A stretch of 64,000 bases of DNA from an uncultured Verrucomicrobiae bacterium (GCA_963764165.1 CAVXRD010000001.1:992001-1056000), one strand, 5' to 3'; shown: positions 1 through 64,000, numbered from the stretch's first letter. Numbers and translations: made by a program. The notes: a model not told the origin generated them from the letters alone.

Positions 1-2
1 TC

Positions 3-284
3 CACGCTGGCCAGGACCCAATCAAACTTCTCAAGCGTTATCCGGATCGCTGGGTTTCGATGCACTTAAAGGATATGCGGAAAGGAGCGCCAACGGGAAT
101 TTTCAATGGCACCATCAACCGAAAGGATTTTGTGCCGATTGGCCAGGGGCAGATCGATATCGTCGGCGCAATGAAACTAGCTTACAAATTTGGCGTCAAA
201 TCCTTCATCATCGAAGACGAATCCAGTTCTGCCGACACGGGAATTCCCCAAAGTTTGACGTTTTTGAAATCCGTGACGTGGTGA
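3..284 (+). CDS. sugar phosphate isomerase/epimerase (xylose isomerase-like TIM barrel), 3' part only
   Basis: Frame is open from the window edge: HAGQDPIKLLKRYPDRWVSMHLKD...G.G.ID...IIEDE, typical C-terminal AP_endonuc_2 motifs. Confidence 0.8.
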   Translation, partial: HAGQDPIKLLKRYPDRWVSMHLKDMRKGAPTGIFNGTINRKDFVPIGQGQIDIVGAMKLAYKFGVKSFIIEDESSSADTGIPQSLTFLKSVTW

Positions 285-332
285 CGGCCGGGGTATGATT
301 AAATGCGTGTGATCTTGCAGGCGCGAAGCGAG

Positions 333-433
333 GTATGGACGCCTCGCCGAGGCGTCCGGGGTGAGGTTCTCTCAATTCCAGCGTCTTGAAAATTTCACAC
401 GTCGACCCGGACGCCTCGGCGAGGCGTCCCTGC
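333..433. repeat. REP family A inverted doublet (REPIN-like)
   Basis: GGACGCCTCGCCGAGGCGTCCGGG (337-360) and its exact reverse complement (406-429); each arm is itself palindromic; GTAG-like outer ends (GTAT / CTGC). Confidence 0.9.
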
Positions 434-519
434 CTTTTCGCCGCTTTTATCGCGCCGGGAAATCAAGACAGACAGAATTTCATCTCGCATGAACCGCAAC
501 TGGCGTTAAATTCGAGCGC

Positions 520-1302
520 ATGTCGTTTTTTTTCGTTTTTCTGGGATCCGGCACCTCGCAAGGCGTGCCGATCATTGGCAAGGAATATCCGCCGTCGTTC
601 CTTGCCAATCCGAAAAATCATCGCACGCGCCCGTCCATTTACGTGGAAACGGACAAAGTTAAGTTCGTTGTCGACACAACGCCGGAGTTTCGCATCCAGA
701 TTCTGCGCGAAAACATCCGCTGGCTGGACGCCGTCATTTTCACCCACGCGCACGCCGACCACATCATGGGCTTGGACGATTGCCGCCGGTTCTGCGATTT
801 GCGCGGCGGCCCCCTGCCCGTTTACGCCACCAAGGTGACGATGGACAATTTGGCGCGCGTGTATAATTACGCCTTCCTGGCCAAGGAAATTCCCAAGGGC
901 TATTTCGCGCCCGAGCCGCATCTCGTGGAAGGCCCGTTCACGCTCGGCGATTTGGAAATCACGCCGATGGAATTGCCGCACGGGCCCGTCAACACAACGG
1001 GCTACCTTTTCACGCAAGGCGGCGTCAAACGGCTGGCCTATCTGAGCGATTGCAAGGAAGTCCCGGCCGCCGCGCATGAGATCATCCACGGCGTCGAAGT
1101 CTTGGTGCTCGATGCGTTGCGGCACGCTCCGCATCCGACGCATATGTGCCTCGACGAGGCGCTCACTGCCGCCCGGCGCATTAATGCGGGGCGCACTTAC
1201 TTCACGCACCTGACCCACGATTTCGACCATGACATCGCGCAGGCCGAGCTTCCGCCGACGGTGGAATTTGCCTTCGACGGATTGCGGGTGGATGTGCCAT
1301 AG
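520..1302 (+). CDS. MBL-fold metallo-hydrolase, PhnP-like phosphodiesterase
   Basis: [11 protein letters not shown] start, THAHADH metal motif, HPTH and THLTH motifs. Confidence 0.9.
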
Positions 1303-1312
1303 TTTGACCGCG

Positions 1313-2959
1313 ATGCGATTCCGCAACTTCGTGGCCGCCGTTATTCTGATATTTATCGGAATTCCATTGGCGTCCGCCGACGGGCCGGGGGACTCGGTTG
1401 TTGTCGTATATAATTCCAAACAGCCGGATTCGAAAGGAGTCGCCGAGCATTACGCCGAGCGCCGGCACGTTCCCAAGAGCCAGATCATCGGGCTTGATCT
1501 GCCGACGGACGAAACGATGTCACGAGCCGACTATCGAACGAAACTGCAGCAGCCATTGCTGAAATTTCTCGAGGACAATCACCTATTCACCTATGCCCCG
1601 GCTCCCGATGGCGACACTCCGAGCAATGCGGTTCCAATCGCGGCGACGGTTCGCTACGCGGTCCTCTGTTACGGCGTCCCGCTGCGCATTGGCGAGGATG
1701 GCACGCTCGCCGAAGCCGGCGCGGATACAGTTGCAGAACCGCTGCGCCGCAATGGCGCAGCCGTTGATTCGGAATTATGCCGGCTGCCGGTGAAAAATTC
1801 GACTGCCCTTCTCACAGGGCCGGAGATGAATCACTTGTTCGGCAAGGTCCGCCCCGAGTGGCTGAGCCCCACCAACACGCTGCTGATGGTTACCCGGCTG
1901 GACGGCCCAAGTGCCATCATTGCGCGCGGCCTGATAGACAAAGCCATCGCGGCGGAATCGAACGGATTGTGGGGCCGGGCTTATTTTGACCTGCGCGGCC
2001 TCAAGGATGGCAATTACAAACCCGGCGATGACATGCTTCGCGCCGCGGCGGAAATTGCGCGCGAGTGCGGTTTTGACACTCTTGTTGACGAGAACGAAGA
2101 GACATTTCCCGCCGCGTTTCCCATGAGCCAGATCGCGCTTTACGCCGGCTGGTATAACAGCGATGCCAACGGGCCGTTCGCGCGGCCGAAGGTGGAATTC
2201 ATGCCCGGAGCCTTCGCCTATCATCTGCATTCATACAGCGCGCAAACGCTCCGCAGCACCAACACCCATTGGTGCGGCCCGCTGCTCGCGGAAGGCGCGG
2301 CCGCGACCATGGGCTGCGTCGATGAGCCTTATCTCTCAGGCACGCCCAACATGGATATTTTCTTCGCCGCCTGGCTGCGCGGCAGTTTCACTTACGGCGA
2401 GGCCGCCTACGCCTGCCAGCGCGTTCTCTCGTGGCAAACCACGGTCATCGGCGACCCGCTCTACCGCGCCTTCAGCATGCCCCCCCGCGCCCGCCACGAC
2501 ATGCTCGAACGCCAGCACAGTCCATGGCTGGAATGGGCCGACCTGCAATTCGTCAACGAAGCCCTGATCCTCGGCGCCAAGCCCGCCGAAATGATCGATT
2601 ACTTGACAAGCCCGTCCGTCCCGTCCCACAGCCCAATCCTTTCCGAAAAGCTCGCCGAACTATATCACGCTCGCGGTTCATCTGATGACGTCATCAAATC
2701 GCTGGAAGCCGCATTGGCGGACAATCCATCCCCGCAGCAAAGAGTGCGCCTGACCCTGAAACTCCACGACCGATTCATTGGCGCGAATCGCGAGTCCGAC
2801 GCGCTGGCGTTGCTCGAGAATTTCACCAAACAAAATCCCGACTACCCCGACCTCCTCAGCCTTTACCGTAGGATGGAAGCCCTCGCCACGAAACTGCACC
2901 ACTCCAAGGAAGCCAAAGCCATCGCTGACGAGATTGCGAAGCGCACGGAGCATAATTAA
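1313..2959 (+). CDS. TIGR03790 family secreted protein with C-terminal TPR-like helices
   Basis: Signal peptide from ATG 1313; VVVVYN, YGVPLRI, AAVDSEL, VTRLDGP, GAFAYHLHSYSA, GCVDEPYL, IGDPLY motifs. Confidence 0.85.
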   Translation: MRFRNFVAAVILIFIGIPLASADGPGDSVVVVYNSKQPDSKGVAEHYAERRHVPKSQIIGLDLPTDETMSRADYRTKLQQPLLKFLEDNHLFTYAPAPDGDTPSNAVPIAATVRYAVLCYGVPLRIGEDGTLAEAGADTVAEPLRRNGAAVDSELCRLPVKNSTALLTGPEMNHLFGKVRPEWLSPTNTLLMVTRLDGPSAIIARGLIDKAIAAESNGLWGRAYFDLRGLKDGNYKPGDDMLRAAAEIARECGFDTLVDENEETFPAAFPMSQIALYAGWYNSDANGPFARPKVEFMPGAFAYHLHSYSAQTLRSTNTHWCGPLLAEGAAATMGCVDEPYLSGTPNMDIFFAAWLRGSFTYGEAAYACQRVLSWQTTVIGDPLYRAFSMPPRARHDMLERQHSPWLEWADLQFVNEALILGAKPAEMIDYLTSPSVPSHSPILSEKLAELYHARGSSDDVIKSLEAALADNPSPQQRVRLTLKLHDRFIGANRESDALALLENFTKQNPDYPDLLSLYRRMEALATKLHHSKEAKAIADEIAKRTEHN

Positions 2960-2994
2960 CGGCTTTTGGTCCCTACCGAAAAAAAGTGTGGATA

Positions 2995-3054
2995 AATCTG
3001 GAACTCACGAACTCAGGAAGAGAGTTCTGGAAAGACATTCCTGATTTCCAGATT
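2995..3054. repeat. short periodic inverted repeat, family E (AATCTGGAACTCAnGAAnTCAGGAA)
   Basis: Arm 2995-3019 with inverted partial arm TTCCTGATTTCCAGATT 3038-3054; recurs at 18826 and 55268/55324. Confidence 0.75.
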
Positions 3055-3088
3055 AATTCCTCCCCAATTTTACTCCCATTTTCCAAGC

Positions 3089-3117
3089 TTGACCGGAGAC
3101 GGACAGTGCGCTAGTTT
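3089..3117 (+). promoter_or_regulatory. putative sigma70 promoter of the ilvB leader
   Basis: TTGACC-N17-TAGTTT ending 8 nt before the leader-peptide ATG. Confidence 0.6.
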
Positions 3118-3125
3118 CTGCCGTC

Positions 3126-3206
3126 ATGCTCGGTAATTGGCTGCAAGTTATTCTGACAGGCGTGGTCGTCGTAGGACGGCCCGCCGTGGAGACTTGTCGC
3201 GTCTAA
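3126..3206 (+). CDS. ilvB attenuator leader peptide, 26 aa (MLGNWLQVILTGVVVVGRPAVETCRV)
   Basis: Short ORF not in the ORF track; V-I-L cluster and four tandem Val codons; followed by terminator hairpin and ilvB. Confidence 0.8.
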   Translation: MLGNWLQVILTGVVVVGRPAVETCRV

Positions 3207-3217
3207 TGCTTTCCGAC

Positions 3218-3249
3218 AAACCCACGGCTGAAAAGGTCGTGGGTTTTTT
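3218..3249 (+). terminator. attenuator terminator upstream of ilvB
   Basis: Stem AAACCCACGGC / GTCGTGGGTTT plus T tract; GCCGTGG (3183-3189) can pair with CCACGGC (3222-3228) as antiterminator. Confidence 0.85.
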
Positions 3250-3282
3250 ATTTCGGCCCCCGGCCCGCCAGCCAAAAATCAT

Positions 3283-5157
3283 ATGAATACAAAAGTCCGA
3301 ACAAAAAAGTCACAGGCACTCAAAGCTCCCAAAGCTCCGGTCTCCAAAATCGGCGCGCCCATGGCGGGCAGCGATATTCTCATCCGCGCCCTCGAACGCG
3401 AAGGCGTCGAACATATTTTTGCCTATCCGGGCGGCGCCAGCATGGAACTCCACCAATCGCTGACGCGCTCGACCATTCGCACGATTTTGCCCCGGCACGA
3501 ACAGGGCGGCGCTTTTGCCGCCTGCGGTTACGCCCGCGCGACCGGCAAGCCGGGCGTTTGCATGGCCACCAGCGGTCCCGGCGCGACCAATCTCGTCACC
3601 TCCATCGCAGATGCCTACATGGATTCCGTCCCGCTCATCGCCATCACCGGCCAGGTGCCGCAGGCGATGATCGGCAAGGGCGCGTTCCAGGAAACCGACT
3701 TTTTCGGCATGACCCTGCCGGTTGTCAAACATAGTTATCTGATCACCGACATCAATGAAATCCCGCGCGTGGTCAAGGAAGCGTTTTATATCGCCCGCAC
3801 CGGGCGGCCCGGCCCGGTGGTGATTGATTTCCCGAAGAATCTCCAGCAAGCCCGCACGCAGCCAGTCTGGCCGACAGAAGTGACCTTGCGCGGTTACGAT
3901 CCGCTGCAAAAGGCGGACGATCTCGCATTGAATGAAATCATCGGATTGATCGAGAAGTCCGAGCGCCCCGTGCTTTATTGCGGTGGCGGCATCATCACGG
4001 GCGACGCGTCAGAAGAGCTTCGCAAATTTGCCGAGGCGACCAAAATTCCCGTGACCACGACGATCATGGGCTGCGGCGCCTTCCCGGAAACGCATCCGCT
4101 TTCCTTGCGCTGGCTCGGCATGCACGGCGCGGCGTTTGCCAATTGGGCGGTGAGCGGTGAATATCAATCACGCGCGAATTTCACCGACCAGGCGATCAAG
4201 GTGAAAGACGGGGCGGATTTGCTGCTGGCCTTCGGCGTGCGGTTTGACGACCGCGTGACCGGCAAAGTTGAGGAATTCTGCAAGACGGGAACGATCGTTC
4301 ATATTGACATCGATCAATCCGAGCACAACAAAAACCGCAAGGTGCATCTGGCCATCCAGAGCGACATTAAGTACGCGCTCAAGCGGCTCAATGAAATGGT
4401 CCGCAACCGCAAAATTCAAAAGACCTTCGAGGCGTGGCACAAGCAGATCGAGGAATGGAAGGCGCGCGCGCCATTCGCCTGGAAGGTCGACGAAGAGGTG
4501 GTCCACTCGGAGCACATGCACGAACACCTCCAAGGCCGCGAAAGTGAAGTGATTCTGCCGCAGATGGCCATCGAGATGCTTTACGAATTGACCAAAGGCG
4601 AGGCCGTCATCACGACAGGCGTCGGCCAGCACCAAATGTGGACGGGGCAATTCTACAAATTCAACACGCCCCGCCAGCTCATCACCAGCGCCGGACTGGG
4701 CGCGATGGGTTTCGGTTATCCGGCGGCGCTCGGCGCGAAAGTCGCCCTGCCGCACAAGCAGGTGGTCGATATTGACGGCGACGGTTCCTTCCTGATGAAC
4801 GTTCAGGAACTGGCCACCGCACACATCGAAAAAATCGCGGCCAAGGCGATGATCCTGAACAACCAGCACCTCGGCATGGTGGTGCAGTGGGAGGATAATT
4901 TCTACAAGGGCAATCGCGGCAACACCTATTTGGGGGACCCGAATTTGCGCAAACAAATTTATCCCGATTACATCGCGATGGCGAAGAGCTTCAATGTCCC
5001 CGCCCAGCGCGTCATGTATAAGAAAGACCTGCGCAAGGCGATTCAGGATATGCTTGACTCAGATCAGCCATATTTGCTGGACGTCATCTGCCCCTACACG
5101 GAGCACGTGATGCCCTTCATCCCCGCCGGCCGGACGGTGGCGGATATGCGGTATTGA
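3283..5157 (+). CDS. ilvB: acetolactate synthase large subunit
   Basis: [48 protein letters not shown]-binding motifs. Confidence 0.97.
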
Positions 5158-5179
5158 GTTGGTCGATTTGGCTTTGGCT

Positions 5180-5291
5180 CGGTAGGGCGAGGCTCCTGCC
5201 GAGCCGTCCTATTGGTCGTATAAGTCCTATAGGTCCTATTCAATAAAAGCCCGGGAAGATGGGATGGCTCGGCGGGAGCCTCGCCCTACCG
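5180..5291. repeat. REP family B inverted doublet
   Basis: GTAGGGCGAGGCTCCTGCCGAGCC (5182-5205) ... GGCTCGGCGGGAGCCTCGCCCTAC (5266-5289); spacer has 9-nt GTCCTATAG-like tandem units; lies between convergent ilvB and trpC. Confidence 0.9.
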
Positions 5292-6077
5292 TCAAACATT
5301 CAGAAGCTGCTCTATTTTTTCGCCGATGCTCTCGCGCTCCCTGTTGCGCAACAGCGATTCTCCCACTAGGATCGCCCCTGCCCCCGCGCGATAGACTTGC
5401 TGCACGTCGGCTGCCGTGTTCAATCCGCTTTCGGCGACGATGAACTTCCCCGGCATCTTCGCGGCGAGGCGGGCGGTCGTCCCCAAATCCACAGTAAAAT
5501 TATCCAAATTTCGATTGTTGACGCCGATGAGCGGCGCGTCCATCGCAAGCACGCGTTCCAGTTCCGCCTCATCATGCACCTCGACCAGCGCGGTCAAGCC
5601 CGCGTCGACGGCGAGTTGATGGAACTGGCGCAATTGCGCGTCGGACAAAATTCGAACGATTAACAGGATGGCGTCCGCGCCGTTTTCGGCCGCCTCAAGA
5701 ATCTGGCGTTCGTCAATTATAAAGTCCTTGCGCAAGAGAGGAAGCGAAACCGCCGCGCGAATTTGCCGAAGGTATTCCAATGAGCCTTGAAAGAATTTCT
5801 CGTCCGTGAGCACGGAAAGACAGGCAGCCCCCGCCGCTTCGTATTCGCGGGCGATGCGAACGGGATCAAAATCCGCGCAGATGACTCCGGCGGACGGCGA
5901 GGCTTTCTTTACTTCCGCGATCAATGCAACCGGGCCGCGCCTGGGCTGGCGCAGCGCGGAAAAAAAATCGCGCGGCGAACGGCGGGCATCCCGGATCATC
6001 GCGGGCGTGACTTCGAAAGTTGGCAGCTTCGCCACTTCGCGCTTTTTCTCCGCGACAATGGTGTCGAGGATGTTCAT
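5292..6077 (-). CDS. trpC: indole-3-glycerol phosphate synthase
   Basis: IAEVKKASPSAG, LSVLTD..FFQGS, LRKDFI, GVNNRNL, AESG motifs; ATG overlaps prfB stop (TAATG). Confidence 0.97.
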   Translation of the reverse strand: MNILDTIVAEKKREVAKLPTFEVTPAMIRDARRSPRDFFSALRQPRRGPVALIAEVKKASPSAGVICADFDPVRIAREYEAAGAACLSVLTDEKFFQGSLEYLRQIRAAVSLPLLRKDFIIDERQILEAAENGADAILLIVRILSDAQLRQFHQLAVDAGLTALVEVHDEAELERVLAMDAPLIGVNNRNLDNFTVDLGTTARLAAKMPGKFIVAESGLNTAADVQQVYRAGAGAILVGESLLRNRERESIGEKIEQLLNV

Positions 6078-7223
6078 TAGTCTTCCTCGTCTTTGACGCC
6101 GGCCATGCGTTTGAGCGGGCAGCCGGCGCGCAGCCACGCGTTGACGAATGGGTCCAAATTGCCGTCCATGACGCCCTGGACATTGCTTGTTTCCTCGCCG
6201 GTGCGCAGGTCTTTCACCATGCGATACGGCTGGAAAACATAACTGCGAATCTGGTGTCCAAAGCCAATCGAGCCTTTCTCTCCGTAAAAGCGTTCCAATT
6301 CCGCTTTCTGCTCGTCAACCCGTTTGGCGTAAATTTTCGAAATCAACATGCGCATGGCGGTGGCGCGGTTTTGATGCTGTGATCGCTGGCCTTGCGATGC
6401 GGCAATCAAGCCCGTGGGCAAGTGCGTGATGCGGACGGCTGTTTCCACTTTGTTGACGTTCTGCCCGCCCTTGCCGCCGGAGCGATACGTGTCCACCTGC
6501 AATTCGGCGGGCGGAAGAACGATATCCGAACTCGTCTCCTCGATTTCCGCGATGACGTCGACGCTGGCGAAACTGGTGTGGCGGCGCTTATTGGAATCGT
6601 AAGGAGAAATGCGGACGAGGCGATGGACGCCGCGCTCGGCTTTGCAGAAACCGTAGGCGCATTCGCCGTTGATCAGCAGCGTGGCGCTCTTGATGCCCGC
6701 CGTTTCGCCGAGCAGGACATCCGATACTTCAACTTCCCAGCCGCGATTTTCGCACCAGCGCTGGTACATGCGCAGGAGCATGTCCGCCCAGTCGCAAGCT
6801 TCCGTGCCGCCCGCGCCGGAGTTAATGCTGAGGATGCAATTGTTCCTGTCGTGCGGGCCGTTGAGAAAAACCCGCAGCTCAATGCTCTCCAGCTCACTGG
6901 TGAATTTCGCCAGGTCGCGCTCCAGTTCGGCTTCGTGGCGGGGCTGTTCGCTGGCAGGCTCGTCTTGCACCAATTCGAGCATCGCCTTGAAATCTTCGGC
7001 CTGGCGCTCGGCTTTGAGGACGGGCTCCGTCTTTTTGCGGAGAGAATTGGCTTCGTCGATGAGGGCCTGGGCTTTTTCGCGGTTATTCCAGAAACCCTCC
7101 TGGGCCATCAACTGATCAAGTTCGGCGAGGCGTTTTTGAATTCCTGGCAAGTCAAAGAAACCTCCGCAGATGAGCAACTTTTTCCTCAGCGGCCGGCAAT
7201 TGAACTTTGATCTTGTCGAACAT
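6077..7223 (-). CDS. prfB: peptide chain release factor 2, programmed +1 frameshift (join 7223..7155 + 7153..6077)
   Basis: GAGGTEA, GVHRLVRISPY, GGQ motifs; 23-codon first frame MFDKIKVQLPAAEEKVAHLRRFL ends at CTT TGA C. Confidence 0.97.
7151..7167 (-). promoter_or_regulatory. RF2 +1 frameshift site with internal Shine-Dalgarno
   Basis: Minus strand GCGGAGGTTTCTTTGAC = GGAGG-N3-CTT TGA C. Confidence 0.95.
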
Positions 7224-7282
7224 GATGGCGAAACATACAGCAAAAGCCTCCGGACGCAAAGGGCAAATGGGGCATTTCAAAG

Positions 7283-7366
7283 GCAGGGGCGCCTAGCCGA
7301 GGCTTCCGAGGACTTTCACAAGTCCGAACGCGCTCGAAAAACGCCGCAGCCTCGGACGCCTCGGCG
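7283..7366. repeat. REP family A doublet, right arm split by IS1182 (remainder at 9050-9065)
   Basis: Degenerate left arm GCAGGGGCGCCTAGCCGAGGCTTCC; spacer homologous to the reverse complement of 34007-34096; right arm GGACGCCTCGGCG | AGGCGTCCCTAC. Confidence 0.88.
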
Positions 7367-9049
7367 GAGACTGTCTCAAAACGTTTTAGTCTGGCCGATC
7401 TGGTTATATGGGCACCAATAGGGGCTGTGGAAACGGGTGTCAACTTTTAGTTGTCAGAGCGTGGCTGGCGTCAGCGATGACGCCAAGCTTCCCTTTCCCT
7501 CCTTTTTTAGGCCGCCATCGCCAAATTTCCTTCAACCGCGGCGGTTTTGACTTCCATTTTCGGCGTCTGGACCCGGGCCTGCCACTTTTTATAGAGGATT
7601 CGCAGGTTCAAGGTGGCGCATAACAAGGCCCATTGGGCTTGCACGGCTTCCAGACCCCAAACTGTCCAACGCCGAAAGCCGTCGTGTTGCTTGAGCTGCC
7701 CAAACCGGCGTTCGATGATCTCTTTGCGCTTTCCATAAAGCGCGGCGGGTCCTGGCTCTTGCAGCCGGGCCCGCATGGCTTGCACCAGCGTGGTGTGCGG
7801 CCACACTTCGACTTGCCGCCCTTTGGGATCGCGGCTGCAGAGGGCGCGCACGGGACAGTCTCGGTGATGGCAGCGGAAGCGCTCAACGGTCTGGCCTTTC
7901 TTGGTGGTCTGGCCTTCGTGGTCCAGAAGGCGCTCTTGCGGGCAGGTGACGGTGTGGGCCGCCTCGTCATAATGAAAATGCTGCGTCGCGTAGGCGTTGT
8001 CGTGGGCTGGCTTGCCCTCCGCCGGCGGGGCCAGCACATTCATCTGCTGTTCCACGGCCGCTTTCAAGTCGGCCCCGCCCCCATAGCCGGCGTCGGCGGC
8101 GGTGAGGGTTGGAATGGCCGCCGGACCGAGGTTTTGCCTCGCTTCTTCAATCATGGGGACCAGCTGGCCGGCGTCGGTTTCCTGGCGGGTGGCTTGACAG
8201 GCGACCATGATGCCCTCCTGGCTGTCGGCCACCGCCTGGGCGTTGTAGGCAAAGCGGTTGGTGTCGCCGACTTTCATCCGGCGCGCCTCCGGTTCGGCTG
8301 GATGGTAATGGTGGCGCCCGTCGGCCTGCAGCTGGGCCAGGCCTTTTTTGATTTCCTCGCGCAGGGCCTGGCGCTGGGCCAACCCGGCGGGCAGCCGGCA
8401 GCCCGGTGCGCTGGAATCCTGGTTCTCCGCCACGACTTTGAGCTCGATTTCCTCCAAGGCGCCATCCAGCTGGGCCAGGAGCTTCTCCATGTAAACCTTG
8501 CTCCAGCCCTGCGGCCCGCTGCAGGCGGCTTGAATCTTGGTGCCGTCCAACGCTTGCAAGGCAAATCCCACCGCCCCGGTGCGGAGGGCCAGCTGCACGG
8601 TTTGCTTGAAAACCTGGCGCAGGGCCTTTTTGTTTCCGTCCCAGAACCGCCAGAGGCTGTTGTGGTCGGGGGCGTTGAGCCCCGTCAGCCACAGCAGCGA
8701 GACATGCTCCGTGCAGGCGGTTTCCAGCTTGCGGGTGGAGCGAATGCGGTGGAAATAACCGTAAAGCCAAATCTTGAGCAGGAGGCTGGGGGCATAGGGC
8801 GGACGGCCTTCGGCGGCGGCGGGAATGACAAACCCAAGCTGGGGCAGATCCAACTGGTCGACAAATTCGCGCAGGAAGCGGGCGGGATGGTCGGCGGACA
8901 CCCAGTCCTCCAGGGCGGGCGGGAGGAGGAACTGCTGTCCGTAATCAGGGGCAATCGGTTGAGCCATATTTGTTGAACGGCATTGTCAACTAAAGGCTCA
9001 CATATTGTCAAATACATTCCTCAAAAAACAGAAGTTTTGAGACAATCTC
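7367..9049 (-). mobile_element. IS1182-family insertion sequence, 1683 bp
   Basis: 16-bp TIRs GAGACTGTCTCAAAAC (7367-7382) / GTTTTGAGACAATCTC (9034-9049), one mismatch; GGCG target duplication at 7363-7366 and 9050-9053. Confidence 0.93.
7507..8967 (-). CDS. IS1182-family DDE transposase
   Basis: QQFLLPP, GRPPYAP..LLKIWLYGY, PDH, DGTKIQA, YNAQ, ADAGY, Cys cluster, IERRFGQLK. Confidence 0.93.
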   Translation of the reverse strand: MAQPIAPDYGQQFLLPPALEDWVSADHPARFLREFVDQLDLPQLGFVIPAAAEGRPPYAPSLLLKIWLYGYFHRIRSTRKLETACTEHVSLLWLTGLNAPDHNSLWRFWDGNKKALRQVFKQTVQLALRTGAVGFALQALDGTKIQAACSGPQGWSKVYMEKLLAQLDGALEEIELKVVAENQDSSAPGCRLPAGLAQRQALREEIKKGLAQLQADGRHHYHPAEPEARRMKVGDTNRFAYNAQAVADSQEGIMVACQATRQETDAGQLVPMIEEARQNLGPAAIPTLTAADAGYGGGADLKAAVEQQMNVLAPPAEGKPAHDNAYATQHFHYDEAAHTVTCPQERLLDHEGQTTKKGQTVERFRCHHRDCPVRALCSRDPKGRQVEVWPHTTLVQAMRARLQEPGPAALYGKRKEIIERRFGQLKQHDGFRRWTVWGLEAVQAQWALLCATLNLRILYKKWQARVQTPKMEVKTAAVEGNLAMAA

Positions 9050-9061
9050 GGCGAGGCGTCC

Positions 9062-9646
9062 CTACCTTAATTTCCAGCGCGCGTGCCATTGTTGCAGGGT
9101 GCTCACGAAATAACGATCCCGCTTGTGATTGACAACACCGATGAATGAATCGCCCAGCCGAATTGCAATTGCCAACGACCATACAAATAGGACGATTGTA
9201 ATTAGAAAATTCTGCCAGCCGTCGAGCGGCCATTGATGCCGCCAGAACCAAATCGGATTTTGCCGCAACGGGCCAAGATACATGATGGGCCAAAGATCAA
9301 TCGCATCGGGCCCCCGCGAACCGAGAAAATCGCACAGCACATGCAAATGAAACGCCACCAAAGCCAGGCCGAAGACGCGCCAGCGCTTGTGAGCGATGGC
9401 TGCCATGATTACGGCGCAAAGCAGGGCCGCTGGCAAACCGTGGCCGACAAAGTGATGGTATTTTGGATAATAATAATACTCGTATTTGCCGGAAGTCGTG
9501 GCGTCCTTATACCAGTCAACAAAAAGGCCCAAACCATCGAGATCCGGAATGACGCCAGCCAATGAAACCAATCGCCGGTCGCGCAAATTGTCGGTCGTTT
9601 TGGCGGCAATGATCCAACTGGCCAGCAAATGAGTTAATGGCGACAT
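9062..9646 (-). CDS. membrane-bound metal-dependent hydrolase (YdjM-like)
   Basis: M.PLTH, PDLD, HH..GH, HLH..CD motifs with hydrophobic helices; its TAG stop lies in the REP GTAG. Confidence 0.8.
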   Translation of the reverse strand: MSPLTHLLASWIIAAKTTDNLRDRRLVSLAGVIPDLDGLGLFVDWYKDATTSGKYEYYYYPKYHHFVGHGLPAALLCAVIMAAIAHKRWRVFGLALVAFHLHVLCDFLGSRGPDAIDLWPIMYLGPLRQNPIWFWRHQWPLDGWQNFLITIVLFVWSLAIAIRLGDSFIGVVNHKRDRYFVSTLQQWHARWKLR

Positions 9647-9701
9647 TCCGAGAGCGAATTTGTCCGCCCCTCCAGCAAACACCAAAAACCATGTTTGGTT
9701 C

Positions 9702-10673
9702 TCACATTAATTTCAGTTTCGGCAAATCCTGCAGATCGATCAACCCCACCGGCTCGCGCTTCGCGTTGACGACAATCAAGTCGTCAATGTTGCGCTGGTT
9801 GAAAATCTTCAGCGCTTCAACTGCAAGCGCTTGGTCGCGAATGCAGATTGGGTTGTGCGTCATCACGGTCGAGAGCGGCTTGGATAAAATGTCCTGGTCG
9901 TCGGCGGTGCGGCGGCGGAGGTCGCCATCGGTAAAGACGCCCGTCAATTTTCCTTTCGCGCTGACAATGCTGACGCTGCCCGATTTCGCCCGGGTCATGA
10001 GCAGCAGGGCTTCCTTCACGGTAATGGTGTCGAAAGCCACGGCATTGCGATCGCCCGTGCGCATGATGTCGCAAACTTTCATCAGCAAGGCGCGCCCAAT
10101 CGCGCCGGACGGATGGTGCCGCGCGTAATCCTTCTCCTTGAAGCCGCGCGCCTGCAAGACCGTCATCGCCAGCGCGTCGCCCAGCGCGAGCGTGGCGGTG
10201 GTGCTGGCGGTCGGGGCCAGATTGAACGGACACGCTTCCTTCGGCACTTTGACGTTGAGCACGACATCGCTGTAGCGGGCGAGCGATGATTTGACGGAGC
10301 CGGTCATGGCAATGATCTTGACGGAGAAACGCTTCAATGCGCCGAGAAGATTCAGCAATTCCTCCGACTCGCCCGAATAGCTTAGCGCGAGAATGACATC
10401 CCCATCGCTGACAATCCCCAAATCGCCATGCAGCGCATCGACGCCATGCAGAAACACGCTGGTGGAACCAGTGCTGGTCAAAGTCGCGGCAATCTTCTGT
10501 CCGACGTTGCCGGATTTGCCGATGCCGACCACCACGATTTTGCCGCGCTGCCGCAAGGTCTCGATCACAATTTCGACTGCCTGGGTGAAAGAGCCGTCCA
10601 GTTGTTCGCGCACCGCTTTCAAACCTGCGATTTCGATGTCGAGCACTTGCCGCGCCTTGGCGAGATGATCCAT
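9702..10673 (-). CDS. kdsD: arabinose 5-phosphate isomerase, KpsF/GutQ family (SIS + CBS domains)
   Basis: GIGKSG..G.KIAATL.STG, HGDLG, EACPFNLAPTASTT, HPSG, FTDGDLRR. Confidence 0.95.
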   Translation of the reverse strand: MDHLAKARQVLDIEIAGLKAVREQLDGSFTQAVEIVIETLRQRGKIVVVGIGKSGNVGQKIAATLTSTGSTSVFLHGVDALHGDLGIVSDGDVILALSYSGESEELLNLLGALKRFSVKIIAMTGSVKSSLARYSDVVLNVKVPKEACPFNLAPTASTTATLALGDALAMTVLQARGFKEKDYARHHPSGAIGRALLMKVCDIMRTGDRNAVAFDTITVKEALLLMTRAKSGSVSIVSAKGKLTGVFTDGDLRRRTADDQDILSKPLSTVMTHNPICIRDQALAVEALKIFNQRNIDDLIVVNAKREPVGLIDLQDLPKLKLM

Positions 10674-10788
10674 GCCGCGAGGTTGCCAGCAAGCTGCGCG
10701 CAATTCAACCTGTCTTCCGAAGCCACGCTCTGCCACCCGGCAACCGCCTTCCAAACCAAAGTGCAATGCGTGAGGGAGCCCGACTGGC

Positions 10789-11220
10789 CGCGAAAAACCA
10801 AGGGTGCAATAGGGTGAAATAGAGTGCAACGCGCAGACCATGTATGGATTGCCCTGCGTATTGGCCCGCAGCCGTTCGGTTCGTTTCTGTTTTCAGTCGA
10901 ACGGGAACCCGGCGCCGCCGTTGTCGGGCATTTGCCTGCAGATACCAAGCAGGGCACTGGCAGCGCGCAGCATTCAATGCGCATATAATATAATCTCCAA
11001 AAACCAGTTACACCCGTTACATCGCTGAGCATCAACCAGATAACCCGCTGCATCTGCCGTTATGGACCCGCTACAAACCCGCTACATTTCTTCAAGGCGG
11101 GAAGTCTCCGGGGGATCCGCAATATTTCAAAGAACACGCCCTGAAGGCCACAGGGTGAAAATAAGGCCAAAAATTCCAAAAGTCAATTAATCTTGCACTT
11201 GCGCGTTTATGTGGTATTGT
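10789..11220. promoter_or_regulatory. conserved non-coding cassette, copy 1 (10-bp repeat x3, boxA-like motif, back-to-back promoters)
   Basis: Three blocks shared with 47942-48190; leftward TTGACT-N17-TATTTT (11186-11158); rightward TTGCAC-N16-TATTGT with TGn (11193-11220). Confidence 0.7.
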
Positions 11221-11267
11221 GCCCTTGTGGACATTCTGCGCAGCCGGACTAAATTGATACGGGTGCC

Positions 11268-12446
11268 ATGATGAAAATTTTATTGCTGTTTCTTATTTTC
11301 CTGGGTTGTTCCGCTGTCGTCGCGCAGCCTTTTGGCATAGCCAGATCCGCTTTCGCCTTCAACAAGTTCAGTTTCAAACTGCTTGCCCAATCGCGCCAGT
11401 CCCTGTCGAGGACAAATTATTTCCTCAGCCCAGCCGGGCTTGCCTTTGCGCTTTCGATGCTGGAAAACGGCGCGCAAGGGGAGACTTCGAATCAGATCAT
11501 GGCCACGCTTCAGGCCGAGGGGATTTCGCTGGATGAGCTAAATGAGAACAACAAACTTTTCACCCATTCGCTGGCCGCACTGAATGACTCGGTGAAGCTG
11601 GACATCGCCAATGCCATCTGGATCAACGGCAATGCGCCCGTAAAAAGCCGATTCATTTCTGTCAACCAGAAGTATTATGACGCGGCCGTGCAGAGCGAGA
11701 ATTTCAGCGACCCGCAAACCGTGGCCGATATCAACCACTGGGCCGCGGAAAAAACGAATCATAAGATATCCAAGATGTTCGATCCCCCGCTCGACCCCAC
11801 TCTGCAGCTTATCCTGCTGAACGCGATTTATTTTAAGGGGGCGTGGGAAGCCAAATTCGATGCGAATCAAACACACGAACTTCCTTTCACGCTGGCCGGC
11901 GGCGCAGTCATCCAGCATCCCCGGATGAGCCATTCGGCGCACTATCCTTATTACGAGGACGACCAATGCCAGATGGTGGAATTAAAATATAAAGGCGGCG
12001 ATCTCAGCATGGTCGTCGTGCTTCCGAAACAGCCGCTGGACGGGTTCTTGAAATCATTCGATGCCGCTCCATTTGAAAGGGCGCTGGGGAAATTGAAGCA
12101 AGGCAAAGGGACGGTCGAGATTCCGAAATTCAAAATCGAGAATGAGTACGAACTGAGCGGCGTCCTTCAATCCATGGGAATGAAGCTCGCTTTTAGCCCT
12201 AAAGCCGATTTTCGGGAGTTGTCCGACAATCCCCTCTTTGTGAGCTTTGTCAAACACAAGACTTATGTGGACGTGAACGAAGAAGGCACCGAAGCGGCGG
12301 CGGTGACAGCCGTTGGCGTCCGGGCCATGATCGCGATGAGAGAACACCCGTTCCAATTTGTGGTGGATCGCCCATTCCTGATGGCCATCCGCGACCGCAA
12401 GACTGGTTTGATTTTATTTCTTGGCGCTATTTTTGATCCTCGTTAA
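11268..12446 (+). CDS. secreted serpin (serine protease inhibitor)
   Basis: Signal peptide; FLSP, NAIYFKGAW, IPKFKIE, VDVNEEGTEAAAVT hinge, FVVDRPFL. Confidence 0.96.
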   Translation: MMKILLLFLIFLGCSAVVAQPFGIARSAFAFNKFSFKLLAQSRQSLSRTNYFLSPAGLAFALSMLENGAQGETSNQIMATLQAEGISLDELNENNKLFTHSLAALNDSVKLDIANAIWINGNAPVKSRFISVNQKYYDAAVQSENFSDPQTVADINHWAAEKTNHKISKMFDPPLDPTLQLILLNAIYFKGAWEAKFDANQTHELPFTLAGGAVIQHPRMSHSAHYPYYEDDQCQMVELKYKGGDLSMVVVLPKQPLDGFLKSFDAAPFERALGKLKQGKGTVEIPKFKIENEYELSGVLQSMGMKLAFSPKADFRELSDNPLFVSFVKHKTYVDVNEEGTEAAAVTAVGVRAMIAMREHPFQFVVDRPFLMAIRDRKTGLILFLGAIFDPR

Positions 12447-12602
12447 GCGCCAAGACTTGCTGGCCGTGCGCGGTGAAATTGGTCAGCCCGGAGGGTTTGG
12501 GCGATCCCAGAAAATTCATCAAGCGCGCACACAGCCCGCTGAGCAACCCAAACTTCTTTCCAGCGTGACCCTTTCCGGCCGATTCCATCATGGGCTTCAG
12601 CG

Positions 12603-14105
12603 TTACGCTTTGCCCGCGAGCTTTCCGTCGAGGCACTCGCGGACAACGCTGGCCAGGCGGCTGGGCGGATAGGGCTTGGCCAGGAAATTGAAACCTTCCA
12701 TCAGCGCAATGTCCTTGCCGGCCATGCCGGGACTGTAGCCGCTGGTGTAAATTACTTTCAGCGTCGCATCTTCGGCCAGAAGACGCTCGGCCAATTGGCG
12801 CCCGGACATCCCCTCGGGCATCACCATGTCTGTCAATAATAAATCTATTTCCGACCGGTGCTTGTCCCAGACCTTCAGCGCCTCCACGCCCGTGCGCGCC
12901 TGCAGGATGCGGTAGCCGCACAGCTCCAGCACGCTGACCACCAGCTCGCGCAAGGCGGGCTCGTCTTCCACCACCAGAATCGTTTCGTCGCCCAGCGACA
13001 TGGCGGATGGGGTCAGCAGCGGCGGGGGCGCGGCGGGCGGCGCGACCGGCTTCGCGCTGACGGGGAGGAAGATCGTGAAGATCGAGCCTTCGCCCGGCTT
13101 GCTGTCAACCACAACCCATCCGCGGTGCTGCTTGACGATTCCATAAACGGTCGCCAGCCCAAGACCGGTTCCCTTGCCGGGCTCCTTGGTGGTGAAAAAC
13201 GGCTCGAACATGTGGGCCAGGGTGTTCGCATCCATCCCGCAGCCTGTGTCCGCGACTGTCAAACAAACGAATTCTCCGGGCCGCGCCTCGGGGTTCAGCA
13301 GCGATGACACCGGCTCCAGCGTTTGCAGCGAAGTGGTCACCACCAGGCGCCCGCCATGGCGCATCGCGTCCTTGGCGTTGATGACCAGATTGAACAACAC
13401 CTGCTCAATCATCCCAACATCGATCCCCACGAAAGGAAGTTCGGGCGCGGCGGTGAATTCAAAGATGACATTCTCGCCGACCAAGCCATGGAGCATCGGC
13501 GTGATGCTCTGGATGACCTCGTTGAGCGACACCTGCCGCTGCTGCATGACTTGCTTGCGGCTGAACATGAGCAGTTGGTTGATGAGCTGGCTGGCGCGTT
13601 CGGCGGCGGCCGCGACCTGGCGGATGGAATTTTCGTTTTTCGGGCCGAGGTCGGGAATTTGCAGGAGCAATTCCGCGTGGCCCTGTATGATGGTCAGGAT
13701 GTTATTGAAATCGTGCGCCACGCCCGCCGCCAATTGGCCGACCGCCTCCATTTTCACCGAGTGCCGCAACTGCGATTCAAGGTTCAGGCGCTCGGTGATG
13801 TCCGAGCCGTAACAATGCACGCGGTTGCTGCCGGGGACCGGAATAAACTCCCACGAGAAGGTGCGCCCGAACCGGGTCGTGTGGACATTGGCGCGGCTTT
13901 CGCCGCTGGCAAGGCAGGCCAAGATGATGAGCGCCGTATCTTCCGGCACAACCGCGGCGAGCGATTCCTCGCCCAGCGCCTTGGCCAGCCTCTTGCCGGA
14001 CTCGTTGCAATAAGTCATCGATCCGTCCGCAGTGAATTCCACCACGGGATTCGGGTCGGTCATTGGAAACGACGCAAGCCGACGTATATGATCCTCTTGG
14101 TCCAT
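12603..14105 (-). CDS. cytoplasmic hybrid sensor histidine kinase (PAS-HisKA-HATPase-REC), CckA-like
   Basis: [51 protein letters not shown]. Confidence 0.93.
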
Positions 14106-14126
14106 GGATAGGGTTCCAGACAAATA

Positions 14127-14537
14127 TTACGGCGCCGCAACAGGCGCCGGGGTTTCACGTTTTCTGGCGGCGCCCAGCGCATGTTGTTGAATTCGTGCGC
14201 GAGTCCCGAAATCAGGTTTCAGGGCTTGTTCGGCCTGTTTCCGTTCAGTGATTTGCCGCTGTAAATTCCGCGCTCCTTCTTCTATCAATCGGAAAAACTC
14301 CTCATGCCGGCGGCGCACGGCCTCCACCGCCGCCAGCCCCGCCGCGAATGCGCCCGGCAAAATGACGCAAATAATTTGAAGGGCGCCGGAATCCAGCGAG
14401 AATGGCAGCGCCGCCAATGATCGGCCAGAGATGGTGCGCAATTCAAGGGCCGAGACCTGGAGACACGACACCGCCAAAGCAGCGGCCACCCATTGAATAT
14501 GGTGGCCCGGCAAGCTTTTCCAAAAATCAATCTGCAT
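14127..14537 (-). pseudogene. degraded membrane sensor-kinase remnant
   Basis: Hydrophobic segments, then ITERKQAEQAL linker; H-box LISGLAHEFNN follows in a shifted frame (14215-14183), then homology stops. Confidence 0.6.
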
Positions 14538-14723
14538 GTCGCGATACATTTTCACGGATATACCGGCAACGGCTTGAAGACAGCGGCCAATCCTAATTCC
14601 GAGTTTTTGAATTTCAACAAGAAAACGCGAGTCAACATCAAAAAAAAGCAATAAACATGCGGTTTTTAGGCACTTCCGGCTTTTTGCAATGGCCGCGCGA
14701 GTCTGCGCTGTTCTTATGACAGC

Positions 14724-16205
14724 TTAGCTTTGGCCGGTTCCGCGAATTGCAATATTTGGCGGACCCCGGAACCGTTTGCGCTCAAAACCGAACCAGGCCA
14801 TGAGCATGAGAGCACCCGTTCCAGCCAGAATGCGCACGGCGATTTCATTGGGCGGCTGCACGCCGATGAAGATCAGGCCCAGGCACCCGATTGTCGAAAT
14901 AATTGCCATCGGCTTGTAGCCTGCGCCGAGGTGCCACGGGCCCATCGCCGTCCAAGTCCGTCCATGCGCCAGCAGGCCGGCGAAAATGGGGAGCACGTAA
15001 GAAATGTAAAGGAACACCGCGCAAACCGCCGCGATGGTGGTGTATTCCACCCAGAACATGAAAGCCAGCGCCAGCCCCGCGCACGCCCAAATCGAGGCGA
15101 AGGGCGTTTTCAGCGTCGGCGACACCTGCCGGAGAAAATCGGAGCCGGGCAGCCCGCCGTCGCGCGCGAACGCAAACATCATGCGCGAAGCCGAGGTGAC
15201 CGTGGCCAATCCGCAAAAATATTGCGCCATCCCGATGCTGACATAGAGCACCATGGCCACCGGTTTCGGCAGAGTGGAGTTCAGGATGAAATAAAACACG
15301 CTGCCGCCCGCTTGGGCCGCCTTGTCCATATCGGGAGCGGCCAGCACCAGCGCGATGAGCATGATCCAGCCGAAAATTCCCGACACTGCCACTGATCGAA
15401 TTATCCCGCGCGGCGCGTTCACGGCGGCGCTGACGGTTTCCTCCGCCGCATGCGCCGAGGCATCAAATCCGGTGATGGTGTAAGCGGGCAGCAGCAACCC
15501 AAGCGCGAACACCCACCAAATTCTGTCGGAGTGAGGCACGACCGCCCCATCCTTGGGAATGCCGCTGTAATTCGCAAACGTCACCAGCCGCGACCAATCC
15601 CAATGCGGCGTGTAATGAAACAACGCCACCGCCAGCGCGATTGAAGCGACCAGGATCAGATAGCCGCAAAAGTCGGTCAGCAGTGTTGTCAATCGAATAC
15701 CTCGATGATTCAGCCACGCCTGGCTGAGGACGATGGCCGCCATTCCGGCGTTGCGAATGGCATGCGCGTGTGGATTCTCTGGCTGAGGAAACGCGCCCAT
15801 CATAAAGTCGTAGAATCCAGCATCCACCGCCGCCGCCACCGTGATGAGTCCGGCCAGATTGCACCACGCCGTGACCCATCCCCACCCTTTGCCTCCCAGA
15901 ATCGAAGCCCAATGATACAATCCGCCCGCCGTCGGAAAAGCTGAGGCAATTTGCGCCATGCTCATCGCCACCACCATCGAGAAAATGCAGAAGAGCGGCC
16001 AGCCGACGCCAATGGACGCTCCTCCCGCCGTGCAGAACCCGACCGAGAATGAGGTGACGCCGCCAGCCAGGATGCAAATGATGGAAAGGGAAATGGCGAA
16101 GTTGGAAAAGCCCGACATGCGCCGGGCCAGTTCCTGTTTATATCCCATCCGCTGCAGCGTCAATTCGTCAGCAGTCAGATTTATTGCCTTCTCGTCTGGT
16201 TCCAT
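14724..16205 (-). CDS. APC-superfamily amino acid/polyamine permease
   Basis: GYKQELARRMSGFSNFAISLS, SAFPTAGGLY, GFDASAHAAEET, SRMMFAFARDG; ~12 TM segments. Confidence 0.93.
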   Translation of the reverse strand: MEPDEKAINLTADELTLQRMGYKQELARRMSGFSNFAISLSIICILAGGVTSFSVGFCTAGGASIGVGWPLFCIFSMVVAMSMAQIASAFPTAGGLYHWASILGGKGWGWVTAWCNLAGLITVAAAVDAGFYDFMMGAFPQPENPHAHAIRNAGMAAIVLSQAWLNHRGIRLTTLLTDFCGYLILVASIALAVALFHYTPHWDWSRLVTFANYSGIPKDGAVVPHSDRIWWVFALGLLLPAYTITGFDASAHAAEETVSAAVNAPRGIIRSVAVSGIFGWIMLIALVLAAPDMDKAAQAGGSVFYFILNSTLPKPVAMVLYVSIGMAQYFCGLATVTSASRMMFAFARDGGLPGSDFLRQVSPTLKTPFASIWACAGLALAFMFWVEYTTIAAVCAVFLYISYVLPIFAGLLAHGRTWTAMGPWHLGAGYKPMAIISTIGCLGLIFIGVQPPNEIAVRILAGTGALMLMAWFGFERKRFRGPPNIAIRGTGQS

Positions 16206-16217
16206 TTTAACAACGCC

Positions 16218-16356
16218 CGGCAGGGCGGGGCTGCCTCCTGCCGAGCCATTCCGATTATTCCCATCACTCCCATTCCTCCCATCTCCCCTGCGAATAATGG
16301 AATAATGGGAATTATGAAAGTGATGGGACGGCTCGGGAGGAGCCTCGCCCTTCCGG
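16218..16356. repeat. REP family B inverted doublet with periodic CCCAT/ATGGG inner arms
   Basis: GCAGGGCGGGGCTGCCTCCTGCCGAGCC ... GGCTCGGGAGGAGCCTCGCCCTTCC; inner 9-nt tandem units in inverted orientation. Confidence 0.8.
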
Positions 16357-16374
16357 CTTCATTTATTGGCGCAA

Positions 16375-17442
16375 TCACCCGGGGCGATTGGGCTGCACCA
16401 CAGCCAGCCCTTTCAAAAGATCAAGCGCCCGCGCCAGCGCCGGATCGGCGACCACGGGCGCGGGATCCGCAAGGTCCGGCGCATCGCGCAAGTCGGGAGC
16501 GGCATTGTCATCGCCGCTCTTGTGGCGGCGAATCAAACTGACTTCGTTAAGGCGCGGTTCCTCCGGGGCGGCATTCGCGAAGCCCCTCTTTGCGATTGCG
16601 GCCTGATGCAGAATCGCGAACGGATTCTGCATGTATGCTTTTTCATCCGCCGCGCTCGTGTTGATTTCGATATCCGGCGCGACGCCCTGCGGCAATGTTT
16701 TGCCATCGCCAAAAGCGACGTCGGCCACCGCCACCCGCAATTGGCTTCCGTTGCTCAGCGGGAATTCTTTGTAAACGTAGGCTGCTCCGGGCGTTTGCGA
16801 GCCGATGACAAGGCCGGCGCTGTTGTCGCGCAGCACGGCGGCGAGCGCTTCCGCCGCGCCCGTCGTTTCGGCGTTGACCAATATGGCGAGCGGAATCGTA
16901 ATGGCGTCGGCTTTGAGGGTGGCGTGGGCGGAACCCGTCCGCCAGTCAAGCAGCGGATGATCGGAATTGAGAAAGCAATCGGCCACTTTCGCCGCCGCCG
17001 CGTAATCCGCGCCGCCGGCAAAACGCAAATCGAGCACCAGCCCCTTGATCCTGGCGGCATTGGTTTGCCCCAATTGCTGAAAGGCCGCGCGAAACGTGTC
17101 AGGAAGATTTGCGGTGATCGCCGCCACGCCAATATAGCCAAACGATTTGTCAAATACACGCTGATCCGCGATGGTGGCCGCCTTGGACGTGTCCGCCGCC
17201 GGGCTTACGATGGAAACTTTGGGGCCCAATTCGTGAATCAATCCCATGACGGCTTTACGGTCCAATTGCTCCGCCGAAATCCCGGGAAGATTCGCCTTCA
17301 GCAATTTGGAGACTTCCTCCAGGGTCGGTCCCGCATGGGTGGCTTGTGCTGCGCTCGTTGGGGCGGAGTTGGATTGGGCCATCGCGGCGGGCGCGAGCGC
17401 GGCCAGCAGCATGGACAGCAGCATCGTTTTCGTTCTCATCAT
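16375..17442 (-). CDS. secreted S41 (CtpA-like) peptidase homologue, catalytic residues apparently replaced
   Basis: GLVLDLRF, LVN..T.GAAE, GV.PDI, D..L.RALDLLKG motifs; signal peptide. Confidence 0.8.
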   Translation of the reverse strand: MMRTKTMLLSMLLAALAPAAMAQSNSAPTSAAQATHAGPTLEEVSKLLKANLPGISAEQLDRKAVMGLIHELGPKVSIVSPAADTSKAATIADQRVFDKSFGYIGVAAITANLPDTFRAAFQQLGQTNAARIKGLVLDLRFAGGADYAAAAKVADCFLNSDHPLLDWRTGSAHATLKADAITIPLAILVNAETTGAAEALAAVLRDNSAGLVIGSQTPGAAYVYKEFPLSNGSQLRVAVADVAFGDGKTLPQGVAPDIEINTSAADEKAYMQNPFAILHQAAIAKRGFANAAPEEPRLNEVSLIRRHKSGDDNAAPDLRDAPDLADPAPVVADPALARALDLLKGLAVVQPNRPG

Positions 17443-17451
17443 CGGATTGGA

Positions 17452-18753
17452 TTATTCTCGGATGGCGGCTATCGCCTTCGCGCCAATATCGCGCCGAAAT
17501 TGCGCGCCGTCGAATTGAATCTGGCTGACAGCGGCGTAGGCCCGATTGCGCGCTTCGGCCAGCGTCTCGCCCAGGGCGGTCACACCCAGCACGCGCCCGC
17601 CGGCGGTGACAACGTTGTTCCCCTCCCGCGCGGTGCCGGCGTGAAAGATTTTCGTGTGCGGCAAGAGGCTCGCTTCTTCGAGACCTCGAATCACGCATCC
17701 CTTTTTCGCCGCGGCCGGGTAACCCGCCGACGCCATCACCACGCATGCCGCCACGCCGCCATATTGAATATCGCAATCCCCCAAAGTTCCGTCGATGCAC
17801 GCTTCGAGCAGATCGAGCAGATCGGTTTTGAGGCGCATCAAATAAACCTGCGCCTCCGGATCGCCCAGCCGCGCGTTGAATTCCAAGACTTTTGGGCCGT
17901 CATTGGTGAGCATCACTCCCGGATAAAGAACACCGCGAAAATCGATGCCCTCCGCCGCGCACCCGCGCACCCATGGGCCGAGGACGGCGTGCGAAACGGC
18001 TTCCAATTCGGGCGCGCTCAGAAAAGGCGTGGGCGAATACGCGCCCATGCCGCCGGTGTTGGGGCCGGTGTCATTTTCGCCAATGCGCTTGTGATCCTGG
18101 GACGTTGGAAAAATCCGGGTTGTTTTTCCATCGCACCACGCGTGCAGGGAAATTTCCATGCCCTCCAGCATTTCCTGGATGACGATGCGTTTTCCTGCCG
18201 GCCCGAACTTGTGGCCGACCAGCATTTCGTCGATGGCCTCGTTCGCTTCGGCCGCGTTTCGGCAAAGCAAGACGCCTTTTCCCAAGGCCAGCCCGTCCGC
18301 CTTGACAGCGCATTTGCCCTCCAGCGCCGCGGCGAAATCCCGGGCGGGCGCGGCTTCGGAAAAGACCATCGAGCGGGCCGTCGGAATTCCGTGCTTCTCC
18401 ATGAAATACTGGGAAAACGCCTTGGACGATTCAAATTGCGCCGCCTTGCGATTGGGCCCCCAAACGCGCAGGCCGTGCGACTGGAACAGATCAACAATGC
18501 CGAGCGCCAGCGGATTGTCCGGGCCGACGACGGTAAAATCGATATTTTTCCCGTTCGCCAGCGCCAAAAGCCCCGGCAAATCCTCCGCCGAGACGCTGGC
18601 GCATTGGACGGGCGACCCGCTGGCGGCAACAGTTTCCGCAGCAATTCCCGCATTGCCAGGCGCGCACCAAATGGCGGACGCCCGCGCCGATTGCGCGAGT
18701 TTCCAGACCAGCGCATGTTCGCGCCCCCCGGAGCCGATGACCAGAATTCTCAT
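17452..18753 (-). CDS. purD: phosphoribosylamine-glycine ligase
   Basis: ILVIGSGGREHAL, KADGLALGKGV, QDHKR, GPNTGGMGAYSP, EFNARLGDPE. Confidence 0.98.
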   Translation of the reverse strand: MRILVIGSGGREHALVWKLAQSARASAIWCAPGNAGIAAETVAASGSPVQCASVSAEDLPGLLALANGKNIDFTVVGPDNPLALGIVDLFQSHGLRVWGPNRKAAQFESSKAFSQYFMEKHGIPTARSMVFSEAAPARDFAAALEGKCAVKADGLALGKGVLLCRNAAEANEAIDEMLVGHKFGPAGKRIVIQEMLEGMEISLHAWCDGKTTRIFPTSQDHKRIGENDTGPNTGGMGAYSPTPFLSAPELEAVSHAVLGPWVRGCAAEGIDFRGVLYPGVMLTNDGPKVLEFNARLGDPEAQVYLMRLKTDLLDLLEACIDGTLGDCDIQYGGVAACVVMASAGYPAAAKKGCVIRGLEEASLLPHTKIFHAGTAREGNNVVTAGGRVLGVTALGETLAEARNRAYAAVSQIQFDGAQFRRDIGAKAIAAIRE

Positions 18754-18825
18754 GTGCGCCAAATTGAAGCAGGAACAATTCGGAGAAGCCAGTTCGCTGT
18801 TGCGTTCGGAAAAGAGGAATTTCTT

Positions 18826-19105
18826 AATCTGGAACTCATGAAATCAGGAAAAAGCGCGATCTTCGGAAAAATAGTCGAATTTGCTCCACTTTGGCCGCGC
18901 GCAGCGCGCTGCCGGTTCATCAAAGCTAATTTCGGCGCCAGCCAAGCAAATGCGGGGGTCGAAGGTCTCCGCCACTTGCTTTTGCAGGGCACTCTCCAAA
19001 GGCCAACAGAAGGCAACAAAGGCAACGAAGAACTGCTAATCCGCACCCACACACCCGTTGGTTTGAACAGTTTCAGCTCAGCCATTCATCCCGTTGATCC
19101 CGTCT
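18826..19105. repeat. cluster of single arms from several periodic repeat families
   Basis: AATCTGGAACTCATGAAATCAGGAA (18826-18850), ACAGAAGGCAACAAAGGCAACGAAG (~19006-19030), ATCCCGTTGATCCCGTC (~19088-19104). Confidence 0.55.
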
Positions 19106-19122
19106 CAATTTCTTCCCATGGG

Positions 19123-20202
19123 TCACGGCTTGGGCGCCACCGCAATGCCCCACGGGCTTTTGCCCGCCTTGACTTTCTGCAATTCGGCTTCCGTGGCCAG
19201 GTCGATGATCGAGATGTCATTGGAGGGGCCGTTGGCGGAATACAAAAGCTTGCCGTCGGGGGAAATCACAATTCCCCACGGGCGCTGGCCGGCTTTGATG
19301 AATTTGATCAGCGCATGGGAAGTGGCGTCCATTTCGCAAATCGTTCCGGCCCGCCCTGTTCCAGCATAAACTTTCTTCCCGTCCGGCGAAACCTTGACGC
19401 ACATCGGACGCGAGCCTTTCGGCAAGGCGATGGTTTCCAGCGGCACATGCTTGACTGAATCGATCACGTGCATTTGCCCGGCGGATTCCGACGGAATAAA
19501 CGCGCGCGAACCGTCGGGCAGAAAATCAACCGAACGCGGGCGGCCGCCGACGTTGAAGTGATTGATGACTTGGAAGGAGGCCGCATCAATCGCAAAAATT
19601 TCGCCGTCCGTTTCGCAGGTCACGTAAAATACCTTGCCATCGGGCATGAGGCCAACGCCTTCGGGTTCCTTGTGAACCGGAATGATTTTTTCCACTTTGC
19701 CGCTCGCGATGTTGAGCACGCTGGCGGTGGCGACATCCTCGTTTGAAATGAACAGGCGCTTGCCATCCGGGCTGACGGCGAATTGCTCCGGATCAGAACC
19801 GGCTGGCAATTTTCCCACTACCTTTTGCTGCGTGACATCAATCATCGCAATGCCGTCGGCGGACTTGTCGGATTTCTTGGCGTCATCGTCATCGTCGTCC
19901 TTGCCTCGCTGGAAAATTGGATTGCCATTGGCATCGAGCTTCGGCGGCGGCTCGGGGGGAGTTCCGCTCACAGCTACGTAAACCGTCTTGCCGTCGGGGC
20001 TGACGTGGATTCCGCGCGGGCGCTTCCCAACTGGAATCGTGGCAACGACATTGCGCGAGACGCCGTCAATGACAGTCACGTCGTCGGAGCGTTCGTTGGT
20101 TACGTAAACTAAATAGTTTGGTTCGCCGCGGGCGGCCAGCGCCGCCACGATCATGCCGCCAACAACCAAAGCCGCCCTTGATTTCATCACAAGTTTTTTC
20201 AT
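19123..20202 (-). CDS. secreted YVTN beta-propeller repeat protein
   Basis: Signal peptide; repeated YVTNE / IPVGKRPRGI / SPDGK units. Confidence 0.88.
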   Translation of the reverse strand: MKKLVMKSRAALVVGGMIVAALAARGEPNYLVYVTNERSDDVTVIDGVSRNVVATIPVGKRPRGIHVSPDGKTVYVAVSGTPPEPPPKLDANGNPIFQRGKDDDDDDAKKSDKSADGIAMIDVTQQKVVGKLPAGSDPEQFAVSPDGKRLFISNEDVATASVLNIASGKVEKIIPVHKEPEGVGLMPDGKVFYVTCETDGEIFAIDAASFQVINHFNVGGRPRSVDFLPDGSRAFIPSESAGQMHVIDSVKHVPLETIALPKGSRPMCVKVSPDGKKVYAGTGRAGTICEMDATSHALIKFIKAGQRPWGIVISPDGKLLYSANGPSNDISIIDLATEAELQKVKAGKSPWGIAVAPKP

Positions 20203-20277
20203 AAAGACCGCAACCGCAGAGGAATATCTCACATCCTGCGCCAATGAAAAGGAGGAACGGGGAAGCCACAGGGTGAG

Positions 20278-20395
20278 GGGTGCAGGACAAAATTCTTCTG
20301 CCGCCGAGGCGGCAGAGGCGTCTTGCCTCTGGCGGGCTAATTCAGCGGCGGGACGCCGCTGCCACTCTGCTCGTGAAGAATTTTGTCCTGCACTC
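20278..20395. mobile_element. 118 bp MITE-like element carrying an internal REP doublet
   Basis: 21-bp TIRs GGGTGCAGGACAAAATTCTTC / GAAGAATTTTGTCCTGCACTC (1 mismatch); flanks CAGGGTGAG / CAGGGTGTG. Confidence 0.65.
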
Positions 20396-20436
20396 CAGGG
20401 TGTGATTGGAAGCGGGTGAGGGACGCAGCTCGTCCG

Positions 20437-20546
20437 GCGCGGCTGTGTCGAAGACCAGCCGCAGCGCGTTGAACCGACAGGCGCGCCTGTTGATCCCAGC
20501 ATGCTGCGGCTGGTCCTTTGTCGCTTCGCTCCGTCAAACACAGCCG
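20437..20546. repeat. REP family C doublet, right arm interrupted
   Basis: GCGCGGCTGTGTCGAAGACCAGCCGCAGC; partner GCTGCGGCTGGTC[~20 nt containing CTTCGCTC]ACACAGCCG. Confidence 0.8.
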
Positions 20547-20612
20547 TATCTCCTGGCCACCTTGGACCGCGCTCGACGGCCAGGCGCACGCCGCCTCAAA
20601 GTTCTTCAGAAA

Positions 20613-20641
20613 ATCTGTGTTGATCTGTGTAAATCTGTGGC
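20613..20641. repeat. periodic repeat family F, single arm
   Basis: ATCTGTGTTGATCTGTGTAAATCTGTGGC, near identical to 27162-27190. Confidence 0.8.
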
Positions 20642-20652
20642 CGCCCACGCAG

Positions 20653-22971
20653 CTATTCCTCAACGGGCGGGATGGACTGGATGGTCGGTGGCGCGTTGGT
20701 TCCAGTGTCGCGGCTCTTGCGCTTCGCCTTCTTCTCTTCGTCTTTCTTGGCGGCCTTGGCGCGCTGCTCAGCTTCCCGTGAAAGCCGCTCCTCGATACTT
20801 TTGTTGCGGCGCTGCTCATCCAGTCGAATTTCCAACTCGGCCTCCTTGACGCCGGAAAGTTTGTCCCGTTCTTGCGTGGCAACGACAGCGGCCAATTCCG
20901 GATCTTTCAACACCGTCGGGCGCATGAGCATGATCAATTCGGTGCGAAGGTTTTGCACCGAACGGCTCTTGAACAAATTGCCGATCCAGGGGATGTCCTT
21001 CAAACCCGGAATGCCGGAGTCCGACAAACTGCGGCTGTCACTGATAAATCCGCCAAGGATGATGGTCTCGCCATCCTTCACGGCGACCTTCGCGCCGGCC
21101 TGGCGCTTGGTGGTGGTCGGAACGCCGCCGACACCGGAAATCTGCACGTCGGGCCCGAGTTGCTCGACGTCCGCCTGGATGTCCATCACGACCAATCCGT
21201 CCTGGTTGATGAGAGGCAGCACCTGCAAATGAATGCCTACCTCCAATTGCGTGTATTGCGAGCTTGGGCCCGAGCCGTAACCGTAGTTGTAAGTGCCCGT
21301 GACATAGGGAACTGTATTTCCGATGAACAGATCGGCGGGGACGGCGTGGGAGGTTTGAATGCGCGGGCGCGAAAGAACATTCACGCGGCTGTCACCTGCC
21401 ACCGCTTCCATGACGACATTAAGGTCATTGCCGAATTTGGCGAAGTAGCTGAATCCACCCGGCAGATTGGCCAGGGTCGATCCGCTGACGGTCGAAGCCG
21501 TGCCCGCGGCGTTGGTGGTGGTGCTCGAAGAACCGGTCAAAAAGCTCAAGGCTGAGGAACTCAAATTGTTGAGGCCGCCCGCGCCGGTAAAGCTGCCGCC
21601 GCCCTGGCGCTGGACGAGGTAGCTGACGCCCGTCGACTCGGTGCCAGTCAAGTTGATTTCCATGACGATGGCGTCAATAAGAACTTGCGGCAGCACAACA
21701 TCCAATTTGTCGATGATGTTGGTGATCATCTTCATGTCTTCGTCATTGGCGAAGACCAGGAGCGAATTGGTGCGCTCGTCGGCGATAATCTTGGTCTGGC
21801 CGAAAAGCTGGAATTGCCCGGCCCCGGCCGCGTTCTGGACAATCCGTCCGAGATTCTGCTGGAAGCTGCTTCGGCCAGCCGTGCCCGCGGAGCTGAGGGG
21901 GCTGGTGCCGGCGGCCTGCCCCGCGTAACCGCCATTAATGCCGCCTGAGCTGCCAAACGCGCCGCCGCTGCCGCCAAAACCCGAGCCGGAGCCCGAATTG
22001 CCGAAGCCGTTGCCGCTGCGGGAGCCGCTGCCGCCAAAACTCGTGGCCCCGGAACTGCTCTTGCCGACCGAGCCGCCGCCGCTGGCGCCCAATTGGCTGA
22101 GCGCCTGCGAAATATCACTCGCCAGCGCATAACGAATTTTGATGATCTGGGGCTTGATGGCGTTCGGCGTCAGCACGTCGACCCGGTGGACCATTTCGAT
22201 CATGCGGTCGACGTTTTCGGCGTAATCCCGGAGGATGAGCGTCTGCGTGCTGGGCAGGGCGATGATGGCCTTGTCCATCCGGGAGAAGGGCTGGAGAATA
22301 TCCACCAGGTCCTGAAGCGCGACGTATTTAATCTGGATGACCTGCGTGATCATTTTGCCGGCTTTGGCAAGATCACTGAAATTGGTGGAGATGGGCCCGC
22401 CTTCTTTTCCAGCCTGCGCTTCCACCGTGACTTTGACAAATTTGTCACCCACCGGAACCGGAGTGATGCCGTTCATCCCCAGGATCATTTCGAGCGCCTG
22501 AATGGCTTGGGTTTTGGTCAGGGGGCTTTGCGTTTTGAGGGTAATGGTGGTGTCCTTTAAATTGATGGCGGACGGCCCCGAACTGGAGGCCAAAACAGTG
22601 CGCCCCACCAGATCGGCATAAAGATCGAGCAATTGCCCCACAGGCACGGACGGAAAATTATAGGTGATGTCCGCCGGTTCATTCGTCCCGGCCAGGGAAT
22701 TCGTCGCCCCAGGGCCGCTGGCTGCGGGGGGCGAACCAGGGGCAGGCATACCGGCCAAATTCGGGTTGGCGTTGGCGCCGGCGCTCGGGCTGGGGGGACC
22801 GACGGGCGCGACGACGGGCGCGTTGGCCGAAGTTGCAGGCACGGCAGGGAGGCTGGAACGGTGCGCAGGCGGAATAGGGCGCGAAGGAACAGGCGGCACC
22901 TGCGCTTGGGCGCCAAGTCCTGCCAGAAAAAACAACAGCAGAAAGAGTGGCCTTAGATTTTTTCGATTCAT
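20653..22971 (-). CDS. gspD: type II secretion secretin GspD-like
   Basis: ADERTNSLLV, LD....QVLIDA.VME, VLSRPRI, VGIHLQVLP.I, GETIILGG, IPGLKDIPWIGNLFKS, RTELI. Confidence 0.92.
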   Translation of the reverse strand: MNRKNLRPLFLLLFFLAGLGAQAQVPPVPSRPIPPAHRSSLPAVPATSANAPVVAPVGPPSPSAGANANPNLAGMPAPGSPPAASGPGATNSLAGTNEPADITYNFPSVPVGQLLDLYADLVGRTVLASSSGPSAINLKDTTITLKTQSPLTKTQAIQALEMILGMNGITPVPVGDKFVKVTVEAQAGKEGGPISTNFSDLAKAGKMITQVIQIKYVALQDLVDILQPFSRMDKAIIALPSTQTLILRDYAENVDRMIEMVHRVDVLTPNAIKPQIIKIRYALASDISQALSQLGASGGGSVGKSSSGATSFGGSGSRSGNGFGNSGSGSGFGGSGGAFGSSGGINGGYAGQAAGTSPLSSAGTAGRSSFQQNLGRIVQNAAGAGQFQLFGQTKIIADERTNSLLVFANDEDMKMITNIIDKLDVVLPQVLIDAIVMEINLTGTESTGVSYLVQRQGGGSFTGAGGLNNLSSSALSFLTGSSSTTTNAAGTASTVSGSTLANLPGGFSYFAKFGNDLNVVMEAVAGDSRVNVLSRPRIQTSHAVPADLFIGNTVPYVTGTYNYGYGSGPSSQYTQLEVGIHLQVLPLINQDGLVVMDIQADVEQLGPDVQISGVGGVPTTTKRQAGAKVAVKDGETIILGGFISDSRSLSDSGIPGLKDIPWIGNLFKSRSVQNLRTELIMLMRPTVLKDPELAAVVATQERDKLSGVKEAELEIRLDEQRRNKSIEERLSREAEQRAKAAKKDEEKKAKRKSRDTGTNAPPTIQSIPPVEE

Positions 22972-22986
22972 AGGTTTGGACAAGGT

Positions 22987-23841
22987 CTAATCCGGAGGAT
23001 TGGAGCCGCGTTTGGGCAATTGCTTCGCCGGCTTCGCCGGCTGCGCCGATGGGTTGGAATTAAACCCCGGGGGCTTCACATTCGGCGGCGTGTTCGGCTG
23101 GTGGCGTGGCGCCTGATTGGGTGACGGAGGTCCGGGGTTTGGATTTGACCGCGGATTTGGCCTGGCCGGGCTGGCATTCACGGTCGGCTTGGCAGTCCCA
23201 GGCTGAGGCTTGGCCGCCACTTTCGGGCCGGGCTTGGCGACAGACGGCTTGGGCCCGGCTGCGGGAACTTGCCGGGTGTAACTCGCCGTCAGCGTCAGGT
23301 TGCCCCGGAGCTTGTAGCGATTGGCGTCCAGAGGCTTGAGATCCAATCTGGCCACCCGGATCATGGCCGGGTCGTTTCCCATGTTGTAAAGAAAGTTCAC
23401 CAATTGCTCCTCTTCGCTCTCCATGGTCAGATTGAGCGAATGCTCCTCGAAGAACTGATCGTTCGTCTTGACAGCGCCCGCGCTCTGGCTGGAGACAATG
23501 ACGCCGGTTTTCCGCTCCTGTGTCATCACGGTGTTCTGCAATTGGATCTGCGGATCAGCGACCTGGGGCGCGCTCATGTTGCCGCCTTCTTGGACTTCCT
23601 GTTTGACCAGCTTTGCCACTTGATCGCGCAAGCCGTTGGCCGCGGTGTCTTCCTCGATCAGTTTCTGTTCGCTGGCGGCATCGCTGCGAATTTTGGCCAG
23701 CTGCTTTTTAAGGGCGCCCCATTCGCCGAAATGCGGCCAGACAAAGAGGAAATTCAAAACCACAATCACCACCAGGAAGATGATGGCGAGGGTGCGGCGC
23801 TCACCCGGCGTCAGATTATACTGGCTGAGAAGGTTATTCAT
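22987..23841 (-). CDS. GspM/PilO-like inner-membrane platform protein with Pro-rich tail
   Basis: LTPGERR + single TM + coiled coil + ferredoxin-like QLVNFLY segment; position between gspL-like gene and gspD. Confidence 0.75.
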   Translation of the reverse strand: MNNLLSQYNLTPGERRTLAIIFLVVIVVLNFLFVWPHFGEWGALKKQLAKIRSDAASEQKLIEEDTAANGLRDQVAKLVKQEVQEGGNMSAPQVADPQIQLQNTVMTQERKTGVIVSSQSAGAVKTNDQFFEEHSLNLTMESEEEQLVNFLYNMGNDPAMIRVARLDLKPLDANRYKLRGNLTLTASYTRQVPAAGPKPSVAKPGPKVAAKPQPGTAKPTVNASPARPNPRSNPNPGPPSPNQAPRHQPNTPPNVKPPGFNSNPSAQPAKPAKQLPKRGSNPPD

Positions 23842-25196
23842 TGCCGGCATTTTTCAAGGTGCAGGAGAAGCGCCACTTCGATTGGGATGGAAAAGCGGGA
23901 GGCGAGACATCCGCGAAAAGAGTCTCGTTCGGATTGTTGGGGCTGGTGGCATTGCGCAGGGACGCGTTGAAATCCAACACCGTCTGGTCGTCTTCGGCGG
24001 CGACGGATCCCCACAGCTCAAGCTTCTGGTGGTCGAAAGAAAGGTTGTCGATGGAGACATTTTCCGGGACGTTCTCCGCCACCACTTTCCAGCAATCCAA
24101 CGCCGCATATTTCAACGCGTCGCGCTGATGAAGTATCCGAAGCTGGGCCACGTCCTTTTGCGCATTGGTGTAGGCGACACCCAACACAGCCAGGTTGCCT
24201 TGCTCGATGTTAAATTGGTGCTTGAGCGCAAAGAGCGCGCTGAAATAAATCAGCACGCCAATGATATACAAACTCAACACCGCGAACGCCCCGCGCATCC
24301 ACAGGCCGTCGATAAATTGCTGGCGGTAGCGCTTGGCATATTCCGGCGGCAGCAAATTTGTGCTGTCGTCCCCGCCGACGCGCTGGGCGCCACGCGCGAT
24401 CAATTGGCCCTCCGGCAGCGGCGCGATGACGTTGACCTCCTGGCCTCCATCGGCAAAAATCGATTCCCAGTATTTCCCCTCGGTCAAGGTTGCCACCAAA
24501 TAAATCCTCGGCGAACCGGGCAGCCAGCCTTCCAATTCTCCGGCCCACGCGATCTGCTCGATTTGCGTTTTTAATTGCTGGCCGCGCTCCAAGCCGGCGG
24601 AAATCGGCATGAAGGTGATGTTTTGCACCATCCCGCCAAACCACCAGGCCGCCAGGGCCGGTTCACCCAGCGCCCCGATCACAATCCAAACCCCGTCATC
24701 GCGAATATTCAGCGCCAGCAATTGGTCCAGGCCGGGGGCTTCAAGGCGGTCGGCCAAAAACCCGTTGCCTTCCAACTGTCCAAGATATTCCTCGACGGCG
24801 GCGCGCCCGGCAATGATCACGATCACTGTGCGAAGCGTTTCCGGCTTCGGATCGACTACCGGCATCATGTACGCGCTCCAGAACGATTTGCGTGACCGGC
24901 AGCGGAGAAAGTTTCTCCAACTGCAATTCCACCATCTGTTTGACTTCGGAAATGTCGCCGGCTGGGAGCTGCACGGCGCGCAGGAAAACGCGGTCGGGCG
25001 GAAGGATGGCGATGTTCAGCTTGGGCCGGAGCAGCGTTTTCCAATCCTTGGTGGCCACTCCCGCAGGCAGCGGATCGCTGGCCAGCAGGGACTTCTCCCC
25101 TTGCACCACAAACCCATCGCCGCTGGCGTCCAGCCGCCATAAACGGCGCCCGGCGGCGTTTGGATTTACAACAATAGCAGATTGCCAGCGCGCCAT
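23834..25196 (-). pseudogene. GspL / PilM-PilN-like protein split by a single-base frameshift at ~24881
   Basis: ORF 25196-24741 (VFLRAVQLP, ELQLEKLSPLP) and ORF 24868-23834 (TNLLPPEY, TM) join as ...PVTQIVWSAYMMP... if one base of GTTCTGG is removed. Confidence 0.75.
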
Positions 25197-25245
25197 TATG
25201 AACCTTTGGCCCCCTCGGGCCGGACCGATTGTTTCTCGAATGTGA

Positions 25246-26961
25246 TCACAGCAATTTGAAATGCTCCTCGGTTTGCGTGACGCGGATCACTTCCTCGATG
25301 GTTGTCTTGGCTGCCCGGACTTTTTTCCACCCGTCATGGCGCAAGGTCTTCATGCCGTTTTCCATCGCCTTGGCCGCAATGGCGGAAGAGGAGGCGCGGG
25401 TCAAAATCAGCGAGCGAATTTCCTCGTCCATGAACAGCAATTCGTAAATTCCCATTCGGCCTTGATAGCCGAATTGGCGGCACTCCTCGCAGCCGGCGCC
25501 CTTCCAAAATTTCGCGGTGTCGATCTCGCTCTCCGGGAACCCGACGCGCTTCAAATACTTCTTTTCCACATGCTGCTCGGCGACGCACTTGGGGCAAATG
25601 GTGCGAACGAGGCGCTGCGCCAGCACCGCTTCCACCGAGGACGCGACGAGAAACGGCTCAATGCCCATGTCAATCAAGCGCGTGAACGCGCTCGGCGCGT
25701 CATTGGTGTGAAGTGTGCTGAAAACCAAGTGGCCGGTCAGCGAGGCGCGAATGGCGATTTCCGCCGTCTCCATATCACGAATTTCCCCGACCATGATGAC
25801 GTTGGGGTCCTGCCGCAAAATGTGGCGCAATCCCATCGCGAAGGTCAGCCCGATGTCCGAGCGCACGGCGATTTGATTGATGCCCTTCAACTCGTATTCG
25901 ACCGGCTCCTCAATCGTGATGATACGCTTGGTGATCGAATTGATGGTGCTGAGAAACGCGTAAAGCGAAGTGGACTTGCCCGATCCGGTAGGCCCCGTGA
26001 CCAGCAAAATTCCGTGCGGCTTGACGATGATTTCGCGGATGCGCGCCTCTTCAACCGGATCGAAGCCCAGCTTCTCCATGCCGAGGAAGATTTTGCCGCG
26101 CGTCAGGAGCCGCAGCGAAACGCTTTCGCCGTAGACTGTCGGCACCGTTGAGACGCGGATGTCGATTTCCTCGCCCTTGATTCGAACATTGATGCGCCCA
26201 TCCTGCGGAAGGCGCTTTTCGGCAATGTTCATGCCGGACATGACCTTGATGCGCGAAATGAGCGACGCCTGATAGCGCTTCAACTGCGGCGGCATTGGTG
26301 TTTGATGCAGAATGCCGTCAATGCGGTAACGAATGCGCAACTCGTCCTCGGCAGGCTCGAAATGAATGTCCGTGGCGCGGTCCTTGAAAGCTTCCCAAAT
26401 GATCTGGTTGACGAACTTGATGACGCTGGCTTCCTGGTCGCCCTCCATGATTTCCTTGTCGCCCAGCTCCAGCTCCAGCGGTTCGTCTTCCTTGGCGATT
26501 TCGTCCAGCGTCTCGGCGCCGACACCGTAAAACTTCTTGAGCGACTTCTCAATTTCCGTCCGCGTAGTCAGGGCGAAATTGACGGGCACGCGGGCGTCGA
26601 ATTGCACGGCGCTGAGCATGGCGGCATCGAAAGGATTGCTGACGACGACCTGCAGTTTGCCTTCCTCGAACATGATCGGAAGGACGAAATATTGGAATGC
26701 GACCTTGGTGGAAATCTTCTTGCGGGCCTCGGGCGAGACGTCCGTTTTAGCCAGATCGATAAACGGCCAGTCCAGGGCTTTGGCCAGCGCTTGGAGAAAC
26801 GCCTCCTCGGTCATCCCCTTTTCGCGAGCAACAAATGCCAGCAGCGTGTCCTGCGACCCGCCCTCTACGGCGAGCTTCCACGCCTTAACCCAGTCTTGAA
26901 ACTGCTGGGGCGTCGCGAGATCGTGCTTTTCCAGCACCGTCTTAATTGAGCCTATAGCCAT
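25246..26961 (-). CDS. gspE: GspE/PilB secretion ATPase
   Basis: ATDIHFEP, RLPQDGR, GPTGSGKSTS, LRQDPNVIMVGEIRD, STLHTNDA, CxxC pairs. Confidence 0.93.
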   Translation of the reverse strand: MAIGSIKTVLEKHDLATPQQFQDWVKAWKLAVEGGSQDTLLAFVAREKGMTEEAFLQALAKALDWPFIDLAKTDVSPEARKKISTKVAFQYFVLPIMFEEGKLQVVVSNPFDAAMLSAVQFDARVPVNFALTTRTEIEKSLKKFYGVGAETLDEIAKEDEPLELELGDKEIMEGDQEASVIKFVNQIIWEAFKDRATDIHFEPAEDELRIRYRIDGILHQTPMPPQLKRYQASLISRIKVMSGMNIAEKRLPQDGRINVRIKGEEIDIRVSTVPTVYGESVSLRLLTRGKIFLGMEKLGFDPVEEARIREIIVKPHGILLVTGPTGSGKSTSLYAFLSTINSITKRIITIEEPVEYELKGINQIAVRSDIGLTFAMGLRHILRQDPNVIMVGEIRDMETAEIAIRASLTGHLVFSTLHTNDAPSAFTRLIDMGIEPFLVASSVEAVLAQRLVRTICPKCVAEQHVEKKYLKRVGFPESEIDTAKFWKGAGCEECRQFGYQGRMGIYELLFMDEEIRSLILTRASSSAIAAKAMENGMKTLRHDGWKKVRAAKTTIEEVIRVTQTEEHFKLL

Positions 26962-27053
26962 GACTTAGTATTCCAGATATTGAACAAAGCACGATACAAA
27001 AAGTTTCGGTCAGGTCAAAGGTTTTGGAGGCCTATCTGGAAGGCGGGGAAGTG

Positions 27054-27190
27054 GCCACAGATGGACACAGATCAATCCAGATTGGGGATAGGGATTTGTG
27101 TTCCGAGCATTTGCGGGTTGCGTCAGCTTTGACCGCATCAACCCCGCCTCGTTTAATTCTTATCTGTGTTGATCTGTGTGAATCTGTGGC
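27054..27190. repeat. periodic repeat family F, inverted doublet
   Basis: GCCACAGATGGACACAGATCAATCCAGAT ... ATCTGTGTTGATCTGTGTGAATCTGTGGC. Confidence 0.85.
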
Positions 27191-27274
27191 TTTCCCCTCC
27201 CCCCTGCCGACTTCGAGCCTTCCAAATCCGCAGTTGTGTTTCTGCGGTTTTCGGATTATCACGACCCCCACTAT

Positions 27275-28384
27275 ATGACCGATCCACGCTACGCAAAACT
27301 TGCCAATCTGCTTGTCGAGTATTCCACGGAATTGAAAAAAGGCGAACGAATCCTCCTTGATATGATCGATGTCCCGGACGAATTCACCGTCCAAATGATG
27401 CGCGCTGTGCGCAAAGTCGGGGCGGTTCCGGTGGTGGAAGTTCGGCATACGAGGATCAATCGCGAAATCCTCCGAGAAACGGGCGACGACCACGCCACGC
27501 TGGTGCGCGACATCGAATTGGCGCGGATGAAGAAAATGCAGGCGTATGTGGCTGTCCGCGGAGCTGATAACGCGAACGAATCCTCCGACGTGCCCCCGAA
27601 GCTGATGGCCCTTTACGCGCGGACGATCCGTCCCGTGCAGGATTATCGCATCGACAAAACGCGCTGGTGTGTCTTGCGCTGGCCCAGCCCCAGCATGGCC
27701 CAGGCGGCCAATATGAGCACCGAGGCCTTTGAAGATTTCTATTTCGATGTTTGCACGATGGATTATCCGAAAATGGCCAAGGCGATGATCCCCTTGCAAA
27801 AGCTGATGAATCGCACGGACCGCGTGCATCTAAAGTCGCCAGGCACGGATTTGCAATTCAGCATCAAAGGCATCGGCGCCCTGCTGGCCGAGGGAAAACG
27901 CAATATCCCCGACGGCGAAGTGTTCTCGTGCCCGGTCAAAAAGTCCGTCCAAGGCGTCATCCAATACAATACGCCCACCATTTATTCCGGCTCGAAATTT
28001 GAAAACGTTCGCCTCGAATTCAAGGATGGCAAAATCATCAACGCCACGTCCAACAACAATAAACGCCTCAACGAAATCCTCGATACGGATGACGGCGCGC
28101 GTTACGTGGGCGAATTCTCCCTGGGCTTCAATCCCTACATCCTGAGCCCGATGTGCGATATTCTATTTGACGAAAAAATCGCGGGCTCGCTGCACTTCAC
28201 GCCGGGCCAGGCCTACAAAGCGGCCGACAACGGCAATCGCTCGGCGGTGCATTGGGACATGGTGTTAATCCAGCGCCCCGATTGGGGCGGCGGCGAGGTA
28301 TGGTTCGACGGCGAACTGATCCGGAAAGACGGCATTTTCCTTCCGAAGGAATTGCGCGCGCTGAATCCGGAGAATTTGAAGTAA
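27275..28384 (+). CDS. M29 family aminopeptidase (AmpS/AmpT-like)
   Basis: NIPDGEVF, YVGEFSLG.N, ILFDEKIAGSLHFTPG, NRSAVHWDMV. Confidence 0.93.
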   Translation: MTDPRYAKLANLLVEYSTELKKGERILLDMIDVPDEFTVQMMRAVRKVGAVPVVEVRHTRINREILRETGDDHATLVRDIELARMKKMQAYVAVRGADNANESSDVPPKLMALYARTIRPVQDYRIDKTRWCVLRWPSPSMAQAANMSTEAFEDFYFDVCTMDYPKMAKAMIPLQKLMNRTDRVHLKSPGTDLQFSIKGIGALLAEGKRNIPDGEVFSCPVKKSVQGVIQYNTPTIYSGSKFENVRLEFKDGKIINATSNNNKRLNEILDTDDGARYVGEFSLGFNPYILSPMCDILFDEKIAGSLHFTPGQAYKAADNGNRSAVHWDMVLIQRPDWGGGEVWFDGELIRKDGIFLPKELRALNPENLK

Positions 28385-28387
28385 ATC

Positions 28388-28687
28388 CCTCTCGGTAGGG
28401 CGAGACTCTGTCGAGCCCCGATTGGATTTTGAAGATTTTGCGAGGCAAAACGCCCCGCAAAATCGAAAAACGCTTTCAACAATCTATGGCCCGCAGCCGT
28501 TTACCATTGCAAAATGTTCATCATCCCTTGATGCGGCCAATCCTCTGGCTTTTCGACCGATCCTTTGCGCAGAGGATTCTCGCGAACATACACCCATTTT
28601 TCTGTGGAGGGTTTCCACGCGGGTGAACGCCCCGCACTAAAACAAAAACTTAATCAGGGCTCGACAGAGTCTCGCCCTACCGAGAGG
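28388..28687. repeat. REP doublet (family B variant) enclosing a RAYT remnant
   Basis: 36-bp inverted arms CCTCTCGGTAGGGCGAGACTCTGTCGAGCCCCGATT (28388-28423) and 28652-28687, one mismatch. Confidence 0.92.
28501..28602 (-). pseudogene. 3' remnant of a REP-associated tyrosine transposase (RAYT / Y1 HUH)
   Basis: Minus-strand translation EKWVYVRENPLRKGSVEKPEDWPHQGMMNILQW*, matching Y...NP.R.G.V..P.DWP; no start codon or HUH part. Confidence 0.8.
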
Positions 28688-28690
28688 ATT

Positions 28691-29566
28691 CTACCCCTTC
28701 AAAATCGCGAGAAACTGCTTCATCGCGGGCGACAAAACTTTGTTCTTTTTGTAAATCGCCGCCAGCGGACGGACGAGATCGACGCCGTCGATGCGGACTT
28801 CCGCCAGCGTCTGCTTGGCGACTTCCTGCGTGATCGTTCCCTGCGGAACCAGCGACACTCCCGCTTCGATTTCCACTGCGCGTTTCACCGTCTCGATATT
28901 GTCGAATTCCATCACCGTCGCCACTTCGACATTGTGGTCCTTGAGAACTTTGTCGATGGCTTTGCGGGTGGGAATATCCGGCTCGAAGCTGATGAATTTC
29001 TGCCCGGCCAATGCGGCGAGCTTCACCGATTTATGCTTCGCCAGCGGATGCCCCGGATGGCAGATCAATACCAGCGAATCCTTGCGCAGCGGCACCAATT
29101 CGATTTTCGGATCACGCGACGGATACGCCACCAAGCCGAGATCCACCACGTTGCTCAGCACGTCTTCGTAAACCTGGTTGGCGCGGCGGTATTCAAGGTG
29201 AACATTGACCGTCGGGTAGCTCTTGAGAAATTTTTTCAAGTAAGGCGGCAGATCGTGCAGCCCGATGCTGTAAATCGTGGCCACGCGAATCGTCCCGGAA
29301 ATAATATCCTTAATTTCCTGCAACCGGTTGTGCAGCGAATCGTGGGTCTGGATGATCTGCTTGCTGTACTCGTAAAGCACCTGCCCCTCGCGAGTGAGGC
29401 GGAATTTTTTCTTGCTCCGTTCAATCAACAAGGACTTGAACTGCCGCTCCAGCGAACTGATTTGCTGGCTGACGGCGGACTGCGTGACATTATTGATTTG
29501 CGCGGCCCGGGTGAAACTTTCAGTTTCGGCCAGGTCGCAAAATACTTTCAAACTTTCAATCTGCAT
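28691..29566 (-). CDS. LysR-family transcriptional regulator
   Basis: SFTRAAQ..NVTQSAVSQQISSLE HTH, LT.EG, substrate-binding domain. Confidence 0.96.
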   Translation of the reverse strand: MQIESLKVFCDLAETESFTRAAQINNVTQSAVSQQISSLERQFKSLLIERSKKKFRLTREGQVLYEYSKQIIQTHDSLHNRLQEIKDIISGTIRVATIYSIGLHDLPPYLKKFLKSYPTVNVHLEYRRANQVYEDVLSNVVDLGLVAYPSRDPKIELVPLRKDSLVLICHPGHPLAKHKSVKLAALAGQKFISFEPDIPTRKAIDKVLKDHNVEVATVMEFDNIETVKRAVEIEAGVSLVPQGTITQEVAKQTLAEVRIDGVDLVRPLAAIYKKNKVLSPAMKQFLAILKG

Positions 29567-29758
29567 CGCCCAATTAAAGGCTGGTGACAGAATAATGTCA
29601 ACTTATGATAACGCACTTTCTGTGGTGTCGATTAGAAATAACTGACTCAAGCGCTCGCGTCGGCGGCTTGGCGCGCGCGGGCACGGGAGAAAGCGCCGGC
29701 GGCTGTGCGGCCATGCCGGACTGCCCGCATTTCCTAAACGCGAATCCCCCTCGCTCAG

Positions 29759-30598
29759 TCAAACAGCGGCTGAGACTGGCGGCGTTTCCCAGGCGATCAT
29801 GGCCCGCTTGCGCTCCGTTCCCCAACGGTATCCGCCGAGCGCTCCGGTCTGGCGGATGACGCGATGGCACGGAATAAGCCACGCTAACTCATTGCTCCCA
29901 ACGGCGGTTCCGACCGCGCGGCAAGCTCGCGGGGAATCGATCATGGTGGCCAATTGTCCGTAAGTGGTCAAGCGCCCGGTTGGAATTTGCAGCAGCGCGC
30001 GCCACACCTTCAGTTGAAATTCCGTGCCCTTCACAAAAAGTGTCAGCGGCCGCTGCGTCGCACCGCTTTTCGCGCGCACAAAAACTCCCGCGGCAGACGC
30101 CCGCGCCGCGGCATCATCGCGCTTCCATTTTGCCTTGGGCCACAGCCCGCGCAATTCCTCCAGCGCGCGCGTCCGATTGCTGTCAACAAACGAAAGATGG
30201 CAAAGCCCGCGAGGGCCCATCGCCAGCAGACAATCGCCAAACGGGCTCTCCACAAACCCCATCGAAATCGTCCAGCGTTCCCCGCCGGATTTGATTTCCC
30301 CCGGAGTAGCCGCCTCGACCCGCAAACAAAGATCATGCAGCCGCCCCGGCCCCGACAAGCCGGACTCCAGAGAGGCGTCAAGAATACTTTCACCGCGCCG
30401 CAGCAATTCCTGGGCGCGCGAGAACGTCAGCCATTGCAGAAAATTCTTCGGCGTCACGCCCGCCCACGAAGAAAAGAGCCGGTGAAAATGAAACAGGCTC
30501 AACCCCGCCTCCCCGGCAAGAACCGACAATTCCGGCTGTTCAGACTGGTGGGCATCCACATAGCGAATAACGCGGGCAACCCGCTCGTAATCGTTCAT
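29759..30598 (-). CDS. AraC-HTH / O6-methylguanine-DNA methyltransferase (Ada-like)
   Basis: GLS.FHFHRLF..WAGVTPK, GTEFQLKVW, RAVGTAVG.N, IPCHRV. Confidence 0.93.
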   Translation of the reverse strand: MNDYERVARVIRYVDAHQSEQPELSVLAGEAGLSLFHFHRLFSSWAGVTPKNFLQWLTFSRAQELLRRGESILDASLESGLSGPGRLHDLCLRVEAATPGEIKSGGERWTISMGFVESPFGDCLLAMGPRGLCHLSFVDSNRTRALEELRGLWPKAKWKRDDAAARASAAGVFVRAKSGATQRPLTLFVKGTEFQLKVWRALLQIPTGRLTTYGQLATMIDSPRACRAVGTAVGSNELAWLIPCHRVIRQTGALGGYRWGTERKRAMIAWETPPVSAAV

Positions 30599-30825
30599 GC
30601 GCTTAATTTGCCAACGGAAGCCCAAGTTTCCCACCCGATTCTTGCCGTGATTTGGCGCGAGATTCGCGGGATGCGTGCAAAATGGAATTGCATCGCAGGC
30701 AGAGGGCTTGCGGCAGCAGCATATCCAGAAGTGATAGTTTAACGACATGAGCGTGGCGGAAATTAGGTCCAGCTCTGATTTGCAAAATCTTGCCTGAGAC
30801 GGACGGATTTGTTAAAATACCTGCC

Positions 30826-31254
30826 ATGGAGGATTTTACGTTCCAATATCAACACAGGGTGGTCTACGCGGAATGCACGGTGGGCAACCACGTTTATTAC
30901 GCGCGCTACCTCGATATGCTCGAGGAGGCGCGCGGCGAATTGTTCCGCAAGGCGGGCTCGCCGCTGCTTGCGTTGCAGGAGGGCGGCATGGCGTTTCCCG
31001 TCATCGGCGCGGAAATCGCCTACAAGGGGCCGGCCCGCTACGACGATTTGCTCACGATCGAAGTCTGGATCGCTGAAATGCGCGGGATTCGCCTCAACTT
31101 TGGCTTTCGCATTCTCAATGCCGGCGGCTCCCTTTTGGCCGACGGCGTGACGCGGCATGTCTGCGCCAGCATCGATGAGAAACCCAAGCGCATGCCGCCC
31201 GAATTGGCCGAGCGCCTGGCGCCATTTGTTCGAACAAATCCGACTGTCAATTAG
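30826..31254 (+). CDS. acyl-CoA thioesterase, YbgC/4HBT family
   Basis: HVYYARYL..LEEAR, YKGPARYDD. Confidence 0.88.
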   Translation: MEDFTFQYQHRVVYAECTVGNHVYYARYLDMLEEARGELFRKAGSPLLALQEGGMAFPVIGAEIAYKGPARYDDLLTIEVWIAEMRGIRLNFGFRILNAGGSLLADGVTRHVCASIDEKPKRMPPELAERLAPFVRTNPTVN

Positions 31255-31282
31255 ACTTGGATTCGGAGTAAGTTAAAAAATT

Positions 31283-31582
31283 ATGTTTTCACACGTTGTA
31301 ATTTTTTGGACTGATCCCGCCAATCCCAACGCCGCCGATGAGCTTCTCGCGGGCGCGGAAAAATATTTGCGCCCCATTCCGGGTGTCTTGAGCTTTCACG
31401 TGGGCAAAATGGCCACCAGCCATCGCCCGGTCGTGGACCAGACCTATCAAGTTGCGCTGAACATTGTATTCCCCGACAAGAAGGCGCAGGACGATTACCA
31501 GGTGCATCCGATGCACATCGACTTCGTCAACAATGTTTTCAAGAAGACCTGCCAGCGCGTCGTCGTTTACGACTTCGAATAG
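31283..31582 (+). CDS. Dabb family stress-responsive alpha/beta barrel protein
   Basis: HVVIFW, IPGV, YQVHP.H, VYDF. Confidence 0.88.
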   Translation: MFSHVVIFWTDPANPNAADELLAGAEKYLRPIPGVLSFHVGKMATSHRPVVDQTYQVALNIVFPDKKAQDDYQVHPMHIDFVNNVFKKTCQRVVVYDFE

Positions 31583-32499
31583 TGCCGCGGGTGGAACTTC
31601 TGGTGGATGTCGCGCAGGCGGTTGGTGGTGACGTGGGTGTAGACTTCGGTCGTGCTGATGCTGGCGTGGCCGAGCAATTCCTGGATCACGCGCAAGTCGG
31701 CCCCGTTTTCCAGAAGATGCGTCGCAAAGCTGTGGCGCAAGCCGTGCGGAGTCACGTTGCGCCCGATATTGGCGAGGCGAACCCTGCGCTTGACACGCGC
31801 CCACATCGTCGTGGCGGCGAACGGCCTGCCCCGGTTGTTCAGAAACAGGTTCGCGGGGCTCTTGGCGCCCACTAATTTCGGCCGGCCGGAGCCAAGATAA
31901 CGATGGATGGCTTCCACCGCTTTTCCGCCGACGGGCACGATGCGCTCCTTGTTGCCTTTGCCGATGACGGTGAGAAATCCCGCCTCGAGGTTCAGTTGTT
32001 CGAGCCGCACCCCTCGCAATTCCGCCACGCGCAATCCCGAGGCGTAGGCCAATTCCAAAATCGCCTGGTCGCAAAGGGAGGCGGGCGTGGCGGGTTCCTC
32101 GGGCTGAAGCAGGCGGTCGATTTCGGAATTGGAAAGGGACTTGGGCAATCGCTTCCAGCGCCGCGGCAGCGAAAGATTTTCGGCGATGTTGCGCGGGAGA
32201 AGTTTCTCCGCCTCGGCAAAATTGTAGAAGGCGCGCAGCGCGGCAATTTGCAGATAAACGCTTTCGGAACTGAGTTTGCGGGCGGGATTTTCCGGCTCGT
32301 CCTTGAGCGGGCGCGCGCGTTCGAATTCGAGGAACGCCATCAAATCGGGAAGCTTGATGTCCGCCCAATTTGTGAAGCCGCGCTGCTCCGCCCATGCGAC
32401 AAAGTTACGCAGAAGGAATTCGTAAGTCTTTTGAGTTTCCTCAGATTGCCCGCGCTCATGGCGCAGATAAACCAGAAAATCGCCGACTAGATTACGCAT
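31567..32499 (-). CDS. xerD: site-specific tyrosine recombinase, XerD-like
   Basis: YASGLRVAEL, GKGNKER, TPHGLRHSFATHLL, LLGHA..TTEVYT. Confidence 0.85.
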   Translation of the reverse strand: MRNLVGDFLVYLRHERGQSEETQKTYEFLLRNFVAWAEQRGFTNWADIKLPDLMAFLEFERARPLKDEPENPARKLSSESVYLQIAALRAFYNFAEAEKLLPRNIAENLSLPRRWKRLPKSLSNSEIDRLLQPEEPATPASLCDQAILELAYASGLRVAELRGVRLEQLNLEAGFLTVIGKGNKERIVPVGGKAVEAIHRYLGSGRPKLVGAKSPANLFLNNRGRPFAATTMWARVKRRVRLANIGRNVTPHGLRHSFATHLLENGADLRVIQELLGHASISTTEVYTHVTTNRLRDIHQKFHPRHYSKS

Positions 32500-32506
32500 T
32501 TGACAG

Positions 32507-33039
32507 GCAGGGACGCCTCGCCGAGGCGTCCGGGGTGGGAATTCCCCAAACGAAATTCGTGCATTGAACCCATGAACTCGGCAGGGCGAGGCTCCCGCCG
32601 AGCCATGCCTTGCTTAATCTTTGCACGCATCTGAGCCGGAGCGCGGCTGTGTCGAAGACCAGCCGCAGCCGTGTTAATACCGAGAGGCGCGCCGGTTCAC
32701 TCGAACGCTGCTGCGGCTGGTCTTCGACACAGCCGCGCTCCGGCTTGGGGTTTGCGCAATCTCCGGCGGAGAGGAGCGCAAGACATGCCAAGAGCATGGC
32801 TCGGCCGGAGCCTCGCCCCACCGTCTGCCTTGGTAAGTTCATGGGGAGGCATGATTGACGCGCAAACCCGGACGCCTCGGCGGAGATTGTCTCAAAACTA
32901 CAAAATCCTCAAAGTGTGTCAATACTACGACTCTCTCATTTGCGATATGGCGCATTTTTATTTTCGGCGAGGGTGTTTTTGTGGTGCTTTTTAAAGCCAT
33001 TTTTGAGTTTTGAGACAGTCTCCGGCGAGGCGTCCCTAC
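32507..33039. repeat. nested composite REP structure A-D-B-C|C'-B'-D'-A'
   Basis: A 32507-32534; D CCCATGAAC 32569-32577; B 32581-32608; C 32634-32669; C' 32710-32745; B' 32794-32821; D' 32837-32845; A' 32867-32882 + 33023-33039. Confidence 0.9.
32883..33022 (+). mobile_element. 140 bp MITE with the TIRs of the IS1182 element at 7367-9049
   Basis: GAGATTGTCTCAAAAC (32883-32898) ... GTTTTGAGACAGTCTC (33007-33022); CGGCG duplicated at 32878-32882 and 33023-33027; AT-rich non-coding interior. Confidence 0.92.
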
Positions 33040-33060
33040 CTGCTGGCGCGGGATTCATGA

Positions 33061-33951
33061 TTAAAGAGTTTTTCCCGTCAATCGCGCATACGCATCCAAA
33101 TATTTCTCGGTCGTGCGGGCGACGATGTCGGCGGGAAGCGCGGGAGCGGGCGGTTGTTTGTTCCACGAGAGCGTCTCCAGATAATCGCGGACGTATTGCT
33201 TGTCGAAACTCGGCTGGCTGCGGCCGACTTCATATTTGTCGGCGGGCCAGAAGCGCGACGAATCGGGAGTGACCACTTCGTCGATCAAAACAAGTTTGCC
33301 GTCAATGATGCCGAATTCGAATTTGGTGTCGGCGATGATGATGCCGCGCTGCAGGGCGTAATCGGCGGCGAAGGAATAAATCTTCAAGCTCAGCTCGCGC
33401 GCTTTTTCGGCGATGTCGCGGCCCGTCAATTCGCACGCCTGCTCGAAAGAGATGTTTTCGTCGTGGCCCGTTTCGGCTTTGGTGGCCGGGGTGAAAACGG
33501 GCTCCGGCAAACGAGACGAATCGCGCAAGCCCGCTGGAAGTTTGATGCCGCAGACCGCGCCGGTCTTCTGGTAATCTTTCCAGCCCGATCCCGTGAGATA
33601 ACCGCGCACGACGCATTCGATGGCGAGCGGCCTGGCTTTCTTGACGATCATGCTGCGGCGCCCGACCTGCGCGGCGAATGGCTGGAGCGCGGCGGGAAGC
33701 GGATCGCCCGCTTTGGCGGCTAGATGATTGGGGACGAGATGTTCGGTGCGGTCGAACCAGAAATAGGAAATCTGCGTGAGCACTTCGCCTTTGCGCGGGA
33801 TGCCGTTGGGCATGACGCAATCAAAGGCGGAAATTCGGTCGGAGGCGACGAACAAGAGATGTTCGCCCAGGTCAAAAATCTCGCGGACTTTGCCGCTCTT
33901 GATTTTTTTGATGCCGGGTATTTCGAGTGTGAGCAACGGTTCGTTTGTCAT
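33061..33951 (-). CDS. purC: SAICAR synthetase
   Basis: [51 protein letters not shown]. Confidence 0.98.
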
Positions 33952-34006
33952 GGCTGGGAAAAAATACCGGCCACAATGGAAGATGAAAGAATAATTTTTT
34001 CAGGAG

Positions 34007-34096
34007 GTAGCGCCTCGCCGAGGCGTCTGAGGCCGTGGCGTTTTTCGAACGCGTTCGGACTTGCGAGAGTCCCCGGACGCCGCGGCGAGGCGCTAC
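34007..34096. repeat. REP family A doublet, uninterrupted
   Basis: GTAGCGCCTCGCCGAGGCGTC ... GACGCCGCGGCGAGGCGCTAC; spacer homologous to 7307-7353. Confidence 0.88.
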
Positions 34097-34103
34097 CATC
34101 TTG

Positions 34104-34919
34104 TCATGTGCTTGCGGCGTTTCGGTTTGAGCGTGCCGCCATGACGAACAACGGAAGGTGCAGCGCTGTCAATACCAACATCGGAAGAGTCGCCTTCATC
34201 CCAAATCCAGCCCAAAACCACGCTGCGCTGACAAAAAGATTTCCAGCCACCGAAATCATCATGCGGAACCGTTCATTCGCTTGGAAAAGTCTTTGCGTGG
34301 CGACCATCGCGGTGAACCACGCCAGCAAGATTAGAAACCCGATTTCCTTCGCATCCCCTTGCCAATACACTCCAAAATATTCCCGGCTCACGAAGAAACC
34401 CGAGATCATTCCCGCCGCCATCATCGCAAATCCAACCGTCGAAAACTGGGCGACGGCTCGGCTCAGGGAGGATTCGCGGCGGACGGAAAGCACATCGCGT
34501 TTTGCCAGGAATACCCAGCAGATTCCCCATGCTCCGAGCAGAAATCCCGTAAAACAGGCCGCCGTGACGGTGAAGATGTGGAAGCTAACGAGAGCGGTGT
34601 GCTTCGATGCAATCATGTCCACTGCCATCCCAATCGCGCAGAATGCCCACAGCGCCAGCCCGATTCGCACCGGCAGGATGTGCTGGGTTGAAAGTTTCTT
34701 GAATTCGTTTCGCACAAGCGCGGCACTGCCAACTTCAGCCACCGCCAGCCGGAAACTCTCCAGCGGCGATTTGCCTGACGCAATGCGCGCCGCAAAATCT
34801 TCGCGCAGATGGCTCTCTAGTTCCACCAGCGCGGACGCGTTTTTCAGGCCCGCCTTGCGCAATTGCTCGCGCCATTCAGCCACCGATTTTTCCAAATTGA
34901 AGTTCGTCTCGTTCGTCAT
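34104..34919 (-). CDS. membrane protein: permease-prefix-type N-terminal domain + CcsA/CcmC-like TM domain
   Basis: FNLEKSVAEWR..L, ELESHLRE, A...G prefix motif; GVYWQGDAKE resembles the W.WDPKE loop. Confidence 0.65.
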   Translation of the reverse strand: MTNETNFNLEKSVAEWREQLRKAGLKNASALVELESHLREDFAARIASGKSPLESFRLAVAEVGSAALVRNEFKKLSTQHILPVRIGLALWAFCAIGMAVDMIASKHTALVSFHIFTVTAACFTGFLLGAWGICWVFLAKRDVLSVRRESSLSRAVAQFSTVGFAMMAAGMISGFFVSREYFGVYWQGDAKEIGFLILLAWFTAMVATQRLFQANERFRMMISVAGNLFVSAAWFWAGFGMKATLPMLVLTALHLPLFVMAARSNRNAAST

Positions 34920-34927
34920 GACTCAAG

Positions 34928-34956
34928 ACAATACATTGTGACGCTATGTATGTCAA
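34928..34956 (-). promoter_or_regulatory. sigma70 promoter overlapped by a palindromic operator
   Basis: TTGACA-N17-TATTGT on minus strand; ATACAT-N9-ATGTAT at 34931-34951; ATG 8 nt after the -10 box. Confidence 0.7.
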
Positions 34957-35007
34957 CACCTTTGAATTTTGTCGTCAAATTCGCGGCATATTGGTAACCT
35001 CGCGGCC

Positions 35008-35739
35008 ATGGAAACGCTGTTATCCGCCAAGTCTATTCCGCCCCGCGAACGGCTCATCGTCGCACTCGACGTCGCCACCGGGGATATTGCCAAGAAGCTC
35101 GTCACCGAGCTGGGTGATTCCGTTTCATTCTACAAAGTCGGCCTGGAAATGCTGATGTCCGGCGACTTCTTTGATCTGGTCAAATGGCTGCGCGAACGCA
35201 ACAAGCTCGTGTTCGCTGACATCAAATTTTTCGACGTCCCGGAGACTGTCAAAAAGGCCGTGGCGCAAATGACGAAGCTCGGCGTGACCTTCGCGACCGC
35301 GCATGGCAATGACGACATCCTGCGCGCGGTGGTGGAAGTCAAAGGCGATCTCAAAGTGCTGGCCGTCACAGTGCTGACCAGCCTCGACCGCAACGACATG
35401 ACCGACCTCGGTTTCACCTGCGACATCGAGGCGCTGGTGCTTTCGCGTGCGAAGCGCGCGCTTGCGCTTGGTTGCGATGGCGTGATTTCCTCCGGCTTGG
35501 AAGTCTCGAAGCTGCGCCAATCGGTGGACAAAAAATTGATTATTGTCACGCCGGGCATTCGCGCGTTTTCGAATTTCGCCAGCAAGGATGATCAGAAGCG
35601 CACGGTTACGGCGGAGGACGCGTTTTCGTTCGGGGCGGATTATATCGTGGTGGGACGCCCGATCACCAAGGCTGAACAGCCGCGCGCCCAAGCTGAGCAG
35701 ATTCAGGAATCCATCGCGAAAATCTTTGGGGCGAAATAG
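35008..35739 (+). CDS. pyrF: orotidine 5'-phosphate decarboxylase
   Basis: LIVALD, YKVGLE, DIKFFDVPETV, VTVLTS, VTPGIR, VVGRPIT. Confidence 0.97.
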   Translation: METLLSAKSIPPRERLIVALDVATGDIAKKLVTELGDSVSFYKVGLEMLMSGDFFDLVKWLRERNKLVFADIKFFDVPETVKKAVAQMTKLGVTFATAHGNDDILRAVVEVKGDLKVLAVTVLTSLDRNDMTDLGFTCDIEALVLSRAKRALALGCDGVISSGLEVSKLRQSVDKKLIIVTPGIRAFSNFASKDDQKRTVTAEDAFSFGADYIVVGRPITKAEQPRAQAEQIQESIAKIFGAK

Positions 35740-35749
35740 CACGCGGACT

Positions 35750-36520
35750 TCAATTCAAGGACGCGGTTGAACCGCCCTTCACTTTGTTGGCGATCCACCG
35801 ATCGTAGCCGTAGGTGAACATCTCGAATAGAAAGAGATTGGTCTGTTCGGGAGCGCTTGAAGTCGATTGCCCGCAATAACGAACCATCCACGCCTCCATG
35901 AATCGGCCCGCCTTGGTGTGAACGGGCACCTGGCAGGCTAGTTTCATCGCCATAAGCGTGCGGCGTTCCTTGTCCGCGAGAAACAAAATCGCCCTGCGCA
36001 ATTTATCCACGGTATCCGCGGAATCGGCCAGATTCGGCGCGCCGCCCACTTGCGCAAACGCGCGTCCCACATCGTCCGCCGAGAATCGAAGCGGCGCAAA
36101 ACACTCGTCGGCAAAGACCTGTTTTGCCAATCCAGTCGCCGCCTTTTCGTCGGCCAGCACTTTCGAGAATTCCTCCGCATGCGATTCGAGCGCGGCGGTG
36201 GCGGCATCGATTTCGCTCTGCTGCTCGATAAAATCCGCGATGGCTTCCGTCCGGAAGACAAGTTTTTTTGCTTCCGGCGCGCCACTGTCGCGCAGCTTCC
36301 TGGCCATCTCGCGGAGCGCGGCCGGATTCAAGTTTTCGGGAGGCGGCGAAGAATCCGCAGCAGGCGCGGACAAGGGAGTCGAAACCGGAGTGGGCGCGGG
36401 GTTCTCGTGGTGCTCCAATGGCAAGTGGCAGTTCTTGTATTTCTTGCCGCTGCCGCAGTGGCAGGGATCGTTGCGGCCTGGTTTGGTGCTCATATCAGTT
36501 TTGAATTGTGATGCGCTCAT
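35750..36520 (-). CDS. SEC-C motif protein
   Basis: GRNDPCHCGSGKKYKNCH near N-terminus; start at 36520 (TGATG overlap) or 36493. Confidence 0.8.
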   Translation of the reverse strand: MSASQFKTDMSTKPGRNDPCHCGSGKKYKNCHLPLEHHENPAPTPVSTPLSAPAADSSPPPENLNPAALREMARKLRDSGAPEAKKLVFRTEAIADFIEQQSEIDAATAALESHAEEFSKVLADEKAATGLAKQVFADECFAPLRFSADDVGRAFAQVGGAPNLADSADTVDKLRRAILFLADKERRTLMAMKLACQVPVHTKAGRFMEAWMVRYCGQSTSSAPEQTNLFLFEMFTYGYDRWIANKVKGGSTASLN

Positions 36521-37269
36521 CAGGCAACTCCAGCCGACGGTTTTCCCGGCCGGGGGGAGCGGCGCATCCCGTTTTGGAACCAGAGCCGCCAGACCATCCC
36601 CAGGGCTTCCCAAACTATTTTGCGCGACATGTTGGAGGTTCCGAGGACGCGGTCGGTGAAGATGATCGGGATTTCCACCACCTTCAGGCCCTGACGCCAG
36701 ATTTTGTGGGTCAATTCGATTTGGAAACTGTAGCCGTTGGAACGCACCGCATCCAGTTGAATCGAGGCCAGGGCCGCGCGGCGAAAGCATTTATAGCCAC
36801 CGGTCGGATCCGTAAACGGCATGCCGGTGATGATCGCCACATAACGGGCCGCGCTCGTGCTCAGCAGGAGCCGGTTCAAGGGCCAGTTGATCACGCGGAT
36901 GCCGTTGCAATAGCGCGATCCCAAAACCAGGTCGGCGGTTTTTGCGGCCTCAACGAAGCGCGGGATGTCGCCCGGATCGTGGGAAAAATCGCAATCCATC
37001 TCCATGATGGTTTCGTAACTGCGCTCCAGCGCCCACTTGAATCCGGCGCAATAGGCCCGGCCCAAGCCGTCCTTCTCCGAGCGATGCAGCACTTTGACGA
37101 AAGGAAATTTTGTGGCGAGTTCGTCCGCCAGCTTGCCCGTGCCATCGGGCGAATTGTCATCAACCACGAGCACATCCACGGCAACGGGCAATTGTGCCAG
37201 CCGATAAATCATGGCTGGCAGGTTCTCCCGCTCATTGTAGGTCGGGACAATAACCAATGTGCTGTTCAT
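36520..37269 (-). CDS. polyprenol monophosphomannose synthase (GT2, DPM1-like)
   Basis: VPTYNERENL, VDDNSPDGTG, MDCDFSHDP, GSRY, GYSFQIE. Confidence 0.93.
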   Translation of the reverse strand: MNSTLVIVPTYNERENLPAMIYRLAQLPVAVDVLVVDDNSPDGTGKLADELATKFPFVKVLHRSEKDGLGRAYCAGFKWALERSYETIMEMDCDFSHDPGDIPRFVEAAKTADLVLGSRYCNGIRVINWPLNRLLLSTSAARYVAIITGMPFTDPTGGYKCFRRAALASIQLDAVRSNGYSFQIELTHKIWRQGLKVVEIPIIFTDRVLGTSNMSRKIVWEALGMVWRLWFQNGMRRSPRPGKPSAGVA

Positions 37270-37506
37270 CTAAAATTTGCGTTTTTTAACGCGCCCGTTG
37301 CAAAGCCACGGCAAACGAAAGTCATCCTCGTCTGCCTGTACGGGCGCCCTAAAAATCATCCCGCGGCCAGCGCGGAAAACTAAGCTGAATTCGTGCCAAA
37401 ATTCAAGGCGCAAAAATCTGCGGCTATTGACGAATCGAACTCTTTGGGCCAATTTCCCGCATTCGACGGTGGGACGGCGATGATTGCCTTTCACCACAAA
37501 ATTTGC

Positions 37507-40302
37507 ATGGGAAAATCGCTTATCATAGCCGAAAAACCCTCCGTTGCCGCGGATATTGCCAAGGCGCTGGGAGGCTTTTCGAAGGCAAACGACTGCTTCG
37601 AAAGTGACAAATTCGTCCTTTCGTCGGCGGTCGGCCATTTGCTTGAGCTTTGCCTGCCCGAGGGGGCGGAAGTCAAAAAGGGCAAATGGAGTTTTGCCAA
37701 TCTGCCGGTCGTGCCGGATCATTTTGACCTGCGGCCCATCGAAAAGACCGAGAGCCGGCTGAAAGAGCTGCTTCGCCTCATCAAGCGAAAAGATGTCGAT
37801 GGCTTGATCAACGCTTGCGACGCCGGGCGCGAAGGCGAACTTATTTTCCGCTACATTGTCCAACACGCCAAGGCGAAGCAGCCGATCCAACGGCTCTGGC
37901 TGCAATCGATGACGCCCGCCTCCATCCGGCAGGGCTTCGCCTCGCTGCGGGACGATCGTTCCATGAAACCGCTGGCGGACGCGGCGGTTTGCCGGTCGGA
38001 ATCCGATTGGCTGGTGGGCATCAACGGCACCCGGGCCATGACCGCATTCAATTCCAAAACCGGCGGATTTCATCTGACGACGGTTGGACGGGTGCAGACG
38101 CCGACGCTGGCCATCGTGGTGGAACGCGAAGAGAAAATTCGCAAGTTCGTGCCGCGGGATTATTGCGAATTGCACGCCACCTTTGCCGCAAAAGCTGGCG
38201 AATATCTCGGCCGATGGATCGACGAAAAGTTCACGCGCGACCCAAAAAATCCGGATCCTGACCTGCGGCCCGAACGCATCCTGGATCGCGCCAAGGCCGA
38301 GGCGATTCGGGCCAAATGCATTGGCCAGCCCGGCATTGTCACCGAGGAAAGCAAGCCAGCCACCCAGCTTTCCCCGCTGTTGTTCGACTTGACAAGCTTG
38401 CAGCGGGAGGCCAACGGTCGATTCGGTTTTTCGGCCAAGAACACCCTTGGACTGGCCCAGGCCCTTTACGAGCGGCACAAGGTGCTGACCTATCCGCGAA
38501 CCGATTCGCGCTGCCTGCCCGAGGATTATCTGGCGACCGTGCGCGAGACATTGCAGATGATGGGCGGGACGAATTACGGGACGTTTGCGGGCGAAATTTT
38601 GCGCCAGCAATGGGTGCGGCCCAACAAGCGCATTTTCAACAACGCCAAAATCTCCGACCACTTTGCCATCGTCCCCACCGCGCTTGAGCCGAAAGGCCTG
38701 AGCGAGCCCGAGCAGAAATTGTACGACATGGTGGCCAAGCGGTTCCTCGCGGTGTTTTATCCGGCGGCGGAATTTCTCGTCACCACGCGCATCACCCGGG
38801 TGAAGGAAGAGCCGTACAAATCTGAAGGCAAAGTGATGTTGAACGCGGGATGGATGGCCATCTACGGACGCGAAGCGGAAGGTGATGATTCGACGCCGCG
38901 CCTTTCCCCGGTGCAAGCAGGCGAAACAGTGCAGACGACCAAAATCGATCTCATCGCCACACAGACCAAACCGCCCGCGCGCTACACGGAAGCGACGCTG
39001 CTTTCCGCGATGGAAGGCGCCGGCAAATTGGTCGAGGACGAGGAATTGCGCGAAGCCATGAGCGAGAAGGGGCTTGGCACGCCCGCAACCCGCGCCTCGA
39101 TTATCGAAGGTTTGATTTACGAGAAGTATATTCTGCGCGAAGCCCGCGAATTGCAGCCTACGGCGAAAGCGTTTTCGCTCATCACGCTGCTGCGCGGATT
39201 GAATATTCCCGAACTTTCCTCGCCGGAATTGACCGGCAATTGGGAATTCAAGCTCAAGCAAATGGAGCGCGGCGAACTGGATCGGGCGGAATTCATGCGG
39301 CAGATCGAGGAGATGACGCGCCAAATCGTGGCCAAAACAAAGAACCACGAGAGCGACACCGTTCCCGGCGATTTCGGCGAATTGAAAACGCCGTGCCCGA
39401 AATGCGGCGGCGTGATCCGCGAAAATTACAAAAAATACCAGTGCCAGAAGTGCGACTTCGCCCTCTGGAAAATCGTGGCTGGCCGCCAGTTTGAGATCAG
39501 CGAGATCGAAGAATTGATCTCGAAGCGCGAGGTGGGACCGCTGCAGGGATTCCGCAGCAAAGCCGGCTGGCCCTTCGCGGCCATCGTCAAATTGACGCCG
39601 GAATTGAAACCGGAATTTGACTTTGGCCAGCAGCAAAACGGCGAAGGCAAGGAAGGCGACGCGGTCGATTTGACAGGGAAGGAAAAGATTGGAACATGCC
39701 CTATCTGCGGCACGGATGTCTACGATCTCGGCATGAATTATTCGTGCGAAAAAGCCGCGCACCGCAAAGGCTGCAAATTCCGTGTGAGCAAAATCATTTT
39801 GCAGCAGCCGGTGGAAAAAGAGCAGGTGCAGAAAATCCTCACGCAGGGGAAAACGGATTTGCTGACGAAGTTCATTTCCAAAAAAGGCCGGCCCTTCAAG
39901 GCCTTCCTCGTTTTGGACAAGGAAAAGCAATCCGTCGGATTCGAATTCGAGCCCCGGGCCAAAAAAGGCACAGGTCCCGCCAAAGCCAAAACCCCCGCGC
40001 CCAAATTGGATCTCACCAACGCTGAGGAGGTCGCCAAATGCCCCGTCTGCGGCGGCCGCGTGCTTGATGCGGGCAGCGATTACATTTGCGAAAAATCGCA
40101 GGCGGAAAAGAAGCGCTGCAAATTCAAAATGGGCAAGGTGATTTTGCAGCAGCCTATCGACCGCGAGCAGGTGCAGAAATTGGCCACCAAAGGCCGCACC
40201 GATTTGCTGACCAACTTTATTTCCAAAGCCGGCCGCCCGTTCTCGGCCTTCCTCGTTCTCGGCGACGACCAGAAGGTCACTTTCGAATTTCAGCAGAAGT
40301 AA
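37507..40302 (+). CDS. topB: DNA topoisomerase III with three C-terminal zinc-ribbon/Toprim C-terminal repeats
   Basis: IAEKPSVA, NACDAGREGE, GRVQTPTL, LTYPRTDS, GLGTPATRA; three CPxCG...FxSK.G.PF.A repeats. Confidence 0.95.
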   Translation: MGKSLIIAEKPSVAADIAKALGGFSKANDCFESDKFVLSSAVGHLLELCLPEGAEVKKGKWSFANLPVVPDHFDLRPIEKTESRLKELLRLIKRKDVDGLINACDAGREGELIFRYIVQHAKAKQPIQRLWLQSMTPASIRQGFASLRDDRSMKPLADAAVCRSESDWLVGINGTRAMTAFNSKTGGFHLTTVGRVQTPTLAIVVEREEKIRKFVPRDYCELHATFAAKAGEYLGRWIDEKFTRDPKNPDPDLRPERILDRAKAEAIRAKCIGQPGIVTEESKPATQLSPLLFDLTSLQREANGRFGFSAKNTLGLAQALYERHKVLTYPRTDSRCLPEDYLATVRETLQMMGGTNYGTFAGEILRQQWVRPNKRIFNNAKISDHFAIVPTALEPKGLSEPEQKLYDMVAKRFLAVFYPAAEFLVTTRITRVKEEPYKSEGKVMLNAGWMAIYGREAEGDDSTPRLSPVQAGETVQTTKIDLIATQTKPPARYTEATLLSAMEGAGKLVEDEELREAMSEKGLGTPATRASIIEGLIYEKYILREARELQPTAKAFSLITLLRGLNIPELSSPELTGNWEFKLKQMERGELDRAEFMRQIEEMTRQIVAKTKNHESDTVPGDFGELKTPCPKCGGVIRENYKKYQCQKCDFALWKIVAGRQFEISEIEELISKREVGPLQGFRSKAGWPFAAIVKLTPELKPEFDFGQQQNGEGKEGDAVDLTGKEKIGTCPICGTDVYDLGMNYSCEKAAHRKGCKFRVSKIILQQPVEKEQVQKILTQGKTDLLTKFISKKGRPFKAFLVLDKEKQSVGFEFEPRAKKGTGPAKAKTPAPKLDLTNAEEVAKCPVCGGRVLDAGSDYICEKSQAEKKRCKFKMGKVILQQPIDREQVQKLATKGRTDLLTNFISKAGRPFSAFLVLGDDQKVTFEFQQK

Positions 40303-40649
40303 TGGGTTCATTTTACCAGGGCGAATCAAGGGCGATATCACACGCATCGTCCCCAGGCTGCCGGAGGGAAAAGAACTTTCGCGAAGAGAAGGACGAGTGC
40401 GCGGAGGAACACAAAGACAAGTCCGCGCTCCACTGAAAAACACGGAGGATGCTGCGTGCTGACCCAAGAAAAACGCCGACGCGTCCAATCACGCCAGATT
40501 TTCATGAAAAGGCGGAGCGGATGTGAATGGAGGGCCGTCTGCGGCGGCAAGAGACGCCTCGGCGCGGCCTCTGCCGTCGAACGGGCTGCGCGTGCACTTC
40601 CGTCCCGAAAAAGATTGCTGGGGCGCATCGCGCCTTCTAAGGTCATGAC

Positions 40650-41432
40650 GTGGCGGTTCAACTGACCATTCTGGGGAGCGGTTCGGCGGGCAATTGCGCT
40701 TATCTTGAAACAAATGAGGCGCGCCTCCTCGTGGACGCCGGGCTGACGGGACGCCAAATTCGTGCGCGCATGGCGACGATTGCGCGCGCCCCCGAGACGC
40801 TGACCGGCATCCTCATCACCCACGAGCATTCCGACCACATTTCGGGACTTGCGGGCTTGGCGGCGAAATTGGATGTGCCCATTTACTGCAACCGCGAAAC
40901 AAAAAGCGCCATCGAGGCGCAATTAAAAACCCAGATCAAGGCGCATGTGTTCGCCACGGGCGATTCCTTTGAAGTGGGCGATGTCACGGTTGAAACGTTC
41001 TCCATCCCGCACGACGCCATTGATCCGGTCGGATACATGGTGCGCACCGTTTCGGGAAATATTGGGTTCCTTACCGACCTCGGGCATGCGACGAAAATGG
41101 TGGTGGAACGGGTGCGTTGCGCGAACGTGCTTTTGCTGGAGGCGAACCACGACGTGAAGATGCTGCAGGACTGTCCGCGCCGCCCGTGGAGTCTCAAGCA
41201 GCGCATCTTGAGCCGCCACGGTCATCTTTCCAACGAGAGCGCCGCCGAGGTCGCCGCTCAGATCCTTTCGGCGGATTTGCGCCGGTTGTATCTCGGCCAT
41301 TTGAGCCGCGATTGCAACCGGCCGGAGCTGGCCCATAAAGCGGTGAGTTCGCGATTGGCCCAAATGGGCGCCACGCATGTGTGGATTGAAGCTGCCTCGC
41401 AAGATATTCCCTGTACAACATTCACTCTTTGA
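40650..41432 (+). CDS. MBL-fold metallo-hydrolase, YycJ/WalJ-like
   Basis: GSGSAGN, THEHSDH, PHDA, TDLG, EANHD, GHLSN, HLSRDCN. Confidence 0.92.
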   Translation: MAVQLTILGSGSAGNCAYLETNEARLLVDAGLTGRQIRARMATIARAPETLTGILITHEHSDHISGLAGLAAKLDVPIYCNRETKSAIEAQLKTQIKAHVFATGDSFEVGDVTVETFSIPHDAIDPVGYMVRTVSGNIGFLTDLGHATKMVVERVRCANVLLLEANHDVKMLQDCPRRPWSLKQRILSRHGHLSNESAAEVAAQILSADLRRLYLGHLSRDCNRPELAHKAVSSRLAQMGATHVWIEAASQDIPCTTFTL

Positions 41433-42117
41433 TTTTGGGTTCGTCGACAATTTCCGTGGAATAGCAATGTCAAATCTGACTCATATCGGCAAGGAAACTC
41501 AGTGCAGCAGAGGAATCAGACCAGCATAATCGCATTTTTCGGCTTCACGGTTCTGAATTCGAAGACGGGTTGCCCACGTAGCGCATATTTGAAGTTGCCC
41601 GATCGCAAGCGAGGCCCCGTCTTTGGGGCATGGTTCCCGGCAACCTGCTCTGAAAATGGATCACGTGAAGGAAATTCCAATATGTCATTATGTTGATCTG
41701 ACCCGTCTGGTGGACCGCAAGCACTGCAATGCTTCTATTACCGGCTGTTCACCGATTTAAATGGGCATTTATGACAAGGCAAAATTTGGATTTTGTTATA
41801 CACTTGCGTGTTTAACAATAATTGTTGGGTGTAATGAGAAAACGCTGACGACTGGAGAGAAAATGGTTTCGTCGTTTTCAAATTCTATGTCCTACGATCA
41901 GGTGAAGGTGCTCTTAGCCAGTAACTCATATCAGTCTCAGATTATAGACAAGGAGTTATCTAAAGGTGCGTCTTTATTGGTTATATCCGTCACTAACTAT
42001 CGACTTTATGAGATCAATGGCACCCTTGATTGCAGCTTCTTCAAAGATCGATTATGGTCCGTCAATTTTACTCCAGCCCATGAGCAGGATATGAAAACAC
42101 TTCAAATGCAAGTCTTT

Positions 42118-43619
42118 GGGCGCATCTCAGTTTTTAGACAGGTCGAAGTGACGACTATGGGGAAAGAGGAGATGCCAGCGGTCGTTTCGCCAGAATGTTT
42201 CTAAACACAGCAAGGCCTCGTCTCCTTGCCGGCTCCAGTATTGTCCGGGGCGCTTGAAGCGGCATTGAGTCTGCCGGCAGGTTGATTCCACCGCTCCGCT
42301 GCCGATAGGTTCTCCCCGTCGCGCCCCAGCCCGATAGTCCATTCGCTCTTGGTGTTCTCGCAGATAGTTGACTTCTTTTTGGATCCCTTCGGCGTCCGCG
42401 CCCGCTGGCATGGCTCGCAGTATTTCCTCCAACTGGCTGATGACTTTAAGCGCGGATTGATTCTTGAGTTGTTTGACCAAGGGCCGCAGCCATTGCTTAA
42501 GCCGGTCTTTATTCTCGCCAAAAAGGGCTCGCCCCACCGCAGCCAAATGCTGCACCGCGTGATAAAAATCCAAACGCTGGCGCGCCTCGGGAAAACGGTC
42601 GTCGGCCAGCCGCCAGATCCAAGCCGCTCCATCGGCGATGACCAGCGCTCCGGCCGCCTGTCCCAATCCACGGCGCATGGCTTCGGCATGCAATGGCTGG
42701 CGCAATCCGTCTATTCCCTCCCGCGTGGCCACAAAGCCCCGCTGGCTGATAATGGGGCGCCCGCCATCGGTTTTTCCGCAATGATCAAGCCGGAAGCAGG
42801 TGCCCGTATAAACCCAATGCCAGCGTTCGGGCTCCTGCCCGGCTTTGCGCAGGCGCTGGGTTTGCCCCCACTGGTCCCGCTCGCGGATGTTCCATGCATC
42901 CATCTGGATAATCATTTGGTAAGGCTCCAAGACCATTTCCGCCTGCGCCGCCGCCGGGGCGCTCCGGCAGGCTTGCTCGTCTAATTTGCGCCGCACCTCC
43001 CGGGCTCGCTCCCCCTGCCGGCGCGCTTCCCGGTCCAGCGTCGGACGCGGCATCTTCACTCCGGTAAGATGCTCCATCACTTGGCTGGCCTCGCCCACCG
43101 GCATCTTGCTGGCCAGCAAAGCAGCCATCTCCTGCACGCGGGGCGAGTAGCCCGCCGTCTCCTCCAGGCCCAGCAGCGTATCAGCAGGAAAGCGCCACTT
43201 CTTGCACCGCTTGCAGAATCCCCGATCCCGCCGAATCGTCACCGGCCCGAATCGTGTCTGGAATGTCCGCTCGTGCCCGTGGCCGATTCGGCTCAAGGGC
43301 TGCTGGCAAACTGGACACCGGGGCGCAGCCAAGTCGGCTTTCTTTTGAGCGGCCTTTTGGGTGGCCAAGCGCAGCAGGTCTTGGCTCTGCCGCTCCACTT
43401 CCATCTCGATGTCTCCAAGGTTTTGATCTGACGCGACTAGAAAATCACGCACGCTCTGCTCCAGAGCATCGCTCAACCGCGCGGCTTTGACCGCCAGCGA
43501 CTCCGATGCCTCCGGGCAATGTCGACTAACAGAAGATTTTTCCTCACAGCAAATTGCACTCATCCACTCCTTTTATCCCATTCCTCACGACTTGACTGCT
43601 CAAAAACTGAGATGCGCCC
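42118..43619 (-). mobile_element. ISKra4/ISLre2-type (Mutator-like) insertion sequence, 1502 bp
   Basis: Perfect 18-bp TIRs GGGCGCATCTCAGTTTTT; 9-bp target duplication CAAGTCTTT (42109-42117, 43620-43628). Confidence 0.93.
42127..43563 (-). CDS. ISKra4-like (UPF0236) transposase
   Basis: CxxC...CxxC, TRFG.V...R, P.D..LGL, ADGA.WIW, LDFYHA..HL, PIGSG.VES. Confidence 0.9.
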   Translation of the reverse strand: MSAICCEEKSSVSRHCPEASESLAVKAARLSDALEQSVRDFLVASDQNLGDIEMEVERQSQDLLRLATQKAAQKKADLAAPRCPVCQQPLSRIGHGHERTFQTRFGPVTIRRDRGFCKRCKKWRFPADTLLGLEETAGYSPRVQEMAALLASKMPVGEASQVMEHLTGVKMPRPTLDREARRQGERAREVRRKLDEQACRSAPAAAQAEMVLEPYQMIIQMDAWNIRERDQWGQTQRLRKAGQEPERWHWVYTGTCFRLDHCGKTDGGRPIISQRGFVATREGIDGLRQPLHAEAMRRGLGQAAGALVIADGAAWIWRLADDRFPEARQRLDFYHAVQHLAAVGRALFGENKDRLKQWLRPLVKQLKNQSALKVISQLEEILRAMPAGADAEGIQKEVNYLREHQERMDYRAGARRGEPIGSGAVESTCRQTQCRFKRPGQYWSRQGDEALLCLETFWRNDRWHLLFPHSRHFDLSKN

Positions 43620-43937
43620 CAAGTCTTTGGCGGCATGACAAACGTATCGACAAGAATCCAAGGCCATATTAAAATTGAGATCCATCCGTCTTATAAAGGG
43701 TTGGCAGTGTCTTGGGTCGACGAGCGGATGTGGGACGAAGTTGCGGCTTGGGCTTCACCCTGATAGCGTGGGACCGTTGGAAATGGGGTTACCCGTTTGG
43801 ACGTTGCGTCAACAGTTAAAACGCGACCATCCTCAATTTTCTTATTGAGCTTTTCCTTAGCCGCAAAAGTCTTCTTTACAGGCCGCATCCGATCCCTTCA
43901 TTTCGTTCGTGTGATTCTTAGAGCCGATCACCGATCA

Positions 43938-44771
43938 TCATCTCCCTAGGCGTTCCAATTTTTCAAGCGTGATGCCATCTTCCGTTTTCCAGATAAGCCA
44001 GCCATTGGCCGACATTCCCAAAACAGCAGCGGCGGCCTGGCTTGGGGTGGAAAAAACGTGGTCTTGCTCGAAGATGATCCGGCTGCCCTGCTTGCGCAAA
44101 ACTCCAGACTCGATCAGCGTGGCGCACACTGCTTCGGAGGCTTTGCTCAAAGGCGACGAGGCGCCGCGCTCAGCGCCGATCGAGCCTTTGAGAACCATAA
44201 ATCCCTCCTCCACACAGCGCCCCTGGGCATTTGCCCCGCAGCAGTTGCACGTTAGAATCGCTTCCGACTTGGCCGGCAGGACCGCCTCCGGCTCAACCAC
44301 AGGGGCAGGCCCCAAATAAGGCGCAAGCCGCGGCGGATCTTTCGAGCCGGACATTTCTGCCGTGGAACCGCGGTTGAGGCGGTAGCGAACTCCCACCAAT
44401 CCAAGCAACAGCGCCGCAAACGGGAGCACCGTGTGCGGCCAATCGCCCAGTCCCTCGATGTTTTCCTCAGAGTAGGAGCGGGGCTGAGTGACGACGACTC
44501 GCTGCCTGGCCTGAAGCTGGGCCGCCATGCCCTCGATGACTTTGGCGCGATTGGCCTGCTTTTGCTCGTAACGCTCGCGGCCAACCCTGAGCTTTTGTTG
44601 AAAAGAATATTCCGCGTCAAAGAACTGCAGTCTTCGCCTCTCCTCGGCGGCGGCGGAGTTGGTTGGCTGTGGCCCAGTGGAAACGCCGGCCTTCGCCGGC
44701 CAGACGGAAGCCAGCAGAAGCGTTAAGGCAACGATGGCGGCCAGATTGGCTCGTGGGACGCAACGGTTCAT
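43938..44771 (-). CDS. signal peptide + TM + C-terminal DUF4357 (RAMA-like) domain protein
   Basis: GFMVLKGS, F.QD.VFSTPS.AA..VLG.SANGW..WK...G.TL; ATG overlaps the upstream stop (ATGA). Confidence 0.75.
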   Translation of the reverse strand: MNRCVPRANLAAIVALTLLLASVWPAKAGVSTGPQPTNSAAAEERRRLQFFDAEYSFQQKLRVGRERYEQKQANRAKVIEGMAAQLQARQRVVVTQPRSYSEENIEGLGDWPHTVLPFAALLLGLVGVRYRLNRGSTAEMSGSKDPPRLAPYLGPAPVVEPEAVLPAKSEAILTCNCCGANAQGRCVEEGFMVLKGSIGAERGASSPLSKASEAVCATLIESGVLRKQGSRIIFEQDHVFSTPSQAAAAVLGMSANGWLIWKTEDGITLEKLERLGR

Positions 44772-46480
44772 TGAGTCAAGGCAAGGCCCGCCGAATTTGG
44801 CGCAATTTCAGCATATGCGTTTATCTGAATCGGCTGGCCCCAGGGCAGTCCCAAGTTAATGTATTGGTTCGGATTGTTATGATAGCGGCTATTGACCCGC
44901 GAGTCGTAAATGAGGCCGAGAGTATTTTGAAATACGATTTGTTCATTTCGTGAAACAATGACTCCGTTAAAAACGGCGGCGCTCTGCGCCAGCCTCATGG
45001 CGGCGGCGTGATCCGTATAAAAAATCCCCTGCAGCGTTCCCATGTTGTCAGTCGCCACGGAACTATACGGCAATGGCACACCCAAGACTTTTGGATAGTT
45101 TAAGATGTAAGATGCGCGCGTGGCAGTCATATTAATATCCGTGTTGTAATTGTAATTGGCTTCCACAATGCCGTCGCCATCGGCATCATACCAGGTGCCC
45201 GTCACCCCATTGGCCTGAAGGTAGGGAATGTCATCATCAGGTGTATTGGCAATGCCGTCGGCGCCGAGATGGGATTCATCGCCGACGACTTGCAATCCGC
45301 TCCCGGGATAATTGTAGCACCAGCTAACCCAATCGGGATCCGTCACGTCCCCAGCCAGAATGGACCCTCGCACGGCGTAGGCGACCAAATCATTGCTCAT
45401 GGACGATGCCACCCACGCGTCACGGGCGGCGACGCTTTGAGTCTCCGGGGGCGTGCCGAAATTCGGACTGTTTGCATAGGTGAGATTGCTGGCAATGTAA
45501 AGATTTCCGCCGACATAAAGCGTTCCTTGTCCGGTCACAGTTCCCTGAATGACAAGATCACCCTGAATGACCACTGTGCCCTTGATGGTAATCGGAGCGG
45601 CCGGTGTCCCTGCAACATACAAACCAGTTTGCGGAGTCACATTGCCGCCGTTCCCGCCCGGGTTCGGCGTGTAGGCATTCGTCAAGACGCCGGCCACGAT
45701 TTGGTTGGTGCCAATCCACAGCCCGTTGGTGGCCGTGTTGTTCGTGGCCGCGGCGACGTAATTGCTGAAATTCAAAAGATTGGGCATCGTCACCCGGGGA
45801 GAACCCTGGTGAACGAGGTTGGTTTCATCCGTGGCAGCCAGCCCGGCGAACGGAGGCGATGCGTAATTCTGAACCGGCACTTCGTTTTCATCGACTTGGT
45901 CCGCGGCGTAGATGGCTCCATTGACGGTTGGGCTGTCTCGGAAATCAAAATCCCAGTTGGCCCGCTGGCCGCCATTGCCAGTGATGGTGCTGCCCCACCA
46001 CCAGCCCCAATTATTCAGAAAATACTCGTAATCGAACACCTGGCTGGCCGGACGAATCGTCACCGTCGCCTGGATGGTCCTGACTTTGTTTTTATAGCAC
46101 GCTGAAGAAGTGATCTGGAGGACGTTGTTGGGGGACACCGGCGATTGCACGACCGAGACCCAGGCGCCGCCAAAGTTGGGATCCGGGCTGGCGGTGGAAA
46201 TGACTTCACCTACCGGAAGGGTTCCAAGCGCCGTGGAATAGTAGTTGCTGGAACCGGGCGTTGGCAGAGTGTCAAAGGCGGCTTGCGCGGCCCAGACTGC
46301 GGCATTTTCCGAGGCATAATACGCCTTGCCCCACGCGACACGCCCATAAGCGCTGTTAAGCGAAAAACTGCTTAGAACCAATGTGGCGCTGGCAATCAGG
46401 CAAACGACTGCGCCCACCGCCACGACAATCAGCAAGGTCGATCCACTCTGGCGCAGGCGTTTTATTCGGGAAATATCCAT
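44768..46480 (-). CDS. PilX/GspK-like large minor pilin with beta-rich C-terminal region
   Basis: RQSGSTLLIV prepilin-like N-terminus, A.YASE.A helix, G/N/T-rich GDLVI.G beta repeats. Confidence 0.7.
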   Translation of the reverse strand: MDISRIKRLRQSGSTLLIVVAVGAVVCLIASATLVLSSFSLNSAYGRVAWGKAYYASENAAVWAAQAAFDTLPTPGSSNYYSTALGTLPVGEVISTASPDPNFGGAWVSVVQSPVSPNNVLQITSSACYKNKVRTIQATVTIRPASQVFDYEYFLNNWGWWWGSTITGNGGQRANWDFDFRDSPTVNGAIYAADQVDENEVPVQNYASPPFAGLAATDETNLVHQGSPRVTMPNLLNFSNYVAAATNNTATNGLWIGTNQIVAGVLTNAYTPNPGGNGGNVTPQTGLYVAGTPAAPITIKGTVVIQGDLVIQGTVTGQGTLYVGGNLYIASNLTYANSPNFGTPPETQSVAARDAWVASSMSNDLVAYAVRGSILAGDVTDPDWVSWCYNYPGSGLQVVGDESHLGADGIANTPDDDIPYLQANGVTGTWYDADGDGIVEANYNYNTDINMTATRASYILNYPKVLGVPLPYSSVATDNMGTLQGIFYTDHAAAMRLAQSAAVFNGVIVSRNEQIVFQNTLGLIYDSRVNSRYHNNPNQYINLGLPWGQPIQINAYAEIAPNSAGLALTQ

Positions 46481-46497
46481 AACGAGACGGACGCTTG

Positions 46498-47106
46498 TCA
46501 GTCATTGCGCATTTGAACCGAGAAAGTGCGATATACATTCGCAGGGTTATTGGTTGGGTTGTGCTGCGAGAATCCGTTGTCTGTCATTTGAAAGGTCACG
46601 GTAATTAGGGAGTTATTCTGCGAGCCGTCCATATTCCAGGAAGTAGAGAAGTAAAGCTCCGTCAAGGAGGCGCTGACGTTATTGGTCATCCATATCACCT
46701 GGGCCGTTGGAATCCCGGTGTTTGGAGTGTAAATGGCCGTCCCATTCGACGCATTAAAACTGATCGACTCCTGGATATAGGCGCCGTTGGTCGGGTAAAA
46801 CAAAACCACTGAAGAATACCCGTTTGTGATCCCGTTGATAAGAACGGCGCTCGACCAAACGGGAGAAATGCCCTGGTTCGCGCTCATGCTGCGCAGGCAA
46901 CTGGTGATATTGGCTTCCAGCGTATAGGCCTGTTCCTCGACGGTGTTGGCGGCATACCCATTGCGCTGTTCGGTGGCGGACTGAACGAGCAGGAGGATCA
47001 CCGATCCCCCCAAGAGAACGCTTATTCCCGTGGATACCATCAACTCCACCAGCGTGAAGCCACGCCGGGAAACCCGTTCAATATCGCCGCGCAGGGGCAT
47101 CTTCAT
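46498..47106 (-). CDS. PilW/GspJ-like prepilin
   Basis: RRG|FTLVELMV class III signal; ends ..V.MRN. Confidence 0.85.
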   Translation of the reverse strand: MKMPLRGDIERVSRRGFTLVELMVSTGISVLLGGSVILLLVQSATEQRNGYAANTVEEQAYTLEANITSCLRSMSANQGISPVWSSAVLINGITNGYSSVVLFYPTNGAYIQESISFNASNGTAIYTPNTGIPTAQVIWMTNNVSASLTELYFSTSWNMDGSQNNSLITVTFQMTDNGFSQHNPTNNPANVYRTFSVQMRND

Positions 47107-47633
47107 AGGTTTGGGGTGTTGGCTGTCCGCAGCGTATCGACCTCGACTTCGAGCTGCCCTCCCCTGGCCAGCGGCGCATTCCAATCCACTTTGATGTTCA
47201 TTTCGATGTCATGGAGCGTTCCGGCCACGCTGTTTTGCGTCAGGTTCACCGTCATCGTGGGGTTCAAATTCGTCAGCCACAGCAGATCAGGGTAAAAGGT
47301 CTGGAAGGCGAGGGTATTGAGTGAGACGGGCGTGTTGTTCGACGGGATGATGATCAAGGGCGCGCCACCAGTGCCGTTGTAAATGTAATTGATCGGCAAC
47401 CCGGGCCCCACAGAGGTGAAAGGGAGGGCTTTGATGTTCTCGACGTATTTCGTCAAGAAGTTCATGGCAATCGCCTCCTGCTTCGCCTTTCGATTGCTGA
47501 TTTGATCAAGCACGATGGACGAAAGCCCCGCCACAATGAAAACCCCAAAAAGCCCTACGGAAACGACGACCTCCGCCACTGTAAATGCGGCCGTGCCTCT
47601 TGTTTTATGGAATTCAGGAGCCAATTTCATCAT
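47103..47633 (-). CDS. PilV/GspI-like prepilin
   Basis: AA|FTVAEVVVS class III signal; E.IK..PF motif; stop overlaps next ATG. Confidence 0.8.
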   Translation of the reverse strand: MMKLAPEFHKTRGTAAFTVAEVVVSVGLFGVFIVAGLSSIVLDQISNRKAKQEAIAMNFLTKYVENIKALPFTSVGPGLPINYIYNGTGGAPLIIIPSNNTPVSLNTLAFQTFYPDLLWLTNLNPTMTVNLTQNSVAGTLHDIEMNIKVDWNAPLARGGQLEVEVDTLRTANTPNL

Positions 47634-47941
47634 CGCATCCGCCAAGCAACCGCCGTAAATGTTTGGTTGAAAAGCGTTCTCACACCCGCCATAAGCAACA
47701 ACCATTCCACTCTTGACGGAATATTCTTCAACCGCTCGCTCAAAATAGCGGATTGACGGCCGCGATTGTCGCATTTACCCGCTGGCATGCAACTCTTTTC
47801 CCCACCCGCAGGCATCACCAGGAACCAGCCCGCCAGCCGTGCGTTGGCTTTAACGCAGGGCGCGCGGCTCCTGCTGCATTTCCCTCGAATGAGGATCCTG
47901 ATGCGGCCGGTTTGCCGGAAACCGCAAGGTGAAATCGAGCA

Positions 47942-48190
47942 CGCGAAAACCAAGGGTGCAATAGGGTGCAATAGGGTGCAATAGGGTGCAATAGGGTGCA
48001 ATAGCGTGCAACGCCCCGGTCACAATTTATTGAGTCGCCCTTCCCGCAGGCCGTTAAAAAGCAGCCTCTCCCTGGCGCGGGAATCCGCAAAATATCAAAG
48101 AACACGCCCGGGCGGCGACAGGGAGAAACATAAGGGCGAAATGCCCTTGGTGTCAATTAATATTGCAATTACACGTTTGTGTGGTATTAT
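47942..48190. promoter_or_regulatory. conserved non-coding cassette, copy 2
   Basis: Same three blocks as 10789-11220; leftward TTGACA-N18-TATGTT (48156-48127); rightward TTGCAA-N16-TATTAT with TGn (48163-48190). Confidence 0.7.
47953..48012. repeat. 10-bp tandem repeat (AGGGTGCAAT)x5 + 1 degenerate unit
   Basis: Directly visible; three-unit version at 10801-10830. Confidence 0.95.
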
Positions 48191-48396
48191 GGATAGGATG
48201 ACAAGCCAAACATCAATTGTTCAGGCCGCGAGGGTCAGGAGCGTCGCGGGTGGAGGGCTCGTCCTTCACATCATTCCACGTCACTTAAATCCGACTATCA
48301 AATTTCACAACACAAACGTTTGCAGTCAAATTCTCTTTTGCGTATACTCAACACCGTCAAGACGGTTGGTGCGCTGACCGAATTTAAGCAAATCCC

Positions 48397-51300
48397 ATGA
48401 ATGCTCTTCGTTTCCATGGCAAACAACGTACACAGGCGGCGCTGTTGTCACTCATGTTGCTCGTTGTGGCGTCAGGAACCGCCCTTGCCCAAAGCGGGCC
48501 GCCCGAACTTCCTCCAATTCCCTTTAACGCGTGGAATTTTTACCCGCTGGAAAATCCGCCGTGGGCGGACTGGTTTGGAGATTTGCCGAGAGCCTCCACC
48601 AATCTCACGACCGCGCCAAGTTGGGATTATGACGGAACGGCCCTAAGCCTGGACACCAACGTCGCCTTTTTGCAGTTCGATTACTTTGAAGGCGGCGAAC
48701 CCGTCCTTTATTTCGACAACGGTTCACTTGCGTGCTGGGCGCAAATGAACTGGACATCTGTCACCGATGGCGGCACTGGCCCGAGCAATTGGGCAGTTTT
48801 AATTTCCATTGGCAATTGGACCTCCAACGCGGCTCAATCGGGCTGGACGATAGCGATCGATCCGGCGGGCACGAACCTTGTCATGGAAGCCCAAGCGTCC
48901 GGCTCGAATCAGATGGTGTTCAAAACGCCTATCGATTTTGACGAAGGCGACTGGCACTTCGTCACGATGACGTATTCACCGTCCAACAGTTGGCTGTATT
49001 TGGAGGGCCAGCCGGTGTGCAGCAATGGCCCGATTCTTTATCAGCCGTCACGTGCCGACTGCACGAACTACGGTTTTTTTGTTGGAAGCCTCTCCACGTC
49101 TGGAATTGATACCCTGCAAGGGCAAATGCAATGGCTGGCCACTTACGATTACCAGTTAAGCTCCAACGAAGTCTCTGACGCCTACGCTGCGCAATCGGCC
49201 TACATCACTTATTGGGGCGGAAGCTTGCCGCCCATTGGATTCGGCGGTGGTGGCTCTCATTTGGACGCTGATCCGCCTGCGCCGGGCGGCACCAATGTCA
49301 GCACCAATTATAGCGGCGGCGGTTATGGCGACACGAATGGGTTTACTCCACCTGCGCCAATTTCGACAACCAACTACGCCGATTACGCGATGTCTTATTT
49401 GACGATAACGAACAGTGGAGGATACGCCCACATCGCTGTCCAGAATTGCCTAAGCAATCTCATCTACGTGGTTTACACCAATTCGGATTTAGCCAACTCC
49501 AACGGCTGGGCGATCTGGCAGACCAACGTCGCCACAAACACCGCTATAATTTTACCCCCTATTGCAGATGCCACCAACGCTTTGTTCTTCACTTCCGCCC
49601 TCGTGCTGTTTACCGGCACAAACGGCTTGGCAGATTACTGGTGCATGGAATATTTTGGAACACTCAATGTAAATCCTTTTGCCGATCCCGACGGGGACGG
49701 CTTATGTAATCTCGACGAATTCACTTTAGGCCTAAACCCGACCAATGCTCACTCGATTTCCTCACTCCACAAAGACGCACAAGCACTTATCCTCGCATAC
49801 ACCAACGACTTGGCTGCCTCCAATCACCTATTTATCACGAACGCGACCGCGAACACGAACATCCTTTTAGTTACTTTCAGCCCGACCAAGATGGGAAGCA
49901 ATTATCAAATTTACAGCCAGGTGCAATCGGTGACGAACGGCCCTTGGATTGTGGAAACCAATTTCCTCGGCACAAATACATCGACCACGGTAGCCGTTTA
50001 TTTGAACGGGAGAAGCATTTCTTTGATAGGGGGTCTTGGTTGGGACACTGATGGAGATTCCCTGCCGGACGGATATGAAGTGCTCGCCACCCTTACCGAT
50101 CCGTATCTGCCTGATACCGGAATTACGGGAACCAGTGACGCCTACAAGGACCCGGACGCCGATGGGTATGTCAACATACAGGAGTATTACAACGGCACTG
50201 ATCCATTGGTGTTCAACTCACCCGCAGCACCGACGGGACTCTCCGTCACATTAAATAGCAATGGCTCCTGTGCGACGATTAGCTGGAGTTCGTCCGGGTC
50301 GGCCACAGGTTATACACTTCAACGCAATACCGGTTCAGGGTTCTCCACGATTGCCACTATCAGTGCGCCCGGCACTTTATACGAAGATTGTTCGCTGACT
50401 AGCGGTGTCAATGCAAGCTATCAATTGCTTGCCAATTATGCTCTGGGCACATCATCTCCGTCGGCTTTGGTGAACACACTGCTTAACAGCAATTACACTA
50501 CAAATGCGCTGATCGTACGTGGGCCGGGTGGAGCGCTCTACATAGTTGCCTCGGCGGTTTCGAGCCAAATAACCGCCTTTCGTGTCTTTCATACCAACGT
50601 GGCAGATTGTTATTATCCAATTGGTGAGGTGGATCCGGCTCCTTATTACTACGACGGCTCCTTTTCAAACGCTCCTACGCTCACCAATGGATATTTTGAC
50701 GTACCGATTACCGCCTTCACGAATGGCGTCTGCCAGCTAACCACAAATCAAGTGCCGCCGTACTGTGTGAACCAATTCAGTTTGCAGCCACGCGGCACCA
50801 ACGGAAGATATGGAGAAATAATACAACTCGGGCAAATAACGAGCGACACGGATCGAGCCGACTATGACATTCCGTTTTTTGACGGTCGCACCAACATCGC
50901 TCAGAATATCAAATTCCTCTTGCGGGTCTGTAATACGGAATCGCCATTTGTTATCAGCTACGACGGCTTTAATCTTTCGCAATACCCGGAATCCCCCTTC
51001 CCCAATTATGTGTTTGCGGGTTGGCACTTTATGAATGGCTACCAAAGTATTTCCGGCGCCGCCGAAATGGATGAGTTCTGGCCCTTCGAGGAAAACAACT
51101 ATTATTTAAACCTTTGCCCGTCTGTAATGACTTTCGACTCGTATGGAAACGCCACCTCAGGCGTCGATTGGAATGGAAATTTCGGGGATCCCGACGGTAC
51201 GTGGAACTTCGAGTACGAAACCGACGATGTGTTGAGCAAGTACTTCGATACGGTTGGACTGGTCTCTGGCAAGTCATCCCCTTCGCTGGCACCAGTATTG

Positions 51301-53670
51301 ACGGATTCCATATCGCAATGGATTTACACTTGGTGGGATGCTGATGCGTACAACGACGGCACTGGCACATTAACCGTGCCTACAGAGACAAATTTCTTTG
51401 GCCTGTCGTTAGATTCGCTTGAAGTGGGCAACCCCGGTCCGCTCACTGTCGTTTCCGCGGGAAGCTCAACAACCGCAACCGGAAATATTTTTGCCGACTT
51501 TGAGCAACCGACTCTCACATCCAACGGCTTTTACTTCGCCCGGCTGCACACTGAGCCTTTGCCCGGAGAGGATGGTTTCACCGGCACCAACCAGTTGCCT
51601 TCGCTGCTTCTCTTGCCCGTCGGCGGACAATTCTCAGTTACGGCCTGGGCGAGGCTGTTGTTGCAAAACGGACGCAGTAACATTAATGCCTATGCTGAAC
51701 AATATTTTGACAAAGCTTATCTTGCGGACACGAATGGGAGCCTCACCACCAATAAGACAGGCATTCTTTCAGAGTATGGTGAGTTTTTTGCGACTCAGCC
51801 GGGCGAGGTGCTGCTCACCACAAAGCCGGATGCAACGACCGGAGCGACCGGCCAATTGGCCGTTAATGTGATTAGGCTTTCGTTGGACGTTAACCATGAC
51901 GGCGTCATGGACGAAACATTTACAGGCCCCGATAATACTTCTGCGGGGAATCCCTTTGTGTTGTGGCTAAACAACAATTATGACCGCCTGACATACGACT
52001 CTGATGACAGTGCGTACTACGACGACGACGTCACTGCACAGGCGACAAATTCTGGCTGTCCATATGTTCCAAGCATATCCACGCCAGACTATGTTTACCG
52101 GGATATAGATGGTAACAGGATTATTCCCAACACGCGCGACCTTGAGGACTTCGCGCGTCTGTGGGTGTCTGGCGTCTCCAATACCTTGTCGCGGCTTCCA
52201 ACAGACAGTGCGGTCACTCTAAGCTGGGGCGACGTTGATGCTCCGAATACCGCGAATCCCACTATTGACATTTTTCAGGCTGCCGACGCTAATGGAGGCA
52301 TCGGTTATCTTACGAATGCGACTATCGCGAACCTACAGGCGAATAGCGCCTTTTACCATTATGTGGGCAGGCTGGCGCCCGGCGGCAGTCTCCAACTGAA
52401 CGGTTCAAGTTTTACCAATGGCTGGGCCGGCGACCATTACATTTTTTGTGGCGAGGCTACCGGGGTTGGACAGTTGTTCCTGACAATTTGCGATTCGAGC
52501 GGCGATATTTTGGCGCAGTCTTCTCAATACATCCAAATCACCGACATTAAGCAAATGTATGAACGGTGGACGGTCGGCGACACTCCCGCTGATCCCCCTT
52601 GGAACATCGCGCTTGTCGCGACGGACAACTACGGGCCGGGTGCCCCTACCAGTCAATTTACGTACACCTACAACCCGACGACCGACACAAATCTGCCGTA
52701 CATTCTCCTGGTGCATGGGTGGAATAATAGCATTCAGTCGAAGGATTACTTTGCAGAATGCGCCTTCAAACGATTATACTGGCAAGGTTTTCAGGGCCGC
52801 TTTGGCAGTTTCCGCTGGCCGACAGACTTCAATTTTAATGGCACTCTGATTGACGCAATGTTTCAACCACATAACTATGACAGCAGCGAACTCAGAGCTT
52901 GGCAATCGAGTGTTGGGCTTCTCAACAGGCTCACGGCACTTAATATTCAATACCCCGGTCACGTTTATCTTCTCGCTCACAGCATGGGAAATGTCGTTGC
53001 CGGCGAGGCGTTGCGACTGGCAGGAACCAATCAAGTTGTTAATACATATGTGGCAAGCCAAGCGGCGATACCAGCGCATGTGTATGACGGATCGGTGAGT
53101 GATCTAATCAATTTCGAGTATACGTCTTCGAAACTCCCGGATTGGCTCGTGGATTTGACATTGCCGTCTTATGGGCCGAGCACCCCAAACATTTACAGTA
53201 ACCGCTTGGCATCGAATAGTGCAGCGGTATCGCAGCGTATCAATTTCTATAATCCGAATGACTATGCACTGTCCTTAGATGCGTGGTGCTTCAATCAAGA
53301 GTTGAAGCCCGATTATTATCCTTATGGAATTTACGCTTATGCTGGAAGCACCAACGATCCGTCTCCTTGGAATCACTTTGAGTTTATCAAAATCCCAACC
53401 GGGGTTACGCTTTTTGACATTGTTTCCAATGTTAACGACCTCCACACGGTGATGGCCTTCGCGGCAGAGTCGCGGTCAATTCCTGTTGGCGCTGAGGGTG
53501 CCGTGGGCGGCTTGGACAATGTCAGTTTACCCACGATTTGGGGGAGCGACCCGTCTGGCCACAGCTTCAGCGACCACTTTTGGCATAGCGCACAGTTTCG
53601 GGGAGATTATTGGCAACAATACCCCTACTGGAATGCTCTTTTAAGTTCAGAGGGCTTTGGCCTAAAATGA
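48397..53670 (+). CDS. large secreted multidomain protein: LamG-like, DxDxDG repeats, FN3, C-terminal alpha/beta hydrolase (DUF900-like)
   Basis: Sec signal; WHFVTMTY...LYLEG; DPDGDGL/DTDGDSL/DPDADG; PAAPTGLSV...ISW; LVHGWN, FRWP, AHSMG, NPNDYAL, terminal WHS. Confidence 0.85.
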   Translation: MNALRFHGKQRTQAALLSLMLLVVASGTALAQSGPPELPPIPFNAWNFYPLENPPWADWFGDLPRASTNLTTAPSWDYDGTALSLDTNVAFLQFDYFEGGEPVLYFDNGSLACWAQMNWTSVTDGGTGPSNWAVLISIGNWTSNAAQSGWTIAIDPAGTNLVMEAQASGSNQMVFKTPIDFDEGDWHFVTMTYSPSNSWLYLEGQPVCSNGPILYQPSRADCTNYGFFVGSLSTSGIDTLQGQMQWLATYDYQLSSNEVSDAYAAQSAYITYWGGSLPPIGFGGGGSHLDADPPAPGGTNVSTNYSGGGYGDTNGFTPPAPISTTNYADYAMSYLTITNSGGYAHIAVQNCLSNLIYVVYTNSDLANSNGWAIWQTNVATNTAIILPPIADATNALFFTSALVLFTGTNGLADYWCMEYFGTLNVNPFADPDGDGLCNLDEFTLGLNPTNAHSISSLHKDAQALILAYTNDLAASNHLFITNATANTNILLVTFSPTKMGSNYQIYSQVQSVTNGPWIVETNFLGTNTSTTVAVYLNGRSISLIGGLGWDTDGDSLPDGYEVLATLTDPYLPDTGITGTSDAYKDPDADGYVNIQEYYNGTDPLVFNSPAAPTGLSVTLNSNGSCATISWSSSGSATGYTLQRNTGSGFSTIATISAPGTLYEDCSLTSGVNASYQLLANYALGTSSPSALVNTLLNSNYTTNALIVRGPGGALYIVASAVSSQITAFRVFHTNVADCYYPIGEVDPAPYYYDGSFSNAPTLTNGYFDVPITAFTNGVCQLTTNQVPPYCVNQFSLQPRGTNGRYGEIIQLGQITSDTDRADYDIPFFDGRTNIAQNIKFLLRVCNTESPFVISYDGFNLSQYPESPFPNYVFAGWHFMNGYQSISGAAEMDEFWPFEENNYYLNLCPSVMTFDSYGNATSGVDWNGNFGDPDGTWNFEYETDDVLSKYFDTVGLVSGKSSPSLAPVLTDSISQWIYTWWDADAYNDGTGTLTVPTETNFFGLSLDSLEVGNPGPLTVVSAGSSTTATGNIFADFEQPTLTSNGFYFARLHTEPLPGEDGFTGTNQLPSLLLLPVGGQFSVTAWARLLLQNGRSNINAYAEQYFDKAYLADTNGSLTTNKTGILSEYGEFFATQPGEVLLTTKPDATTGATGQLAVNVIRLSLDVNHDGVMDETFTGPDNTSAGNPFVLWLNNNYDRLTYDSDDSAYYDDDVTAQATNSGCPYVPSISTPDYVYRDIDGNRIIPNTRDLEDFARLWVSGVSNTLSRLPTDSAVTLSWGDVDAPNTANPTIDIFQAADANGGIGYLTNATIANLQANSAFYHYVGRLAPGGSLQLNGSSFTNGWAGDHYIFCGEATGVGQLFLTICDSSGDILAQSSQYIQITDIKQMYERWTVGDTPADPPWNIALVATDNYGPGAPTSQFTYTYNPTTDTNLPYILLVHGWNNSIQSKDYFAECAFKRLYWQGFQGRFGSFRWPTDFNFNGTLIDAMFQPHNYDSSELRAWQSSVGLLNRLTALNIQYPGHVYLLAHSMGNVVAGEALRLAGTNQVVNTYVASQAAIPAHVYDGSVSDLINFEYTSSKLPDWLVDLTLPSYGPSTPNIYSNRLASNSAAVSQRINFYNPNDYALSLDAWCFNQELKPDYYPYGIYAYAGSTNDPSPWNHFEFIKIPTGVTLFDIVSNVNDLHTVMAFAAESRSIPVGAEGAVGGLDNVSLPTIWGSDPSGHSFSDHFWHSAQFRGDYWQQYPYWNALLSSEGFGLK

Positions 53671-53673
53671 CTT

Positions 53674-54723
53674 GTGCATACGCGCCGATTCATGTCTGCG
53701 GCTCTCATGGCATTGCTATTCATTGCCTTGTTGATCTGGTTCTTCAGAATGCCTGTCGTCAAAACGCCGAATATGAGTCTTCCGACGGCTCAGGGTTCAA
53801 ACGCCGCGTTTTCTGCTAACACCAACGTGGTTGCTCATGGCCCTTCGACCGTAGCCACAGTTCGTTCTGTAGCCGTCTCTGTTCTCGACAAAACTTCGCA
53901 GGCTATGGGCGGTTTGGCCGCCATAAATGACGAAGAAATAAACTTTCGCGGCCAAGTGGTGGATCAATTCAACGCGCCTGTTGCCAATGCAACTATATTG
54001 GCGACAGTTCGCGTTAATAATGGAACACGCGTTGGAGCCGACCATTTCACTTTGACATCAGACAATAACGGATTGTTTTCAGTTACCGGACGCAGAGGCA
54101 AGGACTTGGAATTGATGATCAAGAAGGATGGGTATGTTCTCGGCACCGCACGGACTGTTTTCATTTATTCCCAAATGTGGCCAAAGTCCCAGCGATACGT
54201 GCCCGATCCAGACAAACCAACCGTGATCAAAATGTGGAAATTGCAAGGTGCTGGCCCTTTAGTGTCCATTAACCAAAATTACAAAGTTCCGTGCGTGACC
54301 ACGCCGATTGATTTTGATTTGGTCGCTGGTCAAGTTGTTCAGGCAGGTGGAGATATTAGGATTACCGTAGCCCGGCCTCAAGGAATTGTGTCACAGCAAT
54401 ATCCGCAAGACTGGGGCATTTCAGTTGCTGGTGTTGATGGAGGCTTAATCGAAACGACGTTTGAAGATGCAAACGTGACGTATAATCCCCCAACCGAAGG
54501 TTATCAGCCGAGCATTTCATTGCCCATGACGACCACAAACCATTGGTCAGGATCAATCGAGAAAACATTTTTCGTGAGCAGCAGAAATGGGCAGGTTCAC
54601 AGCAAAATTCATATTCTGTTTCACATTAACAGGAAAGCAGAGGACCCAATGGTCATTTCTTTCAAAGGTGTTGCGAGCACCAATGGCTCCGGTAATTGGG
54701 AAGCGAGCGCTCAAGCACAATGA
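53674..54723 (+). CDS. membrane-anchored carboxypeptidase-regulatory-like domain protein (candidate immunity partner)
   Basis: N-terminal TM; F.GQVVDQ..APV.NA.I, SD.NG.F.V.G, K.GY prealbumin-like motifs; starts 3 nt after upstream stop. Confidence 0.7.
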   Translation: MHTRRFMSAALMALLFIALLIWFFRMPVVKTPNMSLPTAQGSNAAFSANTNVVAHGPSTVATVRSVAVSVLDKTSQAMGGLAAINDEEINFRGQVVDQFNAPVANATILATVRVNNGTRVGADHFTLTSDNNGLFSVTGRRGKDLELMIKKDGYVLGTARTVFIYSQMWPKSQRYVPDPDKPTVIKMWKLQGAGPLVSINQNYKVPCVTTPIDFDLVAGQVVQAGGDIRITVARPQGIVSQQYPQDWGISVAGVDGGLIETTFEDANVTYNPPTEGYQPSISLPMTTTNHWSGSIEKTFFVSSRNGQVHSKIHILFHINRKAEDPMVISFKGVASTNGSGNWEASAQAQ

Positions 54724-54842
54724 CTAAAGTCATCCATTAACTCGCGCATCGATTTCCTCACCGTCATGATTCTCATTCATGTAAACTCGAACGCCTCAAG
54801 TCGTCGGAAGCGAACAAATTGACTTTTCTGCCTCGCGTGACC

Positions 54843-55079
54843 TCAAATCCCGCGAAAAAATTCTGCCACAGGTACCCCGACTTCCCTGGCAATCCGCATC
54901 AACGCCTCAATGGAGATGATTTTCTCTCCGCGCTCCACTTCTCCGATGTATTTCCAGTTGAGATCAACTTTTTCGGCGAGCATCTCTTGGGTCAGCTTCG
55001 CTTCCTTCCGGTAGCGGCGAATCGCTGCACCAATTATTTTCCGATGCGGTAAAATGGTCTTCGGTTTGGTTTTGCCCGC
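54843..55079 (-). pseudogene. XRE-family HTH regulator lacking a canonical start codon
   Basis: Translation IGAAIRRYRKEAKLTQEMLAEKVDLNWKYIGEVERGEKIISIEALMRIAREVGV; in-frame TAA upstream with no ATG/GTG/TTG before the HTH; GCG at the expected start. Confidence 0.75.
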
Positions 55080-55267
55080 GGTGAGCCGTAGTTAGGCAAA
55101 ATCCTCCTCATCGGAAGGGTTCAGACCCACATAATCACATATTTATTCCGCTGCTGGTTCAATCGTTGCGGGCTGAATCGGAACCATGTTCGATCCGGCC
55201 CCGTTTGAGGATTTCCATCAGCGCCAGTCCGAATTAACGATGCGCGTGAAGCCCACTTCAGTCTCTT

Positions 55268-55348
55268 TTCCTGAGTTCGGTTGTTCCAGATTAATTTGCA
55301 TCCCCAGCTTCCGGGCGCGTCTTTTCCTGATTTCGTGAGTTCCAGATT
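55268..55348. repeat. periodic repeat family E, two direct copies
   Basis: TTCCTGAGTTCGGTTGTTCCAGATT and TTCCTGATTTCGTGAGTTCCAGATT. Confidence 0.75.
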
Positions 55349-55441
55349 CAATGGATTCTCCACCCCGCTCTTCCACCGCCGTCATTTCCAGTTTGACGTT
55401 TGGGAAATCTCACCGCAAGGTCTTATGGCTTTGTCATTGGA

Positions 55442-57610
55442 ATGAAAACAGTCTTGTTTGTCTGCACTGGGAACATCTGCCGCAGCCCGATGGCCGAAGG
55501 GCTTTTCCGCCATGCAACTCGTGGACGGACGGATTGCCGCGTCATGTCGGCGGGCGTCGGCGCCATGGAGGGCCAACCGCCCAGCACCCACGCCGTCCGC
55601 GCGCTCAAGGAATTGGGCATCGATATTTCCCATCTCCGCAGCCGGATGCTGACTTCCGCCATTGTCGACGAGGCTGATTACATTTTCGGCATGACCCACA
55701 GCCATGTCGATTCGATCAATTTGCTCTTCCCCCAAGCGGCGGAAAAGACGTTCCTGCTCCGCGAATTTGACGAAACGCTGGATGAATTTGAAAAAGACAT
55801 CAGCGATCCCATTGGCGGCTCCTACGAGACGTACGCTTATTGCCGCGACCAGATCGAGCAGGGCATTTTCGCGATGCTGAATTTCATTGAGCAATCGGAG
55901 CAAAGGCACGAAGAAGCGGGCGCGGATGTCTCCTGCCGCATGGCGCTGGGCAGCGATCACGCCGGATTTCAATTGAAGGAGACGCTCAAGTCTTACCTCA
56001 TGGGCCATCATGCCGCCGTCACCGATGTCGGCACCAGCACGCCGGAGACGTGCGATTACACGGATTACGCCCAGGCGGTGGCGGAAGCGGTGTCTTCGGG
56101 GCGGGTGGAATTTGGCCTGCTGGTCTGCTCGACGGGCATCGGGATGAGCATGGCGGCGAACAAAATTCCGGGCGTCCGCGCGGCGCTGGTCACGGATGAG
56201 CGCACCGCCGCCCTTTCCCGCCAGCACAATGACGCCAATGTCCTCTGCCTCGGCGCGACAGTCGTCTCGCCGGAGGAGGCCAAAAAGATAGTGGACACTT
56301 TTCTTTCGGCCAAATTTGAAGGCGGGCGCCATGAGCGTCGCGTCGCGAAAATGGAATCATCCGTTTTCTCGGGCGGCCGCCACGTCCAGGCCGTCGATCC
56401 CGATATTGCCAACGCGATTTTTCTGGAAAGCCAGCGGCAGCAGGAAAACATCGAATTGATCGCCAGCGAGAATTTCACCAGCGCGGCGGTCATGGAAGCG
56501 CAAGGCTCCGTCCTGACAAATAAATACGCGGAAGGTTATCCTGGCAGGCGCTGGTACGGTGGCTGTGAATTTGTCGACGTGGTGGAGCGCCTGGCCATTG
56601 ACCGGGCGAAGCAGATTTTCGGAGCGGAACACGCCAACGTCCAGCCCCATTCCGGGAGCGGCGCGAACATGGCGGTCTATTTTTCCGTCCTCAAGCCGGG
56701 CGACAAAATGCTGACGATGGACCTGAGCCACGGCGGACATTTGACCCACGGCAACAAGGCGAATTTTTCGGGCCGCTTCTTCGAAATCGTCCATTACGGC
56801 GTGCGCAAGGAGGACGAGACGATTGATTACGATCAATTGCAGAAAATGGCCGAGGAGCACCGCCCGCGCATGATCACCGTCGGAGCCAGCGCGTATTCGC
56901 GGATCATCGATTTTCAGCGCATGGGCGAAATCGCGCGCTCCATCGGCGCGTATTTGCTGGCGGACATTGCGCACATCGCGGGCCTGGTGGCGGCGGGGTT
57001 GCATCCCAGCCCGATTGAGCACGCGGATTTTGTCACGACGACCACGCACAAGACGCTGCGCGGGCCGCGCGGCGGCTTGATTTTGTGCAAGGAGAAATAC
57101 GCCAAGGAAATCGATTCCCAGGCGTTCCCCGGAATTCAAGGCGGGCCGCTGATGCACGTCATCGCGGCCAAGGCGGTCTGCTTCCACGAGGCGCTGCAGC
57201 CCGGCTTCCGCGTCTATCAGCAGCAGATCATTGACAACGCCAAGGCGCTGGCGGCGGGTATGCTGGCAAATAAATTCCGCCTGGTCAGCGGCGGCACGGA
57301 CAACCATGTGATGATGGTGGATGTCGGCAGCCGCGGCTTGACAGGCAAGGAATGCCAGATCGCGCTGGACGAGGCCGGCATCACTGTCAATAAAAACACC
57401 ATTCCGTTCGAGACGCGCTCGCCCTTCCTGGCCAGCGGCATCCGCCTCGGCACGCCGGCGGTTACGACCCGCGGGATGAAAGAGGGCGAGATGGCCGCCA
57501 TTGCCGACATGATCAGCGAGGTTTTGCTTGATATTAAGAACCTTGACACGGCCCATCAGGTAAGACAACGTGTCAGAGAATTAACGGCAAGATACCCCTT
57601 GCCTTATTAG
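55442..57610 (+). CDS. glyA: triple fusion: LMW protein phosphatase - ribose-5-phosphate isomerase B - serine hydroxymethyltransferase
   Basis: CTGNICRS...[52 protein letters not shown] in one uninterrupted frame. Confidence 0.95.
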
Positions 57611-57730
57611 CAGAGTTGGGCAAAATCCCCGAATTGGCCGCCGGTTTGAACGAAATCAATTCTTCCGCATCCAATGGGTTAGAAGAAACAGGGGCCGCTC
57701 AATCCTCAATTTAGAATTTACATACAAGTT

Positions 57731-59269
57731 ATGCCACCAAAAGCCGCGACTAAAAAAGCCGCCCGGAAAAGCGCGAGAGCATTCGCGCCCAAAGAGGCCG
57801 CGCTTGCTCCGGACGACGCCGGCGCTTTGTTAGCCGCAAGCCGCTCCGCGTCCCAGCCTCCCTTGCCCGACTTTATCGCCCCGGAAACTCCGTCCACGCC
57901 GGCCCCGCCCTCGGAAATGAAGCTGGAGCCGCCGACCAGCGCCGTCGAGACCCGCGAGGAGCATGAGCCGGCCCCCGCTTCACCCTCCGCCCGCGATGGC
58001 GGCGGCGGCGGCACGGTGAACATCGCTGAATTGCAGGCGATGGCCATGCCCGAGCTGAACGCCAAGGCCCGCGGCATGGGCATCGAGAATTTCGGCACCA
58101 TGCGCAAGCATGAGCTGATTTTCCAAATCCTGCAGAAAAATGCCGAACGCGCCGGGGTTTTGTTCTCGGAAGGCGTGCTGGAGATTTTGCCGGAGGGATT
58201 CGGATTCCTGCGTTCGCGCAGTTTCAATTACCTCCCCTGCCCCGAGGATATTTACGTTTCGCCGTCGCAAATCCGCCGTTTTGATCTGCAGACCGGCAAT
58301 TTGATCGCCGGGCAGATTCGCCCGCCCAAGGACAAGGAGCGTTTTTTCGCGCTGCTGAAAGTCGAAGCGGTCGATACCGAGGAGCCGGATCGCGCCAAGG
58401 ACAAGACGCATTTCGACAACCTGACGCCGCTCTTTCCGACGAAGCGCTTTCTGCTGGAAACGGCGAACGACGAACTTTCGACCCGTGTGCTTGACTTGGT
58501 CTGCCCGATTGGGAAAGGGACGCGCGGATTGATCGTGGCCCCGCCCCGCACCGGCAAAACGGTGCTGATGCAGAAGCTGGCCAACGCCATTCTCAAGAAC
58601 AACCCGGAGGCGTATCTTTTCATTCTTCTTATTGACGAACGCCCCGAGGAAGTCACCGACATGGAACGCACCTGCCGCGGGGCCGAGGTGATCAGCTCGA
58701 CCTTTGACGAACCGCCGGAACGGCACGTCCAGGTGGCGGAAATGGTGATCGAGAAGGCCAAGCGGATGATCGAGCACAAGCGCGACGTCGTAATTTTGCT
58801 TGACTCAATCACGCGCCTGGCCCGCGCCTACAACACAATCCAGCCGCACTCCGGCAAGATCCTCTCCGGCGGCGTCGATGCCAACGCGCTGCACAAGCCG
58901 AAGCGATTCTTCGGCGCGGCGCGCAACATCGAGGAAGGCGGCTCGCTGACCATCATCGCCACGGCGCTGGTTGACACCGGATCGCGCATGGACGAAGTCA
59001 TTTTCGAGGAGTTCAAAGGCACTGGCAATATGGAAGTTCATCTTGACAGACATCTGGTGGACCGCCGCATTTTCCCGTCCATCAACGTTGAGGTTTCCGG
59101 CACGCGCAAGGAGGAGCTCCTCTACCATCCTGACGAATACAACAAGGTCGTCATTCTGCGCCGCGCCCTCACGGGCGTGCCGCCGGTGGAAGCGATGGAA
59201 TTGCTGCTCGGCAAATTGAAAAAAACCCGCAGCAACATCGAATTCCTGCTCGGCATGGCCGTCGGCTGA
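57731..59269 (+). CDS. rho: transcription termination factor Rho, with N-terminal low-complexity extension
   Basis: [56 protein letters not shown]. Confidence 0.98.
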
Positions 59270-59369
59270 GGCAAGGCGGGAAGGCGCGCGGGCAAGGCGC
59301 CCTTAAACGGGTGCGTCAGTGCTTTTTCCCGCCGAACCGGGCGCCCCGGCGAGGCGGCCCTGGCCCGCT

Positions 59370-60662
59370 TCACTCCGGCAGCGGCTGTCCTTTGGTCTCT
59401 GGCATCAGCCAGATAATCAGCAAGCCGAACGGGAACAAGCATCCAAGCAGCGTCACCGCGGTTCGAAGATCCGTTTCCGTTTTCAGCCAGGCGGAAAACA
59501 CCAGCACGAGCGCCGACAAAATTCGCCCGCCGTTGAAACAAAATCCGGTTCCGGTGGCGCGCAGATGCGTCGGAAAAAGCTCCGGAAAATAGACGGCATA
59601 GCCCGAGTGAATTCCACCCGTAAAAAATCCCAGCAGCGGGAGCACCCAAAGCAGTTGGGAATACGAATGCGGCAGATAACACGCCACCGGCACGATCACG
59701 AACGCTGCGGCGTGCATAAACGCAAAGGCGCGCCGCCTGCCCAGCCGCACGCAAAGCGGCCCCATGCAAACAAGGCCCGCTCCCATTCCCACAATCTCGA
59801 CAAAGCCATAGGCGAACTTGGCCTTCTCCGCGGCAATGTTCGCGGCCACGCCTTCGCGCAGCAAAAATTCCCGCGCCAAATCCTGGCCGGCGACGGTCAC
59901 GCCCCAAAACGTGCCAAGGCCAACCGTCGCCAGCAGCATCCCAAGCAGCGCGCGTTTTCGCCAGCGCGGCTCTCCCAGCAAATCCCGGAAACGGCCCAAT
60001 TTGGGGCCGGTGGCGGCGGCGGCTTTCTCGCCCGCTTCGCGCCAATTCTCCGGCTCCTTGATTTTCGCGAGCACCCAAAAAACGAGAACCGCAGGCACAA
60101 CCGCGATCAAATAGACAAGCCGCCAATTCGCGCCCGCGGCCAAACCGGCCAGCGCCGCCGCCCAGATTCCGATCACGCTCGAGGCGTGGAAAATCCCCGA
60201 GGCTTGCGCCCGCGCTTCGCTCGGAAAAACTTCCGCCACCATGCTGGCCGCGACGGCCCACTCGCCGCCGACTCCCACCGCCACCAAAAATCTCGCCAGC
60301 CCCACGTGCCACAGCGAGTGCGCGAAATACATCCAGCCGGAAAAAATCGAATACACCAGAATGCTGACCGCCATCATTGGGCGGCGGCCCCATCGATCCG
60401 CCAGCGAGCCAAACAGCATTCCGCCAAACGTTCCGCCGATCAGGAAGACGGCCAAAAACAAATCGCCGTAATGTTTGATGGCCAGATCGGTCGCGTTCGG
60501 TTTCAGAATGTCGGCCAGAAGCTGGCCGCGGGTGACATTGAAGATTTGCCCCTCGAACGCGTCGAAAATCCACCCTGCCGACGCGATGACCAAAACCAGC
60601 CATTGATAGCCGGTCACGCGCGCGTACCACTTGGGATTAACCGATCCTGAAATGCGATCCAT
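59370..60662 (-). CDS. MFS transporter
   Basis: GWIFD, G.LADRWGRR motif A, GVGGEW, ELFPTHLRATG. Confidence 0.93.
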   Translation of the reverse strand: MDRISGSVNPKWYARVTGYQWLVLVIASAGWIFDAFEGQIFNVTRGQLLADILKPNATDLAIKHYGDLFLAVFLIGGTFGGMLFGSLADRWGRRPMMAVSILVYSIFSGWMYFAHSLWHVGLARFLVAVGVGGEWAVAASMVAEVFPSEARAQASGIFHASSVIGIWAAALAGLAAGANWRLVYLIAVVPAVLVFWVLAKIKEPENWREAGEKAAAATGPKLGRFRDLLGEPRWRKRALLGMLLATVGLGTFWGVTVAGQDLAREFLLREGVAANIAAEKAKFAYGFVEIVGMGAGLVCMGPLCVRLGRRRAFAFMHAAAFVIVPVACYLPHSYSQLLWVLPLLGFFTGGIHSGYAVYFPELFPTHLRATGTGFCFNGGRILSALVLVFSAWLKTETDLRTAVTLLGCLFPFGLLIIWLMPETKGQPLPE

Positions 60663-60717
60663 GCAAGGGATGTTGCATTTTCGCGAAGATACCTTCAAAT
60701 TGAAATGACATTCCATT

Positions 60718-61605
60718 ATGAAATCGTCTATTAGCCGCCGTTCGCTTCTGGCCGGTCTTGGAGCAGGCGCAGCCGCGTTGTCCGGGCTTTCGGCGCTGGC
60801 CAAATCGCCCGAGAGCGAATCGCTCCATCGCATCAAAAATGGCCGCATCCGCCAATCGGTCGTGTTGTGGTGTTTCGACCCGATGCCGGTCGAGGAACTC
60901 GCGACCCATGCCAAAGAGCTGGGGCTGCAATCGGTGGAGTTGGTCGCGCCCGAGCATTGGCCCAAGTTGAAACAGCTTGGCCTGAGTTGCGCCATCGCGC
61001 CGAGCCACGGCTTTGCGAAAGGTTTTGCCCACCGGGAGGAGCACGCGGAGTGCCTCGCGATTCTGCGCCAGCGCATCGACCAGTGCGCCGAAGCCGGGTT
61101 TCCAAGCGTGATCACGTTTTCCGGTTTCCGCCGCGGCCTCACCGATGAAGAGGGCCTGCGAAACATGGAGGAGGGGTTGAAACAGATTCTCCCCTACGCC
61201 GAACAAAAACGGGTCACGCTTTGCCTGGAGGTTCTGAATTCCCGCGTCGCAATTCCCATGCGCGGCCACCCGGATTATTTTTGCGACCGCCTGGAGCCCG
61301 CCGTCAATCTCTGCAAAAAGCTTGGCTCGGAGCGGATGAAAATTCTTTTTGACGTCTACCACATCCAGATCATGGAAGGCGATTTGATCCGCCGCATCCA
61401 GGAATCGCATCCCTACGTCGCCCATTATCACACCGCTGGAAATCCGGGGCGCAACGAGATCGACGCGGCGCAGGAAATCAACTATCCAGCGGTGATGAAG
61501 GCGATTTTGGACACCGGATATCAGGGATTCGTTGGCCAGGAATTCGTCCCCACCCGCGACAAGATCGCCTCGCTCAGCGAAGCGGCGCGCATCTGCGACG
61601 TGTAG
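60718..61605 (+). CDS. Tat-exported hydroxypyruvate isomerase-like TIM-barrel protein
   Basis: SRRSLL twin-arginine signal; LEVLNS, FDVYHIQIMEGD, HYHTAGNPGRNE, EINY. Confidence 0.9.
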   Translation: MKSSISRRSLLAGLGAGAAALSGLSALAKSPESESLHRIKNGRIRQSVVLWCFDPMPVEELATHAKELGLQSVELVAPEHWPKLKQLGLSCAIAPSHGFAKGFAHREEHAECLAILRQRIDQCAEAGFPSVITFSGFRRGLTDEEGLRNMEEGLKQILPYAEQKRVTLCLEVLNSRVAIPMRGHPDYFCDRLEPAVNLCKKLGSERMKILFDVYHIQIMEGDLIRRIQESHPYVAHYHTAGNPGRNEIDAAQEINYPAVMKAILDTGYQGFVGQEFVPTRDKIASLSEAARICDV

Positions 61606-61613
61606 AGAGGACT

Positions 61614-61803
61614 AGGCGTCCAGGGTGAGAATTCCCCAAGACGAAATTTTCGGGCATTGAACCCATGCCTTGCTTAGTCTTTGCCCCCGTCTCCGCCGGA
61701 GCGCGGCTGTGTCGAAGACCAGCCGCAGCCGCGTGGAATTGACCGGCGCGCCCGGCGCTGCGGCGCGCTGCGGCTGGTCTTCGACACAGCCGCGCTCCGG
61801 CGG
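61614..61803. repeat. simpler relative of the nested REP structure (A-tail, D, C|C')
   Basis: 61614-61683 aligns with 32524-32624 except for a 33-nt block; REP C arms at 61693-61729 and 61767-61803. Confidence 0.88.
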
Positions 61804-61916
61804 GGCTGCTTGCGGTTTCGCCCATTTGCCGCGTTTCGTCGGTTATTTCTGAGAAACTGAATTCCATTTCCTTTCGTGCTTGACGTTCCCGTCATTGGTG
61901 TTTGGATATGGACGAC

Positions 61917-62309
61917 ATGAGAATCAAAGTTTTATTTTCGCTCGCTCTTTCAACGATGGTGGTGCTTGGCTCCGGATGCGTCAGCCATCCGGACGGACAC
62001 AGCTCCCCTGGCGTCCCGGTAACCAAAGACACGATCCCCAGCAAGTATGAAAAACCTCTCTCCGCCGTCGTCAATGCCACGCGCGAGGTCCTTCAGCGCA
62101 ACGGCAAATTGCTTGTCGACAACGTGGTTGACCATACCTTTCAGGCCAAGGTGAATCAGAAAAACGTCTGGGTGAAAGTGAAGGATTTGGACGGCAAGAT
62201 CACTGAAGTGGACGTTCAAGCCCGAGGCGCGATGGCGGGAGATATTGAGCTCGCGGCCGAGCTTTCCAAGCAAATTGGAATGTTGCTGGTCGTTCAGACG
62301 ACTCAATAA
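61917..62309 (+). CDS. DUF3568-like lipoprotein
   Basis: GSGC lipobox; KYE.P...V..A; TEV.V..R....GD...A; alternative start 61908. Confidence 0.65.
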   Translation: MRIKVLFSLALSTMVVLGSGCVSHPDGHSSPGVPVTKDTIPSKYEKPLSAVVNATREVLQRNGKLLVDNVVDHTFQAKVNQKNVWVKVKDLDGKITEVDVQARGAMAGDIELAAELSKQIGMLLVVQTTQ

Positions 62310-62555
62310 TCGCCGGCGTTTATTACATTCCGCGGCAACGGCACGCCGGCTGGAAACCAGCCGATACGGGCGAGGGAATTTTTCACATCACTTCGGTTTT
62401 TCCTCCGTCGCGCGGCGGCAAGCATCCACATTCAAAGGCAAGTGAGGCCGCTGCCTTGCTTTTCTTCGTGCCCGCTGCGCCCTTGTTGTTCAAACGTGTT
62501 TTTCACAACAAAGACACGAAGGACGCGAAGAAATTTGCCTCACATCTGGCCACGC

Positions 62556-62753
62556 TTATTCCACGTGGAAGCATCCCTGGGCTTTCTTGCTTTGAGTCTC
62601 GGTCGCCTTTTTCAAACATGCGGGGCAAAGGCAATCGATGCCCGCCTCGACCCTGCGCAACGCAGGCAGGCTGGCGCACCAACAATCCGCAGAGTTGAGG
62701 CATTCAAACCGCTCTCCGCAGCGTGGACAGATTTTTTCTTTCGACTGGCTCAT
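62556..62753 (-). CDS. cysteine-rich CWC family protein
   Basis: K.CPRCG..F.C.....CWC...P...DCLCP.CL. Confidence 0.85.
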   Translation of the reverse strand: MSQSKEKICPRCGERFECLNSADCWCASLPALRRVEAGIDCLCPACLKKATETQSKKAQGCFHVE

Positions 62754-62828
62754 CGTGCCCTTCCATTTCGCACGCGCCCGGACGCCTCGGCCCGCCTTCG
62801 CTCAAGCTTCGGCGCGGCAAACAACGCG

Positions 62829-64000
62829 TTACCTTGGCGACTTGTAGTCTTTGATTTCCTTTTCCAAGGCTGCGGCAAGCGTCTCCATTTGTCCATTCCT
62901 GGCCAAGGCGAGCGCCTTTTGCGCGACTTCGGCGGCACGATTGAAATCCCCGTTTCCAGCGTGGGAAATGGCGAGCGAGCGCAGGACATTGGGATTGCGT
63001 TCGCCGCTCAATTTCGCCGCTTGCTGAAAACACGCAACCGCCTCCGCCCAGCGATTCTGCGCCTGAAACCCCTGGCCGATGCTCGCCCATTGCATCAGCG
63101 GATCGGGAGGAAGCGCGGTGGTCGCGGCAAAGCATTGCAGCGCGCCTTCGGCATCGCCTGCCAATAACAAGGCTCGCCCAAGATTGTTTCGCGCGCCGGT
63201 GTCGTTTGGATCCAGTTCCACGGCGGTGCGGAAATGAACGGCGGCTTCGGCGTCATTGCCCGTTTTCAGAAGCCGATTTCCCAAATTGAAATGCGCAGTC
63301 TCGTCCCCTGGCTGAAGCTCGACCGCTTTTCTATACTCGGCGATGGCGCCGGCGTCGTCGCCTTTGATGCCGAGGGCTTTTCCGAGATTGTTGTGATAAT
63401 CGGAGTTATTCGGTGCGATTTCAGACGCTTCGCGAAATTGGGCGATGGCCGCATCCACCTGATGACGCGCGAGCATGACGTTTCCGATATTAGCGTGCGT
63501 GTCGGCAAATTTCGGCTCAACCTTGAGGGCGCGCTCGAACAGGGCCAGCGCATTGGCCGTATCCCCTTTCATGCCGTAAACGTTGCCCAGAGCGTTCATG
63601 GTGCGAAAATTCTCCGGCTCGGCATCGAGAGCCTTTTGATATTCCGCAATCGCGCCATCAAGATTTCCGCCAAGCCGAAGCAAATCGGCAAAATTCTGGT
63701 GGGCGATGTAGTTGTCCGGAATAATGGCAAGCGTATGCGTCCAAAGCGCCTTCCCATCGCGCCAGCAGGCCGTTTGGCCATGCGCGCAAATTGAGAGCGT
63801 CATTACTACACCCGCCGTTATCGCGGCGGAGGCAATCTTTGGAATCCGCCAGCGTTCAACCAGGTCCGCCACGCCCCACGTCACGGCGAGGGCCAAACCA
63901 ATTCCCGGCAAGTAAGTGTAGCGATCCGCGCGCGAATAATACGAAATCTGCACCAACCCGCTGACGGGCACGAGCATGCCTAGAAACCAGAGCCATCCCA
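62829..64000 (-). CDS. membrane TPR-repeat protein (TMTC-like), 5' end outside window
   Basis: LVPVSGLVQ, ADRYTYLP.IG, W.D...LW...L, then tandem TPRs. Confidence 0.85.
   Translation of the reverse strand, partial: GWLWFLGMLVPVSGLVQISYYSRADRYTYLPGIGLALAVTWGVADLVERWRIPKIASAAITAGVVMTLSICAHGQTACWRDGKALWTHTLAIIPDNYIAHQNFADLLRLGGNLDGAIAEYQKALDAEPENFRTMNALGNVYGMKGDTANALALFERALKVEPKFADTHANIGNVMLARHQVDAAIAQFREASEIAPNNSDYHNNLGKALGIKGDDAGAIAEYRKAVELQPGDETAHFNLGNRLLKTGNDAEAAVHFRTAVELDPNDTGARNNLGRALLLAGDAEGALQCFAATTALPPDPLMQWASIGQGFQAQNRWAEAVACFQQAAKLSGERNPNVLRSLAISHAGNGDFNRAAEVAQKALALARNGQMETLAAALEKEIKDYKSPR

Follow-up and report, generated by a model that had tools for sequence, protein, structure and literature searches.

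An IS1182-family insertion sequence and its MITE partner at the dyad centres of GTAG-tagged REP palindromes in an uncultured Verrucomicrobiae bacterium

Why does an insertion sequence lie in the very middle of a short palindrome, and is this an accident of one locus or the habit of a transposase? The question is raised by a 64,000-nucleotide stretch of the genome of an uncultured Verrucomicrobiae bacterium (GCA_963764165.1 CAVXRD010000001.1:992001-1056000; "the window", with positions counted from its first letter), whose relevant features are collected in the table below. An initial annotation had read the element as a member of the IS1182 family placed exactly at the centre of a REP palindrome, and had proposed that its transposase recognizes the REP. 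Its coordinates and sequence were found on re-checking to be as described. Removing the IS and one copy of GGCG (that is, joining 7354-7366 to 9054-9065) does restore a 25-nt unit, here called REP-A; the interrupted palindrome takes up 21 nt of it and is centred on base 11, and since the duplication spans bases 10-13, "exactly at the centre" is off by no more than half a base. Once restored, the 96-nt doublet is identical to the reverse complement of 34007-34096 at 79 of 96 columns, so that the claimed match of the spacers also holds. The assertion that the same unit stands intact at 409-433 and 32507-32531 needs to be divided: the 21-nt palindrome is identical there, but the exact 25-mer is absent from the window, 333-357, 409-433 and 32507-32531 each being off by one tag base (CTGC or ATAC for CTAC). 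Three intact copies of the 21-nt palindrome in the window compare with none expected (100 shuffles).

Features of the window that bear on the insertion (strand "." where none is assigned)
Feature	Position	Strand	Basis
Intact, empty REP-A; forms a doublet with 333-357 (minus strand)	409-433	+	
Degenerate partner REP (~7283-7308) and spacer of the IS-hosting REP-A doublet (REPIN-like)	7283-7353	.	
Left half of interrupted REP-A: stem arm GGACGCCTC (7354-7362) and GGCG copy 1 (7363-7366)	7354-7366	+	
IS1182-family insertion sequence, 1683 bp	7367-9049	-	sequence, ends, genome copies
Terminal inverted repeat GAGACTGTCTCAAAAC, distal to transposase start	7367-7382	+	end comparison
Perfect hairpin inside the IS, 8-bp stem and 4-nt loop	7466-7485	.	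sequence and hairpin census
Transposase gene, 486 aa, single open frame	7507-8967	-	ORF and profile matches
Terminal inverted repeat GAGATTGTCTCAAAAC (minus strand), transposase-proximal	9034-9049	-	end comparison
Right half of interrupted REP-A: GGCG copy 2 (9050-9053), stem arm AGGCGTCC (9054-9061), CTAC tag (9062-9065)	9050-9065	+	
Intact, empty REP-A	32507-32531	-	
Left half of second interrupted REP-A, with 5-bp duplication CGGCG at 32878-32882	32870-32882	+	
140-bp MITE, same 16-bp ends, non-coding	32883-33022	.	
Right half of MITE-bearing REP-A: CGGCG copy (33023-33027), arm, CTAC tag	33023-33039	+	
Intact REP-A doublet, spacer like that of the IS-hosting doublet	34007-34096	.	

REP-A has the form of a REP: a short palindrome within the 20-40 nt size range, repeated more than 100 times and tagged at one end with GTAG/CTAC (the GTAG tag class of REPs is described in the accessible part of PMC3733652). 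The genome holds about 371-387 REP-A sites, with CTAC as the commonest tag (207/371) and CTGC at 94/371; about 95 pairs among the 371 sites are convergent doublets with 40-80 bp spacing. Doublets occupy 333-433, 7283-9065 and 34007-34096 in the window, where the REP-A copies lie between ORFs. As single-stranded DNA, the copy at 409-433 is predicted to form a hairpin that has 9 bp in its stem and GGC as its 3-nt loop (-10.4 kcal/mol). A second, different GTAG-tagged palindrome, REP-B, has some 51-81 unoccupied sites and, read by eye, is like REP-A at only 14 of 25 aligned positions; the two agree in geometry, with 9 nt preceding the duplication and 8 nt plus CTAC following it, and both carry the tag, GG.CG at the foot and GC at the centre. 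Ten Y1_Tnp matches were found in the genome, none with REP-A or REP-B inside 1.2 kb; REP-A is therefore filed as REP-like by form rather than as a proven RAYT-driven family. (Some of the Y1_Tnp genes are flanked by other hairpins.) A third candidate "REP" with 92 copies proved to be one CRISPR array (C1:185961-192548, period 71-74), and serves below as a negative control.

Members of the IS1182 family are roughly 1.3-2 kb long, are bounded by terminal inverted repeats and have direct repeats that are short or variable (the ISfinder ranges); the present element, at 1683 bp, with 16-bp ends that agree at 15 positions (7367-7382 against the reverse complement of 9034-9049) and with a 4-bp duplication, falls inside those ranges. 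Its transposase scores 346.7 bits against NCBIfam NF033551 (transpos_IS1182; cut-off 270), residues 10-459 matching profile positions 5-486 of 488, and scores under the cut-offs of the IS5 and ISNCY profiles. The Pfam domains above cut-off are DUF772 (PF05598, residues 54-122), DDE_Tnp_1 (PF01609, 227-455) and DDE_Tnp_1_6 (PF13751, 341-456). Judged by curated profile, domain make-up and single frame, then, the element is a member of the IS1182 family, as the initial annotation had it; the nearest plasmid-borne IS1182 transposases are 29-32% identical to it. The perfect hairpin inside the IS lies directly 3' of the transposase stop codon, is kept in all IS copies (27 in the genome census), and may be a terminator. 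The GAGACTGTCTCAAAAC end contains a small palindrome of its own, GAGAC-T-GTCTC.

The genome encodes 27 open copies of the transposase at ~100% protein identity. Nineteen of 26 complete IS copies, that of the window included, have one identical 1683-nt sequence, and the remaining seven differ by 1-2 SNPs each, for a total of 7 SNPs over 26 x 1683 nt; the copies are almost identical, and the burst that produced them was therefore recent. (Another technical point: a phylogeny of the IS copies, which might have told whether those with odd junctions derive from REP-B copies, founders on sequences that are too alike.) So many open, practically identical copies, together with ~47 independent insertions, suggest that the IS is active. 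The window also holds a second element with the same ends, a 140-bp MITE in another REP-A, which the initial annotation had overlooked. MITE and IS have only the 16-bp ends in common, and the genome contains 21 complete copies of the MITE, which is presumably mobilized in trans by the IS transposase, to judge solely from the shared ends.

How typical is the locus? Searching the 7.0-Mb genome for the end motif with up to 2 mismatches yields 104 matches, of which 94 pair up as the ends of 47 complete elements (26 IS, 21 MITEs). Without exception, these 47 are inserted at a REP dyad centre (that of REP-A in 42 cases, of REP-B in four and of an A/B recombinant, C2:2992594, in one), and they thereby occupy the fixed place within the REP that is the mark of type 1 REP association. 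Three further matches are REP-flanked and partial or diverged (C3:1681, which is cut by the contig start, C2:1391613 and C1:1276500); the last seven are isolated, with 2 mismatches and the partner end absent, and about seven of that kind are expected by chance in 14 Mb (both strands). The outcome that the initial annotation had named as speaking against its proposal, most ends lying outside REP-A, is the opposite of what the genome gave (42/47 in REP-A). About 10% of REP-A sites and about 5-8% of REP-B sites are occupied; since these rates are similar, REP-A is not the sole target, and the proposal that the transposase targets the REP, which these counts support, has to be widened accordingly. 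The distance from GTAG to the element end is exactly 12 nt at 45 of this genome's 49 tagged ends. Relative to the tag, the IS is found in REP-A in both orientations (14 vs 8), which fits a symmetric target. Flanks beyond the REPs are unrelated between sites, and the insertions are therefore independent, with few exceptions: a neighbouring MITE and IS at C1:597576/597792, the MITE-containing flank of C2:1391806, and three REP-B flanks that align at 76-84% over 122-151 bp.

One might suppose that insertion is random and that selection has purged every copy outside harmless REP centres. REPs are presumably intergenic, and insertion there should be nearly neutral; however, the burst is recent on the SNP count just given, and neutral intergenic DNA far exceeds the four-base sites that unoccupied targets offer (~371 REP-A and ~51-81 REP-B; roughly 500 positions in 7.0 million), yet 47/47 elements sit in one base-exact register. 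We consider this very improbable. Still harder to credit, to the point of being barely conceivable, is that there is no target choice to explain: that the half-palindromes are the element's own long inverted ends, and the ~370 REP-A units its footprints or minimal derivatives. The half-sites are indeed mutually inverted, so that the apparent terminal repeat is extended. But IS copies that are 0-2 SNPs from the commonest sequence sit between unlike half-sites, some of REP-A and others of REP-B, with a constant boundary, GAGA...TCTC, and a direct 4-bp duplication; and the tag is one-sided, yet the IS occurs in both orientations.

Related genomes speak to the same point. REP-A is abundant in genomes that have no transposase match, several of them also devoid of element ends: it is present in G019 (138 copies), G027 (30), G021 (20), G003 (18), G010 (11) and others too, and none of these REP-A-bearing genomes yields a transposase match at E 1e-30 or better. 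In G027, G003, G010, G021 and G022 the search for element ends gave none or a single near-match; G019 has six end-motif matches, including one MITE-like pair. REP-A is thus present in relatives in which the element is not found, and is therefore its target and not a part of it. A phylum-wide scan with the exact end motif matched 2 of 400 other genomes, with one hit apiece and no further insertion sites. Comparison with an empty site was attempted with flank 9050-9700 in the same-genus genomes G001-G004, which at 67-68% DNA identity are too distant for orthologous intergenic comparison (one 48-nt piece of this flank has 88% identity in G004). Six sequencing runs contain 5-10% of the words sampled.

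Is a hairpin all that is required? A census of perfect hairpins (stem of at least 8 bp, loop of 3-6 nt) counts 1369 in the genome: 299 REP-A, 28 REP-B-like, 92 CRISPR repeats, 27 internal to the IS and 923 others. GC-rich hairpins with a 3-4-nt loop comprise the 299 REP-A, 271 others and the 92 CRISPR repeats. Across the whole genome, no complete element lies in any of the 923 other perfect hairpins or in the 92 CRISPR repeats; hairpin shape alone is insufficient, because other GC-rich hairpins are never used.

The duplications provide a footprint of the reaction. They are perfect and 4 bp long at 36 of the 47 complete elements. The register of the REP-A duplication varies (GGCG, CGGC, CGGCG), and its 4 bp are one base more than the predicted 3-nt loop; "duplication = loop" is therefore inexact. 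In nine imperfect duplications the sole difference is at the base adjoining the element, where the variant is never T; these duplications are biased to the GTAG side, and the four REP-B duplications are perfect. It may be hypothesized that imperfect duplications arise by carry-over of a donor nucleotide, which suits the bases found. Donor carry-over predicts neither the GTAG-side bias nor the four perfect REP-B duplications. A rule that REP-A units tagged on both sides give a duplication shifted by one base is true in 3/4 such copies, and was dropped.

Relatives of the transposase permit a glance at how general the pattern is. Both ends can be seen in six IS copies of 63-78% protein identity. 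In L013, L018 and L020, a 4-bp duplication is the loop of a palindrome with a 7-9-bp stem; L016 has a 4-bp duplication within a weak palindrome; L014 and L019 have same-side half-sites on both flanks, which points to recombination or misassembly. The target palindrome of the L020/L002 relative has no GTAG tag, and related MITEs in G011 (a genome that, like G019, is rich in REP-A), G029 and G019 lie within GTAG palindromes. A metagenome scan reduced 80 loci to 16 distinct paired elements, seven of them with at least 6/9 complementary flank positions (about two by chance). In seven a direct duplication reaches 4 bp or more; among these, it coincides with the 4-nt loop in L082 and L114, and in L104 it measures 7 bp within a larger loop, a case that rests on one MITE. 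L134, considered as a 3-bp duplication, is ambiguous, an intact copy of the exact palindrome being absent from its contig. The 12-nt distance from GTAG to element end recurs at 21 of 28 tagged ends elsewhere. These relatives have the same palindrome-loop habit, with target palindromes of other sequence. More distant relatives (L021-L027, 37-39% identity) have different ends and longer terminal repeats.

The reading that we favour, with moderate confidence, is that an active IS1182-family DDE transposase targets the dyad centre of GTAG-tagged REPs by reading stem-loop geometry together with a few bases. The geometry would be recognized probably in an extruded hairpin or cruciform, and the few bases would be those common to the targets at the palindrome foot and centre; both strands would be cut at or beside the loop borders, with duplication of the loop as the proposed consequence, 4 bp as a rule, its register or length shifting by one base in REP-A, whose loop has 3 nt. 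This implies that structure would be read, and not only duplex sequence. Should one not prefer the simpler notion of a symmetric complex that reads half-site bases (the GG.CG foot, the central GC and the GTAG-side register) in duplex DNA and makes a fixed 4-bp staggered cut, with no extrusion? Confinement to REP families among so many perfect hairpins, the preponderance of exactly 4-bp duplications, the 12-nt register here and elsewhere, and a REP-A duplication of 4 bp despite a 3-nt loop all favour it, and a dimer on duplex half-sites would yield the same insertion picture. On the other side of the ledger, REP-A and REP-B are used similarly in spite of their limited likeness, the 63-78% relatives lie centrally in palindromes of quite other sequence (L020/L002 without GTAG), one relative duplicates 7 bp within a larger loop, the register slips in REP-A, and IS1272, a member of the same family, is reported, in the accessible parts of PMC5678879 and PMC4923244, to read structure. 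On balance, duplex reading strikes us as possible, though unlikely.

A host factor might also do the choosing: a RAYT-type protein, gyrase, IHF or another REP-binding protein could recruit the complex, the transposase itself being indifferent to REPs. Host proteins are known to bind REPs (PMC2817692, in its accessible part), the genome encodes the ten Y1_Tnp-type proteins already mentioned, and equal use of two unlike REP families could stem from a common host factor. Yet the cut is precise to the base and in fixed register across genomes of different genera, relatives in other hosts use other palindromes, the Y1_Tnp genes stand beside neither REP-A nor REP-B, and the specificity of IS1397 and ISKpn1 has been assigned experimentally to the transposase (PMC1525189). 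We find recruitment by the host improbable; target choice would rest with the transposase itself.

A sharper version of the structure-reading proposal is on shakier ground, and we offer it tentatively, at less than even chances: that, in this clade of DDE transposases, the two stem-loop junctions of an extruded cruciform determine where the strand-transfer cuts fall, rather than a fixed active-site spacing on B-form DNA, the duplication being the loop. Its length would possibly then follow the loop (4 bp as the rule, 5 and 7 seen, 3 possible); the REP families would be used as the most extrudable palindromes of the genome; the anomalies of the junction base would be a second footprint of an unusual mechanism; and one nucleotide of the donor flank may travel with the element end.

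How does all this compare with what is known? REP-targeting IS of type 1 include ISPsy8 (IS3), ISPa11, ISPpu9, ISPpu10 and ISRm19 (IS110) and ISRm22 (IS4); REP targeting is experimental for IS1397 and ISKpn1 (IS3) and for IS621 (IS110), and the initial annotation's appeal to IS1397 and IS621 is accordingly in print (Tobes & Pareja 2006, PMC1525189). In the accessible part of that paper, the families listed are IS3, IS110, IS4, IS256 and IS5, and IS1182 is nowhere mentioned. Compared with the type 1 elements, there are far more copies here (IS and MITEs), a MITE partner with a common target, and two unlike REP families. IS110 members differ also in their chemistry, which is that of an RNA-guided recombinase (PMC11208160, as far as its accessible text goes), whereas the window IS encodes a DDE transposase. 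The closest REP-targeting counterpart is ISRm22, which inserts at the axis of palindromy with a short direct repeat, and whose repeats are partly imperfect, an effect ascribed to recombination between copies (PMC1525189, accessible part); the single A/B hybrid described above resembles these recombined copies. ISRm22, considered as a possible earlier IS1182 case, belongs to the IS4 family, subgroup IS4Sa (PMC2266710), and has a 6-bp repeat, as against 4 bp for the window IS.

Within the IS1182 family, the preference of some members for palindromes, to which the initial annotation had referred, is documented (Siguier 2015, as quoted in PMC5678879 and PMC4923244). As described in the accessible parts of these two papers, IS1272/TnSha1 of staphylococci, likewise of this family, hits stem-loop-forming inverted repeats of unrelated sequence in both orientations. 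Its targets are often terminators and have no common sequence, while the window IS is confined to two REP families in its genome. In its "stem-loop replacing" mode, IS1272 inserts at the foot of the stem and deletes the hairpin partly or wholly, with duplication absent (PMC5678879, PMC4923244); the window element, unlike it, keeps both halves of the palindrome and duplicates the loop. The IS1272 model also allows for duplication of the loop, when both loops are attacked on their 5' side (PMC5678879, PMC4923244), and it is this "loop-duplicating" branch that the present element, by analogy, would seem to work like; the features of the replacing mode are absent from it. ISPye18 and MITEPye1 of Paracoccus yeei (PMC11578231) and ISCaa15 of Amoebophilus (PMC3196728) are also comparable, as single-ORF IS1182 elements with ~18-bp ends and 4-bp repeats, MITEPye1 being intergenic and having its ends in common with an IS1182 member; REP or palindrome targeting is not reported for them in the accessible parts of these papers. 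Our literature search found no report of REP targeting by the IS1182 family. What would be new, then, is REP targeting by an IS1182-family element; REP targeting in five IS families and hairpin targeting by IS1272 were already known. The present case would add IS1182 as a sixth REP-targeting family, and would do so in the Verrucomicrobiota.

REPs are numerous and presumably intergenic, and would provide a safe harbour in which some 50 copies could accumulate in a recent burst without gene breakage; harbouring of this kind would account for the tolerance of such a copy number. The case is an exceptionally clean one: 1) there are ~50 independent insertions with divergence near nil; 2) two unlike targets have one geometry; 3) a MITE shares the target; and 4) CRISPR repeats and hundreds of hairpins are built-in negative controls. 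It is therefore a good natural system for the question raised by IS1272, whether an IS1182 transposase reads structure or sequence, and also for how a DDE enzyme cuts a hairpin target. A transposase confined to a 21-nt intergenic palindrome might be turned into a tool for safe-harbour insertion in bacteria that have such repeats. For annotation, the REP doublets of this lineage are hot spots for the build-up of IS and MITEs and for IS-mediated rearrangement, of which the one A/B hybrid is an instance.

The centre of one REP-A (REP-A and REP-B being two GTAG/CTAC-tagged repetitive palindromes of this genome) is occupied by an insertion sequence (IS), as the initial annotation had noted. Its single open reading frame encodes a transposase with Pfam domains DUF772, DDE_Tnp_1 and DDE_Tnp_1_6 that scores 346.7 bits against NCBIfam NF033551, "IS1182 family transposase" (cut-off, 270). 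The two IS ends match at 15 of their 16 positions; the window has four occurrences of the end motif, against 0.06 expected from shuffles. Removing the IS and one copy of its GGCG duplication restores, from the flanks, a 21-nt palindrome followed by CTAC. The restored unit had been equated with the intact copies: the palindrome is indeed identical in all three intact copies that the window contains, but the tag differs by one base, and the match of whole units is not exact. The likeness of the host doublet (two REPs in inverted arrangement) to the intact doublet at 34007-34096 holds, with 79 of 96 alignment columns identical in reverse orientation. The predicted fold of the intact REP-A unit as single-stranded DNA (-10.4 kcal/mol) has a stem of 9 bp and GGC as its 3-nt loop, and GGCG is bases 10-13 of the palindrome, i.e., the loop plus one base.

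The two remaining end-motif matches in the window bound a 140-bp element with no coding capacity and only the 16-bp ends in common with the IS; it is accordingly classified as a MITE, a non-autonomous partner. It interrupts another REP-A, with a 5-bp duplication, CGGCG. The nested long inverted repeats that adjoin it constitute a separate palindromic repeat family and are not an IS target. Two further features lie in or near the IS. A perfect hairpin is found within it, 22 nt beyond the stop codon of the transposase gene, conserved in 27 of 27 IS copies and not followed by a run of T. The neighboring prfB (release factor 2) has the canonical programmed +1 frameshift: its first frame reads MFDKIKVQLPAAEEKVAHLRRFL up to a TGA stop (context CTT TGA C), beyond which the long ORF runs on in the +1 frame. 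prfB starts 143 bp downstream of the IS end, and the transposase gene runs in the same direction, making read-through from the IS into prfB conceivable.

Features of the insertion sequence, its targets and their surroundings (window positions, except for the Y1_Tnp matches, which are on contigs C1-C5 of the assembly containing the window)
Feature	Position	Strand	Details
Insertion sequence	7367-9049		1683 bp
IS terminal inverted repeat	7367-7382		GAGACTGTCTCAAAAC
IS other terminal inverted repeat	9049-9034	other strand	GAGATTGTCTCAAAAC
IS transposase ORF	8967-7507	minus	single, 486 aa
IS target-site duplication	7363-7366 and 9050-9053		GGCG, two copies
IS-internal hairpin	7466-7485		8-bp stem, loop GCGA
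prfB	6077-7223	minus	
MITE	32883-33022		140 bp
Nested inverted repeats	32568-32834		adjoin MITE
Inner arms	32634-32675 / 32704-32745		42 nt, 95% complementary
Outer arms	32568-32608 / 32794-32834		41 nt, 80%, enclosing inner pair
REP-B palindrome			stem GGGCGG.../...CCGCCC, centre CGCA, tag CTAC
Y1_Tnp matches	C2:1942606, C3:29097, C2:3187467, C4:1840, C2:390390, C5:52626, C4:238114-242381, C1:293973		

How general is this choice of site? The 7.0-Mb assembly (5 contigs) holds 104 matches to the end motif with at most two mismatches. They delimit 26 complete ISs, each exactly 1683 bp, and 21 MITEs of 140 bp; each of these 47 elements occupies the dyad centre of a palindrome with the GTAG tag (42 in REP-A, 4 in REP-B, 1 in a REP-A/REP-B hybrid), which supports the proposal that the transposase recognizes the REP-A sequence or hairpin. 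A majority of copies outside REP-A had been named as the finding that would speak against it; the genome-wide count gives 42 of 47 inside. Three partial elements (an IS cut by a contig start, a lone MITE end and a diverged remnant) likewise adjoin REP half-sites. Seven isolated end-motif matches, with two mismatches each, have neither partner nor REP; by our own arithmetic about 7 such matches are expected by chance in 14 Mb. The insertions are independent, as their outer flanks (60-460 bp outside the elements) are unrelated between sites. The exceptions overlap or contain a MITE (the MITE/IS neighbors C1:597576/597792 and the MITE-holding flank C2:1391806) or are three REP-B flanks that align at 76-84% over 122-151 bp. 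The hybrid (IS C2:2992594-2994276) is bounded by the GTAG-side half of a REP-A and, on the opposite flank, by half of a REP-B, as expected if two IS copies had recombined and left this footprint of an IS-mediated rearrangement. Empty sites abound: ~371 for REP-A and 51-81 for REP-B, giving occupancies of ~10% and 5-8%. In one REP-A doublet both REPs are filled, by a MITE (C1:597576-597715) and an IS (C1:597792-599474) with 76 bp between them, and a comparable neighborhood is found at C2:1391613-1393488. The diverged remnant (C1:1276500-1276793) derives from a different and older relative of the IS: the protein is 68% identical across residues 6-62, after which a TGA breaks it, and the diverged end abuts a half-palindrome whose GCAG tag is 12 nt away.

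The palindrome is the target and not a part of the element. Near-identical IS copies, differing from the commonest by 0 or 1-2 SNPs, are flanked by REP-A or by REP-B. The IS junction is invariably GAGA...TCTC, with a direct duplication. The tag is one-sided, yet the IS is found in both orientations (14 vs 8 in REP-A). REP-A is also present in related genomes (153 copies in G011, 138 in G019, 30 in G027, 20 in G021, 18 in G003 and 11 in G010); a search for the transposase (E 1e-30 or better) gave no match in G019, G027, G021, G003 or G010; G011 has a short fragment. Element ends are absent, or represented by just one near-match, in G027, G003, G010, G021 and G022; G019 has 6 end-motif matches, including one MITE-like pair. 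Among the ten Y1_Tnp (IS200/RAYT-type) matches in the genome, three form a cluster at C4:238-242 kb. Some have flanking hairpin pairs of their own, but REP-A and REP-B border none of the ten; a cognate RAYT of REP-A, if it exists, was not found among them.

Is it the shape or the sequence of the target that is recognized? Both seem to count. A genome-wide census of perfect stems of at least 8 bp with 3-6-nt loops yielded 1369 hairpins: 299 REP-A, 28 REP-B-like, 27 IS-internal, 92 CRISPR repeats and 923 others (299 REP-A, 271 others and 92 CRISPR repeats if limited to GC-rich hairpins with 3-4-nt loops). None of the non-REP hairpins of this census holds an IS or MITE, so a stem-loop alone is insufficient; the 92 repeats of the CRISPR array C1:185961-192548 (period 71-74), for example, are free of both despite a GC-rich, perfectly paired 8-bp stem and a loop of 4 nt. 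REP-A and REP-B, in turn, share by our reading no more than 14 of their 25 aligned positions (a GG.CG foot, the central GC and a C..CC-CTAC end), and are used at similar rates with the same geometry: 9 nt before the duplication, 8 nt plus the tag after it. Where GTAG lies within 24 nt of an element end, the distance between the two is in most cases exactly 12 nt (45 of 49 in this genome, 21 of 28 elsewhere).

We suggest the following sequence of events: 1) the DDE transposase binds the 16-bp ends, the sole sequence common to MITE and IS; 2) the complex would dock on the dyad-symmetric REP stem-loop; 3) the 3' ends of the element would be joined at or beside both loop borders; and 4) subsequent repair would duplicate the loop. 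The duplication at REP-A is mostly GGCG, in three cases CGGC or its complement and once CGGCG; the slippage may arise because a 4-bp stagger and a 3-nt loop have no common centre. This scheme matches the "loop-duplicating" branch of the model of Wan et al. (PMC5678879) for IS1272, which itself follows the other branch, deleting the hairpin without duplication (PMC5678879, PMC4923244). A serious alternative is ordinary 4-bp cutting by a symmetric complex that recognizes the half-sites as duplex DNA; we would give the structural reading about double its weight.

Of the 46 non-hybrid elements, 9 have an imperfect duplication, and the mismatch between its copies is in every case confined to the one base next to the element. 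In eight it lies on the GTAG side, where the C expected on the strand read into the element is replaced by A (four times) or G (four times); the ninth, on the other side, has C for G, and T never appears. Ordinary mutation cannot provide 9 changes in 92 junction bases, given only 7 SNPs in ~44 kb of IS copies. The variant bases match those at junctions in REP-B (A) or oppositely oriented REP-A (G or C), and one donor nucleotide may, on this sequence evidence, travel with the element end; such carry-over predicts neither the side bias nor the four perfect REP-B duplications. The odd bases may instead come from an error-prone last gap-filling step, or be a consensus artefact at repeat borders.

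The element seems to have multiplied recently, in a burst within a single lineage: the 27 open transposase genes are ~100% identical, and 19 of the 26 complete ISs have the same 1683-nt sequence (the other 7 have 1 or 2 SNPs). None of the four same-genus genomes checked has the transposase, and the exact end motif occurs in 2 of 400 other sampled genomes of the phylum, once in each. To judge from their flanks, relatives keep the central-palindrome habit on other sequences. Six (63-78% protein identity, both ends visible) were located in other Verrucomicrobiota-type assemblies: at loci L013, L018 and L020 the 4-bp duplication is exactly the loop of a palindrome with a 7-9-bp stem (untagged by GTAG at L020), at L016 the palindrome around the 4-bp duplication is weak, and L014 and L019 have half-sites of the same side on both flanks. 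At these last two, and at L068 and L136, both flanks are the tagged palindrome side, as reverse complements and with no direct duplication, which points to recombination inversions between oppositely oriented copies or to misassembly across the repeat. MITE relatives in G011, G029 and G019 also lie within GTAG palindromes. A metagenome scan yielded 80 loci, of which most are lone matches, probably due to chance, and 16 are distinct paired elements; in 7 of the 16 the flanks are complementary at 6 or more of 9 positions, and 7 of the 16 have a direct duplication of at least 4 bp, which is the 4-nt loop at L082 and L114 and at L104 is 7 bp within a larger loop.

REP-specific insertion is known for members of the IS3, IS110, IS4, IS256 and IS5 families; IS1182 does not figure in that account (Tobes and Pareja, PMC1525189). 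Closest in behavior is ISRm22, which also uses the axis of palindromy and a short repeat; it belongs to the IS4 family (PMC2266710), and the present element to IS1182. For IS1182 itself, hairpin targeting by IS1272 has been published, with a review quoted there for palindrome targeting by some members (PMC5678879, PMC4923244), and 4-base repeats and a MITE partner occur in others (PMC11578231, PMC3196728). The literature searched (IS1182 with REP, palindrome, hairpin or stem-loop) yielded no report of a REP-specific IS1182-family element. REP targeting is hereby extended to a sixth IS family, in what is a duplicating, family-restricted form of a hairpin preference already known in IS1182. The finding will not greatly surprise the specialist. 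What it offers is a good test system in which one can ask how an IS1182 transposase reads a hairpin: the insertions are clean and number ~50, the two targets are unlike each other, the IS has a MITE partner, and negative controls are built in.
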